From: Lama guanicoe
Lineage: Eukaryota
Length of the DNA: 64,000 bases
Assembly (NCBI GenBank): GCA_013239625.1
Contig: MU053365.1
Coordinates: forward strand, 248,001-312,000
Reading direction: 5' to 3'
Part shown: piece by piece, positions 1 to 64,000 of the stretch
Numbering within the stretch: the stretch's first letter is position 1
How the letters are laid out: every line of letters begins with the position of its first letter
Position numbers and translations under genes: made by a program
Notes under the pieces: model-generated
Told to the model about the DNA's origin: nothing
What the model saw: the letters and a program-made list of their open reading frames with translations, nothing else
Database searches by the model: none

Positions 1-1082
1 GGTTCTGAGATTTCACTGGGACACATCCAAGTGAGTGTCTTTTTCATTCACTCCCCTTGACACCTGGTAGTCCGTTGCACCTCTAAAGTGTCATGTCTTT
101 CTTTAGCTCTGGGAAAACTTCTATTATCTCTTTATTCTTTCCCCTTTCCCACCTCTCTCATCTCTTTTTCTAGAACTCTTATAAACAGTTCCCCAGTTAA
201 TTACCCCAAGAGTTATCCTGGACCCTCTCCAGCTACTCGCATCTATTGTCTGTGAGCTTGGAGCAATGTCTTGTGTGTATATTGGCTTTAGTTTCTGTCC
301 AATCTGTTTTCTATCTTTCAGGGATTCCTGAACATTTCTGGTCTCTTGATAGCAATCTTTCTTGTTTATCAGCACAGCTTTACATTTATTGCTTTCCTAT
401 AAAACATATTTTTATGTATTTTCTAATGATGTTAGGCAGAAGGGGTTGAAGATGTATGTTCTTAATCTGCTATCTTGAGCCAAGCCTCCACTTTATTTTT
501 GTTTTATTGTAGAGCATATGATTTATGTGGTCTCACGACCTTTGGAGAGCTAGGCAGGTTAAAAATAACAAATACATAAACATGAGTAAACATTGCTATC
601 AAGCTAGTACCTGTTCATTTTCATACAAGTATTTGCCGCAAGCTGCTGAAATTCTGAAAGCGGCTGGTCTAGTGTTATTTTGCAGACAGTCTGGGGGCTT
701 GTGTCCTAAACCACAGGGGCTCCAGAGGACGAATGTGGCCATCTCTGCCTGGCAGAAGAGCATTTCAGATCCCTCGGGCCTACAAGTGGGAGAAAGAGGT
801 AGACTGTAAGACTCACCCATCAAGGGACCACACCTGTTTGTTTCACTGCTCTGTCATTTGTCCCTGACCATTTCTGTTGCTCAATCGGTGAATGGAAAAA
901 AGTGCTTGTTGCCAAGCAAGAAGGTGTTAGGCCCTAGCCTCCCCCTGCCTGCTTTCATGTGGATGCCAGAATGAGATTTTGAGCAGTGGCTCCCTGTGGA
1001 GACAATCTTGGAAGCAGCCACGTGTGAATCCTTCTTCCAGCAGTGGTCCAGAATACCTCCCGTCTCCGGCGGCAAGACACAG

Positions 1083-1333
1083 GAGCTAACATACCCTGAG
1101 TGCTTACTGTGTGCTGCTCTTCTAAGTGCTTCATACGTGCGATCCCCTTTTGTCTTTACAACAACCCTCTGAGGTAGGCGCTCTGATGCTCGCCAGTTTA
1201 CAGATGAGAAAACTGAAGTTCAGGGGCATTAAGTTGTCCATGGTCACATGGCTCATGGGAATAGAGCCAGGAGTTGAACACAGGCAGTTGGCTTCTAAGG
1301 CCCACGTGTGGAACCACTATGACACACTGCCTC
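1083..1333 (-). mobile_element. MIR SINE, near full length
   Basis: Core tttacagatgagaaaactgaag with flanks matching the reverse complement of MIR. Confidence 0.8.
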
Positions 1334-3056
1334 CATCTCAGACTATTTTTGGGGTCCTTTCTCCACCTTATCTTTTAAAATGTCTTGAAGCCTTTGTGTG
1401 GAGCACTGCACCTTGATTCCAGGGTCTCTTGGGAGCATGGCTTGTAGGTGTCCACCCTGGTCTTCTGTTAGCCAGGTCTAAGTCAAAACGCTGAGACCAA
1501 ACTGAGCCAATGTACTCTGGCCCAATGCAATGTTTCCGCCAACGAAGATGACTTGCATGAAGTATTATGTGGATCTGGTTGTAAATTCTTGTCATAAAAA
1601 TCTGGAATGATGGAAACAATTTCTGAAGTTAATGTTATTAGTAAGGAAAGAGCCATTGAATCAGTGTTGCGCCGTCCTTTAGAAATGATACAATACCTCC
1701 ATCTATTGATTTATGGACCACACGTTTGTGCATAAAGGATTTTTTAACTCGGTCACACACCTCATAAAATGAGCAGGACCAATTTACAAATGACGTAACA
1801 GTCTCTCTCCTCCCAGAGGAGCTTTCTCTGTCCTGTCTGACAGACTCAGTGCCTTCAATCCCGCAGCCCATTTCTTAGGCATTCATTCCTGGCTGTGGTC
1901 ATTTTTTTCAGGGTGGTGCTCATGACTTTTAACCGTATTTATAAGGAGTGAGGTATTACATTAAACCAATGAATTGATGCAGTATTTAGATTAAAACATT
2001 CCATTTTTGGCTCCATGTTGCCATGTTTCAGCCAAGTATACGTAGATCGATGGAATGCAATTTAGATTTTCCTTCCCTGCTTGCGGATTTTCTGCTAATT
2101 CATTTTCCCTTTACCTCATGTAAGGTTCCCTTCTGTCTGGACATTTTTAACTCTTGAGAACTGGAGTAATACAGGCTGTGAGGGGCAGTGAATAACCCCA
2201 CAGCCGAGGCAGGTGGTCACGTTCAAGGACAGCAATCCGTTAGGGGTTAGCACGGTAGGTGTGGTGGGAGCCGGGGAGGGGGCTGAGTTCTGTAGACAAG
2301 GACACCATCTCGGCCAATATGTGGCAGAGCAGCCACTAACTTTATGCTTTAATGATCTGGAAAGGGCCGCTCCTGTGCACCCGTTACGTTTAGAGATTGG
2401 AAACTGGGGAGGGAAATACGTCTTGCCTGGAAAAAGTTAAAATAGATTTGTAACCAAAGAGATGTGTCAAAGGGGGATTTTTTTTTCCTTTGAGACTGAA
2501 ATAAACTAAAAAAGCTGCCCTTCACTTAGATGGATTGAGTCCAGGTTTTCCCTTTTTAAAAAAGAATTGAAATTGGAGACCCCCACCTCGCATAGCAAAG
2601 GTCTCTTACATGGAGCCCTGTGTATGTGGGATCAGGTTTCCCTTGCAAACAGGATTGGATTGGAAACCAGCCTGAACTCATCTCCCATCCCCACCTCACC
2701 CCACCCCCAAACCTGGAAATGAACCCAAGGAATCATTTCAAAGTCTCAATTCCTAAGCGTAACTAAAGTACAATAACCCTTCCCCCACCAAAAAAAAAAA
2801 ATTGGGCTACTTCTAATACTCTTAAAAACTGAGCAGCTCCCGCTGCCTGGGACGCCACATTTGTTAGACCTAAATACATGGAAAATAACATCAGTTACAA
2901 TTCAAAGGAAAATGTTACATGTGGGTTCCTCGGGTGTACGGCTTTCATCTGTATTGATCTGACTAAAAACAATCCACGTTGTAAAAGAAGTAGCCAATTT
3001 TATTCAGCAGGATGGGAGAAGGGCAGACCTGCTCTAAATGGAACCTTCAAATCCTT

Positions 3057-3090
3057 TGTGTGTGTGTGTGCGTGCGTGTGTGTGCGTGTG
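3057..3090. repeat. (GT)n/(GCGT)n microsatellite
   Basis: tgtgtgtgtgtgtgcgtgcgtgtgtgtgcgtgtg. Confidence 0.9.
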
Positions 3091-6000
3091 TTAGGGAGTG
3101 ATGCGTGCAGGGGGCGGATAGTGAGATTTGTGTTAAGTCTCTTGCAATCCTGTTCAAGTTGACAATAAGATAACATATCACTGAAGAGCCTTTAATTTCA
3201 GCAGAAGCTGATTATACAGTGGATTGGCTGGGACCACTCTGTCTTATCATCTGCTCTCTGCAAACTCTGCATTTTAAAACCCTTCCAACCAACACAAAGA
3301 GTATATCACTGCCACGCAAAAGCCACTCCAGTGAGGAATTTCCTGAGGGACACCCTCTGCTACCTCCTGAGCCCAGGAACTACCCCCCACCACACACAAC
3401 AGACGTCATGGTTACCGCCTCATGTTGTCAGCATCTGGAAGGCACATGAACGTTTTCCAAGATGAAGCAAGCCCTTAGGGTTTTGGTGCGATAAGCAAAT
3501 TGTTAAGTGACTTTGCCTGTTCAGTTCAAGTGAATAAGATGTAGATGCAATAAATACAGTCACACTCTGGTCTCTGATACCCACTCCTCATAGTGACTTC
3601 AGGATAGCTATGTGTTCTTAAGAACAGAAATCTGTTCTTGCTTCTGATTTTTATTAATCTGCATTCAAAAGCTTGAATTTCTTATTCAGGGCCTAGAAGT
3701 CTTAGCAAGAGAAGTACAAAAGGCAGTGGAAATAAGAATGCATGTTTCCACTACACAGAACAAAAGGATTCAGGTTGAAAATGAGCAAAAACGGAATCCC
3801 ATTCAAAAGTAGAATTTGCAATACTAGGTACCAGCTGCCTTTGACTGTCTGTGGGGAATTGATTTTTTTTCCAAGTTACAAATTAAAAGGGGTTCTTTGG
3901 ATAAAGAAAGATTTGAGGGAAAACAAACTCAAACTGCTATAAATCTGAGACAAAAATACTCCGAGTGGTAATGAGAGACATTTGGAAGTAATAGCATTGT
4001 ACGCCTCCTGAGTGATTGCTTGATTTTTAAGGAAGCAATCTTTTCTTTTTTTTTTTTCTTCAAACAAAACCTTTTGAACTTTCAGAACTCCGTTCATTTG
4101 TGTTGATCCAATTTTTCAAGGCTAAAAAGGCCGTCTGGGTGAAATTGGCCCTCGTTTCTAGGCATACATTACATGTCATCACCAGATTACTGGTTTCCTG
4201 AGCCCGCTCCACTGTTTCTTCCTCACCGATGAGTCATTACGTTGTAGGCTGCCACCTCAGGTCACCCGAGAAGTTCTCCATACATCATCATGGCTGGAAT
4301 CTGTCACTTTTGACTGGCCCCTGTTTTGAAGCTTGCGATCTGGTGTTAAGGAAGTCAGTGCCCGTTGATCTTTCTGGCATAACTCCTGGCATAGGCTGCT
4401 TGTTTAGTTTTTAGAGCCTTCAGGTTGATTAGACAGAGTGATTAAATCTCCCGGATATGTTCACTTACATTTAATGTTCTTGGACATTAATTTTAATGCT
4501 CTCTAAATGACTTGGCTTGATAAGGTGTTAAGTGACCTAAATGGATAGAAAAGAGTTCAGGATCCTCAAGCAGGCTTTCCCCTCAACTTGGGCAGGGGAG
4601 ATTCTGAACCAGAGACCTTGTGGGGAGAAGTCATCGGTACATTCTCCAGCTCGTCTTACTGGCAGGAGGCTCCCACTGACTTGGCTTATGGAAAGGTTGT
4701 GAGTGAGTGGTGGCGTAATGTGAAAGGGCAAAGTGATTACCGAATGTGCAAGCTTCAATCACAGGGCATCCCTCCGAAATTATCCACAGAAACATTTCAT
4801 TTCTGAAGATAAATCTGATTTAACTACTAAGAAACAAAGCAATTCTCCCAAAACAAAGTAATCCCACACGTGGCTATTTCTCTTCCTGACAAACCCCAAA
4901 GAATGCAACAGACAATTTTTAATCTCCAAAAATGACATGGTTTCTGTGACTTGCCTTTCGGAATCAAGTATTTCACATTCAGCTCGCATCTCTGGGCTGT
5001 ACCTGAAAATCACATCTCAAGATGAAAATGTCAATTGACCCTTAATAATTGGCATTAGGGAAAAAATGATTTCTAATCTGTGGTAACTCTGCTGCCTATG
5101 GTCCTCATTAAGTGCCATCAATACATATTAAAATGCATGTTAAAATCAAGATCATCAGAAAAATTTTTTAATTCTTACTTAATGACAGTTGAGTCATTGT
5201 CATATATGATCAAGTAATGAGGGCTGTGTGATTCAGCTAATGACATCTTTACTAATTGGAAAACTTACAAAAGAATTCCCAGCCGATTATGATGGACCTA
5301 CTTTCTCTTGATAAGTAAAACTGTCTTCAGAAAAAGTTAAGAGACAAAGCCTATTTTAAAGTTACAACCTGTTGATTTTATCTAAGTGCGTCTTAATTTT
5401 CCTAAAATCTATGTTAAGAAAATGACATTTGGAGGACAAATTATGGGTCTTTTTGGTTTAACAGGCATTCACTGGGTGCGCACTTGAGACTGGTACTAGA
5501 GATACCAACAGGGAGCAGAGAATTAATGAAGGCTCGTGCAGGTAGCCGGCGAGTACACAAGTAGTAATGCTGCAAGGTACGAAAGACGCACATACTTGGG
5601 GACGTACAGACAGAGCGTTGTGGGCACACAGAGAAGGAGGCAGCTCAGTCCAGGTGGAGGTACCGTTGGAGGTTGGTATGAACCTGAATAAGATGGCAGG
5701 GAGTCAAAAGGGCAGGGAAGGAAGATACAGGAGTGACCAGTTTGAACAAAAGTATGAAGGCATGAAAACAGATGATACGTGTAATGAAGGGGGCGCTGTG
5801 ATATGAAGCTGGATAAGTAGTTTGGGGGCTAGTTGGAGGGCAACATTAAATGCCCAGCTAAGGTGGGAGTTGAATGTTATGTTCCAGCCCTGCAAACATA
5901 CACTCACACAGTCAAATCTAAAGTCAAAGAGTGTGATGGGCCTAGAAGACTAGGCTCTAGCTTGCCCATTGGGAGAGCTGGGAGGGAAGGGGGAAGTAAG

Positions 6001-6327
6001 GTTGGTAAGAGAGGAGGGAGGCTGGCAGGAGGGCTACTGGAAGTGTGTCTTGGTTTGGATTTTTAGATTAATTTTAATCTAAGTAGATGAATCAGTAAAA
6101 CACACTTCTACTTTAGGTTGAATGTAGGAGAAATTGAAATGATTATGATGACTTTGTGAGACGAATTAGACAAAAGAAGCAGGCAACTGACATTTTTTTA
6201 TGGTGTATGGTCAGCACAGAGACTCATTCATTCATCAGTCTAGGGACTGACCGTGTGCCTCATATGTGCCAGGCATTTGGCTCCAAGCTAAGGAAGTGGA
6301 GGAGAACAATAAAAACTGTGCCCTGAT

Positions 6328-7310
6328 ACAAACAGCTCACACAGCTTAATAACAACAACAAATAAACCCAGTCCAAAAATGGGCAGGAGACCTAAACAAG
6401 CACTTCTCCAATGAAGACATACACATGGCCAGTAAGCACATGAAAAAGTGCTCAATTTCACTAATTATCAGAGAAATGCAAATCAAAACTACAGTGAGGT
6501 ATCACCTCACACCAGTCAGAATGGCCGTCATTCAAAAGTCCACAAATGACAAATGCTGGAGAGGCTGTGGAGAAAGGGAACCCTCCTACACTGCTGGTGG
6601 GAATGCAGTTTGGTGCAGCCACTATGGAAAACAGTGTGGAGATTCCTCAAAAGACTAGGAATAGACTTACCCTATGACCCAGCAATCCCACTCCTGGGCA
6701 TGTATCCAGAGGGAACTCAAATTTGAAAAGATGCATGCACCCCAATGTTCATAGCAGCACTGTTTACAGTAGCCAAGACATGGAAACAACCTAAATGTCC
6801 ATCGACAGATGACTGGATAAAGAAGATGTGGTATATTTATACAATGGAATACTACTCAGCCATAAAAAGAATGAAATAATGCCTTTTGCAGCAACATGGA
6901 TGGATCTAGAGATTACCATACTAAGTGAAGTAAGTCAGACAGAGATAGACAAATATCGTATCACTTACATGTGGAATCTAAAAAATGACACAAATGAACT
7001 TATTTACAAAACAGAAAGAGACTCAGACATAAAAAGTAATCTTATTGTTACCAGAGAGGAAAGAAGGGAAGGGATAACTTAGGAGTTTGGGATTAACAGG
7101 TATGCAGTACCTTATAGGAAATACATAGACAATGAGGACCTACTGTCTAGCACAGGGAACTCTATTCAATAGCTTGTAGTAAGCTATAATGAAAAAGAAT
7201 ATGAGAAGGAATATATGTATATGCATGTATGACTGAAACATTTTGCTGTACACCAGAAATTGACAAATTGTAAACTGACTATACTTCAATAAAAATTTTA
7301 AAATTAAAAA
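6328..7310 (+). mobile_element. 5'-truncated L1 (ORF2 C-terminus, 3'UTR, A tail)
   Basis: ORF2-like peptides ([28 protein letters not shown]). TSD aaaa(a/t)ctgtgcc(c/t)tgat at 6311-6327 and 7311-7327. Confidence 0.92.
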
Positions 7311-7844
7311 AAAATCTGTGCCTTGATCCTTTAGGGGGTCACGAGTATGAGACCAAGACATGAACAATCCATTCCCACGTGAAGGGGACAGTGCTGGGCT
7401 CCAGGTCGTGTAAAGGTGGCAGCAAGGAGAGGAAGGATCAAGTGTTCCCACAGAAGCCCAGGAAAGCTTCCGAAGGGGGCAGAAGTGTGAGCTGAATCTT
7501 GTCTCTGTAGAAGGCAAAGGTTTGCCAGGGATATCAGAGTTTACAAAGAGAAGCCTCCAAGCTGCCCTGGCTGCAAAGCCCAGCACATCTGGCTCTGCAG
7601 AGTCAGGACCACAGGTCGTAGGAAGAGGACGGGGGCTGCTGCCCACAGGAGCCTCGAGGTAGGATGGGCCCAAAGAGGAGACAGAATTGGATGGTGGGGA
7701 AAGGCTGGGCATTGTAAAAAGGAAGCCAGAAAGCAAAGACCATATCTTTCGTTTCTTTTAAGGGCAAGAAGCACCCTACCAGATATTCCCCAGTGCTTTT
7801 TTGAAGGCTTGGAGCAAAGGATCATGGAGGCCTTGGTTATTCAA

Positions 7845-9112
7845 AACAAATTTTTTTTGGATTGTGGTAAAAGCCACATAACATAAAATTTACCATTTTG
7901 GCCATTTCTTAGTGTACAGTTCCATGGTATTAAATTCATTCACATTGTTGTGCAACCATCACCACCATCCATCCCTGTTAACTCCTTTCATCTTGTAAAA
8001 CTGGAAGTCCACAATGGTTAAACGACAGTTCCCGATTCCCTTCTACACCCAGCTACTGGCAATCGCCGTGTTTTATGATTTTGACTACTCTCTGTAGCTC
8101 ATATAGGTGGGAACAGTATTTGTCTCTTGTGACTGACATTTCATCTAGCATGCTGTCCTCAAAATTCATCCGTGTTGTACTAAATGTCAGAATTTCCTTC
8201 CTTTTTAAGGCTGAATAATATTCCACTGTGTGGACAGACTACATTTGCTTATCCACCTGTTGGTCAATGGACACAGGTTACTTCCATGTTTTAGCTACTC
8301 TGAATAATGCCTCTATGAACCTAGCTGTACAAATATCTTTTCCAGACTGTTTTCGATTCTTTTGATTATATATCCAAAAGTGGAATTGCTGGATCATATG
8401 GTAATTCTGTTTTAAATATTTTGAGGAATCACCAAACTGTTTTCCACAGCAGCTGTACCATTTTACATTCCCACCAACAGTGCACAAAGGTTCTAATTTC
8501 TCTACATTCTCATCAACACTTGTTGTTTTCTGCTTTTTTGATAGTAGCCATCCTAATGAGAGTGAGCTTGTATCTCACTGTAGTTCTGATCCGCACTTCC
8601 CTGAAGATTAGTGATGTTGAGCAGCTATTCGTGCTATCAGCTATGTGTATGTCTTCTTCGAAGAAATGTTTATTCCAGTCCTTTGACCATTTTTGAATCA
8701 GGTTGTTTTGATTTTTGTTGTTGAATTTTAGGAGTTCTCTACATACCTGGATATTAGTCTCTTATCATATATTTGATTTGCAAATATTCTCTCCTATTCT
8801 GTGGGTTACCTTTTTTATTCTGTGGATAGTGTTTTTTGATGAACAAAATTCTTAAATTTTCATGAAGTCCAACTCGTCTATTTTTGTTGTTGTTGTTACC
8901 TGTGCGTTTGGTATCATATCCAGGAAATCATTGCCGAACCCAATGCTGTGGAGCTTTTGTCCTGTTTTCTTCAAAGAATTTTGTTGTTGTAGATCTTATA
9001 TTTAGGCCCTTGATCCATTTCAAGTTAAGTTTTGTATATGTTTTAGGTAAGGGTCCAACTTCATTCTTTTGCCTGTGGATGGTCAGTTTCCCCAGCACCA
9101 TTTGTTGAAAAA
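7845..9112 (-). mobile_element. Older L1 (L1MA/MB-like) 3' fragment
   Basis: L1 3' end motifs reversed. TSD ggaggcc(t/a)tg(g/a)ttatt at 7826-7841 and 9113-9128. Confidence 0.88.
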
Positions 9113-10129
9113 GGAGGCCATGATTATTGACATGAATTTTTTAAGTGGATTTGAACTGATCACCACCCCCACCTGCTGCTGTGTTCTTTAGAAGAACAGA
9201 TTAGGTAACATGCTTCTGAAGCCAACATAATACATATGATTAAAAAGAGATGTCAGAACAACATCTGAGCAACTCACAAAAATGGTTTGAGGAAGACATT
9301 CTGAATATGACCCCCTACTGTCTTCAGTTTACCCATCACAGCCCTTGGACCCTCTGTGTTCTCCAATTTCCCCAACACTCCTGCAGGACTCCTGCAGCCC
9401 TCCCTGTGGGGAACAGCCATCCGTCTCTGCTCAATGTTTGTCTGCAGTCCGAACTAATTGCAAGTGGCAGAGCTGAGATTGGGCCTTGATTGCCCAGAAA
9501 CATGTCGGTTATTTGATGAAGCAGGTCGAATGAACTCTTGGGCATCTGTAGCCTGGTCCTCGGGGACGTGTGTAGGAACCGGCCTTGAGTCTGTCGGTGA
9601 GCGCAGCCACAAGGCTTCACCTCCTGCGGCCCCTGTTATTGACACAGATTAGAGCTGGGGCGGCAATTAAAGCTCTAGTGAAGGGGACCATCAAGCGTTG
9701 GAGCCGAAGCCTGCTGAAATAAAGGGAAGTAATCTCCGAGATGTCAAACAAGCCTAGTGTGTAGAAGGGTCACTGTGTTGTTTTTACAGGTGTCACCCTG
9801 AAGACATGGTCCTCAAATAACAATGTTTGTGAAATAGAATGAAAACTTTTTTCTTGGCAATTAATAAGGCTAATTGCTTGCTAAATAACATATACAAACC
9901 AGTTGTTATAGTGCAGCCCCAACTTCCGAACTGAACGAGGCACTCTCCACTCAAAACACTTGATATGGTTTAAATAAACAGTAAAGAAATAGGTTGCTCA
10001 AATAACATGCTCTTTGTAGTGGCTGAAGGTCACCAGCACCGACCCCTTTAGCAGCACACGTGCCTTGGGTCCGGGATTCCGCTGCATCACCTAGACTCCC
10101 CGAAGATGATGATGGCAAAATGACAGCTC

Positions 10130-10290
10130 CTACTCACTGAGCACCTACTAGGTTTATGTAGGAAAACATAAATGCATGATTTTACTTAATGATCACAACA
10201 GCCTTTCAAGGTCGACATGATTGTTTTCCTTCTCCCAATGGGGAAAATTGAGAAAAGGGCGGTAGCTTGTCTGTAGTCACACTGCCGGTG
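10130..10290 (-). mobile_element. MIR fragment
   Basis: ctcactgagcacctacta...aatgatcacaacagcc...ggaaaattgag pattern. Confidence 0.55.
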
Positions 10291-10634
10291 TGTCCAGTTC
10301 TCAGCCCACTGCTGCGGGCCGCCACTGTACTTGTGCTCTGGTCACTGTGTGCCAAGAAAGAGACCAGCCTCACTGTTCAGAACCGTATGCTCACTTCCTA
10401 CTCACTGCTCTGTCTCTTGCCTTCTACACTGATGGCCTTCTAGGTGTTTCTCCCCTTCTTGATCTGGCTGTTTACAAAATTAATCTTCCCTGGGGAACAG
10501 AGTGGTGATTAGAAGGGGACATGAGGTAATGTTCTATTTCTTGACCTGGGTGGAGTTCCGTGGGTGTGTTCACTTTGATAATTCAGTGGTTTTTATACTT
10601 CTGTATGTATACTGTATTTTAAAGCCATCCTAAG

Positions 10635-10855
10635 ATATATATATGTGTAACTGTATAACATATTTGTATACATATATGCTAACATACATTCATATAAATA
10701 CATACATGTATATTTGTCTACATCTACTTTACACAGTTATATATACATGTGTGTGTGTATCACATACATGTATGTTCTTGAATCACTTTGCTGCACACCA
10801 GAAACTAACACAACATTGTAAATCAACAGCTCTTCAATAAAATTTCTTAAAAAAT
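10635..10855 (+). mobile_element. L1 3' tail with expanded (TA/CA) tract
   Basis: gaatcactttgctgcacaccagaaactaacacaacattgtaaatcaac...aataaaa, same end as other L1s in the window. Confidence 0.75.
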
Positions 10856-11774
10856 AGTAAATTTTAAGAAATCCTACCCTGTTTTCCCCTGATCGCTGTC
10901 TCTGTTATTTATTTGTTCCTGCTTTACATCAATCGTTTAGTGTCCTGGGAATTGGCAAGGACAAAGAGCCTAGGACAAAGTAGGAGGAGACTGGAGGGGA
11001 TTAAGAGGAGAGCGTGCTACGTGGCCAAGCAGCCCATGTCCTGCTGAGCACTGTGCTCTTTAGATGATTGAGATAAATTAGCAAGTCCCCACAACGTGGC
11101 CCTATCACAAACTAGTCTTTTGCATCAAATCCAAATGACTGGCTCCTAGCCCTGGGTGTGCTCTGGTCAGACCTATGAGCAAAGACTTACCATTTGCATG
11201 AAGTTGCTTCTGAAAAAGAAGATTGGCTCTTCAGGACACTTCTGAGCACATCTCACTTAGAAAAGGTCAGAAAACAATCTGCTGCATTGATTTACTCTAG
11301 GACAGAAGTCAGGTAAAAGTTGGTGGCAGGGGTAAGGGGGTTTATCTCCTCACTCCCCATATCCCAAAGGGGATGGAACATTGCAATGAAGTCCTCTGAC
11401 CCCCAGGAACTCCCAGGGCACATAAACAAAAAGGTGGTGGTGACTGGTCCTCTGATGTTTGTTGAATACTGCATCTGTGCTTAGCAAATATATGTTCCTT
11501 TTGGTCCTAGCTAAGTGAGCACAATTATGTCCATTTCACAGATTAGGAAAGTGAAGACCAGAGCAGGAACGTATTTTGCCAAGAACCCACAGTTTAAAAC
11601 TGAGCCTATGGTATTATACACCCAAATCACTTAGAGGGAGGAGACAGGTACTTGAATCAAACAACTAATTAGCATCCAAATTAAAAAGTCTCTCTTATCA
11701 AAAAGAAACTTGGACTGTATTTTTCTTCTTTCATAACAACAAAAAGGAGTTAGAAAGACTTAAAATTGGAGGAG

Positions 11775-11927
11775 TAAACCTGGATTCGACTCCTGACTCT
11801 GCCGGACTGAGGAAACTTGAATAAGTCATTTTATTATTTTAAGCCTCAGTTTCTTTATCTGTAAAATAGGGCTAGGATAGCCTACCTATGTCACAGAGTT
11901 GTTAAGGTCGTGTGAATTAAGCTATAT
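11775..11927 (+). mobile_element. MIR, interrupted by the solo LTR at 11928
   Basis: aagcctcagtttctttatctgtaaaataggg core. Confidence 0.75.
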
Positions 11928-12397
11928 TGTAGAGTTCACTGACATCTGGCAGATTCCTGCTCCAAGGCCCCTCAGGCACCCAGTGGCTGCCCTTTAAAGA
12001 TAGCAAAGAACATTCCTTCCCTAATACATCCCTGCCTTAGCTGAACTAACTACCCTAGATAATGATCAATGCCCAGAAGCCAGACCCCCGGCACCAGGCA
12101 CAGCCGCTACCAGAGTCCTGTAGCCCTACCCTTCCATAACTCCCTCCCTTCCCTACTATCTCAGTGTCAACCAGTCAGAGACTTGTGCACGAGCTGATCA
12201 TGCACCTTGTGGTCCCTTGGTACCTGCCGTAACTCTCCCTAATAAAAGACCGCGACACCCGCCCCTCGGTGCTCACACAGGCTCCGCTCATCTGTGCGGA
12301 CCGCCGTTGTCTGTGGCAGGGTACCTAATACATTCTTTTCCTGTTGTCATGCTTTGTCTTTGGTAAATTCTTTTACTGCCTGCTGAATCCCGCAACA
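11928..12397 (+). mobile_element. ERV solo LTR (470 bp)
   Basis: TG...CA ends, perfect 5-bp TSD TATAT (11923-11927, 12398-12402), internal AATAAA at about 12241. Confidence 0.85.
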
Positions 12398-12479
12398 TAT
12401 ATGACAATTTTTGAAGATTAAAAAAAAATGCTGTTACATGTGTAAGTAGGAATTATTTGAATACAGGCTAAACAGTGAC

Positions 12480-13170
12480 AAGGCAAGGAGCAAGTATTCT
12501 TGGGGGGGGTGGCGATCAGAAGAGGAAGTAATCACCCCTGGCTGTGGGTGACAGAAGGTTTCTTGGGGGAACTGAACTTTGAATTGAGTCTTGAAGGAGG
12601 ACTGGGAGGTGGATATGCAGGCATGGGGCGGGCAGGATGTGAAGGAGGGAAGGAGTAGCTTAAGCAATGAGCCAAGGCTTGGAAACCCTGTTGTGTGTAT
12701 GGGGGACAGCAAGCAGCTTAGTTTGGATGAAGAGATGATACACAAAGGGGAGTAGAAGTGAAATATCGGCGTGAAGCCGAGGCACTGGTGGGCCGTCTGG
12801 AGGTTGACTCTGAATGCCAGCACAAGGCAGTAGTGCTTTCTCACTGCAAACTAATTGAAGCCTTCCAAGGTTTTGCCATGGAAGCGGTGAGTAAGGAGGC
12901 CTGTAATCTGGGCTGTGTCTCAGGGTAGGCACTCCACCATGATGTGGTGGGTGGACGGCACAGCTGCATTCATTGGTAGAACAGCAGGGGTGTGCAGACC
13001 CTCAGAGGGATCGTGATAGTGTCCAACAAGTGGGTGGAGTAGCCACAGAGGATGGAGCAGACAGAAGGGTCTATAAGACATAGAAACAACAGAACATGGC
13101 AATTGATGAAAAGCAGAGGGCCAGGAATAGGAAGGAGCCAAAGATGGCTCAAAGCCTGGGGCCAGAGGAC
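12480..13170 (-). mobile_element. L2 fragment(s)
   Basis: Purine-rich L2-like motifs (gaactgaactttgaattgagtcttgaagga). Confidence 0.55.
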
Positions 13171-13279
13171 CAGGCAGGGCGGGGATGGGGCAGTCTTTAG
13201 TACACAAGACACTTCAGGCTCACTGCTCGTGTCGGGAGCGCTGAGCCTCCCAGTCTGCGCACCCAGGCAAAACTGCTTC

Positions 13280-13894
13280 TGTTGTCGGCAAGATAGTTCT
13301 TGTCTCATCCTAGAAAGAATTCAGAAATGAGACACGGAGGCCAAGAAAGCAAAGCAAGGATTTACTAAGGGATAGACAATACGCTTTCAAGGAAAGAGTG
13401 GGCAGACCCAGGTGGGCAGCTGCCCCAAGTGTCTCTGGCAAGCTGGTTATATGGGTGTAAAAATGAATGGGCAGAATATTCATTGGCGGGGAGGGGTTTG
13501 GGGTCATCTTTCCTGATCTTCATCCCAGCTCCACCTTCCCAGGTGGGGAGGAGGGAGGTTTTTTCGTCCTTATTTAGTCTTGATCGAAGTCAGATGAGGT
13601 CATAATGAACAAAAGGTTGCATTCAGATGGAGGTATCATAAGCAAAAGGCTGCATTCAGATGGAGGTCATGGTGAGTGAAAGGCTACATTCGGATGGTGC
13701 AGATTCCTGTCTTGTCCCACTTTCTTTGCCTCTGGGACACTCTTCACCCCAGACTGTGTGGTTACTTATCAGTCCGGAGGTTCCTGTTTTTCTTGGTCTG
13801 TCCAAGGACCCCTGTTGTTCACAAGATGTATGGTTTCCTGCCATTTAGCCTGTGTGCCCCTTCTCTGCTCATGTCTAGCTTCAGTGCTCTAACA
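13280..13894 (-). mobile_element. ERV1-like solo LTR with internal ~34-bp triplication
   Basis: TG...CA ends; 4-bp TSD cttc/cctc; R/U5 related to 60320-60415. Confidence 0.75.
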
Positions 13895-15943
13895 CCTCCA
13901 CTACTTCGTAGGGACCAAGAGGCCGAAGGTCACTCAAGCTTGGGTTGAATAAAACCTCTATAAGCATGGCTTTTCCATTTTATTGTTGCTAATGGCATAG
14001 TCACAACTACATCTATAGAAACAGTTCCAATAATACATTGACTACTCTGCAAATCCCAAGTTCCAGCACCCGTAAAATTGCAGCATGCACACAGCCCGCT
14101 GCTCTCTGAGGGTTAATACGCTGTGAACACGTTTCTGCATCTTGAAATGAACAGAAAGCCTTATTCAGACCTCCGGCCTTGTCTCAGTCCCGCTGTTAAT
14201 ATGATAGACCCGGCCAAATGCTATCAGGGAAGTATGATTTATACATGAAAGATATCGTCAGAAATGGTTGGGGAGAAATGCATGAAGGGAAGGGACATTT
14301 CATTTGTCTTCATGTAACTCTTTAAAACCAGCGAGAGTAGCACGATGACCGTGTTCTTCAATAAGCCTTTGATACGGCATTAGGAATCTGACATGGTAGC
14401 TCTTGATGGGCCATTACTACCTGCTTTGGATGCCAAGGACTTTCATCCACTCCAGAGGTATCTTAATGAGGCAGGAAAGGTGTATCTGGGAAATAAAATC
14501 ATCACCTAAGCGCGGCTTTTCTTCTTTGTGAATCATGCCCTCTTTCTGGTCTCTCCTTTCCATTTCAAAAGTTGGTCTGGGCAGAGAGAAGCCTGCTGGA
14601 GTTTTAGGAACAAGAAGCCCACGCTGTTGGCCCCCCCTGGACTCCCTGATTTTTTCCAGCCCAGGCAGGGAGCCGGCAGTCTGGTGTTTGCTGTGGGGCG
14701 GCCTCTCCCGGGTGCTTTCCTCCCTCCAGCTTTCTCCTTTGTGCTGGGCTTCAAAGGGGTAAAATGCGGAGTCGGTGGGCACATTTAGCAGTTGAAATAG
14801 AAACAATGGCTTTTCAAAAGGGTGCCACCGAGACAGAGGTTTGGAAAGTGGCTTGAGGGGCATTTCTGGGACCACGGAGAGTTCAGCAGTGCGTGGCGAG
14901 TTGCTGCCTTCAACAGAGCTTTGCCAGCATTCAGGAGACTTTCAACTCCAAGCTTCTGCATTTATTTAATTTTAAAGGGGGCAAGAAAAGAAATCGGGCT
15001 CATTCTTCAGACGCAAGTCACCAGGAGCCCTGCCTGTCTTCTGCACGGAAGCCTGTGTTAATCCGTAAAAAATTGATTTATGTCACTGCCAGTTATGTGC
15101 TCGTGCGGAGACCAGAGCAGGCCCCATCGAGATGAAGGGCCGCTCCTCCTGCCGCATTGGTGTGAAGAACTTAGCAACAGAATCGCCCCAGTCTTCTCCT
15201 CCTCCCGCCCCTCCTCCCCACACCTTTCTTCTGGGAAAGACAGATTTCGGGTGTATTAAAGGAATAGTGTTTGCTTAATGATGCACTTAATGAAAGTCCT
15301 TGATCAATGATAATTTGTGGGCTTCTCATAGGGGAGGCTTGAAAAGCACAATCATTTAGCTAGTAACTGTTTTCTCAAGCAAAAGGGGGAAAATCGATGC
15401 TCAGGTCTAACAATCTGCAAGAATATGACAGAAAGATCTGGATGGATAAATGCTAGATAGACAAAAGCGGCGGATGAGGCGGGGGGAGGGGGTGTCAGCC
15501 AAATGATAATTGGTGAAGCGGAGATGAAAAACGGTGAGGGTGAGTGGCGGTGTAAACAAGTGGGTTAAATAAAACGAGAGATGAAATAAAGAGGGGGTCG
15601 GGTAGCAAGGGCACACTCGCTGAAATCAGCAAGTTGGGAGACCAAAAAAGGAAAAGAAGCACAATATGGAGATCAAAACTAAAATTAAATTGTCTGTAAA
15701 GGATGACAGTGAAACAAGGTGAACCGTCGTTAGGTAATCAGGCAGTAATTCAGTCAGGAATTCAATGCAGAGAGGAATGGGATCCGTCCCCCACTCCCAC
15801 CATGTGACAAGCAGAAACCTGGAGGAAGGAGGAGGGGTGTCACCCCCACTACAACCCACCAGGGGCTCCGTGGGGGTAATGGGATGGCCAAAAGGTCTGC
15901 AGCCAAGCGGAGCATCACCACTTCTTCAAACCTCGGACTCTTT

Positions 15944-16130
15944 CTATGTGTGTCTGTTTCCAGTTTGTAAATAAGTTAGCTTGTATCAAACCTATAGTGG
16001 AAAAGAATCTGAAAAAGAACATATATACATACATATATATATATATATGTATATATGTATAATTGAATCACTTTGCTGTACACCCAAAGCTAACCCAACA
16101 TTGTAAATCAACTATACTTCAATTAAAAAA
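15944..16130 (+). mobile_element. Short L1 3' end with inverted 5' segment
   Basis: TSD aaacc(tc/a)ggactcttt at about 15928-15943 and 16131-16145; 15944-15980 is antisense L1 3'UTR, remainder is sense with an A tail. Confidence 0.75.
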
Positions 16131-18180
16131 AAACCAGGACTCTTTAGGTCAACAGATAGTTTGCTATTCCTGCAACCCTCCCACCCCATATCAGCTCTAA
16201 AATTGCGTGTATGTTCTCATCAGCCCAGAAGACTGCATTAACTTTGCATTCTGCAGTTTGCAATATAAAATCAATAGGTTTCTCTCCTTTTTGAAATATT
16301 CAATTATAATATTTAGAGTGCCTTTTCGAATTCCACAACTCTGAGAATCTGACACCCCCCCACCTTGGAGGATGTAGCCCCCACTCCCCACTGAGAGTCA
16401 CTGACCTCGTGTATCTTTGAATAGCTCCTAAGAGCCAATTAACATGAATCTTTAAAGACAGATTCTTAGCGTTATCAATACCCTTTGTCCAACACTTCTC
16501 TTTAAAGTTAGAGAAACTGAGGCTCGGAGAGAGCAATGGAGTTGTCTAAAGGCATAAAGGCTGAGTCAGATTTAGTACATAATATCCCTTGAGCCCCAAT
16601 CTGTGACTATTTCTGCCTCCTTTCATTAATTTCCAATGCAACTTGGGCTAGGCTGAAATATAACTGGGCTTGATCTGGAAATAAAAAGTCAGTTAAGCCA
16701 AAGAATTTTGTTGCTCAGATTCTAAAAGAAGGTGTCTTATCTGTCTGCTTCAGGAGTCTGGGAGCGACACAGGAGCGGGGTCTACCACCTAGCACAGAAA
16801 CGAGCACATTCTAAGAGTACAGAGGATATCTGGTGAAAAACTAAATGTATGAATCAATTAAAAAGCAATCATGGGAGAGCTGCCTGGTTTAGCACACAGC
16901 TCATGGTGCTCTCTTTCTGGGGTGAGCCTCAGTTTCCAAACTGGTTCAAGAGGAGCAGTGATGCTGTTGCCTGTCTCAAGCAGTCCTGGTGAGGATCGGA
17001 TGCGTATCGAAGTGATTTGTCAACAGGGAAATGTGAGTATTGTACAGAAGAGCCCAGTGAATTTGTTTGATAAGAAGCCCGGGGAACAGAGATAAAGTCC
17101 CCTTCCAGATGGAATTATACAAATCCTTTTCCCGCTGTGAGCTCCCCTCAAGCGAAATTCTACTGTACGCAGCTTTATCTTGGTACACTTAAGGAGAAAC
17201 GCATCTCCGTGAGAGGAGATACGAGTCTTTTCTGACGGAGGTGAGGAGTTGAGGGAGAGTGGAGGTGGTCAAACAGGAGTGGAGCCTTTGGGTTAGGGAA
17301 ATGAAACGAGAGTAGAAGGCAAGTCTGCACCATGACTCTTAAAACTACAGCAAACATCTTGACACTGTGAAGCCAAATTTTAAAGACAAACATTTAAAAA
17401 TCAGAGCACCTCACATCTTGATTACACCCTGCGTAGCATGACATGTACATGGTCATTTTTTAAAGTGTCAGTCCTCTTTAAAATAGAAAGCAGAAAGGGG
17501 AGAGAAGGGCCTTTGAGAAATTAGGCAAAATAAAGAGGACAAGCACAATTAACTGTAAACAAACTCGAGTAAGATTTGAATGGGTTATTTTTCTTCCTTT
17601 AGCTTAGACGTATTTATTTAATTACACATACTGATATTAAAACACTAGTGTGTGGCATTTACAATTCAAGCATACAGTAATTATGGCTCAGTTCTCTACA
17701 AAACAGGTGGTGGGTTTGCACACAGAAAAACAAGGAGCATTGGTTTGATGAGGAAGCGAACAGGAGTTAACCTGTGCTTTGAGGTGGGTGTCTGGGAGCT
17801 TTGGAGAGACCCAGGAGGTGGGAGTTAACCACATGACTGTAATATAGGAAAGTTCTTGAATGGAGAACCAGACACATAAAAATAAAATTGTCTTCTTCTC
17901 TGTATCACGTGTCACAAAGCGAAACAAATGTAGAAAACTCTCCTTGGCAATGCTGGAAGAATGACATCCAGGGAACATTCTAGTTAGTAAAGGTTAGTAT
18001 GTGTCAATGAATTGGGCAGTTTTCTTGTCTCTCATTTGTGAGGTATAAACTCTTGTAGAGACCTTTAATGATCTGTCTTACCTGCTTTATTACCATGAAA
18101 GTAGAAAGTATTGTTAAGGGTTTTTCATTGCTACTCTGGCCCCTCAAGACTATTTTTGTCAGCCATCAACCTCAAAAACA

Positions 18181-18545
18181 GTCATATGTGGAAGCTAAAA
18201 AAAAAAAGGCACAAATGAACTTATTTAGAAAACAGAAACAGACTCACAGACATAGAAAACCAACTTATGGTTACCAGGGGGGAAAGGAGGTGGGAAGGGA
18301 CAAATTGGGAGTTCAAGATTTGCAGATACTAACTACCATATACGAAATAGATAAACAAGTTTCTACTGTCTAGCACAGGGAACGATAATCAATACCTTAC
18401 AGTAACCTATAATGAAAAAGCATATGAAAATGAATATATGTATATATATATGCATGACTGAAACATTTTGCTGTACACCAGAAATTGACATAACATTGTA
18501 AACTGACTATAGCTCAATAAATTTTTTTTAAAAAAAGAAAAAAAG
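18181..18545 (+). mobile_element. L1 3'UTR fragment
   Basis: Matches the 3'UTR of the 6328-7310 element (aatgaacttattt...tgctgtacaccagaaattgaca). Confidence 0.88.
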
Positions 18546-19305
18546 TTTTAAACCACCACCATAATAATCTATTGATCAAGCAAAGTCTGGTTTAAGGTAG
18601 ACAAATCAGTGCTGCGGCTGGGGCCTGATTAAGATTAGACATAGTTTGCGATATATTAATAGTTTGGAATTGGTGAGAACAGTGAGGTGAGGGTTTTGAA
18701 GCAAGCCTTGAAGAATAACAATCATTTCAAGTAAAAAGCCCATTGAATGACCTGTCATTTTGAGAAAGGAATCATTACTTTCATGAGGATTGAGTCTTCT
18801 TTTGTTGACATCAGTGAATTTTCAGGAAGCCTCTGAAACAATCACAAAGTTATATTCAGTCTCATCTTCCTGGATAAGAATTTCATAGAATAGTAAGATC
18901 ACACTCTCAATCCAATGAAGCTGTGTGCCTATAGGTGGTTTCAGTTCTCAAGTGGCAGATGGAGGCTGAGGGTTCTGGTTTCAGGTAAGATGGAGTAATC
19001 ACACTCTAATCTGTATCTCCTATTGACCGTGGCTACAAAATTTAGACAGACTACATGGAGCAGTTATTTGAAGGCTTTGTAAAGTAAATAGTAGAAGGTA
19101 GATTAAAGAGGAAGACCAGAATTTTAAGTACCACCAAAGTGGTGCTGAGCTTTTTCCTCCTGGACTTCCAGTCCTGGGCCCAAGGTAGCCTGGAACCCAC
19201 AGAGGGCTCTGGGAGATGACTTCCAGGTCTGGTTCAAGAAGCAGGAACGTGGATCACTCAGAGACAGCAGGAAAAACCCCCACTTTTACCTTTTATCTTT
19301 CCAAT

Positions 19306-20098
19306 GTTTTTTTTTAACATTTTTATTGAGTTATAATCATTTTACAATGTTGTGTCAATTTCCAGTGTAGAGCACAATTTTTCAGTTATACATGAACATA
19401 CATATATTCATTGTCACATTCTTTTTCACTATGAGCTAACACAAGATCTTGTATATATTTCCCTATTTCCCTGTGCAGTATAATCTTGTTTATCTATTCT
19501 GCATATGCCTGTCAGTATCTACAAATTTTGAAATCCCAATCTGTCCCTCCCCACTTCCCACCCCCTTGGCAACCACAAGTTTGTATTCTATGCCTATGAG
19601 TCTTTCTGTTTTGTATTTATGTTCTTTTTTTTTTTTAGATTCCACATATGAGTGATCTCATATGCTATTTTTTCTTTCTCTTTCTGGCTTACTTCACTTA
19701 GAATGACATTCTCCAGGGACATCCATGTTGCTGCAAATGGCGTTATGCTGTCGGTTTTTATGGCTGAGTAGTATTCCATTGTATAAATATACCACCTCTT
19801 CTTTATCCAGTCATCTGTTGATGGACATTTAGGCTGTTTCCATGTCTTGGCTATTGTAAATAGTGCTGTTATGAACATTGGGGTGCAGGTGTCATTTTGA
19901 AGTAGGGTTCCTTCTGGATATATGTCCAGGAACGAGATTCCTGGGTCATATGGTAAGTCTATTCCTAGTCTTTTGAGGAATCTCCATACTGTTTCCCACA
20001 GTGGCTGCACCAAACTGCATTCCCACCAGCAGTGTAGGAGGGTTCCCTTTTCCCCACAGCCTCTCCAGTATTTGTCATTTGTGGACTTTTGAATGATG
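19306..20098 (-). mobile_element. Young 5'-truncated L1
   Basis: ORF 19594-20160 encodes ORF2 C-terminus (CTPMFITALFTIAKTWKQPKCP); poly(T) on + at 19306. Confidence 0.92.
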
Positions 20099-20501
20099 TT
20101 CTTTTTCATCTCAGTCCCCAGACAGATCCACAATGGTAGTGGTGATGGCAGTAACAACAAAGGGAGCAGGACTCCTAAGTGCCTAAAACTCTGAGAAAGG
20201 GAAACTTTCTTCTCTGATTGGAGGGTGTGAGGTCATAGGAGTCCCACAAATGGAGGAGAAAGAATAAATTCCAGGTAAACTTTGAAGAAACAATAACCAC
20301 CCCCTACCCCAGTTTGGCAAAAGACGTAAGCCTATAGACCTGAGAAGCTTAGTGAAATCCAAACAGATTAATCCCAAAGAAATCCATGCCCAGACACATC
20401 ATAATAAAACTACTAAAACTAAAGGTAAAGTCTTGAAGGCAACCAGAAAAATAACACCACATTACTTATATTACACTGACTTGAACGACGATTTTTCCTC
20501 A

Positions 20502-21018
20502 TAGAGGAACAACACCATCATGGTGCTCTGGTCACCTTGCATGTATCCATGTAGACCACATAGGCAGGGCTAGACCATAATTTGACATAAGCCTTAGGGG
20601 GACCATCCTATGATTCTCCCAAAGCATGGTGCAAAGGCAACCTTGTGAGGAACTATCACTTGCCTCCTTAGCTTGCAAGGGGCTGCCATAAGCCAGGTCC
20701 TCATCTACCTCCCTGGACTGACCACTTTGCCTCCTCCCCTTAAGAAACAATTGCAGGCAATAAGACTGTTTAGCTACAGTCTAGTATTGACTCTTCCATG
20801 AGTGAGCCCTGCTCATGTTGTTAATCATTTGTCCCATCAAGTTCAGTGTCATTCTGCGGGACTAGGGATGCAGAGTGACTCCACGCTGATCTTGCTTATG
20901 CTAAGTAATAAACTGTCTTACTCCATTTGTGCTTGCTGTCTTCTGAGCCAGCTCCTTGGAAGTGCGATAAGCAAACCTAGCAGCTCCCCCCATGCTGCTG
21001 TTCAGAGAATGTCTGACA
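20502..21018 (+). mobile_element. ERV solo LTR (older, ERV1-like)
   Basis: 4-bp TSD CTCA (20498-20501, 21019-21022); AATAAA at about 20907; ends ...tgaca. Confidence 0.7.
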
Positions 21019-21238
21019 CTCAGCAGAAATTATTTAGGCCAGAGAGAAAATGCAACACATTTTTAAAGTGCTGAAAGAAAAGAAACATCAGCCAAGAATT
21101 CTGGGTAGTAATATCCTTCAGGAAGGATGGTAAAGTAAAGACATTCTCAGATGAAGGAAAACTAAGAGTATTTATTGCCAATACAATTTCTCTAAAGATT
21201 TGCTAAGGAAAGTTCTCCATCCTTTGGGGATATGATAC

Positions 21239-21873
21239 TGATGCAGGAAAACGGACCTGGGGCATGAGGAGGGCTGAGTCTCAGGTCTCAGTTGAGCCCC
21301 TGGGACGTGCCCCGCCAGGTGTGGGTCCTTAGCTTCGCACAGGAAAGAATTCAAGTGCGAGCCACCGTTGAGTAAGGGTAGATTTATTTAGAGAGACACA
21401 CATTGCATAGAGTGTAAGGCAAGAGAAAGGCAAGGGAAGAGGTGTGGGAATTGGGTGCTCAGATTAAAGTAACAGTAGGCGCACACTCCACTGACAGAGT
21501 GCGGGCCGTCTCCAAAGAGGAGGGAGTGAAAAGGCGGCTAGGCGTGGGGTTGCCAGTTTTTATGGGCTTGGTAGCTTCACACGCCTACAGGTGGGACCAT
21601 TCCAACTACCCTGGGGAAAGGGCTGAGATTCCCAGGAATTGGGCCACCGCCCTTTCTTTGGCCTTTTGCGGTCAGCCTTGGGGCTGTCATGGCACCTGCG
21701 GGCATGTTATTTAACAGGCTGTTACAGTGAGCATATAATGAAGCTCAAAGTCTACTAGAAGTCAAACCTCTTAATCCTCAAGGCCAACTAGGAGGTGAAT
21801 CTTCCACCATTTTGGTGTTAAATTGCTGTCATTCTTTGAGTGGCTGTGCCCTGCCCCCTCCCCTCCTGTCTCA
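21239..21873 (-). mobile_element. ERV1-like solo LTR (same family as 26676-27270)
   Basis: TG...CA ends; perfect TSD ATAC (21235-21238, 21874-21877); colinear with the reverse complement of 26676-27270. Confidence 0.88.
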
Positions 21874-22466
21874 ATACCAGGAGGAACCCTGGAATATCAG
21901 GAATGAAAGAAGAGCAGCATAAATTGTAAATATCTGGGTAATTAATAGACTAGTCTTCCCATTTGAGTTCTTAAAATATATTTGAGACTTGAAATCACAA
22001 GTTATTACATTGTCTGACTGGGTGTTGATGTATAAAGATGTAATACTTAACACAATTACAACATAAAATAGGGGAGGGTAAAGGGACCAATATGGTGGTA
22101 AGATTTCTGAATTCCTTGGAAGTGGCAATATATTGATTCTAAGTGGACTGTAAAAACTTAAATACGTACATTGTAATTGCTAGAGCGACAAATAGTTTAA
22201 AAAAGAACTAGTAAAAGATATATAATCAAAAATGTAGTAGATAAATTAACACATTACTAATGTTCAAATAGCCTAAAGAAAGCAGAAAAGTGGAAATTTG
22301 GTTGAAAAATAGAGAAACAAACCGAAAACTAATAGTAAATGGTAGATTCAAATAGAGAACAGACCAGTGGCTGCCGGGGTCTAGGATGGGGGAAGTGTCA
22401 CTACAAAGGGCTAGCAGGGGTGGGGAAGTTTTGTGGGGTGACTGTTCCGTATCCTGATTGTGGTGG

Positions 22467-23019
22467 TAGAGGAAGACCCTGTGGGGCCATCCAGGGTACA
22501 AATCCTTTCTCTTTCCCCCATTTCTTGTTTGTAGGAAATAGGCTTCATTCAGCCTCCTTGAACTTCCCTGAGTTCCAAGGGGCAGATTCAAACAGTTGCT
22601 ATTCAACAAAGGGAGGGGATGCAGAGACAAAGGAGGAGCAGTCGGGAAACAATGGTGTAGCCTTGGGGCAGGGTCCTGGGTCCTCCTCAAGGCATATACG
22701 TAAACAATGTCCTTGAGTTCTTCTGCAGGAACTAGGGACCCCACCCAGGTGGAGGATGGTAACTTCAGGCTGAGCACAGGATTCCTGGAGCGCCGCCCTG
22801 TTACCTCACCAGCAACCAATTATGAGGACTCTGACCCCCTCCCCAAATGATTCTCCTTTTAAAAACTCATGGTTGAGCAGAATCTTAGGAGTTGGTTTTT
22901 GAACACAAGTCTCCATTCTGTCCAGGCTGCCGACCTCCAAATAAAGCCACCTTTCCTTTCCAACCAACACTTGTCTCTGGCTTTTGAGTGGGGAGCAGCT
23001 GAACCTGTGTTTGGTAACA
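22467..23019 (+). mobile_element. ERV1-like solo LTR
   Basis: TATA-like tttaaaaa at about 22858, AATAAA at about 22940, ends ggtaaca; interrupts the L1 3' end; no clean TSD found. Confidence 0.7.
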
Positions 23020-25084
23020 TTAAAATTCACAGAACTATACACCCCCAAAAGTCAATTTTACTTTACATTAACTTAAAAAAGAAAATAAAAATCAAGTTTG
23101 TGATTCAACCTACAAAACCAATTACTTTTATTTATTAGTAAGCAGTTTCCAAACTCAAAATTTTTAAATTAACAATAACCAAGACCATTGGGACATTTTC
23201 AATAAAGCTTGGAGAGCTTCTGCAAAATGAAAAAAACAAAGTAATTGAATCTGAAGGAGGTTAGGTAACTTGCGCAGTTCCCACTTTCCTTCCCAGGCAT
23301 TTGTTGCTATCACCTGTGCCACGACATCTCCCCAGTGGCCATGAGGGTCACACACCAGTTCCCTGGGCAGGAACTCAGCCAACTGGTCGCAGGGATGAAA
23401 CTTCCCTGCAGACAGCGCCCTCGCCCACTCTCCCCCTTGAGATACTCGGTACCTTCTGCCTGCTGATGCCTGACTGAACGCATCCCTCTGAACTGTGTTT
23501 CCCCAGTAAACACACTTTTATACGTAGTGATTGCTTGCTGCTCAGAGGCAAAAAAAAGACTCTCTTAGAGCTAATTTTAGAGAGAATTAATAATATCAAC
23601 AATAATAATTACAAATAGGCATTGCTATTCTTTTAAGTCAAATTATATGTTGCTATAAACCAGACCTAAAATATGACTTTCTCTACTAGTGAAAGTCTTA
23701 ATTAAAATGATGCATTTTAATATACTTTGCTACATGATATAAATTATGTCTCAGTACCTCCATTTTTGGATTCTTCCCTTTAATGATCTTTGCTGTGCAG
23801 GGTTAAGGAAGAAGAAAACTGGTGATTAATAAAGGCGTGAACAGGTGGCCACACTGCCTCTGAAAGATCAGCAGTGTCATGATTTCTTAATTATTATTGT
23901 ACTCCGTAAAGGGTTTTAAATATATGATGATGTATTTCCGTCTTTGACTCCTGGCACCCTCTAGCTCCTGGCATTACATTGCATTTCGAATAATAATTAA
24001 TGAGAAGTGAGGCGGCTCCATACATTTTATTCCTTGGGTTTCAGTCTCTTAAGTAACCTTCCTGTCACATTTGCTATGCAAATGTGGCGGTACCGCCTGT
24101 CACTTTGGCAATATGGGGGGTCGCCTCTCAGAACGCGCCTTCAAGTACTCTTTTTTGGAATTAGCATTTTATTCCTGAAAGCAGAATTTTCCATATGCCT
24201 TTCAAAGAAGCAGATGAAAGCTGCATAATTGCTCTGTTTTCATCAAGGTGAATGAACCAATGAAACACTGAAAGTATCAGACAATGGAGGGAAAAAATCA
24301 GCTTGTCTCTCCTCTGGCGGGCTGGTGTCTGTGAAAGGGTCCTAAATGTACAATTAGCTACAGAGTACCTGCCATCTCCTTAATAACCACCCACTTAGTC
24401 GGATAAGTGTCCTGCCTGTCCGGACAAGGCCCGTGTTTGATTAGGGGGAATCATTCAATGTAAATGCTGGCCCAGGCAGCCAATCAAAGGCAGAGTCAGC
24501 TTGTCTATTATAGATCTGTCAATCTTGTCTGTTTGCTTATTAAAGTTTCTGTGGCAGACCCAGGGGCCTCCCTTTGGTATGCTAAGTAGTCCTAAACGAT
24601 GCTAACATCTTGGAGTGAAGTCACAGGCCTTTGAATGACTCTGGGAGAGTCTACAGTCTTCTCCAACTTACCAATGCATTTTGTTCCAAAAGTTTGTTTG
24701 CAAGTCAGTTGTTTGGAACTTGAGGCGCATTTTTCCCATGGAAACAATGTTACAAATGATGAGAAGGTTCCCAGGCCAGTCCACAAAAGCCTATTTAACT
24801 CAGAATATGGCTGGACTCTAGGGCCCGCAGCACCAGGGAGCCAGCCGCCATTAAGATCATTGTTGCTATGGGAAAATGGGCTCCCCAGGCTAATTGTGGA
24901 TGCCGGGAGCAATTCTCCAGCCCTTTCTAGCCTCTGGCAGCTGGAGACTAGACTCCCCAGTCCTTCTTTCCTTCAGGCAGGAAGGTGGCAAGGTGGAAAG
25001 TCCTGGGGGAATCAAGGAGAAGGGGTGTGGGAGGTTCAGGGGCTTGGGAGGTTCAGGAGCTTGGGCAGAAAGTTCTGCTAGGGA

Positions 25085-25270
25085 TAAGGCGGCCGAATGA
25101 GCAAATAAAGATACTGGGTGTCTAGTTAAAGTTGACTTTCAGCTAAATAACGAATACTTTTTCATACATGTCCCGTGCAATACTGGGGACATTCTTAGAC
25201 TTTAAAAAGGCTAGGTTGTGCATCTGAAATTTCAGTCTATCCCGGGTCCTGTATTTTCTCTCACAACCTG
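25085..25270. mobile_element. MER53-like palindromic hAT MITE
   Basis: Degenerate palindrome centred on atgtcccgtgcaatactggggacat; ends cctgtattttctctcacaacct. Confidence 0.65.
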
Positions 25271-25554
25271 AGGTAGGGATCACAAGCTTGGCGGGTTTCC
25301 ATGGCAAGGGTTCTGGAACAGAAAGTCAGGGGTTTAAGAGGGAAGAATGGACTAGGTCAAGGAACGCCTCTTCAGGGAAGCAGCAGGCTGCCGCTTTCCA
25401 TATAAGGGAGCATTTCAGATAACTCAAGTTTATAGCCTTCAGCTCAAGAATGCTTTCGATTTGAGCTCTTTCAGTTGGAAATTTTTCTAAAGCATAGTAC
25501 ATGCTTCCTTGCCTTCTGAAAAGAATGGATATAAATTCATCTCGCTGATTTAAG

Positions 25555-25740
25555 AGTGATGTTATGACCTTGGGAAAATTGTTTAACCTTTCTGTGCCTC
25601 GATTTCCTCATCTGTGTGTGGGGATAGTAATATTAACTTTCTCATTGTTTTATTGTGTGGGTTAAATCTGTTACCCTGCGTCAAGGCTTTAGGACGGTGT
25701 CTGGCTCCTAGTGTTTTGTAGGTGTGGTTTATTGTTATTT
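25555..25740 (+). mobile_element. MIR
   Basis: tgaccttgggaaaattgtttaacctttctgtgcctcgatttcctcatctgt core. Confidence 0.8.
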
Positions 25741-25884
25741 AATTGGCTTCTCTTGTACCTGTGCTCTCGGGAGCAGTGAGCTCCGTGGAACTTCTTGCCC
25801 CAGCATTACATAACCTCATGTAACCTATCCTTCTCTCGCTCTCTCGCTGTCTCTCATGAGCATGCTCTCTCTCTTCCATTGTAT

Positions 25885-26368
25885 TGTGAATGAAAAACAC
25901 TGCAAGCTGCATCAGTAAACAAAGAATGCTGAAGCCATCAAGTCGTCAGCCACTGCCACTGCCCCCCAGTGAAGACAAGCAGGCAGCCTGGCCTCTGCAG
26001 CCACCCTGAGGGGACTCAGAATGTGGAAGGACAGGACACTGGCCCTAGCCAGCTAGGTGCTTGTCAAAGGAAGGAATTCAGTGAGCCCAAATGTTTGCTT
26101 CCTCCCATACATAGAAAAGCGCTAAATTCTTTAACTTGAGATGCCTGGTTTTCTTTAGTTAAAAAGTAAGCTTTTAATGCTCCTACTACCTGATCTCTGT
26201 TGTAAAGCTCCTGTATATCCTAGCCGTTCCCCTACCTCTTCGGAGCAGTCCCTCAGAGCCATGTGAGAGGGTGTCATCCCGGGCTCGAAGGGGTTCGAGT
26301 CCTCAGAAATGTCCGCCGAATAGACCGTAACTCTCAGCTTTTAGGCTGTGCGTTTATTTCAGTCGACA
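25885..26368 (+). mobile_element. ERV1-like solo LTR (484 bp; same family as 59795-60269)
   Basis: TG...CA ends; perfect TSD GTAT (25881-25884, 26369-26372). Confidence 0.9.
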
Positions 26369-26597
26369 GTATATTAACTGTTGCTTTTCTCCTTGTCTAC
26401 AAGCCTCAGTGCTTCTAAGCTGGTGCCTTGTTTGCATAATTGATCACATTAAAGCCTGAAGTTCGCAATGGCTTCCCAGAGAATAGAACATAGATTTAGA
26501 GATACAGAGATATGTATCTATCTATATTTATAATGTAAATGTTCCCCTGTTCCCCAAACATTTTAAAATGTAAATGTTTATCTTACAGCGGGCCCCC

Positions 26598-27735
26598 TGT
26601 AGTAGGTGGCCTTCCAAGACAATCCCTGCCCTCCAGTGACCCCCGCATTCTGGCACTGAGGACTCTGTGTAGTCCCAAGGCAGGAGGGAAGGGGGCAGGG
26701 CACAGCCGTTATCGGAATGATACAGCAGGTAGCACCAAGGTGGTGGAACAGTCAACTCCCAGTAGACCTTGAGCTTCAATATAGGCTCACTGTAATACAA
26801 CAGCTGCTAAATGGCACTCCCACAGGTGCCAGGGCAGTTTCAAGGCTGCCCATAAGAGGTCAGAGGGTGGGTGGTGGCCCAGCTCCTGGGAATCCCAGCC
26901 CCTTCCCCAGAGCAGCTGGAGTAACCCTCCCACTTGCACAACAACTAGCAACGCCACGCCTCCCGGTCTCTTGCTCCTTCACCTTCAGAGACAGCCCGCA
27001 CTGCTGTCTATGGAGTGTGTGTCTACTTTTACTTTAAACTGAGCACCCAACTCCCACATCTCTTGGCCTTCCTCTTGCCTTCTAAAACAGCCTGCACTCT
27101 GTCTATGGAGTACGTAACTCTCTGAATAAATCTACCTTTACTCACCTGTGGCTTGCTCTTGAATTCTTTCCTGTATGAAACCCAGGACTTAAACTTGGTG
27201 GGGTGTGTCCCAGGAACTCAACCGAGACCTGGGACACGGCCATCCTCTTGCCCCACGTTCTCCTGTATCATCCAGTCTCCTCCCCTTGAGGGTGGGCCAG
27301 ACCTAATCACTTGCTTCTAATGAATAAAATACAGCTGCCATGATGGGGTATCGTTCCCAATATTAGGTTGCTGAAGACTGTGACTTCTGTCTGGCTAGCA
27401 TTCTCTCTTGCTTCATCACTGCATCACTCTGGGGGAAGCCAGCTGCCATTGTGGTGACCCACCCTATGGAGAAGCCCATGTGACAAGAACCCAAGGGACA
27501 TCTCTGGTTATCAGTCTGCAAGAAATTGAATCCAATCAATGACCTCCCGAGTAAACTTGGTCCACCTCTAGTCAAGCTTTAAAATGGCTGCAGCGCTGAT
27601 TGCAAGCTTGTGAGAGACTAAGCCAGTCTAAGCCCTGCCCACATTCCTGGTCCACAGAAACTTTCAAATAATAAATGCGTGTTTCAGGGCACTAACTTCG
27701 GGAGTTATTTGTTATACAGCAGTAGATATAATACA
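26598..27735 (+). mobile_element. MLT1 (MaLR) LTR split by the nested ERV1 LTR
   Basis: MLT1-type 3' end ataataaatgcgtgtttc...atttgttatacagcagtagatataataca. Confidence 0.75.
26676..27270 (+). mobile_element. ERV1-like solo LTR nested in MLT1
   Basis: Same family as 21239-21873; aataaatctacc at about 27125; ends tgtatca. Confidence 0.85.
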
Positions 27736-28189
27736 CTCTCATATATCTATATTCTACAGTTAATCTTTCATTGCGCTTGTCTTATCACTACACTTGCTGT
27801 ATCCATCTATCTATCCATCCTTCTTTCTGTTCATCCATCACCCCATCTTATTTGTTTTGTTGTTGTTGTTTTTATGACTACACATCTTTTTTCACTTGTA
27901 GATTGATGGCTGTGTTCCAGCTGCCTGAGGATGTCAGAACACTGACCTTTGGATAATTAAAATAACACAGCGTTTGATCCTTCCTGAATTATGGATCAAA
28001 TACTAATAATCCCATAACCCAAGGACATTGTCCAATGATTTAACCTTGAAAATGAGGCTATTGCCTCTAAGCCATTCTTCCCACTCTGCCTTGTGAAGCT
28101 TTTTATAGTGTATTCATTTATTCGTCTTTCAACATTCCATATTAAGATGTTGCCACTTTTCAGGGCTTCAAGCAAAGTTTTCATTTTAT

Positions 28190-29410
28190 CATTCTGTTTC
28201 AATTACTATTGCTGCCTAACAAACTACCCTAACTACCCCATGAAACAGCAACCATTCACTTCCTATGCTTATGGATTCTGTTGGTCAAGGATTTAGACAG
28301 GACACAGTGGGGATTGTCCCACATTTTCTGGGACCTCAGCTGGGAAGACTCGAATGACTCGGGTAACTTGAACAGTTGGTGACTAGAATTACCTGGAGGT
28401 TTCTTCACTCATACGTCTGACACCTGGGCTGTGATGTATTCAGAGATAGGTTCAGCTGGGACAGGTGACCAGAGCACCTATACATGGTCTAGCAGTATGA
28501 ATTGGTCCTCCATTTGGAAACTAGCAAAATATGAAAAAGTAATATGAAAAATCACCCAGAATTTCTCCCATCCAGAAAAAAAATCACTATTAATATTTTG
28601 GTGTATTTCTGTTATGCTTCTTATGCGCTGAAATGTGTTAAACTTTATAAAAATGTAAAGTATTATCTAGGCTATTTAATAAAAACCCAGCCCATGTAGA
28701 AAAGTTTAGAATGGAAAAGGCAGATCTCTCTTCCTCTCCCAAGTTAAAATAAACTTTGACAGTTTCCATTTTTCAGTTATTTTGATAGTTACCACGACAA
28801 ATGTTAAATCATGTATTTTGTCAATTTCTTTTTTGATTTATCAACTTAAAAAATCCCTGATGATTCATCAGTACTTTCTACTTTTACGCTTGACTTCCAC
28901 TCATTTGTATTTTAACACTATATTTACAACTTGCAATATTTTGTAATTTACTAACTTTAGGCAGTGTCTAAGGAGATGTGACTTTGTAGATTTTGGGGCT
29001 ATATTATTATATTTACTTTTTCAAGGTTGATAACATTTATATTCCCTTATATAACTATAATTATTACTAAAATTTCGTGCTTTGTTTATAAGTTGAGACC
29101 AAAATTTAAAATTAATAAAACAGCCTTTATAATAAAAAAAAAATATGAACTGGTCCTCTTTAATATGACAGCTGTTTTCTGAGAGGGAGCATCCTGAGCT
29201 GGAACTTTCAAAAAAAGCAAATATTTCAAGAGAGGTAGGCAGAATCTTACATGGACTTTTATGACCTAGTCTTGCAACACGTCACCTCTGTCATACTCTC
29301 TAATTGTCGAAGAAGTCACAGGCCCACCCGGACTCAATGGGGAGGGGGGCATGGACTCCATATCTCAATGGGAGAAGTGTCAAAGAATTTACAGCCATCT
29401 TTTACAATTA
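28190..29410 (-). mobile_element. MLT1-type LTR, split by the 28511-29143 retro-insertion
   Basis: ctattgctgcctaacaaactacc start motif; resumes after the TSD with ttatgacctagtcttg...agtcacaggcccaccc. Confidence 0.7.
28511..29143 (+). other. Orphan polyadenylated retro-insertion (633 bp)
   Basis: 15-bp TSD tatgaa(t/c)tggtcctc at 28496-28510 and 29144-29158; AATAAA at 29114-29119; A tail at about 29130-29143. Confidence 0.8.
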
Positions 29411-30499
29411 TCATCTTAATTTCTTTTAATTGTTCTCTGTGCCTACGGAAGAAGTAGAATATCTTGGAAAATGCTGCCAAAATTGTTCACACACCACTTT
29501 TAGACAACCACAGGAAACAATAGTTGGCTCAGTAAACAACGTAATTTCCAAACTGCGGCTGTTATATGATGCTTGAGAAAAATTGACAGAAGTAACTGAT
29601 GACTCATTTGCAAATTTGGGAATAAAAAGTTGTTGACATTACAGAGCATGTTGCCATCTCTCACTATCTCAACTGTCAAGAAAGCCACAGCTGAGACACA
29701 GAAAACTTCTCCCCATGGGACCTTAAAGTGTGTATGTATCTAAGAATCTCACTATGCACTTTTATGTTTCTCTTTTCAAGCCTAAATCTGCTCATTCAGT
29801 GGCTTGACCCACATCCACTTATTCAAATAGCCTCTTCAAAAACGTTTGTTGAATGAATAATTGAATGGATGAATAAACAGAAAAAAAATCACTGATCCCT
29901 TACACACCTGAAAAAAATATTCAGTGAAAGAAAATCCTTGGATTTGAGGTCTGGAAATGGAGATCTCTGACCAGAAATGAAGAGCAAATTCTGGATTAAG
30001 AAGATGACTATGTTATTAGTTTCATCGTCCAACCACTCATCCATCCATATTTAAAATATATTTGGAACTTAAGTCCAATAGGACAGAAAGGAAGTGGACA
30101 AGTAAAATATGTGAGATATACAAAGAAAATATATACTAAATATGAAGGAAAAGTCAGGGTGTTCTAAGGCACCTACTTCAATTAGATGATCAAAGAAGAC
30201 TTATCTGAGGAGGAGACACTGAAGCTGAGATCTGAAGAATTGGAATGAAAGAGTCAAGTGAAGAGTGGAAGAGACAGAAAAAACAATGTATGTGAAGTCC
30301 CAGAGGTAGAAAAGGAGTTTGGAATATAGCTGGATTCTAACTGACAGAGGACAGAGTGGTACTGAATGATGTATAGGCTAAGGTAATAAGTTTGTAAGGT
30401 TTTAAGCAAGGGAGTGATATGATCTGATTTATATTTTTCAATGAAAACTCTACTATATGCGTGATGGCGTGTAAAGGGTAAGGGTGAACATGTTGCTTG

Positions 30500-32190
30500 C
30501 CTTTTCAATATTTTAATGAGGTCTTTTAATAAAGCTAAGTTATTTACTGTACTCCAACTTATTAATATTTTGTTTAGTGCTTTCTGTATCCTCCTTTAAA
30601 TTATTTTTGATCCTTGAGTTATGAAGATATACTCCTATGTTAATTTCTGAAAGTTTTATTATTTTGCCACTCACGTTTAGTTCTACAACACGCTAACAAT
30701 GGAGTTTTCTGTATAAATGAGGGACAGACCCAATTGCAATTTTATTTTCAAATATATATCCTATTGATCCAACACCATTTACTGGAAAAGCCATCTTTTC
30801 TTCAGTACTCTCCAGTGCCACCTTTTACATAAAACAAGTGTCCATATATATGGGTCTATTTCTGGACTTTCTATTCTGATCACTTTATTTCTCTATGTGT
30901 TCATGCCACACTGTTTTAATTACTGTAGTTTTATAAGTCTTGCTATACACTGTAACAAATCCTCCCATGTTGTTCTTTTCGATGCATATTCTTGGCTCTG
31001 TGTATTTTCATATACATTTTAGAGTCAGCATGTCAGTTTCTACATAAACACACACACACACACCCGTCTGTTGAGTAGAATTAGCAATGAATCTATAGAT
31101 TGATTTGGAGAGAATTAATATATTTGTAATGTAGAGTCTTCCACTCCATGAACATGGAATATCTCCCCATTTATTTCAATATTCTTCAATTTCTTTCACT
31201 ATTATTTTACAATTATCTGCACAGGTGACTTGCATGTTTTTGTCAGATTATTCCTAGATTTTGTATAATTTTAACACTATTTTGAAGGATATCTATTTAA
31301 AAGTTGTATTTATATAGAAATGGCAATTGATTTGTGACCATTGCTTTTGAATCTAGTTAAGCTGGTAACTCTTATTAATTCAAATAATGTACTTGTAAAT
31401 AATTTTGGGTTTTCAATGTATATAATTATATAAAATGTAAAAGATAGTTTTGTTTTCTTTCTTTAAAATCCTTATACTTTTTTCCCCTTGCTTTGCTGTG
31501 CTGACTAGGAACTCCAGCACAATGCTGAATAGCAGTGGTGCTAGTGGACAGCCTTGTCCTCTTTTTTATCACAAAGTGAAAATTTGACTGTTTCACCATT
31601 ATGTTTGCAGTAGGTTTTGTGAAACACACTTTATCAGACACACTTTATTTTTTTTAACCTTTCAGAAGAAACCCTTTAATTTTTTTCCAAAGGAAAAAAA
31701 GCCATATAAATATTAGAGTATGAAACTTGCATAAGACACAGGAAAGAGAAAGTTCTCTTCCACATAAGAGGTTTTGTTGTTTCATCATAAATATATGCTG
31801 AATTTTATCAAACATGATTTTCTCATGTATTGATAAAATTATATGATTTCTTTCCTCCATTAATTTAGTATTTTTTTACTCTATATTAGTAATGACTTAT
31901 ATAAATTAATATTCTAATATTGAACCAACTTTGAGTTCTTGAGATAAACCCAACTTGATCATGATGTATTATATTTTTTCACATACCACTGAGTTTGGTA
32001 TGCTAGTATTTAAGATTTTTACATTTGTGTCTATGAGTGAGATGGACATGTAATTTTTTGGTACTATTCTTAGGTTTTATATCATAGTTATGATATCTTC
32101 ATAAAATAAACTTGGATGTGTATCCTATTTTGCTTTTCGCTTGAATAGTTTGTGTAACACTGGAATAATTTCTTGAAGGTAGAATTCTCC
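30500..32190 (-). mobile_element. Old L1 ORF2 remnant
   Basis: Degenerate ORF2 peptides (NHIILSIHEKIMFDKIQHIFM; KPTANIMV). Confidence 0.8.
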
Positions 32191-32199
32191 AGCGAAGTC

Positions 32200-34596
32200 A
32201 TCTGGATGTGAAGGAAGCCAGCTTGTGCAGAGCGGCCCGGGCTGCAGTCACCTGATGGCTCACGGTCAGGCAGTTCCTCTCTATCAGCGCTCAGTAGCAC
32301 TCCAGGGACTGTTCTATAAAACACGTAAAATCCTCCACCATAGACGGCATGGCCTTGCTCCAGAACCCTAGTGGTCTTTGTTGTTGTTCTCTTATTTAGG
32401 CTTGCCATAAACCCAACTGACACTAGAGGTTTCCATTTGGCCTTCTCCACTATGGTACCTCTTATGTCACAGGCCAAGAAACTAATACTTGAGCCAACCA
32501 CCAAGCGTGTCCATTCCAATTACTATAAACTTAGAGACTGGAAGAATGATCATCGGATGGGTCTATGGCTCCAGTGAACACATTATGAGCCAGATCTGAG
32601 CCAGGACAACATTTATTATCTAGTCCTCATATGTCCCTACTCTACTCGGGGGATCAGGATGATACTTCAAGTACGCGGGTATCAATGGAAACAGAGTCTG
32701 TGAAATGTCTGGATAGTCCCCTTTCACCAGTAGACAGTCACCCAAGTCAGTGGCCATTTGTCCTTTTTGAGAAAACTCAGAAGCATCATTACCATATATG
32801 CTGGTGTGGTAGGACAGGATCCTCTCCACTAGAGACCTAGTCTCTCTTTCATTCAATGGGTTGCAGGTCTGAAAAGTAGCTTAGGTCTGGAGACTAAGCA
32901 AGTGATTTTGATTTCACTGGGTGACTGCCCACATCCTCTTGCTCGCCCACCCTTGATTTCTTCTGATGGTGCAGACTGAGTACCACCCTTGCTGGCTGCC
33001 ATCTATCTTGTCTCTAGGGATCTTGTGTTTTGCTGTCCGCTTTGCTCTCTGCAGGTCAGGCCTTCCCCGCAACTCTGATCTTGCCGTTCGCTACAGTAAT
33101 CTTATGCAAGTGGTTTCTGATAGTAAAATGCCACCGCCTGGGCTTTAGTGTCATCTGCATTGCTCTCAGTGAGCACAGCTCTATAATCACACCTCCTGCC
33201 ATCTACCCTGTCCTGTAAGGGACATCCACCACTGACCTTAGTGATGCTGGTGGCCCTCTCACGGGTGCTTTCCTGATAGCCTTGGAGAATAGCATCTCCT
33301 TCAGGCCCCCTGTAGAACAGAGTCATTTGGTAAGGACTCCAGCCTTCCATGGAATAGCTATTCGATCGTGTCCATTTCTTGGAGGCTTTAATCACCTTTT
33401 CTTCTGCCTGCCTCCACAATCGTAGCATCTCTACCTTGCTTGGTGTGGGTAATTGCTTTTTCCATATTTCATCATAAGCAGCATTTTCATGTGGTCTCCC
33501 CGGGTCCTTGCCAGGTTGTTCAATCTTGTATCTCTAGCAAGTGCTCCCCCATCAATGTCATTTATCTAACTGTATACCCCACCTCCCCCGCCCCGATCCA
33601 GCACACGCAGGATTCAGACCCATGTATACTCCCTACTGGCTCCTGCGGGGTCATGCCGACTAGCTCCAGCTGCCCCTTTGAGGTCGAGTGCCTTTCTTCC
33701 CTCAGCAGGCCCGGCACCTCCCCAGTCAGGTTATACTGTGACATAATCCTGGCTCTTGGCCCACTGGGCAGGAGAGGAGGCAAACGTAGATCCCGAGGCA
33801 GCACTCGTCACTTTCAGGGATGCAGCCTCTGTGTTACCCTTAAGAAAGGAGGGAGCATTAATAGAAAAGTGGGCCACTCTGTACCCGCAAATGTTTCAGA
33901 GAACTCAAATATTCTCGATTTTCAGGTGCATCAATCCAGGTCCCCCATGCCAGGATCTGGGTCCCTATTCTTTCCCAACCAGGGCCTTGGCCTTGGCCTA
34001 ACACACCTGTGGTTGGCAGTTTAAGTGGTCTTTGGCTTTCTGTTACTCCGATGATTCATTTCTAGCTTTGTCTACTTTGGGTGCAAGGGGTGAGAAGTTT
34101 ATACCTTCTACAAAGGAAGTCCTCTGATTTTCATACTTAGTTTTTTTGTTTTTTGGGGGTTTTCTGCTTTGCTTTCTTTTGGTATGAATATATACTTGAC
34201 ATAATCATACTTATGTTTCAATGTAATGCTCTTGGAAACAGTGAGTGTTTCTAATGAAATGGAAACTGACTCTGTGTCGTGTTTTACCGTAGATTTTCAT
34301 ACTTAGCTTTTAATTGCTGATTAATCACTCACAGCCTTTTGTTATCTTTCTCCAAACATTATTCATGCTTAGCAAAGGCCACCCAGTTTCACTATTGCTA
34401 GTGAACTTCCTTCTACAGGTATCATTTTCCAGGTCCCATGGGTATAAGTGTCAATGATTGGATTGTCACCTTGGGCTGGAGCTATTCCCAGGCCACCATC
34501 TTCTGTGAAGGGAGCCTCGGTGCCAGCTCTCTGGCAAGTGGCTCAGCTGCAGAATGCTGTCTTCGTGTGAGCTTCCTTGGGTTACTGGCACCAACT
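32200..34596 (-). mobile_element. ERVL-class (HERV16-like) internal remnant: gag, protease, deleted pol, RNase H fragment
   Basis: Minus-strand peptides resembling ERVL gag (MSQYNLTGEV..LREERH), protease (LIPAYLKYHPDPPSRVGTY), KAKWKPL and GFWSKAMPS; PBS-like ttggtgccag adjacent to the LTR at about 34586-34595. Confidence 0.8.
34141..34291 (-). other. Short orphan retro-insertion (151 bp) inside the ERVL remnant
   Basis: Perfect 15-bp TSD gattttcatacttag (34126-34140, 34292-34306); T-rich tract at the left end is an A tail on the minus strand. Confidence 0.8.
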
Positions 34597-34970
34597 TCCG
34601 CAGTTTATCTTGGATTCTGAGAGGGAAATTCATGTTCCGGAATATTATGAAAGAGTGCTCTTGGGATCAAGGGCCCCTGTAGGATGGCAGGAGGCAGGGG
34701 GGCACAGAGGGAGACACTGGGCTGTGACCTATGCTCAGCCAAGACCAGTCACCCCCTTGGTGAGCACCGAGGCTGGCAAGGCCTTGCCGAGTTTTCCCAC
34801 ACTGCAGTGGGGTGGCTATGTCCTTCAGTGTCACCAATGCAAACTATACCTGAGAGGGTGCAGTCTTTCGCGCCAAAGTCAAGTGCCATCAGCACTCCCA
34901 GCAGCTGGGGAAATAAGAATTTTAGTCCCCGAAGTGAGGTCTAGGAGGCACATCACGGCATCCATGTGGG
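34597..34970 (-). mobile_element. LTR16-like ERVL 5' LTR
   Basis: gagtgctcttgggatcaa, cagcactcccagcagctggggaaat and gcacatcacggcatcca match LTR16A/C as I recall it. Confidence 0.75.
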
Positions 34971-35376
34971 CATGTGTGTGTACAAAATTAGCTAGAAGGG
35001 GCAGGGAAGGCCTCTTGGGGGAGGTGACATTAGGGATGAGGTCTGATTAGCAAGGAGCCAGCCCTGCGCATCTCATCAGGATGAGTCTTCCCATGTTGAT
35101 GTGCTGGGGCTCCGAGGCAGGAGCAGCTGGGTGTGTGTGACGTAAGGGAAGACCAGCGGCCGTAGCATGGGCAGTGGCGGGAGGGATGCCCTCAGATGCC
35201 AATGGGGAGACGAACAGAGGCCAGCCAGGCCGTGCCAGGCCTGGTGGGTCGTACAAGCCAGCAAAAGTTGGATTTTGTTCTAAATGCAGTAGCACCATCA
35301 GAGGGTTTTAAGCAACGGACAGATGCATGATTAGGCTTATTTTATCAGGCAGCTCTTGCTGCAGTGTTGAGAACAG

Positions 35377-35553
35377 GCCAACGATTCGCAAATGTTGCTG
35401 CACATTGGAATCACCTGGGGATTGTTTAAAAGCTGCTGCTGCCTGGCACCCACTTCCAGTCTTCCTGATTTAATTAGTTTGGAGTGACATGGGCATGGGG
35501 ACATTTTTAAAGCTCCCCAAGTCATTCTAATGTGCAGCAAAGTGGGAACCAGC
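35377..35553. mobile_element. MER5A-like hAT-Charlie MITE within L2 sequence
   Basis: gctgcacattggaatcacctgggga...aagctccccaagtcattctaatgtgcagc inverted arms. Confidence 0.8.
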
Positions 35554-35701
35554 AGAATAGTTTGAAGGGGAACCAAGAGAAGAAGTTGGAAGCCCAGTTA
35601 AGGAGGCGATTACAGGAATCCAGGCAAGAGATGGTGGAGGCTTAGACCGAGATGGTAGCAACAGCGGTGGTTAGAAACGGCCACATCTTGGCTTCCTGTC
35701 C

Positions 35702-35789
35702 TTTTCTTTTCAGTGGCAGTGCTAGGGATTAAACCCAGGGCCTCACGCATGCTAAGCGTGGCTCTCCCACTGAGCTCTACCCAACCCCC
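35702..35789 (-). mobile_element. tRNA-derived camelid SINE (vic-1-like)
   Basis: Reverse complement has A box (agagctcagtgg) and B box (ggtttaatccc); TSD ttggc(t/c)tcct(g/t)tc at 35688-35700 and 35790-35802. Confidence 0.8.
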
Positions 35790-35799
35790 TTGGCCTCCT

Positions 35800-36215
35800 T
35801 TCTGCCCTCTTCTCTGCCCTCTCTCTGACCACCCCATCCATGCTGCTCCCTGCATGTCCTGACTCCCTGCTCACTTATGCCTCAAAGTCCATGCACTTCC
35901 CCGGGCATCTGGCTGCGCTGCTTTCCCCAGACCTTCACAGGGCTTGTCTCCCTGCCGTATTCACCCTTCTGGTCCGAAGCCACCTCTTCAGAGACACTTT
36001 CCTTGACCCCTCTATCTGAAAATGGCCCCTCTACCCCAGCCTCACTTTCTGTGTCACCCCCAGATCCCTTGCTCTGATGAATTTTGTTTCATAGCATTTA
36101 TCACCCCTTCATATTATATGGTATGTTCATGTGTTTGTTACCTGTCTCCCGTATAGACTGCAAGCTCCTTGAGGGCAGAGTCTTTGCCCAACTTGTTGAC
36201 GCCTGTATCCTCTGC
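35800..36215 (+). mobile_element. L2 3' region
   Basis: ttcagagacactttccttgacc...tagactgcaagctccttgagggcagag. Confidence 0.7.
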
Positions 36216-38254
36216 ACCGGGCTGGGGGTTGCAGAAGTAGCTTCTAGAAAGCTCACAGCACAGGCCACCCCAGGGCCTGGTGCAGTGGGCACTTGTCATC
36301 ATGACTGCAGTGCTTTTGGTGCATATGCTTGAATGTCATGTAAACCACAGGATGACCGTACAAATGAGTGTTCTGTGCTTGGGGTTAATTGATGTTCCTG
36401 GTCTTCCTGCATCCATCCTCCCATCCTTCATCCCAGCACTTAGAGTCCCACTCCTCCTCCCTTTGGCCTTGGGGCCCCACGTGTTTATCTAAAGTGTACT
36501 GATATAGATGAGAGCTCCTTTAGGTGCCATATCCCTAACTAAATGTTGACACTCAGCCTGATTACATTCTGAGCCATCGAGCATTTCTGGTCTAGGAAGG
36601 CTCCTACCAGTGCCTGTGTGCTAGATTCTTTCTTGCAAAGGACAGTCGCAGCCCTGGCTAAGATCCGCTTTATGGAATCGAATTTTTAATAACATCCCCA
36701 GCCTCTGCTTGAAGAGGGAAGGATGCCTTTCAGCTCTTGTGACTACCAGGGAACCATACATGGTTTCTCATATTTAGGAGATTTGGCAAGTGATACAACT
36801 ATTTTTCAATTGCCATTTCTTCATCATCTTCTCTGTGCCTGGCGCTGTACCAGATGATTTTGCATGTCACTCGTCTAATTTTCAAAACAAACTGGGAGTT
36901 AGAGGTCCATTTCCCAGGCAAGGAAATGAGATTTAGGCAGGTGAAGTCACTGGCTGCAAGCTTCCTCGCTAAGAGGTCATGTCTCACCTCAGACCTAGTA
37001 CAATTAGGTTCTAATAAATGCTTTTTGAATGACTGACAGAGGAGTGGCACTGGGATGAGAGTCTGGGACCAGCCAGTCCCTAGCCTCAGACTCTGTCCAG
37101 CTAGAGAAATGGCTGGAGAAACACCAGGGTCTTGGGGACAATGGCAGTAAGGAGGCCTGTGATCCTTGATTTTGTAGGTCCCAATAAATCACGATACCCT
37201 CACTTGGCAGTAGTTATACTTTTGTGGCATTGGTTGATGGAGAAAATACACAGTGACAATGAACTACTTTAGATTTGGTTTTATTTTTAAATCAATTTAT
37301 ATTTCATTTATTATAGTAGCATCCATAGACACTTGAAAACTTGTGACATGCATGTAATAATGGTCAAATATTAATACATTTCACGTATGCTAACTCTCAG
37401 GTAAACATTATTTCTCCTTATTACACAGATGAGGAAAGAGGCATGGCAAAGTGAGGAACCCACCAGAATGTCAGAACGGGGGCTGGACCCAGGCGACCCA
37501 GCTCTGGGGCCCGTGAGCACGTACTAGAGCACCTTTATGGAGCGCCTGTACGATTTATTCGGTCCAGGATTGATGCCTGCTTCCCGTGCTGAACCCTCGG
37601 CACCAACACCCAAGCCCCTCAAAGATCCAATTTCCGGGTTGGGAAACAGCGGTCTAGAGTCCAGGCCAGTGGACCTGCTTCTCTGGTGCACCTCTGGTCC
37701 CTCCCTCTCCACTTCCTCTGGGCCCAGCACAGCTCAGGCCCCCAGATGGTCTGCAAATGTGCTGGGGACAAATGAGTGAGTGAGTGCACAAGGGGACAGA
37801 GTCATGAATGACAGATAGGCGCTCAGTCAACTATGCTGTTCTGGCTGGGAAATGTGGGACCCTCCGCAGCCACCACTAGCCATTCCAGCTAGAAGCTGTC
37901 CTGAGAACAACTGGCCCGTCGCGGCAGAAGGGGTAGCATGGGAGACCCATGGCTGAAGTCCAAGGTCCGGGCCCCACACTTGGTTCCCAGTCTTCTCTCA
38001 TGCCAGCCCCTTTCCTTAGGGCCTGCAGGAGGCCCATGTTGTGCTTGAGCTGGGTTTGAAGGCTTAGGTGATTCAAGTGGCCTTTCCTAATGATGCTGCA
38101 TGTATACTCTTCTCTGTCTCATTTATGGGGAAGAGGAATAGATCCTATCAAAGAACAAAGAGTGGGTGAAGCTGGTGGGAGAGCGGGATCTGTATCTAGA
38201 GTGGCTCTGGGTTCTCTCATCCCCTGACTGTTCTGGGTCGGGGAACATCATCTG

Positions 38255-38975
38255 ATATAACGTGAAATTTACCCTTTTGAAATTCTAAGTGTACAATATA
38301 ACACTGTTAATCGCAGGCACAGTGTCAGGGAACAGAGCTCCAGAGCTTTTGCATCTTGCACAACTGAAACTCTATATGCATTGCACAATAATCCCCCATT
38401 TCCCACCCTCCAACCCCTGGTGCCCGCCATTTTGCTTTCTGCTTCTGGGAGTTTGACTCCTTTAGATCCCTCATGTAAGTGGACTTGTGCAGTATTTGTC
38501 CTTCTGTGACTGGCTCACTTCACTTAGCATAATGTGCTCCAAGTTCATCCATGTTATTACATATACATATTCCTTCTTTTTTAAGGCTGAATGAATAATA
38601 TTCCAGTGTACATCTAATACCATTAAAAAATCCATTCTTCAGTTGATGGACATTTAGGTTGTTTCCACCTCTTGGCTATTGTGACTCATGCTACCTACCG
38701 TGAACATGGGAGCACAGATATCTCTTTGAGAGCCTGTCTTCAATTCTTTTAGCTATATACCCAGCAGCGGGCCCACTGGATCACACAGTATTTCTAGGTT
38801 TACTTTGGGGTAGGGACCTCTAGACTGTTTTCTATAATAGCTCTACCAATTTATGTTCTCAGCAAGCGTGCACAGGGGTTCCAATTTCTCCACATCCCAG
38901 CCAACACTTGTTATTTTCTGGGCTTTTGTGTTTGTTTTTGTTTTTAAATAATGACCATACTAAAAGGTGTGAGGT
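38255..38975 (-). mobile_element. L1MA/MB-like 3' fragment
   Basis: cagtatttgtccttctgtgactggctcacttcacttagcataatg and related L1 motifs. Confidence 0.85.
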
Positions 38976-40904
38976 GTTTTTTGTTTTTTTTTTTTGCATG
39001 CTGCATTTTAGCACGTTGTAGGAGTGGAGCAAGATGCTTAGAGGCAACGGAGACAAAGCTTCAGTGTGGACACCCCGTGATTTAGAGGCTTTCTTGTCTT
39101 TGAAAGGGATGTGTGCTCGCTTGTTTGCCTTCTCGGTTTGGAGCACATGTACTTGTAAGAGGATATGTTTACTTATTCCTGATGAGAATCCGTCGCCCTC
39201 CAGAGATCCATGTACTTGGGAGAAGCGGTCTCTCCAACGAGAAAAGCTGGGATGAGGGCTGGGAAGGCATACTGGCCCAGTCTGCCTCAGGGCTCATTGT
39301 CTGATGGCAGTATTTGGCCCTCTTTCCAGTTAAGTGGCCTGCTCCTGTTGCTGAGAAGTGGTGACAACAGTAGTTCACGGACCAGGTAACGGACAAGTCA
39401 CATTGCCGGGGCTCAAGAGTTAAGCACCCGAAAATGAGCTCTTGCCTTTCATTCACGAGGCAGGTCAGCCAGCCCTCCATTAGCAAAATGTGCTTAGATC
39501 TTGGTCCCCTGTGAATCTGCCTCCCTGACTATATGTTACAGATGAAGGACTAGGAAGGCCGGTTCACCCAGTGCTCTCAGGAGTGCTGTCACAGGTCAGA
39601 ATTGAAACGCCTGCCACAATACCTATGCCACCACCACCAAGCCCACTGTCACGATGCTTCAGCTCTTGACACTTGGAGGGGGACAAAATCCATTTCCATC
39701 CAAATTTTAGAAGTTCCTGCTCAACTCATTAAAAAAAATGCTGAAATGTAAGCCGACATGGATACGCTGGGATGATTTGGAGCCGTTGTGCCAGAAGCCA
39801 TATAGGAAGCAGAGCCTTCATTCTCATCCTCATCCTTTAAAGAAGCTCAGCAGAGGACCCGGTGCGGGAGGAAACTGCTCCAGGGTAAATTCCTGGCAGG
39901 TGTGAACATTCGTTTCTGGAGTTGGGTCACTTCCGACTTGGAGCGACTGTGAGACAAATAGATGATAGGGCATCTGATCTGCATGGCAGCTGAGAGCTCC
40001 GATATGTCACTAGCAAGTTAGCAAAGAAAGGAGGGTATGAAAGGAGCAGCTTGTGGTGCCCCGAGTGTACCATTCTCCAGAGCGTGTGGCCATCAGAGTT
40101 GAAATCTGCTCTCTCCGATCTCCAAGGCTGTTGGACTAGATGGTGAGAAACAGAGTTTCCGAAAAGGACAAAGCACTTTGGTGTGAACTATACACAGGCG
40201 AGGCCAGCGAAGTGTCATCTGGGCTCCCCCACCTCCTGTGCTACTTTTGGAGTCTGACCAGCATATTTTGCTAGTCACTTTTTTCCCGTGTTAAAACTGG
40301 TGAGCGCTGGAGGCAAAATTTCTTCCAGATGTTGCTGAATCCTTCGCCGGAATAAGAAGGTCTAAGGGCCTTTTGATGTCCTGACAATTTACAAAGCCTT
40401 TGCCAGCCCCTTTCTTCTGAGTCAGAAGCAGGAGACCCCACAAGGCTCCACCAGGTCGTGGCCTCATTTCAGAAGTTAGAAGCCAAGCGCATTCAATGAT
40501 CTCAACTCCGGCAGGCAGTCCATATTGCCCACTTGCAGGGCTGCCCTGGCTTTCGAGGTATGGGTTCGATTGGCAGGGGAGGGGACGCGTTCCAGATGTG
40601 CTTTCCAGATGCAGCAGCAGGCCCTGGCAGCTGGTGTCCTGGTTTTGCATGCATCGTAGATTTGGGAGCCGTGGCCGGCTGGTGTGGGGACCTGCTGGGA
40701 GATGAGTCCTGAGAAACACACACTTGTTTGCTGTCTATGGGCAGTGCATCTGTTTCTCTCTTGACGTCTTTCTCACGTGAAAGGGGGTGAGAGACAGAAT
40801 TCTTTGCAGCTGGGAAGCCGTACAGCTACAGGACTCAAGCCCTTTCTCTTAGAATCAGGTGCTCACCACAGAAATTCCGATTCCCGAGGCCTGAGGGTGG
40901 GGAC

Positions 40905-41076
40905 GAAACTGATGACAGGATTTGCAAGACTGAGTGTGAAATGAAAACAAAGGGCCTTGTTCAAAACCGATGGCAAATTTCAACAGTCCAACAGCAGAGC
41001 CTCAAGTACCTGGAGCGCCTCTAAATATGGGGTCCTGTGCAAATACAGGGGTCACACCCTCAGGAAGGGGGCTCTG
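40905..41076 (+). mobile_element. MER45A-like hAT-Tip100 element
   Basis: gtgtgaaatgaaaacaaagggccttgttcaaaa...ggggtcctgtgcaaatacaggggtcacaccc. Confidence 0.6.
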
Positions 41077-41079
41077 GCC

Positions 41080-42170
41080 ACCACAAGCTTCCGGCTTCTT
41101 GGAGGAGAGACTGTGGTCATGTCCTGTCCATACGGCTCCACACGCAGAGGGTCTCTCATTTGGATTAACGGCCCTGGGGGGAAGGGGGACAGGCTGCGGG
41201 CCTCAGCACAGACCTTATGTTCCTAAACAACTAGCAGGCTCAGCAGCCTGAGGCGCTCACCCGGGGCCACAGCCTTTTGGCTTAGTGGGGCTTCCTGGGT
41301 TTCCCATGAAGCACGCTCGCTTCCTGGTGTCCACTGATCACTTGCCTACCCAGGCTGCGTCCAGCTACTTAACCTATTGAAAGGCAGAACAAAACACACT
41401 GTGGAAGAAATCAAAAGACAACGCACAAACTGGGAAAACATATTTGTAACTTGGACCTCCAACAGAGGGCTAATAGCTCTAATATTTAAGTACTGACAAA
41501 TTTTTGGATTAAGGACCCAATACCTGAAAGAAACATGTGAAAAAGACATGAGCAGACAGTTCACCAGAAAGATACAGAGCTAGCCCTTAACCAGATTAAA
41601 AGTGGTTTAAGCTCACTAAGATAAGAAACATGCTAACAACAACAACAACTATCCTGAGAATTGGAAGCTGGCCCAAAATAGACACAGATTTGAGAATTAG
41701 CAGACAGCAACATTAAAATAGTTATTATAACTGAATTCTATATGGTCAAAAAGTTTGGTAGAGTCATAGAAGACAGAAAAAAGACCCAGGATGTCTTCAC
41801 AGAGATGAAAACCACAGTGTCTGTGATAACAAGTACATTTGATAGGATTAGCAGTAAATTAGACATAGCAGAAGGAAAGATTTGTGTACTTGAAGACCCA
41901 GCAGTAGAAGCCATCTAAAACGAAACACAGAGCGTCCATAAATGCATACAAAGGATAATACACTGTGAGCTAGCGGAGTTTGTCCCAGGAATGCAGGGTT
42001 GGTTAAACATCTGAAAATCAACCAATACAATTCACATTATTAACAAACTAAAAATGAAATGAGTATGAGCATATCAATAGTGCACAAAGAACAGCTGACA
42101 CGATCCCACACACATTCCTTATAGAAACTCTTAAGAGACTAGGAATAGGAGGGAAAATCCTCAGCCTAAA
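41080..42170 (+). repeat. Copy A of an old ~1.1 kb direct duplication (unique head plus old L1 fragments)
   Basis: Colinear with 46150-47210: caagcttccggcttctt/caagcttccagcttctt, aaagacatgagcagaca, cattaaaatagtta, ccaggaatgcagg, taacaaactaaaaatg. Confidence 0.85.
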
Positions 42171-43344
42171 CAAAATGAAAATCTTAAACACTAGAGCTGA
42201 ATTGTAAAAGGTTTTAGGCAATAAAATATCTCCCAGCAGTAGCATAAATAGTGTATTCCACCCCGGAGAGGAATCATTTTTGATACTTCCTCCTCAATAG
42301 AACAAACTTCCAGTACCATTCATCAATTACAGAAAATAATCACGTCCAGAAAATGAATACAGTGTAAAGCTTATTGATCCTTTTATGTATAATTATGACT
42401 GTATAAAATACAAGGCAACTTTAAGAAAACAAAACATCTGCAAAAGATACAGTTTAAGCAACTACAGTTAATGTAATTTTCTCTCCTTTCTTGATTCCAT
42501 AGTCTTAAAATAGCTGTCAAGTAAAGATGAATGAGTTTCACTTTAAAGCATATTTTTCAAATTCAGCAAAAATATTTTATGTTCAAATACAAGAAAATGT
42601 TGTACTTCTCAAACAACTAAGTTTGCACCTCGCGGTTCGCGCTTTGTTTCACTGATTTAGATGTAAATAAAAACAAGTTAACACAGCGTCTTTACTTTGA
42701 CAATCGTCGTGCTATCACTGTGTATTTAGAATCTACCATTTAAATGTGGGGGGTATGAATTACTACATTACTTCGGAGACTGCAGGATGTGCAGAGAGTG
42801 ATCTCAAAGCATTCCAAATCACTGAGGACTTTCTATGGAAAGGAGCAGTAGTAACCGTGGCAGCCTGTGCTAGGGACAACTGTGTCACGGACTGATCCAA
42901 ATGAACTCCCTCAGAGAAGACAGTGATTTTTTTTTCAAAGGGTAAGTACCTAAAATGTGGTCATTTGAAATTATATATATATATATGTTTTGTCTGTATT
43001 TTTTGAATAACATATAGAATATGACAACTTGACATAAATGATAGCAGACTTTTAGAACTGAAACCAACAAAATCTGTTTTTGAGGATGAAGAATATGGAA
43101 TTACTGACATTATTTTGGATTAGAGGTGTGAGTATGAAGGTGGTCATAAAAACAGGCCCAGCTCTTACTTGGTTTTATTCTTGTAATAAAACTCTTTGCA
43201 AACAATGCCCCGCCTTTATTGCCCCCACCGGGTGCAGGCCACGCCCACTGCCCTGCCCGCGGGCGGCCGCTGCGCCTCGCTCAACTTCTTAGCAAAGAAA
43301 GTGGCCTGATCAGTGTTGGGTTTGTGATCTCCAGAAACACCATT

Positions 43345-43777
43345 GTTTTCTTTTCTTTTTCTTTCTTTCTCTTTCTTATGTTTTAAAAAAAATTTACAAC
43401 TTTTGAAAAGGTTACTCTCCATTTGTAGTTATTATAAAATGTTGACTATATTCCTTGTGTTGGACAATACATCCTTGTGCCCATTTCACACCCAATAGTT
43501 TGTACCTCCCACTGCCCGGCCCCTACATCGCCCCTCCCCTCCCCACTGGTAACCACTAGTTTGTTCTCTGTATCTGTGAGTGTAGTTTTTTGTTGTTGTT
43601 GTTAAATTGACTGGTTTGTTGCATGTTTTAGATTCCACATAGAAGTGATATCATACAGTATTTGTCTTTCTCTGACTTATTTCACTTAGCGTAATGCCCT
43701 CCAAGACCATCTATGTTGCTGCAAATGGCAAAAATTTGTTCTTTTTAATGGCTGAGTAGTATTCCAGTGTGTATATA

Positions 43778-43809
<32 letters not shown>

Positions 43810-44013
43810 CTTCATCCTCAAAAACAGATATATAAGATGGACATTTAGGTTGCTACTATACCTCAGCTACTGTAAATAATGCTGCTATGAACATTTGGGT
43901 GCATGTATTTTTTTGAATTACTGTTTTTGGGTTTTTTTGGACATATACCCAGGAGTGGAATTGCTGGATCATATGATAGTTCTATTTTTAGTTTTTTGAG
44001 AATCTTCCATGCT
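43345..44013 (-). mobile_element. Artiodactyl-type L1 3' fragment with (TA)n
   Basis: T-rich tail at 43345, L1 3'UTR and ORF2-end motifs; short TSD-like aaacacca on both sides. Confidence 0.85.
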
Positions 44014-44474
44014 GGAAAAACACCACTACTTTAGTCCTTTGGACTAACTTTTAATAAGGCAGGATGTTTGGGTTTCTTGAGGGCTGTTGGTTGCTGACAT
44101 CACACAGTGACGTGTAACAAACACTAGTATGAGATAGGTGTCCTGCAGGCAACCACTTTGTATGCCTTTTTAGGAAATGGCATTGCTCCCCCTCCCCCGC
44201 CCATAACACGGCTCCCCAGCTAAGTTCACACCTCTGTGCGCACGCACACATGCGCTCGTGCGCACACACGCTCACACACAAATACCTAGTCCTTTTTCTC
44301 TTCTTCTATGGGAAGTGTGTCTTCAGTGCTCAGTCCTGACGCAGTCAGTCCCTTTCCCCTCTGTCTGGCTAACTGGACCTTCTGGCCCAACCCCCAACCC
44401 CACAGCACCCATGTCCTTTCCTCTGCCACCCTTGCCCCTCCCTCCCCTCTGCACTCCCTACTGCCAGAGAACTC

Positions 44475-44513
44475 TCAGAGACACACAGGTTTTCACATCA
44501 GGTTGATTTTATT
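44475..44513 (-). terminator. Polyadenylation signal and GU-rich downstream element of the CXorf51-like gene
   Basis: TTTATT at 44508-44513 (AATAAA on minus), about 120 nt after the stop, followed on the minus strand by ...aaaacctgtgtgtctctg. Confidence 0.7.
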
Positions 44514-44630
44514 TTTCATTATCAATGTATCCTGTTGGTGTAATATTCAGTGCCTATACAGTTGGCCATTTCTCAATAGCTAGACCCCTGGAGATTTCTC
44601 ATCTTTCTGGGTCTGTGGCCCTGCTCCGAA

Positions 44631-45166
44631 TTACTGGCTGCTGTCTTGTTCACTTGGGGTGGTGGTCTTCTCCTTGGTCTCTTGGACCTGCTCAGCTTCA
44701 TTTTGATTCAGCTCTTCCTTTTTCTTATGGCAATGACTGCGTATCATGGACCCGCTAGCTTTCTTATTAAGTTTCCTTGATGAGGCCGGAGTTTTCTGAG
44801 AGGCCTTTTTCTTCAGGCTCCTTTGACAACGTCTGTTGAATCTAATGGCTGCCTTGGCTACCTGGAAAGACAACAGAGTGAGCACAGAAGGGCACGGGCT
44901 TGGGGAAGGGGGTAGGGGACGGAGGGGAGCAGGGGCTTCAAAAGGAATGTGGGCTGGGGAGGGGGCATGTGCCAGGCGAGGACAGGGCAGGGGTCTTATG
45001 GGGGGTGTCAACGGGCAAGAGGAGCTGGGTGGGTTCAGCTCACCTTGATGCTGCCTCTGGACCTCTGCTCGTAGGGAGTCTTCCCTTTCTTCCCCTCTTT
45101 GGTGGTTGCAGTTGGTTGTCTGGTAGCTGCACCAGGGCCTTGTGACTTCCTGGTCACCTTGGCCAT
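44631..45166 (-). CDS. CXorf51: CXorf51-like small basic protein, two coding exons join(45166..45044, 44861..44631), 117 aa: MAKVTRKSQGPGAATRQPTATTKEGKKGKTPYEQRSRGSIK|VAKAAIRFNRRCQRSLKKKASQKTPASSRKLNKKASGSMIRSHCHKKKEELNQNEAEQVQETKEKTTTPSEQDSSQ
   Basis: ATG at 45166 (gaaATGG). Exon 1 is 123 nt and ends AAG|gtgagc. The 182-nt phase-0 intron (45043-44862) ends ttgtctttccag|. Exon 2 is 231 nt to TAA at 44631. The protein resembles my recollection of human CXorf51A (MAKVT...KGRKKGKTP...RSRSG.K...KKARG.ILR..YH). Orthologue versus paralogue status is not established. Confidence 0.85.
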
Positions 45167-45210
45167 TTCGAAGACTCCCAGTGGTCTGCCCTAGAGGCTC
45201 CGAGCGCCCC

Positions 45211-45323
45211 TATATATACCCCTCCCTCCCCAGGATGATGTGGCGGCCACACCCTTTCAGGTTTATGAGGTCAGCAAGTCACTCCCCTAAGCCAGTGGTG
45301 GCCCTGGGCAGGGCTTGACATCA
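45211..45323 (-). promoter_or_regulatory. Proximal promoter of the CXorf51-like gene: TATA box plus two CRE-like elements
   Basis: TATATATA at 45211-45218, about 45 nt upstream of the ATG. TGAGGTCA at 45266-45273 and TGACATCA at 45316-45323, each one mismatch from TGACGTCA. Confidence 0.65.
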
Positions 45324-46149
45324 CAAAGCCCCATCCTGACCCCTGGAGGGGAGGATGGGGAGCAACCCAGATGTTCTGGTAGGTAGGGGGAGGCATTTTA
45401 GCTCCCCTAAAGAGCCCTTCAAACTGACATGCCACCCTTGGCATCTCCCCATGGCAGTTCTGGTGGGCCACATGGCAAACCTTTCCCCACAGCCAGCCTC
45501 CTCAGGGGTTCATTCTGTTCTCCCCCATCCTTCACCATTACCTACTCTTTGTATCTCTTGCCTAAAACCCATCCATGGTAGTGTGGCCATATTTAAAACT
45601 GGAGATGTGACTCATCTAATTTCCCTCCTACAATTTCTACTTCACACTTTGAAGATCATTCGCCTCTTGGCTACTACCAAGGAACTTTTTCACCCTACCT
45701 CCTTTTTCCAGGGTCCACATAACTGCCCTCAGTGTTCTGCTCTCCAGTCTGAAATCACGGCCTCCAGGCTAGCAAGACCTCAGTGAACACACTTGCTTTG
45801 CTGGGTTTCCTAGTTTTGTTTCAAATGCGTGTGTGGGGGTCTTGCTCATCTCAGGAGGCGTACAACCCAGGCTTAGGTTTTAACAATGTACAGAGGGTAT
45901 GAAGCAGATACACAGATGTCACAAGCTGTGCAGAGTGGCCACATACAGGAGAATACAGCCCAGAACTGATGAGTGTCCCCAGGGAGGAGCAGAGCTTAAC
46001 CAGAGGTGTGTGAGCCCCATGGACAAAGGTCTTCTCAACATGTGTCCTCACAAACCAGACACTTTTCTCATCTTGTTTTACTGCTGGCACCTCCCTTGGC
46101 ACTTACCTCACAGTGGAGACACTGGTCAAGTTCATTTCTATGAACAGCT

Positions 46150-47210
46150 ACAACAAGCTTCCAGCTTCTTGGAAGAGATCCTGTGTGTCAAATCCTGTCC
46201 ATATAGTCCCCTAGGTCTCTCATTCAGGTGGTTGGCCCCGGAGGAAAGGGTAACAGGTTATGGACTACACCCCAGGCCTTATGTTCCTAATCAACGAGCG
46301 GGCTCAGCCAGCCTGAGGTACTTACCTGGGGCCACAGCCTTTTGGCTTAGTGGGGCTTCCTGGGTTTCCCATGAAGCACGCTCACTGCCTGGTGTCCACT
46401 GGGTGCTTATTCACCCAGCCTGCATCACACTGCTTAAAATTATAAGAGGCAGAGCAAAGCACACCATAAACAAATTCAAAAGATGACTGCTTTTTAAAAT
46501 CTTTAGAACAGAGAATCTAAAACCTGAGAGAAAATGTGAAAAAAATATGAGCAGACAATTTATAAGATGTAACACTGGACTTTAACCTTATTAAAAGATG
46601 TTTAAAAGACATGAGCAGACAATTCACAAGAAAGATATAGAGCCAGCCCTTAACCATATTAAAAAGACATTTAACCTCACTAAGGGAAGAAGAATCAAAT
46701 TATAACTCCCTTGAGAAATCAAACTGACCCAAAACTGGCACAGATTTTACAATTAGCAGACGTGGACATTAAAATAGTTATAATAATTGTATCCCATATG
46801 TTCAAAAATTATGTAGAGACATGGAAATTATAAGAAAGATCCAAATTGATCTTATAGAGATGAAAACTATAGCATCAGATGACAAGCACAGTGGGCAGAA
46901 TAAATGGCAGGTTACAAAGGGCAGAAGGAGAAGCTGGTGCACTTGAAGGCAGCAACAGAAACTATCCAGGATGAAGCAGAGTCCATCAAGATATAAAAAG
47001 TACAATGCATTTGTCCCCCAGGAATGCAGGATTTGTTAAGCATTTGAAAAATCAATCAATGTAATTCATGTTACTAACAAACTAAAAATGAGAAGCCAGA
47101 TGGTCATCTCAATAAATGCAGAAAAAGTAATTTGATAAACTCTAATATCTATTCTGTATAAAGACTCTTAGCAAACTAGAAATAGAAAGAAAACTTCCTC
47201 AAACTGATGA
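46150..47210 (+). repeat. Copy B of the ~1.1 kb direct duplication; its L1 portion continues into the downstream L1 block
   Basis: Same anchors as copy A at an offset of about 5.05 kb. Confidence 0.85.
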
Positions 47211-50200
47211 AGACAAAAGACTCTATAACTAACATCACACTTTATGGTAGAAGACTGAATGCTTTACTTCTAAGATCAGGGTCAATAAAAAGATGTCCAT
47301 TCTCATTATACCGAATTTCTGCCCTTGAAATCAGATTAGAAAATGATATAAAACACATCCAGTTTAGAAAAGAAGAATAAAAATTTTCATTTGCAGATGG
47401 CGTCTACATAGAATACCCAATGGAATCTATTTTTAGAAGACTACTGAAACGAGTAAGTGATTTTAGTAACATTGCAAGATACAAAGTCAATATATAAAAT
47501 TCAATTAATTGATTTTCTATGTAGTAGGATAGACAACTGAAATTGAAATAAAAAATTAATCGCATTTACAATAGCATCAAAGTACGAAAAACATAGGGAT
47601 CTGACAAAATATATGAAAGTCCACAATGCAAAAAATGGACAAAAGATTTGAAGGAGAAATTTGCCAAAAAAAGATATACAGATAGCAACTAAGCACTGCA
47701 CACCTAAATGATGGCTGTAATGAGGGAACAGACAAGCAAAAATGTGATGAGGGTGTGGAGAAATTGGAAATTTCATACATTGCTGGTGGGAACATAAAGT
47801 GGTACAGCCCCTATGGAAAACATTTTGGAAGTTGCTTAAAAAGTTAAACATTGGGTTACCATATGACCCAGCAATTCCACTCCTAGGTGTATACCAAAAA
47901 GAATGAAAAATAAATGTTTACACAAAGACTCACACATGAATTTTCAGAGCAGCATTATTTATAATAGCCAAAAAGTAGAATCAGCTCAAATGTCCATCAA
48001 GTGGTGAATGAATAAACAGAACAGGCAATGGAATATTATTTGGCCATAAAAAGAATGAAGTTCTGATACATGCTACAGCATGCTATAGCTCTGAAGTGAT
48101 TATGTGAATTGAAAGAAGCCAGGCACAAAAGGCTGTATATCACATTATTCCATTTCTATGAATAACTATGTGTCAGATTAGGCAATTCCCTAAAGACAGA
48201 GAGTAGATTAGTCCACACCAGGGGCCAGGTGAGGTGGGAGATGGAAAGTGCCAGCCAAATGGTACAGTATTTCCCATTGGAGTGATGAAAGTATTCTAGA
48301 ATTAGATAGCAGTTATGGTTGCACAACCTATGAATAAACTACAAATCACTAAATTGGACACTTTAAATGGTAAACTTATGGTATGTAAATGATATGTCAA
48401 TAAATAAAAAAGTTTTTAAAAGGCCACCAACCTACACTTCTATGTCCAGAAAAATCATCTTTCTAAAATAAAGGAGAAATAAAGATATTCTCATACAAAC
48501 AAAAACTCGGAGAATTTACTCTCAACAGATCTGGTCTATAAGAAATGTTAAAAAGAAATTCTTCACACAGAAGAAAGTAATATTAAACAGAAACTATAAG
48601 CCAAATAAAGAAAAGGAGAGTGTCAAAAAATGAAGAAATGAAGGTAAAATAAAATGAAACTTATTTTTCTTATTCTTAATTGGTAAAAGATAAATGCTTA
48701 TTTAAAACAATGATACTAACAATGTGTTGAATGTTTATAACAAATGAATAAGTTAAATGAATGACTGCAATGTCACAAGACATAGATTGAGGTAAATGAG
48801 AATACCCTGCTATTAGGTACCTGCATTTCATGTGACTTAATATAATGTTATTTGAGGGTGGACAATAATTACTTAATAATGTATATTGTAAACCACAGTG
48901 CAACAATAAAAACATTTATAAATGAAATATAAATTTTATGTCAAGAAAGGAGATGAATTGGAATCATATAAAATGCTCAATTAAAATAGGAGAATACAGA
49001 AAGAGAGGGAGAAAAAGAAAGAAAGAAAACATTTAAAGGAATGGATAGAAAACAGTTACAAAGATGGTAGATCAATAATTAATCTACACGTGATTTATAC
49101 TAGTCAAAGGCAGACGTTGTCAGGATGGACAAATAACAATGGCAACAACAACAGAACACAAGTACCAAAGTACATGGTGTGTACAAGAAACTCATTTTAA
49201 TTATGAAGATTCAAATCAGTGAAAAGTAAAAAAGAAAATTACATCATGCCAACACTAATCAAAAAGAAAGCTGGAGGGCCATATTAAATTTAGACAAAGC
49301 ATACTTCAGAGTAAGGAAGAGTAACAAGGATAAAGAGGGACATTACACAATGATAAAGAAGTTACTTTTACAAAGACACATAGCACTCCTTAACATTTAT
49401 GCACCTAACAACAGAGCATCAAAATACATGAGGCAAAATCTGATAGAACTGGAAGGAGAAACAGTCTACCATTACATTTGGAAACTGCAGCCCCTGTATC
49501 ATCAATTGATAGATCCAGCAAGCAGCAAAATCAATAAAGATATAGATGACCTAAACAGCACTATCAGTCAACTTGACCTAAATGACATTTATAGCCTAAT
49601 CCGTCCAACAACAACAGAATACACATTCTTCTGAGGTTCACATGAAACATTCACCAAGACAGACCACATACTAGGTCATAAAACACACCTTAACAAATCT
49701 AAAAGAATAGAAATCATATAAAGTATGTTCTCTGACAAAAATGTAATTAAACTATAAATCAATAATAGAAAGAGGGCTGGAAAATTCCCACATGTTTGGA
49801 AATTAAACTACACAATTCTAAATAAACCATGAGTCAAAGAACAAGTCTCAAAAGAAAGTTAAAAATATATTTAACTAAATGAAAATGAAAGTACAAGGTA
49901 TCAAACTTTGTGATAGTGCACTAAGCATGACAAAATGAAATACTAAGGTATTAGTTTAATAAAATGTGTGGGATCTGTGCACAGAAGCTATAAAATACTG
50001 ATAAAAGAAGTCAAAGTAGATCTAAAGAAATTGAGAGAGAATCCATGTTATTGGATTAGAAGACTCAATATTCTAAAGATGCCAGTTCTTTTCAATTTGA
50101 TCTGTAGATTCAACATAACCCTGATTAAACACCTAGCAAGCCTTTTTTGATAGATATAGCAAGTTGATCTAAAACTTATGTGGCAAACAGAAGATGTACA

Positions 50201-52765
50201 GTAGCCAACACAATTCCGAAAAAGAAGAACATAGTTGAAAGAGTCATATCACCCCATTACAAGACTTCCAATAAACTGACTGTAATCAAGGCAATGTGGT
50301 ATTGGTGAAAAATAGGCATATGGATGAAAGAAACAAAATAGACTAGAAGTAGACCCACATAATTAGAATCGACTGATTTTTTGACAAACGCACAAAGACA
50401 ATTTAATGCAGAAAGATTGTCTTTTCAACAAATGGTACTGGAGCAATTAGAGATACATCTGCAAAAAGCAAAACAGAAAACAAATGGACCTGGACTCAGA
50501 CTTCACACCCTCAACAGAAAAGAACTCAAAATGGATCAAACAGCTCGATGTAAACCACAGACCTTTGTTTTTGATAAGGAGCTGGGCCCATAATACAAGA
50601 CTTAAACTTCTAGAAGAAAACAGGATAAAATTTGCATGGTCTCAGGTTTGGTGATGAGTTTTTGCATATAACACCAAACATGTGATCTGTGAAATGAAGC
50701 ATGGGTAAGTTGGACTTCGATGACATTAAAACCCTTTGCTCTGTAAAAGACAGTCTTAAGAAAATCAGAAGATAAGCCCAGATTGATAAAAGAACGTATC
50801 CAAACTACACAGAGAACTCTTAAACCCCAACGATGAGAAAACAAACAACCTAATTTAAAATTGTGCAAAAGGTCTGAAGCAATACCTCACCAAACAAGAT
50901 GTACAGACAGCAAAGAAATCTATGAAGAGGAGCCCAGCGTCACTGCTCATTAAGGAATTTTAGATCCAAACAAGCTACCACTACACACATAGTAGGATGG
51001 CTGAAATCCAAAAAACCCAACAATACCAGTGCTGGTGAGGATGCAGAGCAACAGAAACTCTCATTTATTGCTGACGGGGGGCACACACAGTGGGAGAGCC
51101 ACTTTGGTAGACAGTTTGGCAGTTCCTTACAAAGCGAAACATAGTCTCAGCATACAATCCACAAATTGTGCTGCTCGGTATTTAGCCAACTGATTCGAAA
51201 CCTTATTTTACACAAAAAACCTGTAGATGAAAGTTTATTCAAAATCAGTTGAATAATGTTCATTTATGTAGTGTATGAACGTGTATTCATAATCACATGA
51301 AGAAAGCAGCTTTATTTATAATCACCCCAAAACTGGAAGCAACCAAGATTCCTTCAGGAGGTCAATGGGTCCACAAACTGTGGTACATCCAGACAATAGA
51401 ATACTATTCAGTGATAAAATGAATGTGCTATGAAGGAAACCAGCCTGAAAAGGGTACACACTGTGTGATTCCATTTCTACGACATTCTGGAAAAGACCAA
51501 ATAGAGACAGACAACAGATGAGTAGTGGCCAGAGGTGTGGGGAGGAGGTAGCAGTGAACAGGTAAAGCACAAGGGATTTCATAGTGGTGGATACACAGCA
51601 ATGTACATTGGTCAAAACCCACAGAAATTTACAGCCCAGAGTATGAATCTTTTTAAAAAAACCAATTGATAGATCACAAACCCCAACTGGCAGACCGTGA
51701 CTAAACAGTCTAACTATATTACAAATGTAGGACGCGACTTCACTGAAGGGGAGTGGAGGACAAAGTTGCTGACCTAAGTAACTTCGGAAGTGAGTGGAAA
51801 TGTTACATCTAAAGACAAAAGGAACTGTACGTAGCTCTGTATTCTAGTTGGTGAAGTTTCCCACTGTGCGGGTTAACAATTCTGAACTCACCGTTTACGT
51901 ACAATGGGCTTGAAAACAATAATAAATGGATTGCATGAGGTGGGAGCCAGGTTTCTCACTGTTGGAAGGAGAAGATACAGACAAACATGAAAGGGAGGCT
52001 GGAATGAACCCCGTGGTCCTGGACTAGAGTCAGAGACAACAGTATGAAGACGAACAAACAAGTCTCCCATACAGAAAAAGGCCAAATATTTTATATAGCT
52101 ACTACCCTCTCAAGGAGAGAGAGCATAACTCCTGACCCCTTAACTGTACGCTGTGCAGAGTGACTTCCTTCCAAAGAGGACAATATGACAAGGAGGAAAG
52201 AGTAGCTTTGCAGTATGGAAACCTGACAAACACAGTCTCAGCCGAGTGATCAGGCTCAACGTTAACAGTGAAAAGTCATGTTGATTGCACGTTCCCTTGA
52301 TATGATGGAATAAAAATGGCACTTTGCCTCTGTGATCTTCCTCCCCAGAACCCAGAACCCCAGTCTAATCATGAGAAAAATGTCAGCCAAATCCCAGCTG
52401 AGTGTCATTTGACAAAATACCTGACCGGTACTCCATAAAACTGTCAGTGCCATCAAGAACAAGGAAAGCCTGAGAAATGATTGCAGTGAAGAGCAACCTA
52501 AGGAACCATGACAACTCAGCATAATCCTATAGGGACTCTGGGACAGAAAAAGGTGAAAACTTAGGAAATCGGAATAAGATGTCGACTTCAGTAGTAATAA
52601 TGTATCGATAACAGTTCACTCGTTGTGACAAGTGTCTCATCCTAATGTAAGATGTTAACAATAGGAGAAAATTGATGTGGAATACCCAAGAACACTTGGT
52701 ACTATCTTTATAATTTCTCTGGAAATCTAAAACTATTCTAAAATTCAAAGTTTATTTAAAACACA
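47210..52765 (+). mobile_element. Composite old L1 block (L1MB/L1MC/L1MD-like pieces)
   Basis: ORF2 endonuclease peptide (LNIYAPNNRASKYMRQNLIEL), PCYWIRRLNILKM, several 3' ends (at about 48415 and 52760). Confidence 0.85.
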
Positions 52766-55140
52766 CCAAAGAAGCTAGTGTAACTGTGTTCCACATGTTC
52801 CAAAGTGGCTGTGACACCTTTAATCCTCATCTCTATTTTAGAGGTGAGACAACCAAGGCTTCGAGAGGTAAACCAGGTAGCCCAATGTGATGGAGCTTTG
52901 TACATGAGGAATTAGGACTTGAAAGTGCTCTGCGATTCCACAGCCCATGATTTTCCTCTCTCTTTCTGAATTAAAGGAAGCAGGTGGTAGAGCAATGCTA
53001 CTGGTATTGTAAGCCCTGTTTGCTTTGCATGTTAGGATTGTGAAATTGATGATTCTACTTCTGGTTGATTTTTTTTTTCTTTCTGGGTTTCATGATCTGG
53101 AAGCTGTCTGACAGATAACACTGGAAGAGTTAATATTTTTTGCACAGGATGAAATGTGTAGCCTTCTTCCTCTGCCCAGGGGAAGAGAACTGAATGGTGA
53201 TGTGAGCAAATCTACAAACTGAGATCTCTTCCAGGCTGGCTCAGGACCAAGAGGTAGGACCCAGAAGTTACCCTCTGAGACCCAGCTGAACCACTCTCCA
53301 TCCAGAAGGCACCTCCAGCTCCAAAATCGTCTCCTTCCCACATCTCATTACTCAATATAATCTTTTCAAAGGGAAAGGGGGTTCATGGCCCCAAAGTCTC
53401 TCTTCACTCCAAGTACTGAATATTTCCACTTATCACACATCTGTGACTCCTCCTCCCAGAAGAGAGGAAGGAATAAGAAAGGCAACATGGCTTCTCTCAG
53501 AACTTCTCTCCACTGTGTGTCCAACAAAGTCATATTCTTACCCGCCTCCTCTCCTCCAGGTCCTCAGCTGAGTTGAGGCGGAATGGAGGAAGAAGAGGTG
53601 GAGAAAGCCTCAAGCAGAGATTTGTCAAAGCAGGTGACTTGCCGGCGTCATTTTCCTCCTTCCCTTGGGAGACTCAGCAGAGGCTGCGTTACCACACCCC
53701 CATCCTCCTCCTCATTCCCATTTGCTACAGCGCTTAATGTGGTGCACCTTCCAATCACCCCTATGTACAGATGAATAAGCTAAGGCTCAGAGATGTCAAA
53801 TGACTTGTCCAAGGTCACACCACTAGTAAGCGGGATAGAATCCAGAATGCACCTAGAAGATATGCTAGCAGATGGGCAGAGGGCAGACAGCTGAAATAAA
53901 ATATGCCTTTTGGTCTCGATTGCCTCAATGAAGTAGAAACCCGGGAGGCAGTGGCTGTTGTAATGAGGTTTGGGTGAGTGAGGGAGCCAGCATGTGGAAG
54001 AGTCCACATGTCCGGGAGCATCCTTGTCAGCATCCTCCACAGCTCAGGTGTGCATGCAGGTGAGGCAGAGCGCAGTTGCGGGCGCGGACCCTTCAGGCCC
54101 ACGCACCTTCTGTCCCCAGTTCAAAAGACACAGGCGGAAGGCAATCATTCAAACCAGTTGTGTGACCCAGCCACCAGCTGATGGCTGTTTTTCACGGTTC
54201 AGGTGATTCTCTCGGCCCGTGTATGGACAGCCTGAGGCCAGGCCCCCAGGCCTGCAATTTTACAGGCCACTAAGTCAGTGTTGTCCTTAATGCCACAGGA
54301 AAGGAAGGAGAGGGGATTATTTCCTTTTTCAGCCTGAATTATACAGTGTGAACTGCTCACATTTGCCAGGCATGGCTGGTCCTCTGGCCTTGGTGGCCGG
54401 GGTTTGTCTCCACGAGTTGCAGGGCCGCTGTCAGCTCCCACACTCAACCTACCTGGGAAAGACTTCCGCCGCCTCCCCGCTAGGCAGTTTGCATTGTGAC
54501 ATATTTTATAACTGAAACGCCTGTTGGGGGGTCGAATACATTGCTTCCCTGTGCTGCACAACGCGATCGCTCTCCTGCACCGCATCGGCCGCCTACATTT
54601 GTTTTACCTGCCATGGACTCACGCGTCCATGGAAGCCTAGTAATTGGACTTAAAAGGTGATTGTGACATCTCAGCTGAGTTTTGCATTCCCTTCATGCTG
54701 GACAATTGCATTGCTGTTTAGTAGGTATTTAAATGGGAAAGGGTATCTATCAACGGAGGGCAAAAACATGTTGTGTGCTAATCTGGCCAGAGAAAATGTG
54801 GATTTTATGTTAATGTACACATACTTTATATACCTGTGAACAAGAGACAACTTTAAAAATACAATTTTATGGAAGTTGAAACTGTCCATCCATGCAGAAA
54901 CAATTTCTCATCTCAGGAAGGAAGAGCTATTAAGTATCCAGGTTGTGCCATGGACCCCAAGCAGCAAAGGGCCGGAGTATGACAGCCCGTCAGAGCCAAC
55001 TGGGCGAGCTTCTCACCTTGCTGCTGGGCCTCAGCCAGTGAGCATCTCCATGACCACCGTGATGGTCCAAAAAGCAGAGGCGCTTCCTGAGTTTCTTGGG
55101 TTGAGTAAGCCCTGCTGTTCTTTTCAGATCCATCAGAAGT

Positions 55141-55364
55141 GGGGAGGTCCTCCTAGCATCACCACCACAAAGAGAGACATCACCAACAAAAAGAATGGAG
55201 CTCTGTGGAAGGCAGAATACTGGGCCCCTAAGTTATCTATGTCCTAAATCCAGGGGAGGTCCTCCTAGCATCACCACCACAAAGAGAGACATCATCAACA
55301 AAAAGAATGGAGCTCTGTGGAAGGCAGAATACTGGGCCCCTAAGTTATCTATGTCCTAAATCCA
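55141..55364 (+). repeat. 112-bp tandem duplication, 2 copies, 1 mismatch
   Basis: 55141-55252 versus 55253-55364; only caccaac/catcaac differs. Confidence 0.95.
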
Positions 55365-55811
55365 GAACCTGTGAATAAGTTACCTTACACGGTGAAAGGG
55401 AATTTGCAAATATGATTAAGGTCAAAGACCTTGATCTTTAGATAGGGAGATGATCCCAGACTGACTCTATTCTAATCACACGAATCCTTAAAAGCAGAGA
55501 ACCTTTCCTGACTGTAGTCAGAAAGAGATGTCACAGTGGAGGAAGGGTCAAGGGGATGCAGTGTTGTTGACTTTGAGGAGGGAGGAATGGGCCATAAGCC
55601 ACGAAATGCAGACGGTCTCTAGAAGCTAGAAAGACCAAGGAAAGAGATTCTCCCTTAGAGACTCTGGCAAGGAACCCAGCCCTGCTAACACCTTGATCGT
55701 AGTGCAGTGAGACCCATGGCAGACCTCTGACCTCCAGAACTAATCAGATGATAAATTTCTATTGGTTTAAGCCACTAAACTTGTGGTAATGTAGCCATGC
55801 AAACCAATCCA
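55316..55811 (+). mobile_element. MLT1C/D MaLR solo LTR
   Basis: tgtggaaggcagaata...aagccactaaacttgtggtaat; perfect 5-bp TSD AGCTC (55311-55315, 55812-55816). Confidence 0.88.
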
Positions 55812-57331
55812 AGCTCAGATATTGGTCAGCGAGTACCTGGTCAGGAAGATTAGCTTCTCTGCTACGGAGGACAACGATGGCAGCATGAAGGGACAGAAGA
55901 CAATTCTAGAGTGAGTGAAGCGGAGTTCATCCTCGCCGCCAGGATTCTGTGCTGCGGACAGTGCCGAGGAAAGACTCCGGGCAAGCAGGCCTGCGCCCAG
56001 CTGCTTGTTCCCGCAGGGGCCGTCAGCACCAGCGCAGCTCCCCTCGCCCAGGTGGCTCGGAGGCCCTGCGCCTGCAGGAAGGGGAGAGGGAAACTCAGGG
56101 AGGGAGGGAGAGGGAGAGGCGGCAGCAGGAAGCTTGCACTGCCAGCTGGTTTGGGCGACATTCAGAATATTCGTGCTTGAAACCCCTTTTCAACAGAAAT
56201 TTGGAATTGTAGTGGCTTAGAGAATAACCTCACCTCCATCATTTCTTCCCATTTAGAATCGTTTCTAATGCCTTCCTTTCAAACTGCTGCCCAAAGTGGC
56301 TGACGGGCATACACGTGTAAGCACGTGCACGCACACACACACCCCATCACACATGCGTGCCCACGTGCCAAGCTGGATAAAGGCGATCTTTAGCTTTACC
56401 CTGTGAAGAACAGAATACTAATGTAAGAAGTCACCTGGCGCGTGGGCTTCATGCACTCTGTCTTTTTCTCTAATTTTGCCCAAAAAAAATCACATTAGAA
56501 TCTCTTTCCTAAGATGTTTGTATGTGTGCTTGGACTATTCATGCTCTAGTCACAGAGCCATCCTAATCTGATATGTAACAAGAGTCTAAAAGCTAATCAA
56601 TAATGAAACACAGGGATGCCTGCGGAGGTACCTGGGCCTCCTCGGAGAGGGAGCTACAACGGGAGAGTGAGTTTCCAAGGGCAGTTCCGACTTTATATTT
56701 ATTTTATGGTGATTCAACTCCATGTGTAATTCTTTGTATTGTCACTTCCAATTATTTTTGGAACAAAAACGCCAGGGAAATGAGTTACTCATTTCAAACA
56801 GCACATTCATATTTGATAAATAGCTTACAGATTAGAGAGAAGATGTTTACTGAAACCAGGATTCAAAGCTCTTTCCCGGGGATCAGACGAAAGCGCTCGA
56901 TGAAGGATGACAAATCTGCATGGCGCAGATCATCTGAAGCTCGCAGCGCAGGGCTGGGAAATAACATTAAGACGAGGCTTTCAGTGGGGTTCTGGCCAGA
57001 TGCGAGACCCTGGGGGGCCTGCAGCCATCTTCCAACTTCGGGTTCAGTAGCTCCGGGGAAGACAGAGCGGGCAGAGCTTCTTCTGGCTTGCAGGATGAGA
57101 GCCAACTTCCACCACCTTTACCGTCCCATCAGAAAATGCCTGGCTGCTCCCAGCATCCTGCCCCTTTCTTCCTGAGTCGCATTTCCTCTCCCATTTCTAT
57201 ACCAGGCCACAGCAGAGGTTTAGGAACCAATAGAATTATTTCTCTGTGTCCTGGGCTCTGGGTCCTGCAGAGTAGAAGTGAGAAGCTTCTTCTTACCTAC
57301 GTGCTTCTATTTGTTTATGTAGCTATTGGAC

Positions 57332-57693
57332 CGCCTTAGTCCATTCGGGGCCGCTATAACAAAATACCACAGACTGGGTGGTTTATAAACAGCAGAACTT
57401 TGTTTCTTATGATTCTGGAGGCTGGAAGTCCCAGATCAGTGTGCCATGGGGTCGCGTTCTGGGGAGAGCCCGCTTCTGAGTTACAGACTGCCGGCGGGTT
57501 ACATCTTCATGTGATGGAAGGGGCGAGGGATTTCCGGGCAGCCTCTTTTGTAAGAACCCCAGTTTCATTCTTAGGGGCTCCACCCTCATGACCTGATTAC
57601 CTCCCAAGGGCCCCACCTCTTAATTCCATTAGGTTGGGGGTTAGGATTTCAACATACGAATCTGGGGAGGAGACAAGCATTTAGACTGTAGCA
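57332..57693 (-). mobile_element. MLT1A-like MaLR LTR
   Basis: gctataacaaaataccacagactgggtgg...ccaccctcatgacctgattacctccc...catttagactgtagca. Confidence 0.85.
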
Positions 57694-57870
57694 TGAACTA
57701 TTTAACATAAATCTTGGCTGAAAAAAAAATGAGTATGCTGCATTCATTCATTCACTTATTCACCCAGGCCATGCAGACTCTCTCAGTGTTATGTTATACG
57801 CTGGGAGATGCACCAGGGACTGTGGCTCCACATCGTTTCCATAACTCATTTCAAAAATAATTCTTCTCCT

Positions 57871-57999
57871 GGGGGCTGGGGGTATAGTTCAGGTGCAGAG
57901 CGCATGCTTAGCATGCACAAGGTCCTGGGTTCAATCCCCAGTACCTCCATTAAAATAGATAAATTAAAAAAAAAACAAATTACCTCTCCCCCCTAAAAA
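57871..57999 (+). mobile_element. tRNA(Ala)-derived camelid SINE (vic-1-like)
   Basis: gggggtatagttcaggtgcagagcgcatgcttagcatgcacaaggtcctgggttcaatccccagtacctcc plus A-rich tail; degenerate TSD aaaaataattcttctcct / aaaaaattgcttttcct. Confidence 0.88.
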
Positions 58000-59794
58000 A
58001 ATTGCTTTTCCTGAATTTTTTTCTGTACCTCAACCTCAGCAGACCTCAGTTCACAAGCAGAGGGCCGTCTGTTTGGGCTGGGAAGGTGACTTCACAGCAG
58101 CGTCTCCGGCATCAGGGTCATTTGGCCGTTGGCGGATGGAAGCAGCTCCTGGAAGCTCATTCCAGCTGAGGTCTGGGGAAGGCAGCTGGAAGGCTTGGCC
58201 TCTGTGAGCCTCTACTTCATAGGGTTGTTTATGAGCATTGAGTGAGTAAATACACGTCAAGTGCTTAGATCTATGGCTGGCATGTGATAGATGCTTTGGG
58301 AATGAAAGATACTACTTAAAATTATTAGAAATGGTTAAGACCTGATATATTCCAGGTGCAGCCTGGAACCGAACAACTGCCCAGCTGGTCTGGGGAAGCC
58401 CTAGTAATTCTTTGAAGAGGGACTAAGCTCTAGCAGGTAAGGAAGGCATTCTGTCCTCGGTGGTCTGGCCGGTCAAGGCTGATCTGTTAACACCTGCACT
58501 GGCTCTAGGAGGGGTCCTTGGCTTTCCAGTCTTTCTATGGCTGAGTCCAAGCCAAGCAGCCTGGCAAATGCTATGGTGGGGGGAGGTGTGGTGCTTGAGG
58601 CCTAAAAGCTGATGCAGCAGAAATCTCTGGAAGGCCAAGGGCAGGTTCAGCCATGTTCCTGGGCGGTGCTGGCCTAGAACCCCGTAAGTCCCTGGGGTCT
58701 ACTTGCTGACTGACTGAACGATGTCCAAGCATAGCAATCACTGAAGACACTCCCCTTTTTCCCACCCAGGAAGTCTCGGCTATAAAAAGACTTCAGGAAG
58801 GTGGTTGAGCACTGCCTTTTTTGAGCACCAGATGGCAATGACAATAAGAGAAATAACAACAGCAGCAATGTGATGCGTGCCAGGTACTTAGCCCAGCTCT
58901 GGTCGTCTCCATATCTTACTGAGGAGCCGATTGAGACTCAGAGAAAATGAGTTTCTGCTGGCACACTGCCAGGACGTGCAAGGGCTGTGATTTGAATCCG
59001 GGGTGCTTGGACTCCAGAAGCCATCCTCTCAAACATGCATATTTACTGCCTTCCCCAATGGGACACGCCCTCGCTGAGAGCAGGGGCTCAGTCAGGGGTT
59101 CTCTCAAGACCTCGCCCAAGTGACTGCATGGTGACTGACAGCCTGGTCCCCAAAGGGGCTGGATGGAGCCCGCCCCCTCTGAGAACTGCAGAACCCACCG
59201 TCCCCACCCTGTGCCCCATTCATCCCAAAGACCTCGTCACCAGACACGGGTAGGGATCAAGGCTTGCTGGAGCCAAACGCTGGGGAACCCCAGGCTTCAC
59301 ACTGCGGAGCCCTTCTCTGCTTTTTAAGGGCTCTTATTCTTTAACAGGCAGCACAGACTATAGATTCCTCTTTTCCATTTAAGTGGGAAGACAATAGTGT
59401 CCATTTTTGAGGCCCATTACAAGACTCTGATGATCTGTATCTCGTGCAAAAGAAATACCGGGAGGGTTATTGAACACATCGATCATTATGCTGTGGCTGT
59501 GTCTTCCCAACTGAGCAGGTGGCATGTGATGTTGCTAATAATGTGCTAATATGGGGGGGGGGGAGCTTTTAGAAACAAAAGAAAGGGCAAAGTGGGAGTC
59601 ATTTGGGGATTCCAGGTGCATCTGTCTGCCATTTCCTGTTAAGCTTAGAAATCAAGGTAGCATCGGTATGGACAAAGATCCATTAGGAATCAGCAATGCT
59701 GCAGCCATTGCTTCAAATTGATGGCTTCGTATTTGATCAGGGCTGTAGCACAGCTGCCCTTGTGTATATGTATACTTAAAAAGACTGTGGTCAG

Positions 59795-60269
59795 TGTCAA
59801 CTGAAATAAATGCACAGCCTAAGAGTTGAGAGTTAAGTTTTATTCGGTGGACATTTCTGAGGAATCGAACCCCTTGGAGCCCAGGATGACAGCCTCCAGA
59901 TGGCTCTGAGGGACTGTTCCCAAGAGGTAAGGGAGGAGCCAGAATATATAGGAGTTTTACAACAAGACCAGGTAGTTGGAACAATAAAAGATTACTGTTA
60001 AAGAAAATCAGGCATCTTAAGTTAAAGAATTTAGCACTTTTCTATGTATGGGAATGAGCAACCATCTGGGCTCATTGAAACCATTCCTTTGACAAGCACC
60101 TAGCTGTCTAGGGCCAGTGTCCTGTCCTTCCACATTCTGAGTCCCCTCAGGGTGGCTGCAGAGGCCAGGCTGCCTGCTTGTCTTCACTGGGGGTCAGTGG
60201 CAGTGGCTGACGACTTGATGGCTTCAGCATTCTTTGTTGACTGATACGGCCTGCAGTAATGTTTGTTCA
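59795..60269 (-). mobile_element. ERV1-like LTR, same family as 25885-26368
   Basis: Colinear with the reverse complement of 25885-26368, with long identical stretches (ccagtgtcctgtccttccacattctgagtcccctcagggtggctgcagaggccaggctgcctgcttgtcttcactggggg). Confidence 0.9.
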
Positions 60270-60459
60270 TGTAAGAAACACATTAATATAGAATTTACCA
60301 TCTTTTTCCCATTGCTCACCCCTTGAGAGCATCCTATCACTAAACAAACCCTCACTTTACTTTCTTGAGCTCCACGTCTCATCTCTGAATTCTTTCTGCG
60401 ATGAGACAAGAACCTACTCCCGGTAAGAAAACCAGGGTTCCGGCCTCTCAGATGGAACA
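60270..60459 (+). mobile_element. Short LTR (190 bp) related to the 13280-13894 family
   Basis: tgtaag...ggaaca; ctgaattctttctgcgatgagacaagaac matches the 13280 LTR U5. Confidence 0.65.
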
Positions 60460-61480
60460 GTCAGCTTTCCCACCCATGACTGCCTCATGGGAAAGGACAG
60501 AATGTGACATTAAGTATTTTAAAGTCACTTAACCTACCTTCTCTCTTGCTTGTCAGAGGCAACATCAGCTTAGGAGTGAGGCTGGATTAGAATGCACTTC
60601 TCACAGTTCCTCCACAAGACTGCCAGAAAGACTGAGTCAGGAAATTCTTGGAAATAAGATTGGAAAAGATGTTTCTGTTCACTCTTCTGTGAGTATGAGA
60701 AACGATGACCATAATTCAGGTCATACCAGGAAGATTTAGTACCACACTCGTTTTCAAAGGGCCTTTCATTTTGTAAATCTTAATTGCAGGACTTTTCCCC
60801 CACTGGCCCCTGCCTATGTCTCTGTGATTTGAATGGAATCCATTCTTAGGCGGGGCATCCTCAGGCAAGGGCAGTTTTCCCTTCACAAATGTGGATCATT
60901 ACACAGAACGCAAAGCTGCCGAGAGATTACAAAAGTACAGTGGGAGTATTGGGAGTTTTCCGAACTTTTGCAGATTTATCCAAAATGAACCTTACTGTTT
61001 TTTTCAGTTCATCCACAGCTAATAAAAAAGAAATCAGCTGAAGTTATAATCCTGATGAGTCCCCCAAGAAGGAAGCCATCAAAGAGGACAAATCTTGAGG
61101 CATGTTTGTCTTTGGAAAACTGAATCTAAATAGAGGAAAACACTTATTTCTCTTTAGACAATGCCTTTCTGGTAAGCGGCCTTCCCAGCCTCAGTACGTG
61201 CAAACACCTGGCATTTACAGGCCTGAGAATTTTCTCTCATTTTAGAGTTGGGGCATAAGCAATGCTACCATGTGCTTTGAGGGATAGTATTAAGGTTGGA
61301 CTCTAAACTCTGAGTCAGCCTCAGAGACAGGATACACTTCAGCTCAGGACCCACTTCCCGAGGTCAAGGTTGCACCAGGATGGGCAGAGCCTAGTGCTTT
61401 CTCTAAACAGCACGTGGAAGCAAGGCAGTGCCACTCAAGTAGTGAAGGCCTGGATCCCCATCTCAGACCCATCACTTTCT

Positions 61481-61755
61481 TCTCTTTCTTTTTTATTGAA
61501 TTAAAGTTGGTTTACAATGTTGTGTTACTTTCTGGTGTACAGCATAGTGATTCAGTTATACATATATATTCTTTTTATATTCTTTTCCATTATAGCTTAT
61601 TACAAGGTATTGAATGTAGTTCCCTGTGCTGTACAGTAGGACTCTGTTGTTTATCTCTTTTGTATATAGTAGTGTGCACCTACAAATCCTGAACTCCCAC
61701 TTTATCCCTCCACCCCCTGTTTTCTTCCTGGTAATTGTAGATTTTGTTTTCTATG
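61481..61755 (-). mobile_element. L1 3' end
   Basis: 18-bp TSD tcagac(c/t)catcactttct at 61463-61480 and 61756-61773. Confidence 0.9.
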
Positions 61756-61971
61756 TCAGACTCATCACTTTCTGGCTGTGTTAATTAACTTCTAGGAGTC
61801 CCAGTTTTGTATAAAAAGAAAGTTCTTATACTACTAATAAGATCATCCATATTAATAAAAGCTGGGTAGTGAATGTTAGTTGAGTGCTTATTCTGATCTG
61901 GGCATTTTTCTTAATACTTCTCCTGTGGTGTATCATTGAATCGTCCCTGCACTACAATGAGGAAGGCAATG

Positions 61972-62051
61972 TTAAGTTGAATCATGCAAAATTACTGTTA
62001 TTTGGCTATTTCTGACCTACAGAATGGCAATTCCATATAGTCAATCTAATA
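61972..62051. mobile_element. MADE2-like mariner MITE inside a MIR
   Basis: About 80 bp with inverted ends ttaagttgaatcatg...catatagtcaatctaa. Confidence 0.7.
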
Positions 62052-62270
62052 TGGCCCATCTTACATGTGAGAAGACTGAGGCATTTAAAAGCAAAGTAAC
62101 TTGGACCCCAAACTCATGAGTTACAGAGGTAGTAGGAAGTGATATCTACCTCCTACTGCTGATTTTAGGATTAGATGAGATGGTACATGTAAAGCATTGA
62201 GCACAGTGCCCACCCACAGTAATGGCTGAATTAATAATAACTACTGTTACTGACAAATCTTTGCTGAGGA

Positions 62271-62326
62271 CAGGGCCAGCTACGTCATTTCTGAGGCCCA
62301 GTGCAAAATTAAAACATGAGGCCCCT
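62271..62326 (+). mobile_element. MER45A-like 5' part, interrupted by the young L1
   Basis: cagggccagctacgtcatttctgaggcccagtgcaaaattaaaacatgaggcccct. Confidence 0.65.
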
Positions 62327-64000
62327 GAGAGAGAAGCAAGATGGCGGAGTAGAAGGATGCTTGTAGCGCACCCTCTCCCACAAATACACAAAAATTCACA
62401 TCTACGGACCTACTCAGCCAACCAGAGCACCTGCGGAACTCCGACAGAACATCACCCTCTTTGAAAGACAAAGACGCCAAAAATCTGGTAGGAGAAAAGG
62501 GAAAAAGAAAGAATAAAAAGCAGAACAGTGTGGGACTGATCCCGCCGGGAGGGAGCGGCAAAGGAGGAACAGTGCTCGTTCACTGGGTTTCCCCCCTCTC
62601 CAACAGAGAGGCCAGCAGGATGGAGGGGGAGCCTCCGAGGCTCAGATCTGCCCCGAGTACCCCTTGACCGACAGAAATGAGTTATGCGGGCACAAAGGGT
62701 CCCCACGACACCCAGCCCACATTGCGAACGGGCAGCTGGGGCCAGGACAGGTGGCCCGAGCCGGGCGGGGGACGGGGTCGGCTGCGCCGAGGCAGCCCCG
62801 GGGGACTGCAGGGGGCTGCACGCCGTGGCTGGGAGGGGATACAGAGCAGAACAACCTCGGTCCCCCATAAATAGCGAAAAAAGCAAAGCAACACGGCTGG
62901 TGTGCCCTGGGGGGGAGGGGCACCATAGTTTTGTCTCCCCAGACCTGCGCTGCCATTACTGGCGCATCTCGTGAGAAGAGAGGCAGGGCACGACCACAGC
63001 TGCCACGTCCTCCTGTGCGCAGCACCCGGGCGGGGGCGGGGCCGAGCCCTGAATCTGCACCGGGGTCTCCGCGGCCTCCTGGGCAGGACTGAGACTTGTT
63101 TACAGCCCCAGACGGATAGGATCTTTCTGCCCTGGCACCTCAGAGAACTCGCGCCGCCAAAACAAACGAGCTGAGATTTGGCATGGAACCGACCCAAGGC
63201 GGAGCGGGCGGGCAGCCACCCCTCTTCCTGGCAGGAATGCAGCACCTGACCACGGGGCTGGGAGGGGGCACGATCCGCACACCTGCCTCTCCCCGAGTGC
63301 AGCATCTGACTGTGGTATCAGGAGGGGGAGTGACCTGCTTGCCCACCGGGTAAGAGCTCAGCTCCTGGCCCAGTGTTGGGAAGGGGCATGATCTGCTAGC
63401 CAACAGCCACTGGGAGCAGCACAGACGAGGGCGCCAACAGAGGGCCTCTGGAAACAGCAAGCTGAGTTCACAAAACAGGGCGAAGACACAAAGACCTCTC
63501 CATAAAATCATTAAGAGCACAGCGTCTCCAGGAGAACTAGATAACTGATACTCCTTAAGCCACAGTGCCAGAGAGAGATGAGCAATATAAAGAAGCAGAG
63601 GAACCACTCCCAATTAAAAGAGCAAGAGAAATCCCCTGAAAGCACGATCAAGGAAATAGACATTGATGGCCTACTAGATCAAGATTTCAAAAAAGGAGTG
63701 ATCAAAGTACTGAAGGAACTAAAAGAAATAGTGTTTAGAGATATAAAATATGTCAAAAATGAAATTGAAGCTATAAAGAACCAAGTAGAATTAGTAAACT
63801 CATTTGCTGAGATGAGAACTGACCTAAAGGCTGTACAAAGCAGACTAGATAATGCAGAGGAACGAATAAGTGACCTAGAAGACAGGACAACAGAAAGCAC
63901 CCGATCAGAACAGCTGAGAGAAAAACAAATAAAAAACAATGAGTACAATATAAGGGACCTATGGGATAATATAAAGCATGCCAATCTATGCATGATAGGG
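62327..64000 (+). mobile_element. Young LINE-1, 5' end (CpG-rich 5'UTR and start of ORF1), runs off the window
   Basis: Starts gagagagaagcaagatggcgg with a YY1-type motif at about 62338-62347. About 1.25 kb CpG-rich UTR. Preceded by TT|AAAA endonuclease-type site at 62309-62314. Confidence 0.92.
63578..64000 (+). CDS. L1 ORF1p N-terminal 141 codons (partial, open to the window end)
   Basis: MSNIKKQRNHSQLKEQEKSPE...SRLDNAEERISDLEDR...NIRDLWDNIKHANLCMIG; coiled-coil and LWDNIK motifs typical of mammalian ORF1p; no stop in 423 nt. Confidence 0.9.
   Translation, partial: MSNIKKQRNHSQLKEQEKSPESTIKEIDIDGLLDQDFKKGVIKVLKELKEIVFRDIKYVKNEIEAIKNQVELVNSFAEMRTDLKAVQSRLDNAEERISDLEDRTTESTRSEQLREKQIKNNEYNIRDLWDNIKHANLCMIG

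Follow-up and report, generated by a model that had tools for sequence, protein, structure and literature searches.

The human genes CXorf51A/B, which are located at Xq27.3, belong to a eutherian X-linked family of small, basic and disordered proteins; they are duplicated in palindrome P17, and deletion of one copy is common and showed no association with azoospermia in that study (PMC8481210; 10.1101/2020.12.29.424738). The gene described here, from a 64,000-nucleotide stretch of the guanaco genome (referred to as the window), resembles CXorf51A/B in being small, basic, disordered and apparently X-linked and in belonging to a duplicated family. However, it is placed distal to AFF2 instead of at Xq27.3, and it lacks the GHYH motif. 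The repeats that bracket it are direct, 75% identical and exclude the gene, whereas palindrome P17 is inverted and nearly 100% identical.

In mouse, Gm6812 and 1700020N15Rik are presumably members of the same family. According to the published data, Gm6812 (X:68.9 Mb) is expressed in the testis and its single knockout is fertile, and it differs by one missense change from 1700020N15Rik (X:69.9 Mb), which is located just past the Aff2 coding SNPs at 69.83 Mb (PMC7270182). The two mouse genes therefore form a near-identical pair ~1 Mb apart across Aff2, with one member in the interval of the guanaco gene, but the mouse pair is recent or homogenized, whereas the guanaco duplication is ancient. 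Another comparable system is template switching during replication (FoSTeS/MMBIR), which generates insertions with large target duplications; the cases described so far are young, their copies are almost identical and the microhomology can still be read. The guanaco locus is similar in layout, with a direct target repeat around a putatively distant insert and one repeat copy that runs on into the element downstream. Unlike in the described cases, the junction marks have decayed, and the borders between repeat and insert, when inspected for microhomology, were too diverged to read.

In ruminants, genes annotated as 'spermatid nuclear transition protein 4-like' form arrays in sheep (JEQ12_019644-019674) and goat (AB1E19_020384-020449), with BOS_26442 in cattle, and these arrays sit on contigs of 144–149 Mb. 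A derived Cys-x-x-Cys motif is common to them and to the camel orthologue of the guanaco gene, but the arrays contain many copies, whereas the window contains one. Because ~630 locus tags lie between the sheep array and the TP3-like cluster (JEQ12_020308/020310), this array is probably located elsewhere on the X chromosome. The literature searched, which was mostly open access and available in part, contained no description of the guanaco duplication or the ruminant arrays, and the accessible portions of PMC12663436, PMC11579321 and their supplements yielded no match for the CXorf51/transition-protein family.

Colinear direct repeats of 70–80% identity had been predicted at 41080-42170 and 46150-47210. 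A self-BLAST of the window bore this out, aligning 41077-42163 with 46147-47201 (E = 1e-120; 70.0% identity when gaps are included, over 1,106 columns), and a local alignment placed the two copies, both on the plus strand, at 41077-42190 (copy A) and 46147-47230 (copy B), with 74.7% identity over 1,048 ungapped columns. This pair is the sole off-diagonal match of at least 1 kb among the 35 self-BLAST matches of at least 60 bases listed, and beyond its ends neither side showed any similarity (scores of 34 on the left and 39 on the right versus shuffle maxima of 36 and 43).

The two copies have a common mosaic structure, in which non-repeat DNA (41077-41385 in copy A) is followed by three L1 pieces (ORF2-3′, ORF1 and RT types), and they are colinear across every internal junction. 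The identity is 78.8% in the non-L1 left part and 72–75% in the L1 parts. The first piece in both copies matches a separate L1 ORF2 3′ stretch, and in copy B the RT-type piece likewise matches a separate old L1 (0 of 200 shuffles as good for each); the tested part of the RT-type piece of copy A did not match that L1 (43 of 200). The ORF1-type piece of copy A showed a BLASTP match to an L1 ORF1 of the same window (E = 3e-5). At the DNA level, the ORF1-type piece was unmatched to a second ORF1-type stretch (80 of 200 shuffles as good for copy A and 82 for copy B), and Pfam detected no L1 domains in nine frames of the old L1 pieces. Past the repeat end, copy B goes on as L1 (47232-47640, 0 of 200 shuffles as good) through 47231-48410 on the plus strand as far as the 3′ end of this element, whereas copy A stops at ~42190 with no L1 continuation (61 of 200), which agrees with the original prediction. 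The remainder of a second old L1 follows on the plus strand at 48420-52760 (ORF1-type sequence, then ORF2 and the 3′ end, matching other L1s of the window); we take this L1, broken up by a nested L1, to be the probable source of the ORF1 piece of the repeat.

The common mosaic and the run-on into L1 in copy B only indicate one old segmental duplication rather than independent transposable element hits, again as had been proposed. The pair is at least 1 kb long and colinear and has repeat/non-repeat junctions in common, as in segmental duplications; recent ones are usually defined by at least 90% identity, and the 74.7% observed here thus denotes an ancient event. That the copies instead represent two independent insertions of an undescribed, internally deleted L1-derived element is highly improbable. 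Although their divergence is close to that among independent old L1 copies, 300 bp of the unit have no other match in the window, and its L1 pieces are in a non-canonical order, such that two of these elements, 5 kb apart in one orientation, would hardly be expected. The K2P distance between the copies is 0.315 (bootstrap 0.28–0.36), compared with 0.34–0.42 for three old and 0.18–0.19 for two young L1 pairs in the same window. The repeat is therefore approximately as diverged as the old L1 copies, and the duplication long predates camelids.

Within the repeat, a perfect run of 56 bp (41263-41318, identical to 46328-46383, plus strand) lies in a 127-column tract with 116 identities. Permuting the whole alignment never produced a run of this length (0 of 5,000), and permuting the non-L1 part did so once (1 of 5,000); the observed run likely reflects a short gene conversion or shared constraint. 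Its predicted RNA structure was not unusual (z of −1.2 to 0.0). A 20-mer from this run occurred in one metagenomic contig, apparently of microbial or phage origin and unrelated beyond those 20 bases, which was dismissed. At the sites that differ between the copies, copy A is more GC-rich than copy B (128 versus 88, p = 0.008), which does not indicate which copy is native.

Between the copies lies an intact two-exon gene on the minus strand that encodes a 117-amino acid protein similar to CXorf51 and transition proteins 3/4. The first coding exon (45044-45166, ATG at 45166) is separated by a 182-bp GT-AG intron (44862-45043) from the second coding exon with the stop codon (44631-44861), which matched the protein P0002 at 92% in tblastn. 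An AATAAA signal is located at 44508-44513, ~120 bases past the stop codon, and the 980 bp of upstream DNA (45167-46146) contain a TATA box ~50 bases before the ATG. CRE-like 8-mers found by a motif scan ~107 and 150–157 bases before the ATG may contribute to a promoter. Strong tblastn matches of the fetched family proteins were confined to 44634-45166 (next best E = 0.04), and the window thus contains one gene copy. The protein has a pI of 10.6 and 30 Lys and Arg residues, and the Atlas model of P0002 has a mean pLDDT of 0.34, in line with a small, basic, disordered product. As expected of a family member, the intron is short, in phase 0 and at a Lys-Val junction; two unnamed relatives (P0008 and P0024) appear to have been translated through an intron at this site. 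A phmmer search with the protein P0001 recovered 25 proteins (E ≤ 0.001), and of the 20 checked, 12 are named themselves or cluster with named proteins, for the most part as CXorf51A-like or transition protein 3/4-like. P0001 carries PF27987 in its precomputed domains; our own Pfam scan did not return this domain. The product putatively acts in spermatid chromatin. In an index of sequencing runs queried with 44100-46100, 14 of the 24 rows listed held at least half of the 204 words (0.76–0.98; five organism labels), and 9 rows were flagged as a possible source, whereas the RNA rows held 0.06–0.13 of the words and thus give no evidence of expression.

The dromedary orthologue (Cadr_000002584) is identical to the window protein at 110 of 117 residues. 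The GHYH motif encoded by exon 2 of canonical CXorf51A is replaced by a Cys-containing motif, in which the window protein has Arg in place of the first Cys of Cys-x-x-Cys. The absence of GHYH indicates that the gene is a paralogue and not CXorf51A itself. Camels retain a second, canonical CXorf51A-like paralogue, represented in dromedary by P0073 (named CXorf51A-like, 50% identical), which has kept GHYH. Trees of 28, 32 and 21 rows were built from the fetched proteins, the smallest without Kogia and 10 TP3-like rows. The window gene grouped with seven ruminant-type CxxC rows with support of 99/96 in the 21-row tree, from which long branches had been removed, and of 75/63 in the 32-row tree. 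AU tests against a camel-only duplication gave p values of 0.02, 0.06 and 0.06, the first test having been named after the tree was inspected. The protein sequences thus suggest that the gene belongs with the X-linked ruminant arrays, with support that depends on sampling and is weaker in the larger tree. Searching metagenomes with the Cys-motif alignment produced 282 pattern matches, none of which was confirmed as a relative.

The original prediction also held that an intron-containing CXorf51 copy had been moved by a DNA-mediated mechanism, possibly off the X chromosome, and that its flanks do not obviously resemble the L1-dense Xq27 context. The DNA-mediated origin is upheld, since the retained intron, TATA box and upstream DNA indicate that the copy arose at the DNA level; a retrocopy or L1 transduction was rejected on the same grounds, with no poly(A) tail detected in the sequence. 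Relocation off the X is contradicted by the dromedary gene order. In the CamDro3 gene table and the rows available from a published supplement (PMC8402689), Cadr_000002584 falls between IDS (2582) and AFF2 (2587 and 2589), with FMR1 at 2598, and of the 16 named tags found from 2514 to 2659, 15 are Xq26-q28 genes in the human order. One tag with an immunoglobulin name (2590) is out of place in this run, which suggests locally imperfect scaffolding or annotation. X linkage near FMR1 is thereby supported through protein orthology, and the window gene is very probably located on the X between AFF2 and IDS. The flanks would therefore be, in line with the earlier expectation, not the SLITRK2-FMR1 interval but the next one on the same X arm. 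An autosomal location is very unlikely. In its favour, the flanks have 47–51% GC, the window contains no direct anchor gene and only protein orthology ties it to the dromedary map, but the orthologue, whose neighbouring tags are IDS, AFF2 and FMR1 with no autosomal neighbours, is on a scaffold of 121.5 Mb (the longest in that assembly being 124.7 Mb). A placement at Xp22 suggested by neighbouring UniProt accessions (ACE2, A0A5N4C2M1) was overturned by the locus-tag order. The available parts of PMC7468183 and PMC8224694 contained no chromosome table, and tag 2584 was missing among the rows listed from a MERS-vaccine transcriptome table. With the gene very probably still on the X near its parent gene, the event would be a short-range duplication of an ordinary kind, in a testis gene family that is prone to such changes, and not an escape from the X.

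The remainder of the cassette consists of an AT-rich block (42191-43400; 34% GC, with a GC-rich end at 43196-43290) and a younger L1 3′ fragment (43430-44010, minus strand) that matches the L1 3′ ends at 6640-6994 and 19548-19991. Except for a T-rich stretch, the block has no second copy in the window. Its frames gave no Pfam match above the cut-off (best E = 0.03), three frames had no match in PDB, and the best Atlas score for one frame (0.83) was under the bar; Rfam identified only a tRNA-like SINE head in the whole window. To the left, an old DNA-transposon-like piece (40909-41076) ends exactly at the start of copy A and weakly matches a second copy at ~62263-62323 (score 27 versus a maximum of 26 in 200 shuffles). 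We take this piece to be MER91-like. By eye, it has no matching 8-bp target duplication, which would mark copy A as its native neighbour. One event would suffice if copy A were a local duplicate of 1.1 kb that had strayed 4 kb from its source and had no part in the origin of the gene, with the block being native conserved DNA; the CpG o/e of the block (0.42, versus 0.40 in the left flank) and its impression of conserved non-coding DNA are compatible with this. We consider it improbable, because the repeat would then bracket the sole gene found in 64 kb by chance.

We tentatively favour, at somewhat less than even confidence, a short-range DNA-level duplication within Xq27-28 with the repeat as its junction scar. 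The gene would be a dispersed, intron-containing paralogue of the X-linked CXorf51/spermatid transition protein 3/4-like family that arrived between AFF2 and IDS in one DNA-level event, long before the camelid split and probably by the stem of Artiodactyla. In this scenario, synthesis during replication or break repair would have traversed the 1.1-kb L1-mosaic segment before jumping to a distant template. There, ~3.4 kb comprising the gene, its 1-kb promoter, its 3′ flank and the AT-rich block would have been copied, after which synthesis would have returned to where the segment begins, leaving the order segment-insert-segment. We infer that the guanaco gene is the moved copy and that the repeat was made in the same event by such a template-switch route; the only 1-kb repeat of the window closely brackets its single gene copy, and the insert is flanked by direct repeats, one of which passes without a break into the element downstream. 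An identical layout would result, by common mechanisms, if the gene had occupied the AFF2-IDS interval beforehand, perhaps from the boreoeutherian ancestor onwards, and the block, gene and segment were tandemly duplicated, with subsequent deletion of the left gene copy; copy A would then be a stump and its junction with the block the tandem junction. This alternative is possible but on the unlikely side, although nearly as likely as the best explanation, and the repeat is therefore a candidate target duplication of an insertion. The family forms tandem arrays in sheep and goat, the repeat is nearly as old as the old L1 copies, and if 1700020N15Rik, a mouse testis gene just distal to Aff2, is of the same family, the position may be ancestral and nothing was moved in this event. 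However, a decayed tandem pair requires two events in addition to the original dispersal, the DNA to the left of copy A shows no trace of a second gene or its upstream region, and the mouse gene, being one missense change from Gm6812, may be a recent and independent arrival.

The significance of these findings is low to modest, as local duplication and movement of X-linked testis gene families are known and camel annotations already list the protein as hypothetical. Camelids carry two CXorf51-family genes that diverged deeply and apparently lie on either side of FMR1-AFF2, the guanaco gene appears to be a single-copy relative of the large ruminant arrays, and the locus may retain the junctions of the gene's origin. 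A bolder and doubtful reading is that the repeat preserves the trace of one template-switch insertion, which took place at least 60 million years ago and gave rise to the artiodactyl Cys-motif branch of transition-protein genes; camelids would have kept the founder as a single copy at its AFF2-IDS landing site, whereas in ruminants it would have been relocated and expanded to tens of copies at other places on the X. If this is true, the locus would provide a dated birth site and a mechanism for an ampliconic X-linked testis gene family.

Self-comparison of the window revealed one long off-diagonal direct match between 41077-42163 and 46147-47201 (E 1e-120), and local alignment carried this repeat to ~42190 and ~47230. 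The two arms of the 1.1-kb direct repeat, copy A (41077-42190) and copy B (46147-47230), are 74.7% identical over 1,048 ungapped columns (K2P 0.315, 0.28-0.36). The left 300 bp is 78.8% identical between the copies and has no further copy within the window. The remainder is built of three stretches of L1 that do not follow the canonical order, from the ORF2 3' end, ORF1 and the RT region in turn, assigned from matches to other L1 copies within the window. The ORF2 3' pieces of both copies matched a young L1 better than 200 of 200 shuffles; against an older L1, the piece of copy A did not exceed shuffles (27 of 200 were as good). The RT piece of copy B also surpassed all 200 shuffles against L1, and the tested part of that of copy A did not rise above them. 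The ORF1 piece matched the window's own ORF1 protein (E 3e-5), and no DNA-level match to a second ORF1-type stretch was found. Past the repeat end, L1 runs on from copy B but not from copy A, and no alignable sequence is shared by the two sides outside the repeat boundaries. The self-match, the shared L1 mosaic and the L1 continuing only from copy B had been described correctly in the original prediction. A 56-bp perfect run within the repeat is longer than expected by chance (0 of 5,000 and 1 of 5,000 permutations), which suggests later conversion or shared constraint.

The K2P of the L1 part of the repeat is 0.34-0.36. The value for the whole repeat comes close to those measured between independent old L1 copies of the window (0.34, 0.37 and 0.42 for three pairs) and is well above those of two young L1 pairs (0.18 and 0.19) and two LTR pairs (0.11 and 0.25). 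At an assumed rate of 1.5-2.5 x 10^-9 changes/site/year, it would correspond to ~60-105 million years. Elsewhere, a young L1 5' end with a GC-rich leader occupies 62330-64000, with an open ORF1 start at 63578 (PF17489, E 6e-8), and an old LTR-like element begins with a near-perfect 113-bp tandem duplication (55141-55365, 99%).

The gene between the two copies is encoded on the minus strand and consists of exon 1 (45166-45044), a 182-bp GT-AG intron and exon 2 (44861-44631). It is preceded by a TATA box and CRE-like 8-mers and followed by AATAAA, and its predicted product has 117 residues and a pI of 10.6. A search with exon 2 identified a Camelus ferus protein at 93%, whose cluster includes dromedary KAB1253040.1 (Cadr_000002584) on a 121,484,823-bp contig; this orthologue differs from the window protein at 7 of 117 sites, so the window would come from a camelid distinct from both of these camels. 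Intact splice sites, and a reading frame that stays open in two or more camelid lineages, suggest that the gene is alive. Wider searches yielded proteins annotated as CXorf51A-like or spermatid transition protein 3/4-like, and tblastn with the retrieved family members gave no further copy within the window. Human CXorf51A (Xq27.3) is described as basic, disordered and eutherian, with relatives in camel, cattle and sheep (PMC8481210, in part), and CXorf51 as expressed in testis, its deletions showing no association with azoospermia (10.1101/2020.12.29.424738, in part). From the family names and this literature, the product would be a basic disordered spermatid protein.

The window was tied to the dromedary map through protein orthology, not aligned flanks. 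As good synteny anchors, 24040-24560 and 54400-54800 are non-repeat and by eye resemble conserved enhancer-type DNA. In the CamDro3 tag-to-gene table (PMC8402689 supplement, in part), 2514 is PNMA5, 2565 and 2570 are CXorf40A, 2567 and 2569 MAGEA8, 2568 HSFX3, 2574 TMEM185A, 2582 IDS, 2587 and 2589 AFF2, 2598 FMR1, 2615 LDOC1, 2625 ATP11C, 2639 ARHGEF6 and 2659 INTS6L; among the matches listed, 15 of the 16 named tags follow the human Xq28-to-Xq26 order, the exception being 2590, which carries an immunoglobulin name. Judging from this tag order, Cadr_000002584 sits between IDS and AFF2, a position that does not support the proposed relocation of the gene off the X. A buffalo transition-protein-3-like gene is placed 5 Mb from an X marker assigned to BRS3/CXorf40A-like (PMC7685427, in part).

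Because the intron and promoter are kept, the gene is a DNA-level copy and not a retrocopy. Copy A and the gene are separated by a block (42191-43400) for which Pfam, PDB and Atlas searches of translated frames found no identity. It is AT-rich and CpG-retaining, contains signals resembling splice sites, an AATAAA close to 43179 and a cluster of GC boxes (43196-43290), and may represent the end of a gene or conserved non-coding DNA. Bases 43072-43096 of the block have a 25-base inverted copy at 43805-43829 (96% complementary, 20 bases exact), 708 bases away, inside a young L1 fragment and directly after a (TA)n run, which may stem from a templated insertion of recent date or from patching during assembly.

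Three histories yield the layout flank-A-block-gene-B-L1. In the first, to which we give somewhat less than an even chance, template switching would have put the block and gene into a single segment, leaving a 1.1-kb target duplication; one event would account for both the dispersed gene and a repeat bracketing the one gene detected across the 64 kb. A somewhat less probable course, in which an already resident gene underwent tandem duplication and the left copy was then lost, agrees with the arrays that the family forms in sheep and goat. Mouse 1700020N15Rik is presumably also a member of the CXorf51 family. Its location at X:69.9 Mb, just past Aff2, fits such a course; however, it is only one missense change from Gm6812 (both from PMC7270182, in part). 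That the repeat is a stray local copy unconnected with the gene is improbable. Under each history, the exact abutment of a MER91-like transposon end on copy A is a coincidence, and no target duplication that would decide between them was seen.

A Cys-x-x-Cys motif is common to the camel orthologue and to proteins of sheep, goat, cattle and Kogia, and the same site is a GHY(H) motif in elephant, armadillo, cat, horse, colugo, mouse lemur and P0073, a second, canonical dromedary member 50% identical to the window protein. In exon 2 (44631-44861), the window copy carries Arg in place of the first Cys of the motif found in both camels. A 97/93 split set the canonical group apart in a 28-row tree, and the gene joined the ruminant Cys group and Kogia in a 32-row tree (support 75/63) and the ruminant Cys group in a 21-row tree without long branches (99/96); topology was consistent and support strength differed. 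Forcing the two camel genes together was 15-26 log units worse (AU p 0.02, 0.06 and 0.06). In ruminants, the fetched proteins (the P0004 cluster, P0112, P0129, P0011 and P0137) form two separate clusters on one X-sized contig, namely Cys-motif arrays (sheep 019644-019674, goat 020384-020449, cattle BOS_26442) and TP3-like genes (sheep 020308/020310, cattle BOS_25393). No account of the arrays turned up in the literature searches, and none of the duplication in the open-access papers covered. The motif sharing, trees and AU tests favour, but do not prove, a split of the two camel genes before camelids. The feature itself is real and of a known kind, an ancient short-range duplication within an X-linked testis gene family.

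Follow-up and report, generated by a model that had tools for sequence, protein, structure and literature searches.

The window analysed here, a stretch of 64,000 nt of the Lama guanicoe genome (C722:248001-312000, in a genome of 2.05 Gb), carries on its minus strand an intact gene with two coding exons and one intron, which is transcribed and correctly spliced, as seen in RNA of a Camelus-like relative. Profile and pairwise searches identify its product as a member of the eutherian CXorf51 / TNP3/4-like family (PF27987), and in a phylogenetic tree the gene is placed as a camelid-only, long-branched duplicate within the TNP3-like clade. We consider it fairly probable that this transcribed gene encodes a disordered basic protein that binds spermatid DNA at the changeover from histones to protamines. 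The gene does not overturn current understanding. It is a sound but fairly ordinary find of modest weight. The small basic germ-line proteins of this family have been little studied, and with the window gene the family gains a member whose model is correct and backed by RNA.

A first-pass annotation had described a compact transcription unit with a TATA box, an ATG, a 182-nt GT-AG intron, a stop codon, and AATAAA. On reading the sequence, all its coordinates proved correct, with every element in its place on the minus strand. Translation starts from an ATG at 45166 in a favourable context, with G at both -3 and +4, and the coding part of exon 1 (45166-45044) has 123 nt that translate into 41 aa. 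The RNA contig described below reaches 45174, so that exon 1 covers 45044..45174 with at least 8 nt of 5' UTR, and transcription probably starts near 45190. The TATA box (TATATATA, 45211..45218) lies 45 nt upstream of the ATG and is kept in all four of the four aligned paralogues. The intron (44862..45043, 182 nt, GT..AG, phase 0) opens with the donor GTGAGC at 45043 and closes with the acceptor ...TCTTTCCAG, the last base of which is 44862. The coding part of exon 2 (44631..44861) encodes 76 aa and closes with TAA at 44633-44631. In the 3' UTR (44490..44630), AATAAA is found at 44513-44508 with a GT-rich stretch just downstream, and the RNA contig extends down to 44539. As had also been noticed, the list of ORFs misses this gene. 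No single ATG-to-stop ORF spans the coding sequence, and therefore only pieces of 43 aa and 38 aa are listed over it.

Four public RNA-seq runs were aligned to 44300-45500 of the window. Run X7, from a library labelled 'reproductive system', gave one minus-strand contig of 454 nt with a word depth of 285. In this contig 45174-45042 is joined to 44859-44539, and the alignment 'skips 182, ends CT..AC (cut +2)', a gap that matches the predicted intron precisely. Of the 454 nt of the contig, 16 differ from the window. Its differences at 44741, 44754, 44759, and 44791 (R>C, S>R, A>S, and T>I, respectively) reproduce residues of Camelus ferus; the contig is therefore taken to be the mRNA of the orthologue from a Camelus-like relative of the window's species. 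The differences at 45122/45123 turn Thr15 into Met, and thus the C. ferus record begins at the position of residue 15. The 45044/44861 junction had been proposed for a search in camelid testis RNA-seq. The exact junction is present in RNA, but the animal is a Camelus-like relative, the label 'reproductive system' is all that is stated of the tissue, and the depth of the contig cannot rank expression. Runs X14 and X18, which come from the window's own species and were the best index matches (0.71 of words), gave only contigs of 35 nt and 118 nt at 45404-45500. Run X1 gave one 199-nt contig of exon 2 and 3' UTR and one chimeric contig. Over 44300-45500, these three runs hold nothing that bears on splicing. 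The intron is kept in all four modelled loci and its junction is present in RNA, in line with the earlier view that the gene is not a retrogene.

The product has 117 aa, a pI of 10.6, and 24 S/T residues. It contains 20 K and 10 R, and 28 of these 30 residues fall within residues 1-89. The last 28 residues (90-117) have 8 D/E vs. 2 K/R. The exon 2 product is accordingly basic up to about residue 89 and acidic after it, which is the composition that had been read from the translation at first (30 K/R, mostly in the first ~89 aa, and an acidic tail). KKAS, a serine in a (K/R)(K/R)xS context, is present twice, and the family alignment has two invariant columns, the Ser and Lys of KKASQK. AlphaFold2 modelled the product with a mean pLDDT of 55.8 and a pTM of 0.12, with a low-confidence helix at 83-104, and the protein Atlas model has a pLDDT of 0.34. 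The Atlas structure rows for the protein are below the naming bar, and no match to it was found among solved structures. The protein is predicted to be intrinsically disordered, and this is consistent with the NMR result according to which human CXorf51A is an intrinsically disordered protein (PMC8481210). Peptides across the SHCHKKKEELNQNEAEQVQETK region are unique to the 117-aa window product. For camelid reproduction, the product is a candidate sperm nuclear protein to be sought by proteomics.

A single-sequence word search with the window protein gave one match among three candidates, the Camelus orthologue, and therefore profiles were required to place it. Profile A1, made from the genome's own exon-2 sequences and the camel protein (E<=0.01, 1095 candidates), matched 24 proteins, and profile A2, made from 19 full-length members (E<=0.001, 5694 candidates), matched 38. 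In the precomputed annotation, PF27987 is present on 24/24 and 38/38 of these, and PF27987.1 is given for the 93-94% identical Camelus orthologue. When 1.84 billion representatives were searched exhaustively with HMMER, 107 of them matched at E<=1e-3; 52 of these reached E<=1e-10, and 10 reached E<=1e-30. The matches include orangutan CXorf51A (108 aa, E 3.0e-21). The first reading of the product as CXorf51-like, which a BLASTP or HMM search was to decide, is borne out by these matches. By BLASTP, the spliced product aligns end to end with horse TNP4 (45% over 1-117, E 1.4e-29) and matches a camel 'CXorf51A-like' protein (E 8e-28). Exon 2 of the window gene matches horse TNP3 (41%, E 3e-10) and cattle TNP4 (E 1e-9), and the dromedary orthologue matches orangutan CXorf51A (34% over 105 aa, E 1e-9). 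A Pfam scan of both exons gave no family at E<=1, and a scan of the camel orthologue gave only a chance-level match to VP30 (E 0.13, below the cut-off); the local Pfam copy used evidently does not include PF27987. The TNP1/TNP2, protamine, H1, and HMG-box families had no match in these scans of the exons and the camel orthologue.

The names found among the profile matches are 'uncharacterized protein CXorf51A(-like)', 'spermatid nuclear transition protein 3(-like)' and '4(-like)', one 'histone H1.0-B-like', and several 'hypothetical'. The name of one horse record changed between successive versions from 'spermatid nuclear transition protein 3' to 'CXorf51A'. The first-pass annotation had called human CXorf51A/B, and the window protein likewise, uncharacterised. 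This is only half right, since relatives are named in databases after the boar late-spermatid transition proteins 3/4. Note that the searched literature holds no statement that CXorf51 is the TNP3/TNP4 family, the two terms occurring together only in unrelated passages; the equivalence is thus a database fact and not a discussed one. In the parts of the 2021 NMR paper on human CXorf51A that were available, transition proteins are not mentioned (PMC8481210). The name 'TP4' is moreover ambiguous because rat 'TP4' is a different protein with an HMG box, HMGB4L1 (PMC5036535). Databases already know the family and contain the orthologue of the window gene, as a hypothetical protein of two camels; the cluster of the camel orthologue showed no RefSeq-style accession. 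What the searches make plain is that the 'uncharacterised' CXorf51 genes and the genes named spermatid nuclear transition protein 3/4 form one family.

CXorf51A/B are located at human Xq27.3. By the profile and pairwise searches, they and their eutherian orthologues belong to the same family as the window protein, and they are alike in length (~105-140 aa), in the basic N-terminal two thirds, in the acidic S/T-rich tail, and in predicted disorder. However, the window gene falls in the TNP3-like clade and is not the CXorf51A orthologue, and orangutan CXorf51A is only 34% identical, as measured via the dromedary orthologue. The likeness to TNP3/TNP4 lies in the end-to-end alignment with horse TNP4 and in PF27987 together with these names on relatives in horse, cattle, seals, deer, and lemur. 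It does not extend to LFGHYHRLNE of those proteins, which is IRSHCHKKKE in the window protein. TNP1/TNP2 and the protamines are small and basic and are encoded by two exons with a single intron behind a TATA promoter. The window gene resembles them in size, basicity, gene plan, and presumed post-meiotic expression, but there is no sequence relationship in the Pfam scans of the exons and camel orthologue, and the window family differs in its acidic tail and in its presumably X-linked multi-copy organisation.

The genome has five copies of the gene, i.e., the one in the window and four more, and two of them look broken. Three paralogues (L002, L003, and L004) were modelled. They have common promoter blocks, a TATA box, an exon 1 of 123-124 nt, a GT..AG intron of 189-204 nt, and exon 2. 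The window gene, L003, and L004 each have an exon 1 of 123 nt, and a phase-0 intron of 182-204 nt follows a ...RSRGxxK segment. L002 is frameshifted by its 124-nt exon 1, provided that this length does not come from a mistake of the assembly in an A-run. The fifth copy, at the start of contig C4372, carries stop codons. L003 encodes 136 aa and is 98-99% identical to Camelus 'CXorf51A-like'. L004 encodes 118 aa, with an identity of 99% to CXorf51A of alpaca and of 93% to that of camel, and judged by sequence it is the true CXorf51A orthologue of this genome, 1.63 Mb from the window gene on the same contig. In the dromedary, the orthologues of the window gene and of CXorf51A are on one 121.5-Mb record. 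The window gene is presumably X-linked. A preprint places human CXorf51 in X palindrome P17 and describes it as an uncharacterised family that is expressed in testis (10.1101/2020.12.29.424738). By analogy, a palindrome was sought in the window, where the only inverted repeats of at least 200 nt are two pairs of ~300 nt each; no palindrome like P17 is seen within the window. With five copies, two broken, one strongly conserved, and the window copy fast, these genes offer a tractable case of turnover in what appears to be an X-linked spermatid gene family.

The orthologue of Camelus dromedarius, a 'hypothetical protein' found in the 90% cluster of the C. ferus record, has 117 aa with the same start and stop and is identical at 110/117 residues. 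The frame, for which related species were to be checked, is therefore unbroken in the dromedary. The C. ferus orthologue has 103 aa as annotated and is 93% identical across exon 2. A maximum-likelihood tree was made from 33 rows, namely 29 named database proteins and the four modelled own copies; partial or intron-retaining predictions (P0003, P0008, P0014, P0017, P0018, P0020, P0022, P0024, and P0044), further cluster members, and all unnamed representatives from the HMMER search were omitted. In this tree, one clade of TNP4/CXorf51A proteins includes L004. The TNP3-like clade (support 94/96) consists of horse TNP3, L003, and a group (92/91) of L002 with the window gene and the 117-aa dromedary protein. 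The latter two form a pair with 100/100 support and a stem of 0.56 changes per column, and no non-camelid sequence in the tree groups with them.

The altered block lies in exon 2, in the product of which IRSHCHKKKEEL stands at the place of LFGHYHRLNExL of most relatives. Among 151 family sequences, SHCH is found elsewhere only in the two Camelus orthologues, while HYH is found in 74. Orangutan CXorf51A is also without the LFGHYHRLNE block. Since the block is common but not universal, its absence does not exclude membership of the family.

The rate of change in exon 2 was compared with that in the intron by counting singleton sites, where only one of the four copies (the window gene, L002, L003, and L004) differs, over 225 ungapped columns of exon 2 and 179 of the intron. 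The raw counts in exon 2 are 40 for the window gene, 11 for L002, 7 for L003, and 23 for L004, and those in the intron are 9, 21, 11, and 28, respectively. The counts were normalised by the columns where the other three copies agree. For the window gene this gives 40/146 in exon 2 and 9/95 in the intron (Fisher p 0.0006). In the other copies exon 2 is slower than the intron, with 11/117 and 21/107 for L002 (p 0.035), 7/113 and 11/97 for L003 (p 0.22), and 23/129 and 28/114 for L004 (p 0.21). Exon 2 of the window gene is also faster than all flanking non-coding DNA (40/146 vs. 44/276, Fisher p 0.007). Mixed ancestry and a hidden frameshift do not explain this excess, because the window gene is grouped with L002 by exon 2 (15:2:4 informative sites) as well as by the intron (8:1:3), which rejects a different ancestry of the two parts, and because the only indels in the DNA alignment are of 3 and 6 nt and leave it in frame, which rejects a compensated frameshift.

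Of the 40 changes in exon 2 of the window gene, 24 alter the residue and 16 do not, and synonymous change is in excess over the intron. In 20,000 simulations of 40 random substitutions, the frame stayed open in 20%, and 26.3 +/- 2.5 residue changes were obtained vs. 23 observed. The net charge is preserved at +10 to +11. The burst thus appears to be confined to the coding part of exon 2 and to be a near-random mix of changes; either an adaptive episode or relaxed constraint together with some local mutational effect would fit this picture. Pairwise dN/dS in pairs with the window gene is 0.21-0.55 at a dS of 0.9-1.4, which is too saturated for use, and against Camelus dN/dS can be bracketed only roughly between 0.5 and 2.7, several differences of the contig being unlisted. 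The 7/117 residues that differ from the dromedary, the long stem branch, and the substitution excess in exon 2 agree with the earlier description of the protein as fast-evolving.

A near-random mix of residue changes and a frame that stays open by chance in a fifth of simulations are also what the main rival to a working spermatid protein would lead one to expect. This is that the gene is a transcribed but decaying or dispensable duplicate, spliced and with its frame open, which drifts almost neutrally and does nothing essential. The window protein has lost the commonest motif of the family, its sister copy L002 is frameshifted and the fifth copy has stop codons, and most of the identifiable coding changes among the 16/454 nt that separate the mRNA of the Camelus-like contig from the window are non-synonymous. 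In men, CXorf51 deletions were reported to be no commoner in azoospermia or oligozoospermia, with no detected effect on fertility, and two control men were apparently without both CXorf51 copies, according to a preprint (10.1101/2020.12.29.424738). However, plain decay does not predict an exon 2 that changes faster than the neighbouring non-coding DNA. The 117-aa frame with its start and stop is kept both in the window's species and in the dromedary, there is no damage to the splice sites, the TATA box, the poly(A) signal, or the start context, the net charge is maintained, and the mRNA was abundant enough to be assembled at the depth given above. We therefore regard a dispensable duplicate as rather unlikely. 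A further reading of the same burst is that in this camelid duplicate the change to I(R/C)SHCHKKKE was an adaptive neofunctionalisation of a spermatid chromatin protein, and that a tract of ~500 nt upstream of the gene is a shared regulatory element, through selection or gene conversion. We hold this to be quite improbable. If it were true, sperm competition or sex-chromosome conflict would be expected to give an adaptive burst like this one.

In the reading that we prefer, that of a spermatid DNA-binding protein, the gene would be expressed after meiosis from the compact TATA promoter of an X-linked gene. The K/R-rich first ~89 residues would bind electrostatically to the DNA of spermatids while histones give way to protamines, as is reported for the boar proteins that gave the names; the title of a work of Akama et al. 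from 1999, cited in PMC5175393, gives stimulation of topoisomerase I relaxation as an activity of boar TP4. The acidic tail and the phosphorylation of serines in (K/R)(K/R)xS contexts (KKAS) may modulate the binding. The window copy has rewritten the commonest conserved block of the family, and its activity may therefore differ from that of its relatives. A role in sperm chromatin is suggested by the family names and the composition, and the link of the window family to boar TP3/TP4 is through names in databases.

Such names may mislead, and the protein could be a basic disordered protein with another job, e.g., RNA binding, a nucleolar or ribosome-associated function, or a function outside germ cells. 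By composition alone, DNA binders and RNA binders are inseparable, and the automatic names are inconsistent, as in 'histone H1.0-B-like' and in the horse record that was TNP3 and then CXorf51A. The nearest matches in the Atlas feature search are unrelated small basic proteins, with a best score of 0.81 that is within the range of shuffled proteins and thus within noise. The Human Protein Atlas, as quoted in PMC8481210, gives expression of human CXorf51A in prostate and T cells only. Against such a job stand the reported testis or spermatid expression of CXorf51 (10.1101/2020.12.29.424738), including its listing among round-spermatid/sperm RNAs (PMC3627604), and the presence of the spliced RNA in a reproductive-system library. 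The layout with two exons and a TATA promoter is also like that of transition-protein and protamine genes, which is established knowledge. A different job is, in our judgement, very unlikely, and binding to spermatid DNA remains the reading that we favour.

In the core promoter (45205..45330, minus strand), aligning the window gene to its three modelled paralogues L002, L003, and L004 brings out the conserved blocks CTTTGTGAT, CA(C/T)TGGC, GGGGAG, CTTGCTGA, AAGGGTGTGG, and TCCTGGGGA(G/A)GG, which are followed by the TATA box. A search of the genome DNA with 45170-45330 gave three matches including itself, all at paralogous loci. The first-pass annotation had marked CRE-like sites in this region and taken the gene to be driven by CREM. 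Both octamers are indeed at their places on the minus strand, TGATGTCA at 45316..45323 and TGACCTCA at 45266..45273, each with one mismatch from TGACGTCA. However, the window has 14 one-mismatch matches to TGACGTCA vs. 14.96 +/- 3.58 expected, and in none of the three aligned paralogues does either octamer survive whole. The paralogues keep only parts, which in the case of TGACCTCA is CTTGCTGA(C/G). Since the octamers occur at chance frequency and the paralogues keep only parts of them, control by CREM is unsupported.

In the surroundings of the gene (44200-46300), Rfam gave one sub-threshold miRNA match (23.8 bits vs. a gathering threshold of 53, E 0.43), which is taken as chance. A Pfam scan of 16 of the 35 stop-to-stop frames of at least 120 aa in the window, made for other genes, gave no family. 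Adjoining the gene on its upstream side is a tract of ~500 nt (45400..45910) that is 88-100% identical to the DNA at the same position upstream of L003, whereas its surroundings are 50-84% identical. As aligned, the tract appears sharply bounded and gene-conversion-like, and any role of it in the gene is only putative. This near-identical tract is found upstream of only the two intact TNP3-like copies.

The three intact copies of this family have evolved at very different rates between Lama guanicoe and Camelus. Protein identity between the two is 98-99% for L003 (G000:C4372:361577-362173), 94% for the window gene, and 93% for L004, the CXorf51A orthologue. The higher identity of L003 marks this 136-aa TNP3-like copy as the strongly constrained member. 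For the window gene, the Camelus ferus database protein P0003 is annotated with 103 aa, starting at the residue equivalent to position 15 of the window protein, which is Met in Camelus and Thr in the window. This record probably lacks 14 residues at the N-terminus, because the RNA contig from run X7 (a "reproductive system" library from a Camelus-like relative) extends upstream beyond the ATG at 45166, which is common to both. The window gene coincides with a local peak of G+C content, 52% in the 2-kb bin 44001-46000 and 36-37% in both adjoining bins.

The window gene and L003 also share a sharply bounded tract of ~500 nt (window 45400-45910; G000:C4372:362344-362827, or L003:2214-2697), which lies 190-700 nt 5' of the window-gene TATA box and at the equivalent position 5' of L003. 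Identity within this tract is 88-100%, including 150 nt without any mismatch, while beyond it identity between the two genes falls to 50-84% per 50-nt bin across the promoter, exons, intron, and outer flanks. The tract is absent from L002 and L004, and the remaining five genomic matches show 67-76% identity. A conserved reading frame is ruled out by indels of 20 nt and 1 nt between the two copies. The shared stretch is either a gene-conversion tract or a regulatory element common to both intact TNP3-like copies.

In L002 (G000:C3057:6172-9396), sister to the window gene, the first exon (L002:2053-1930, minus strand) is 124 nt long, compared with 123 nt in the other copies. Translation from the L002 ATG consequently runs out of register with the conserved reading frame of exon 2. 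Because this break is situated near an A-run, L002 is either a recent pseudogene or affected by an assembly error. Its second exon remains open and has diverged less rapidly than its intron (11/117 vs 21/107). A fifth family copy (L010, L011, and L014; G000:C4372:1280-1787), found at the very start of the contig and 360 kb from L003, is probably a pseudogene, since each of its two exon-like matches contains in-frame stop codons.

A (TG/CG)n-like simple-sequence run is found at ~44225-44280, about 250-300 nt beyond the poly(A) signal of the window gene; the corresponding place in L002 is occupied by a CA-repeat.
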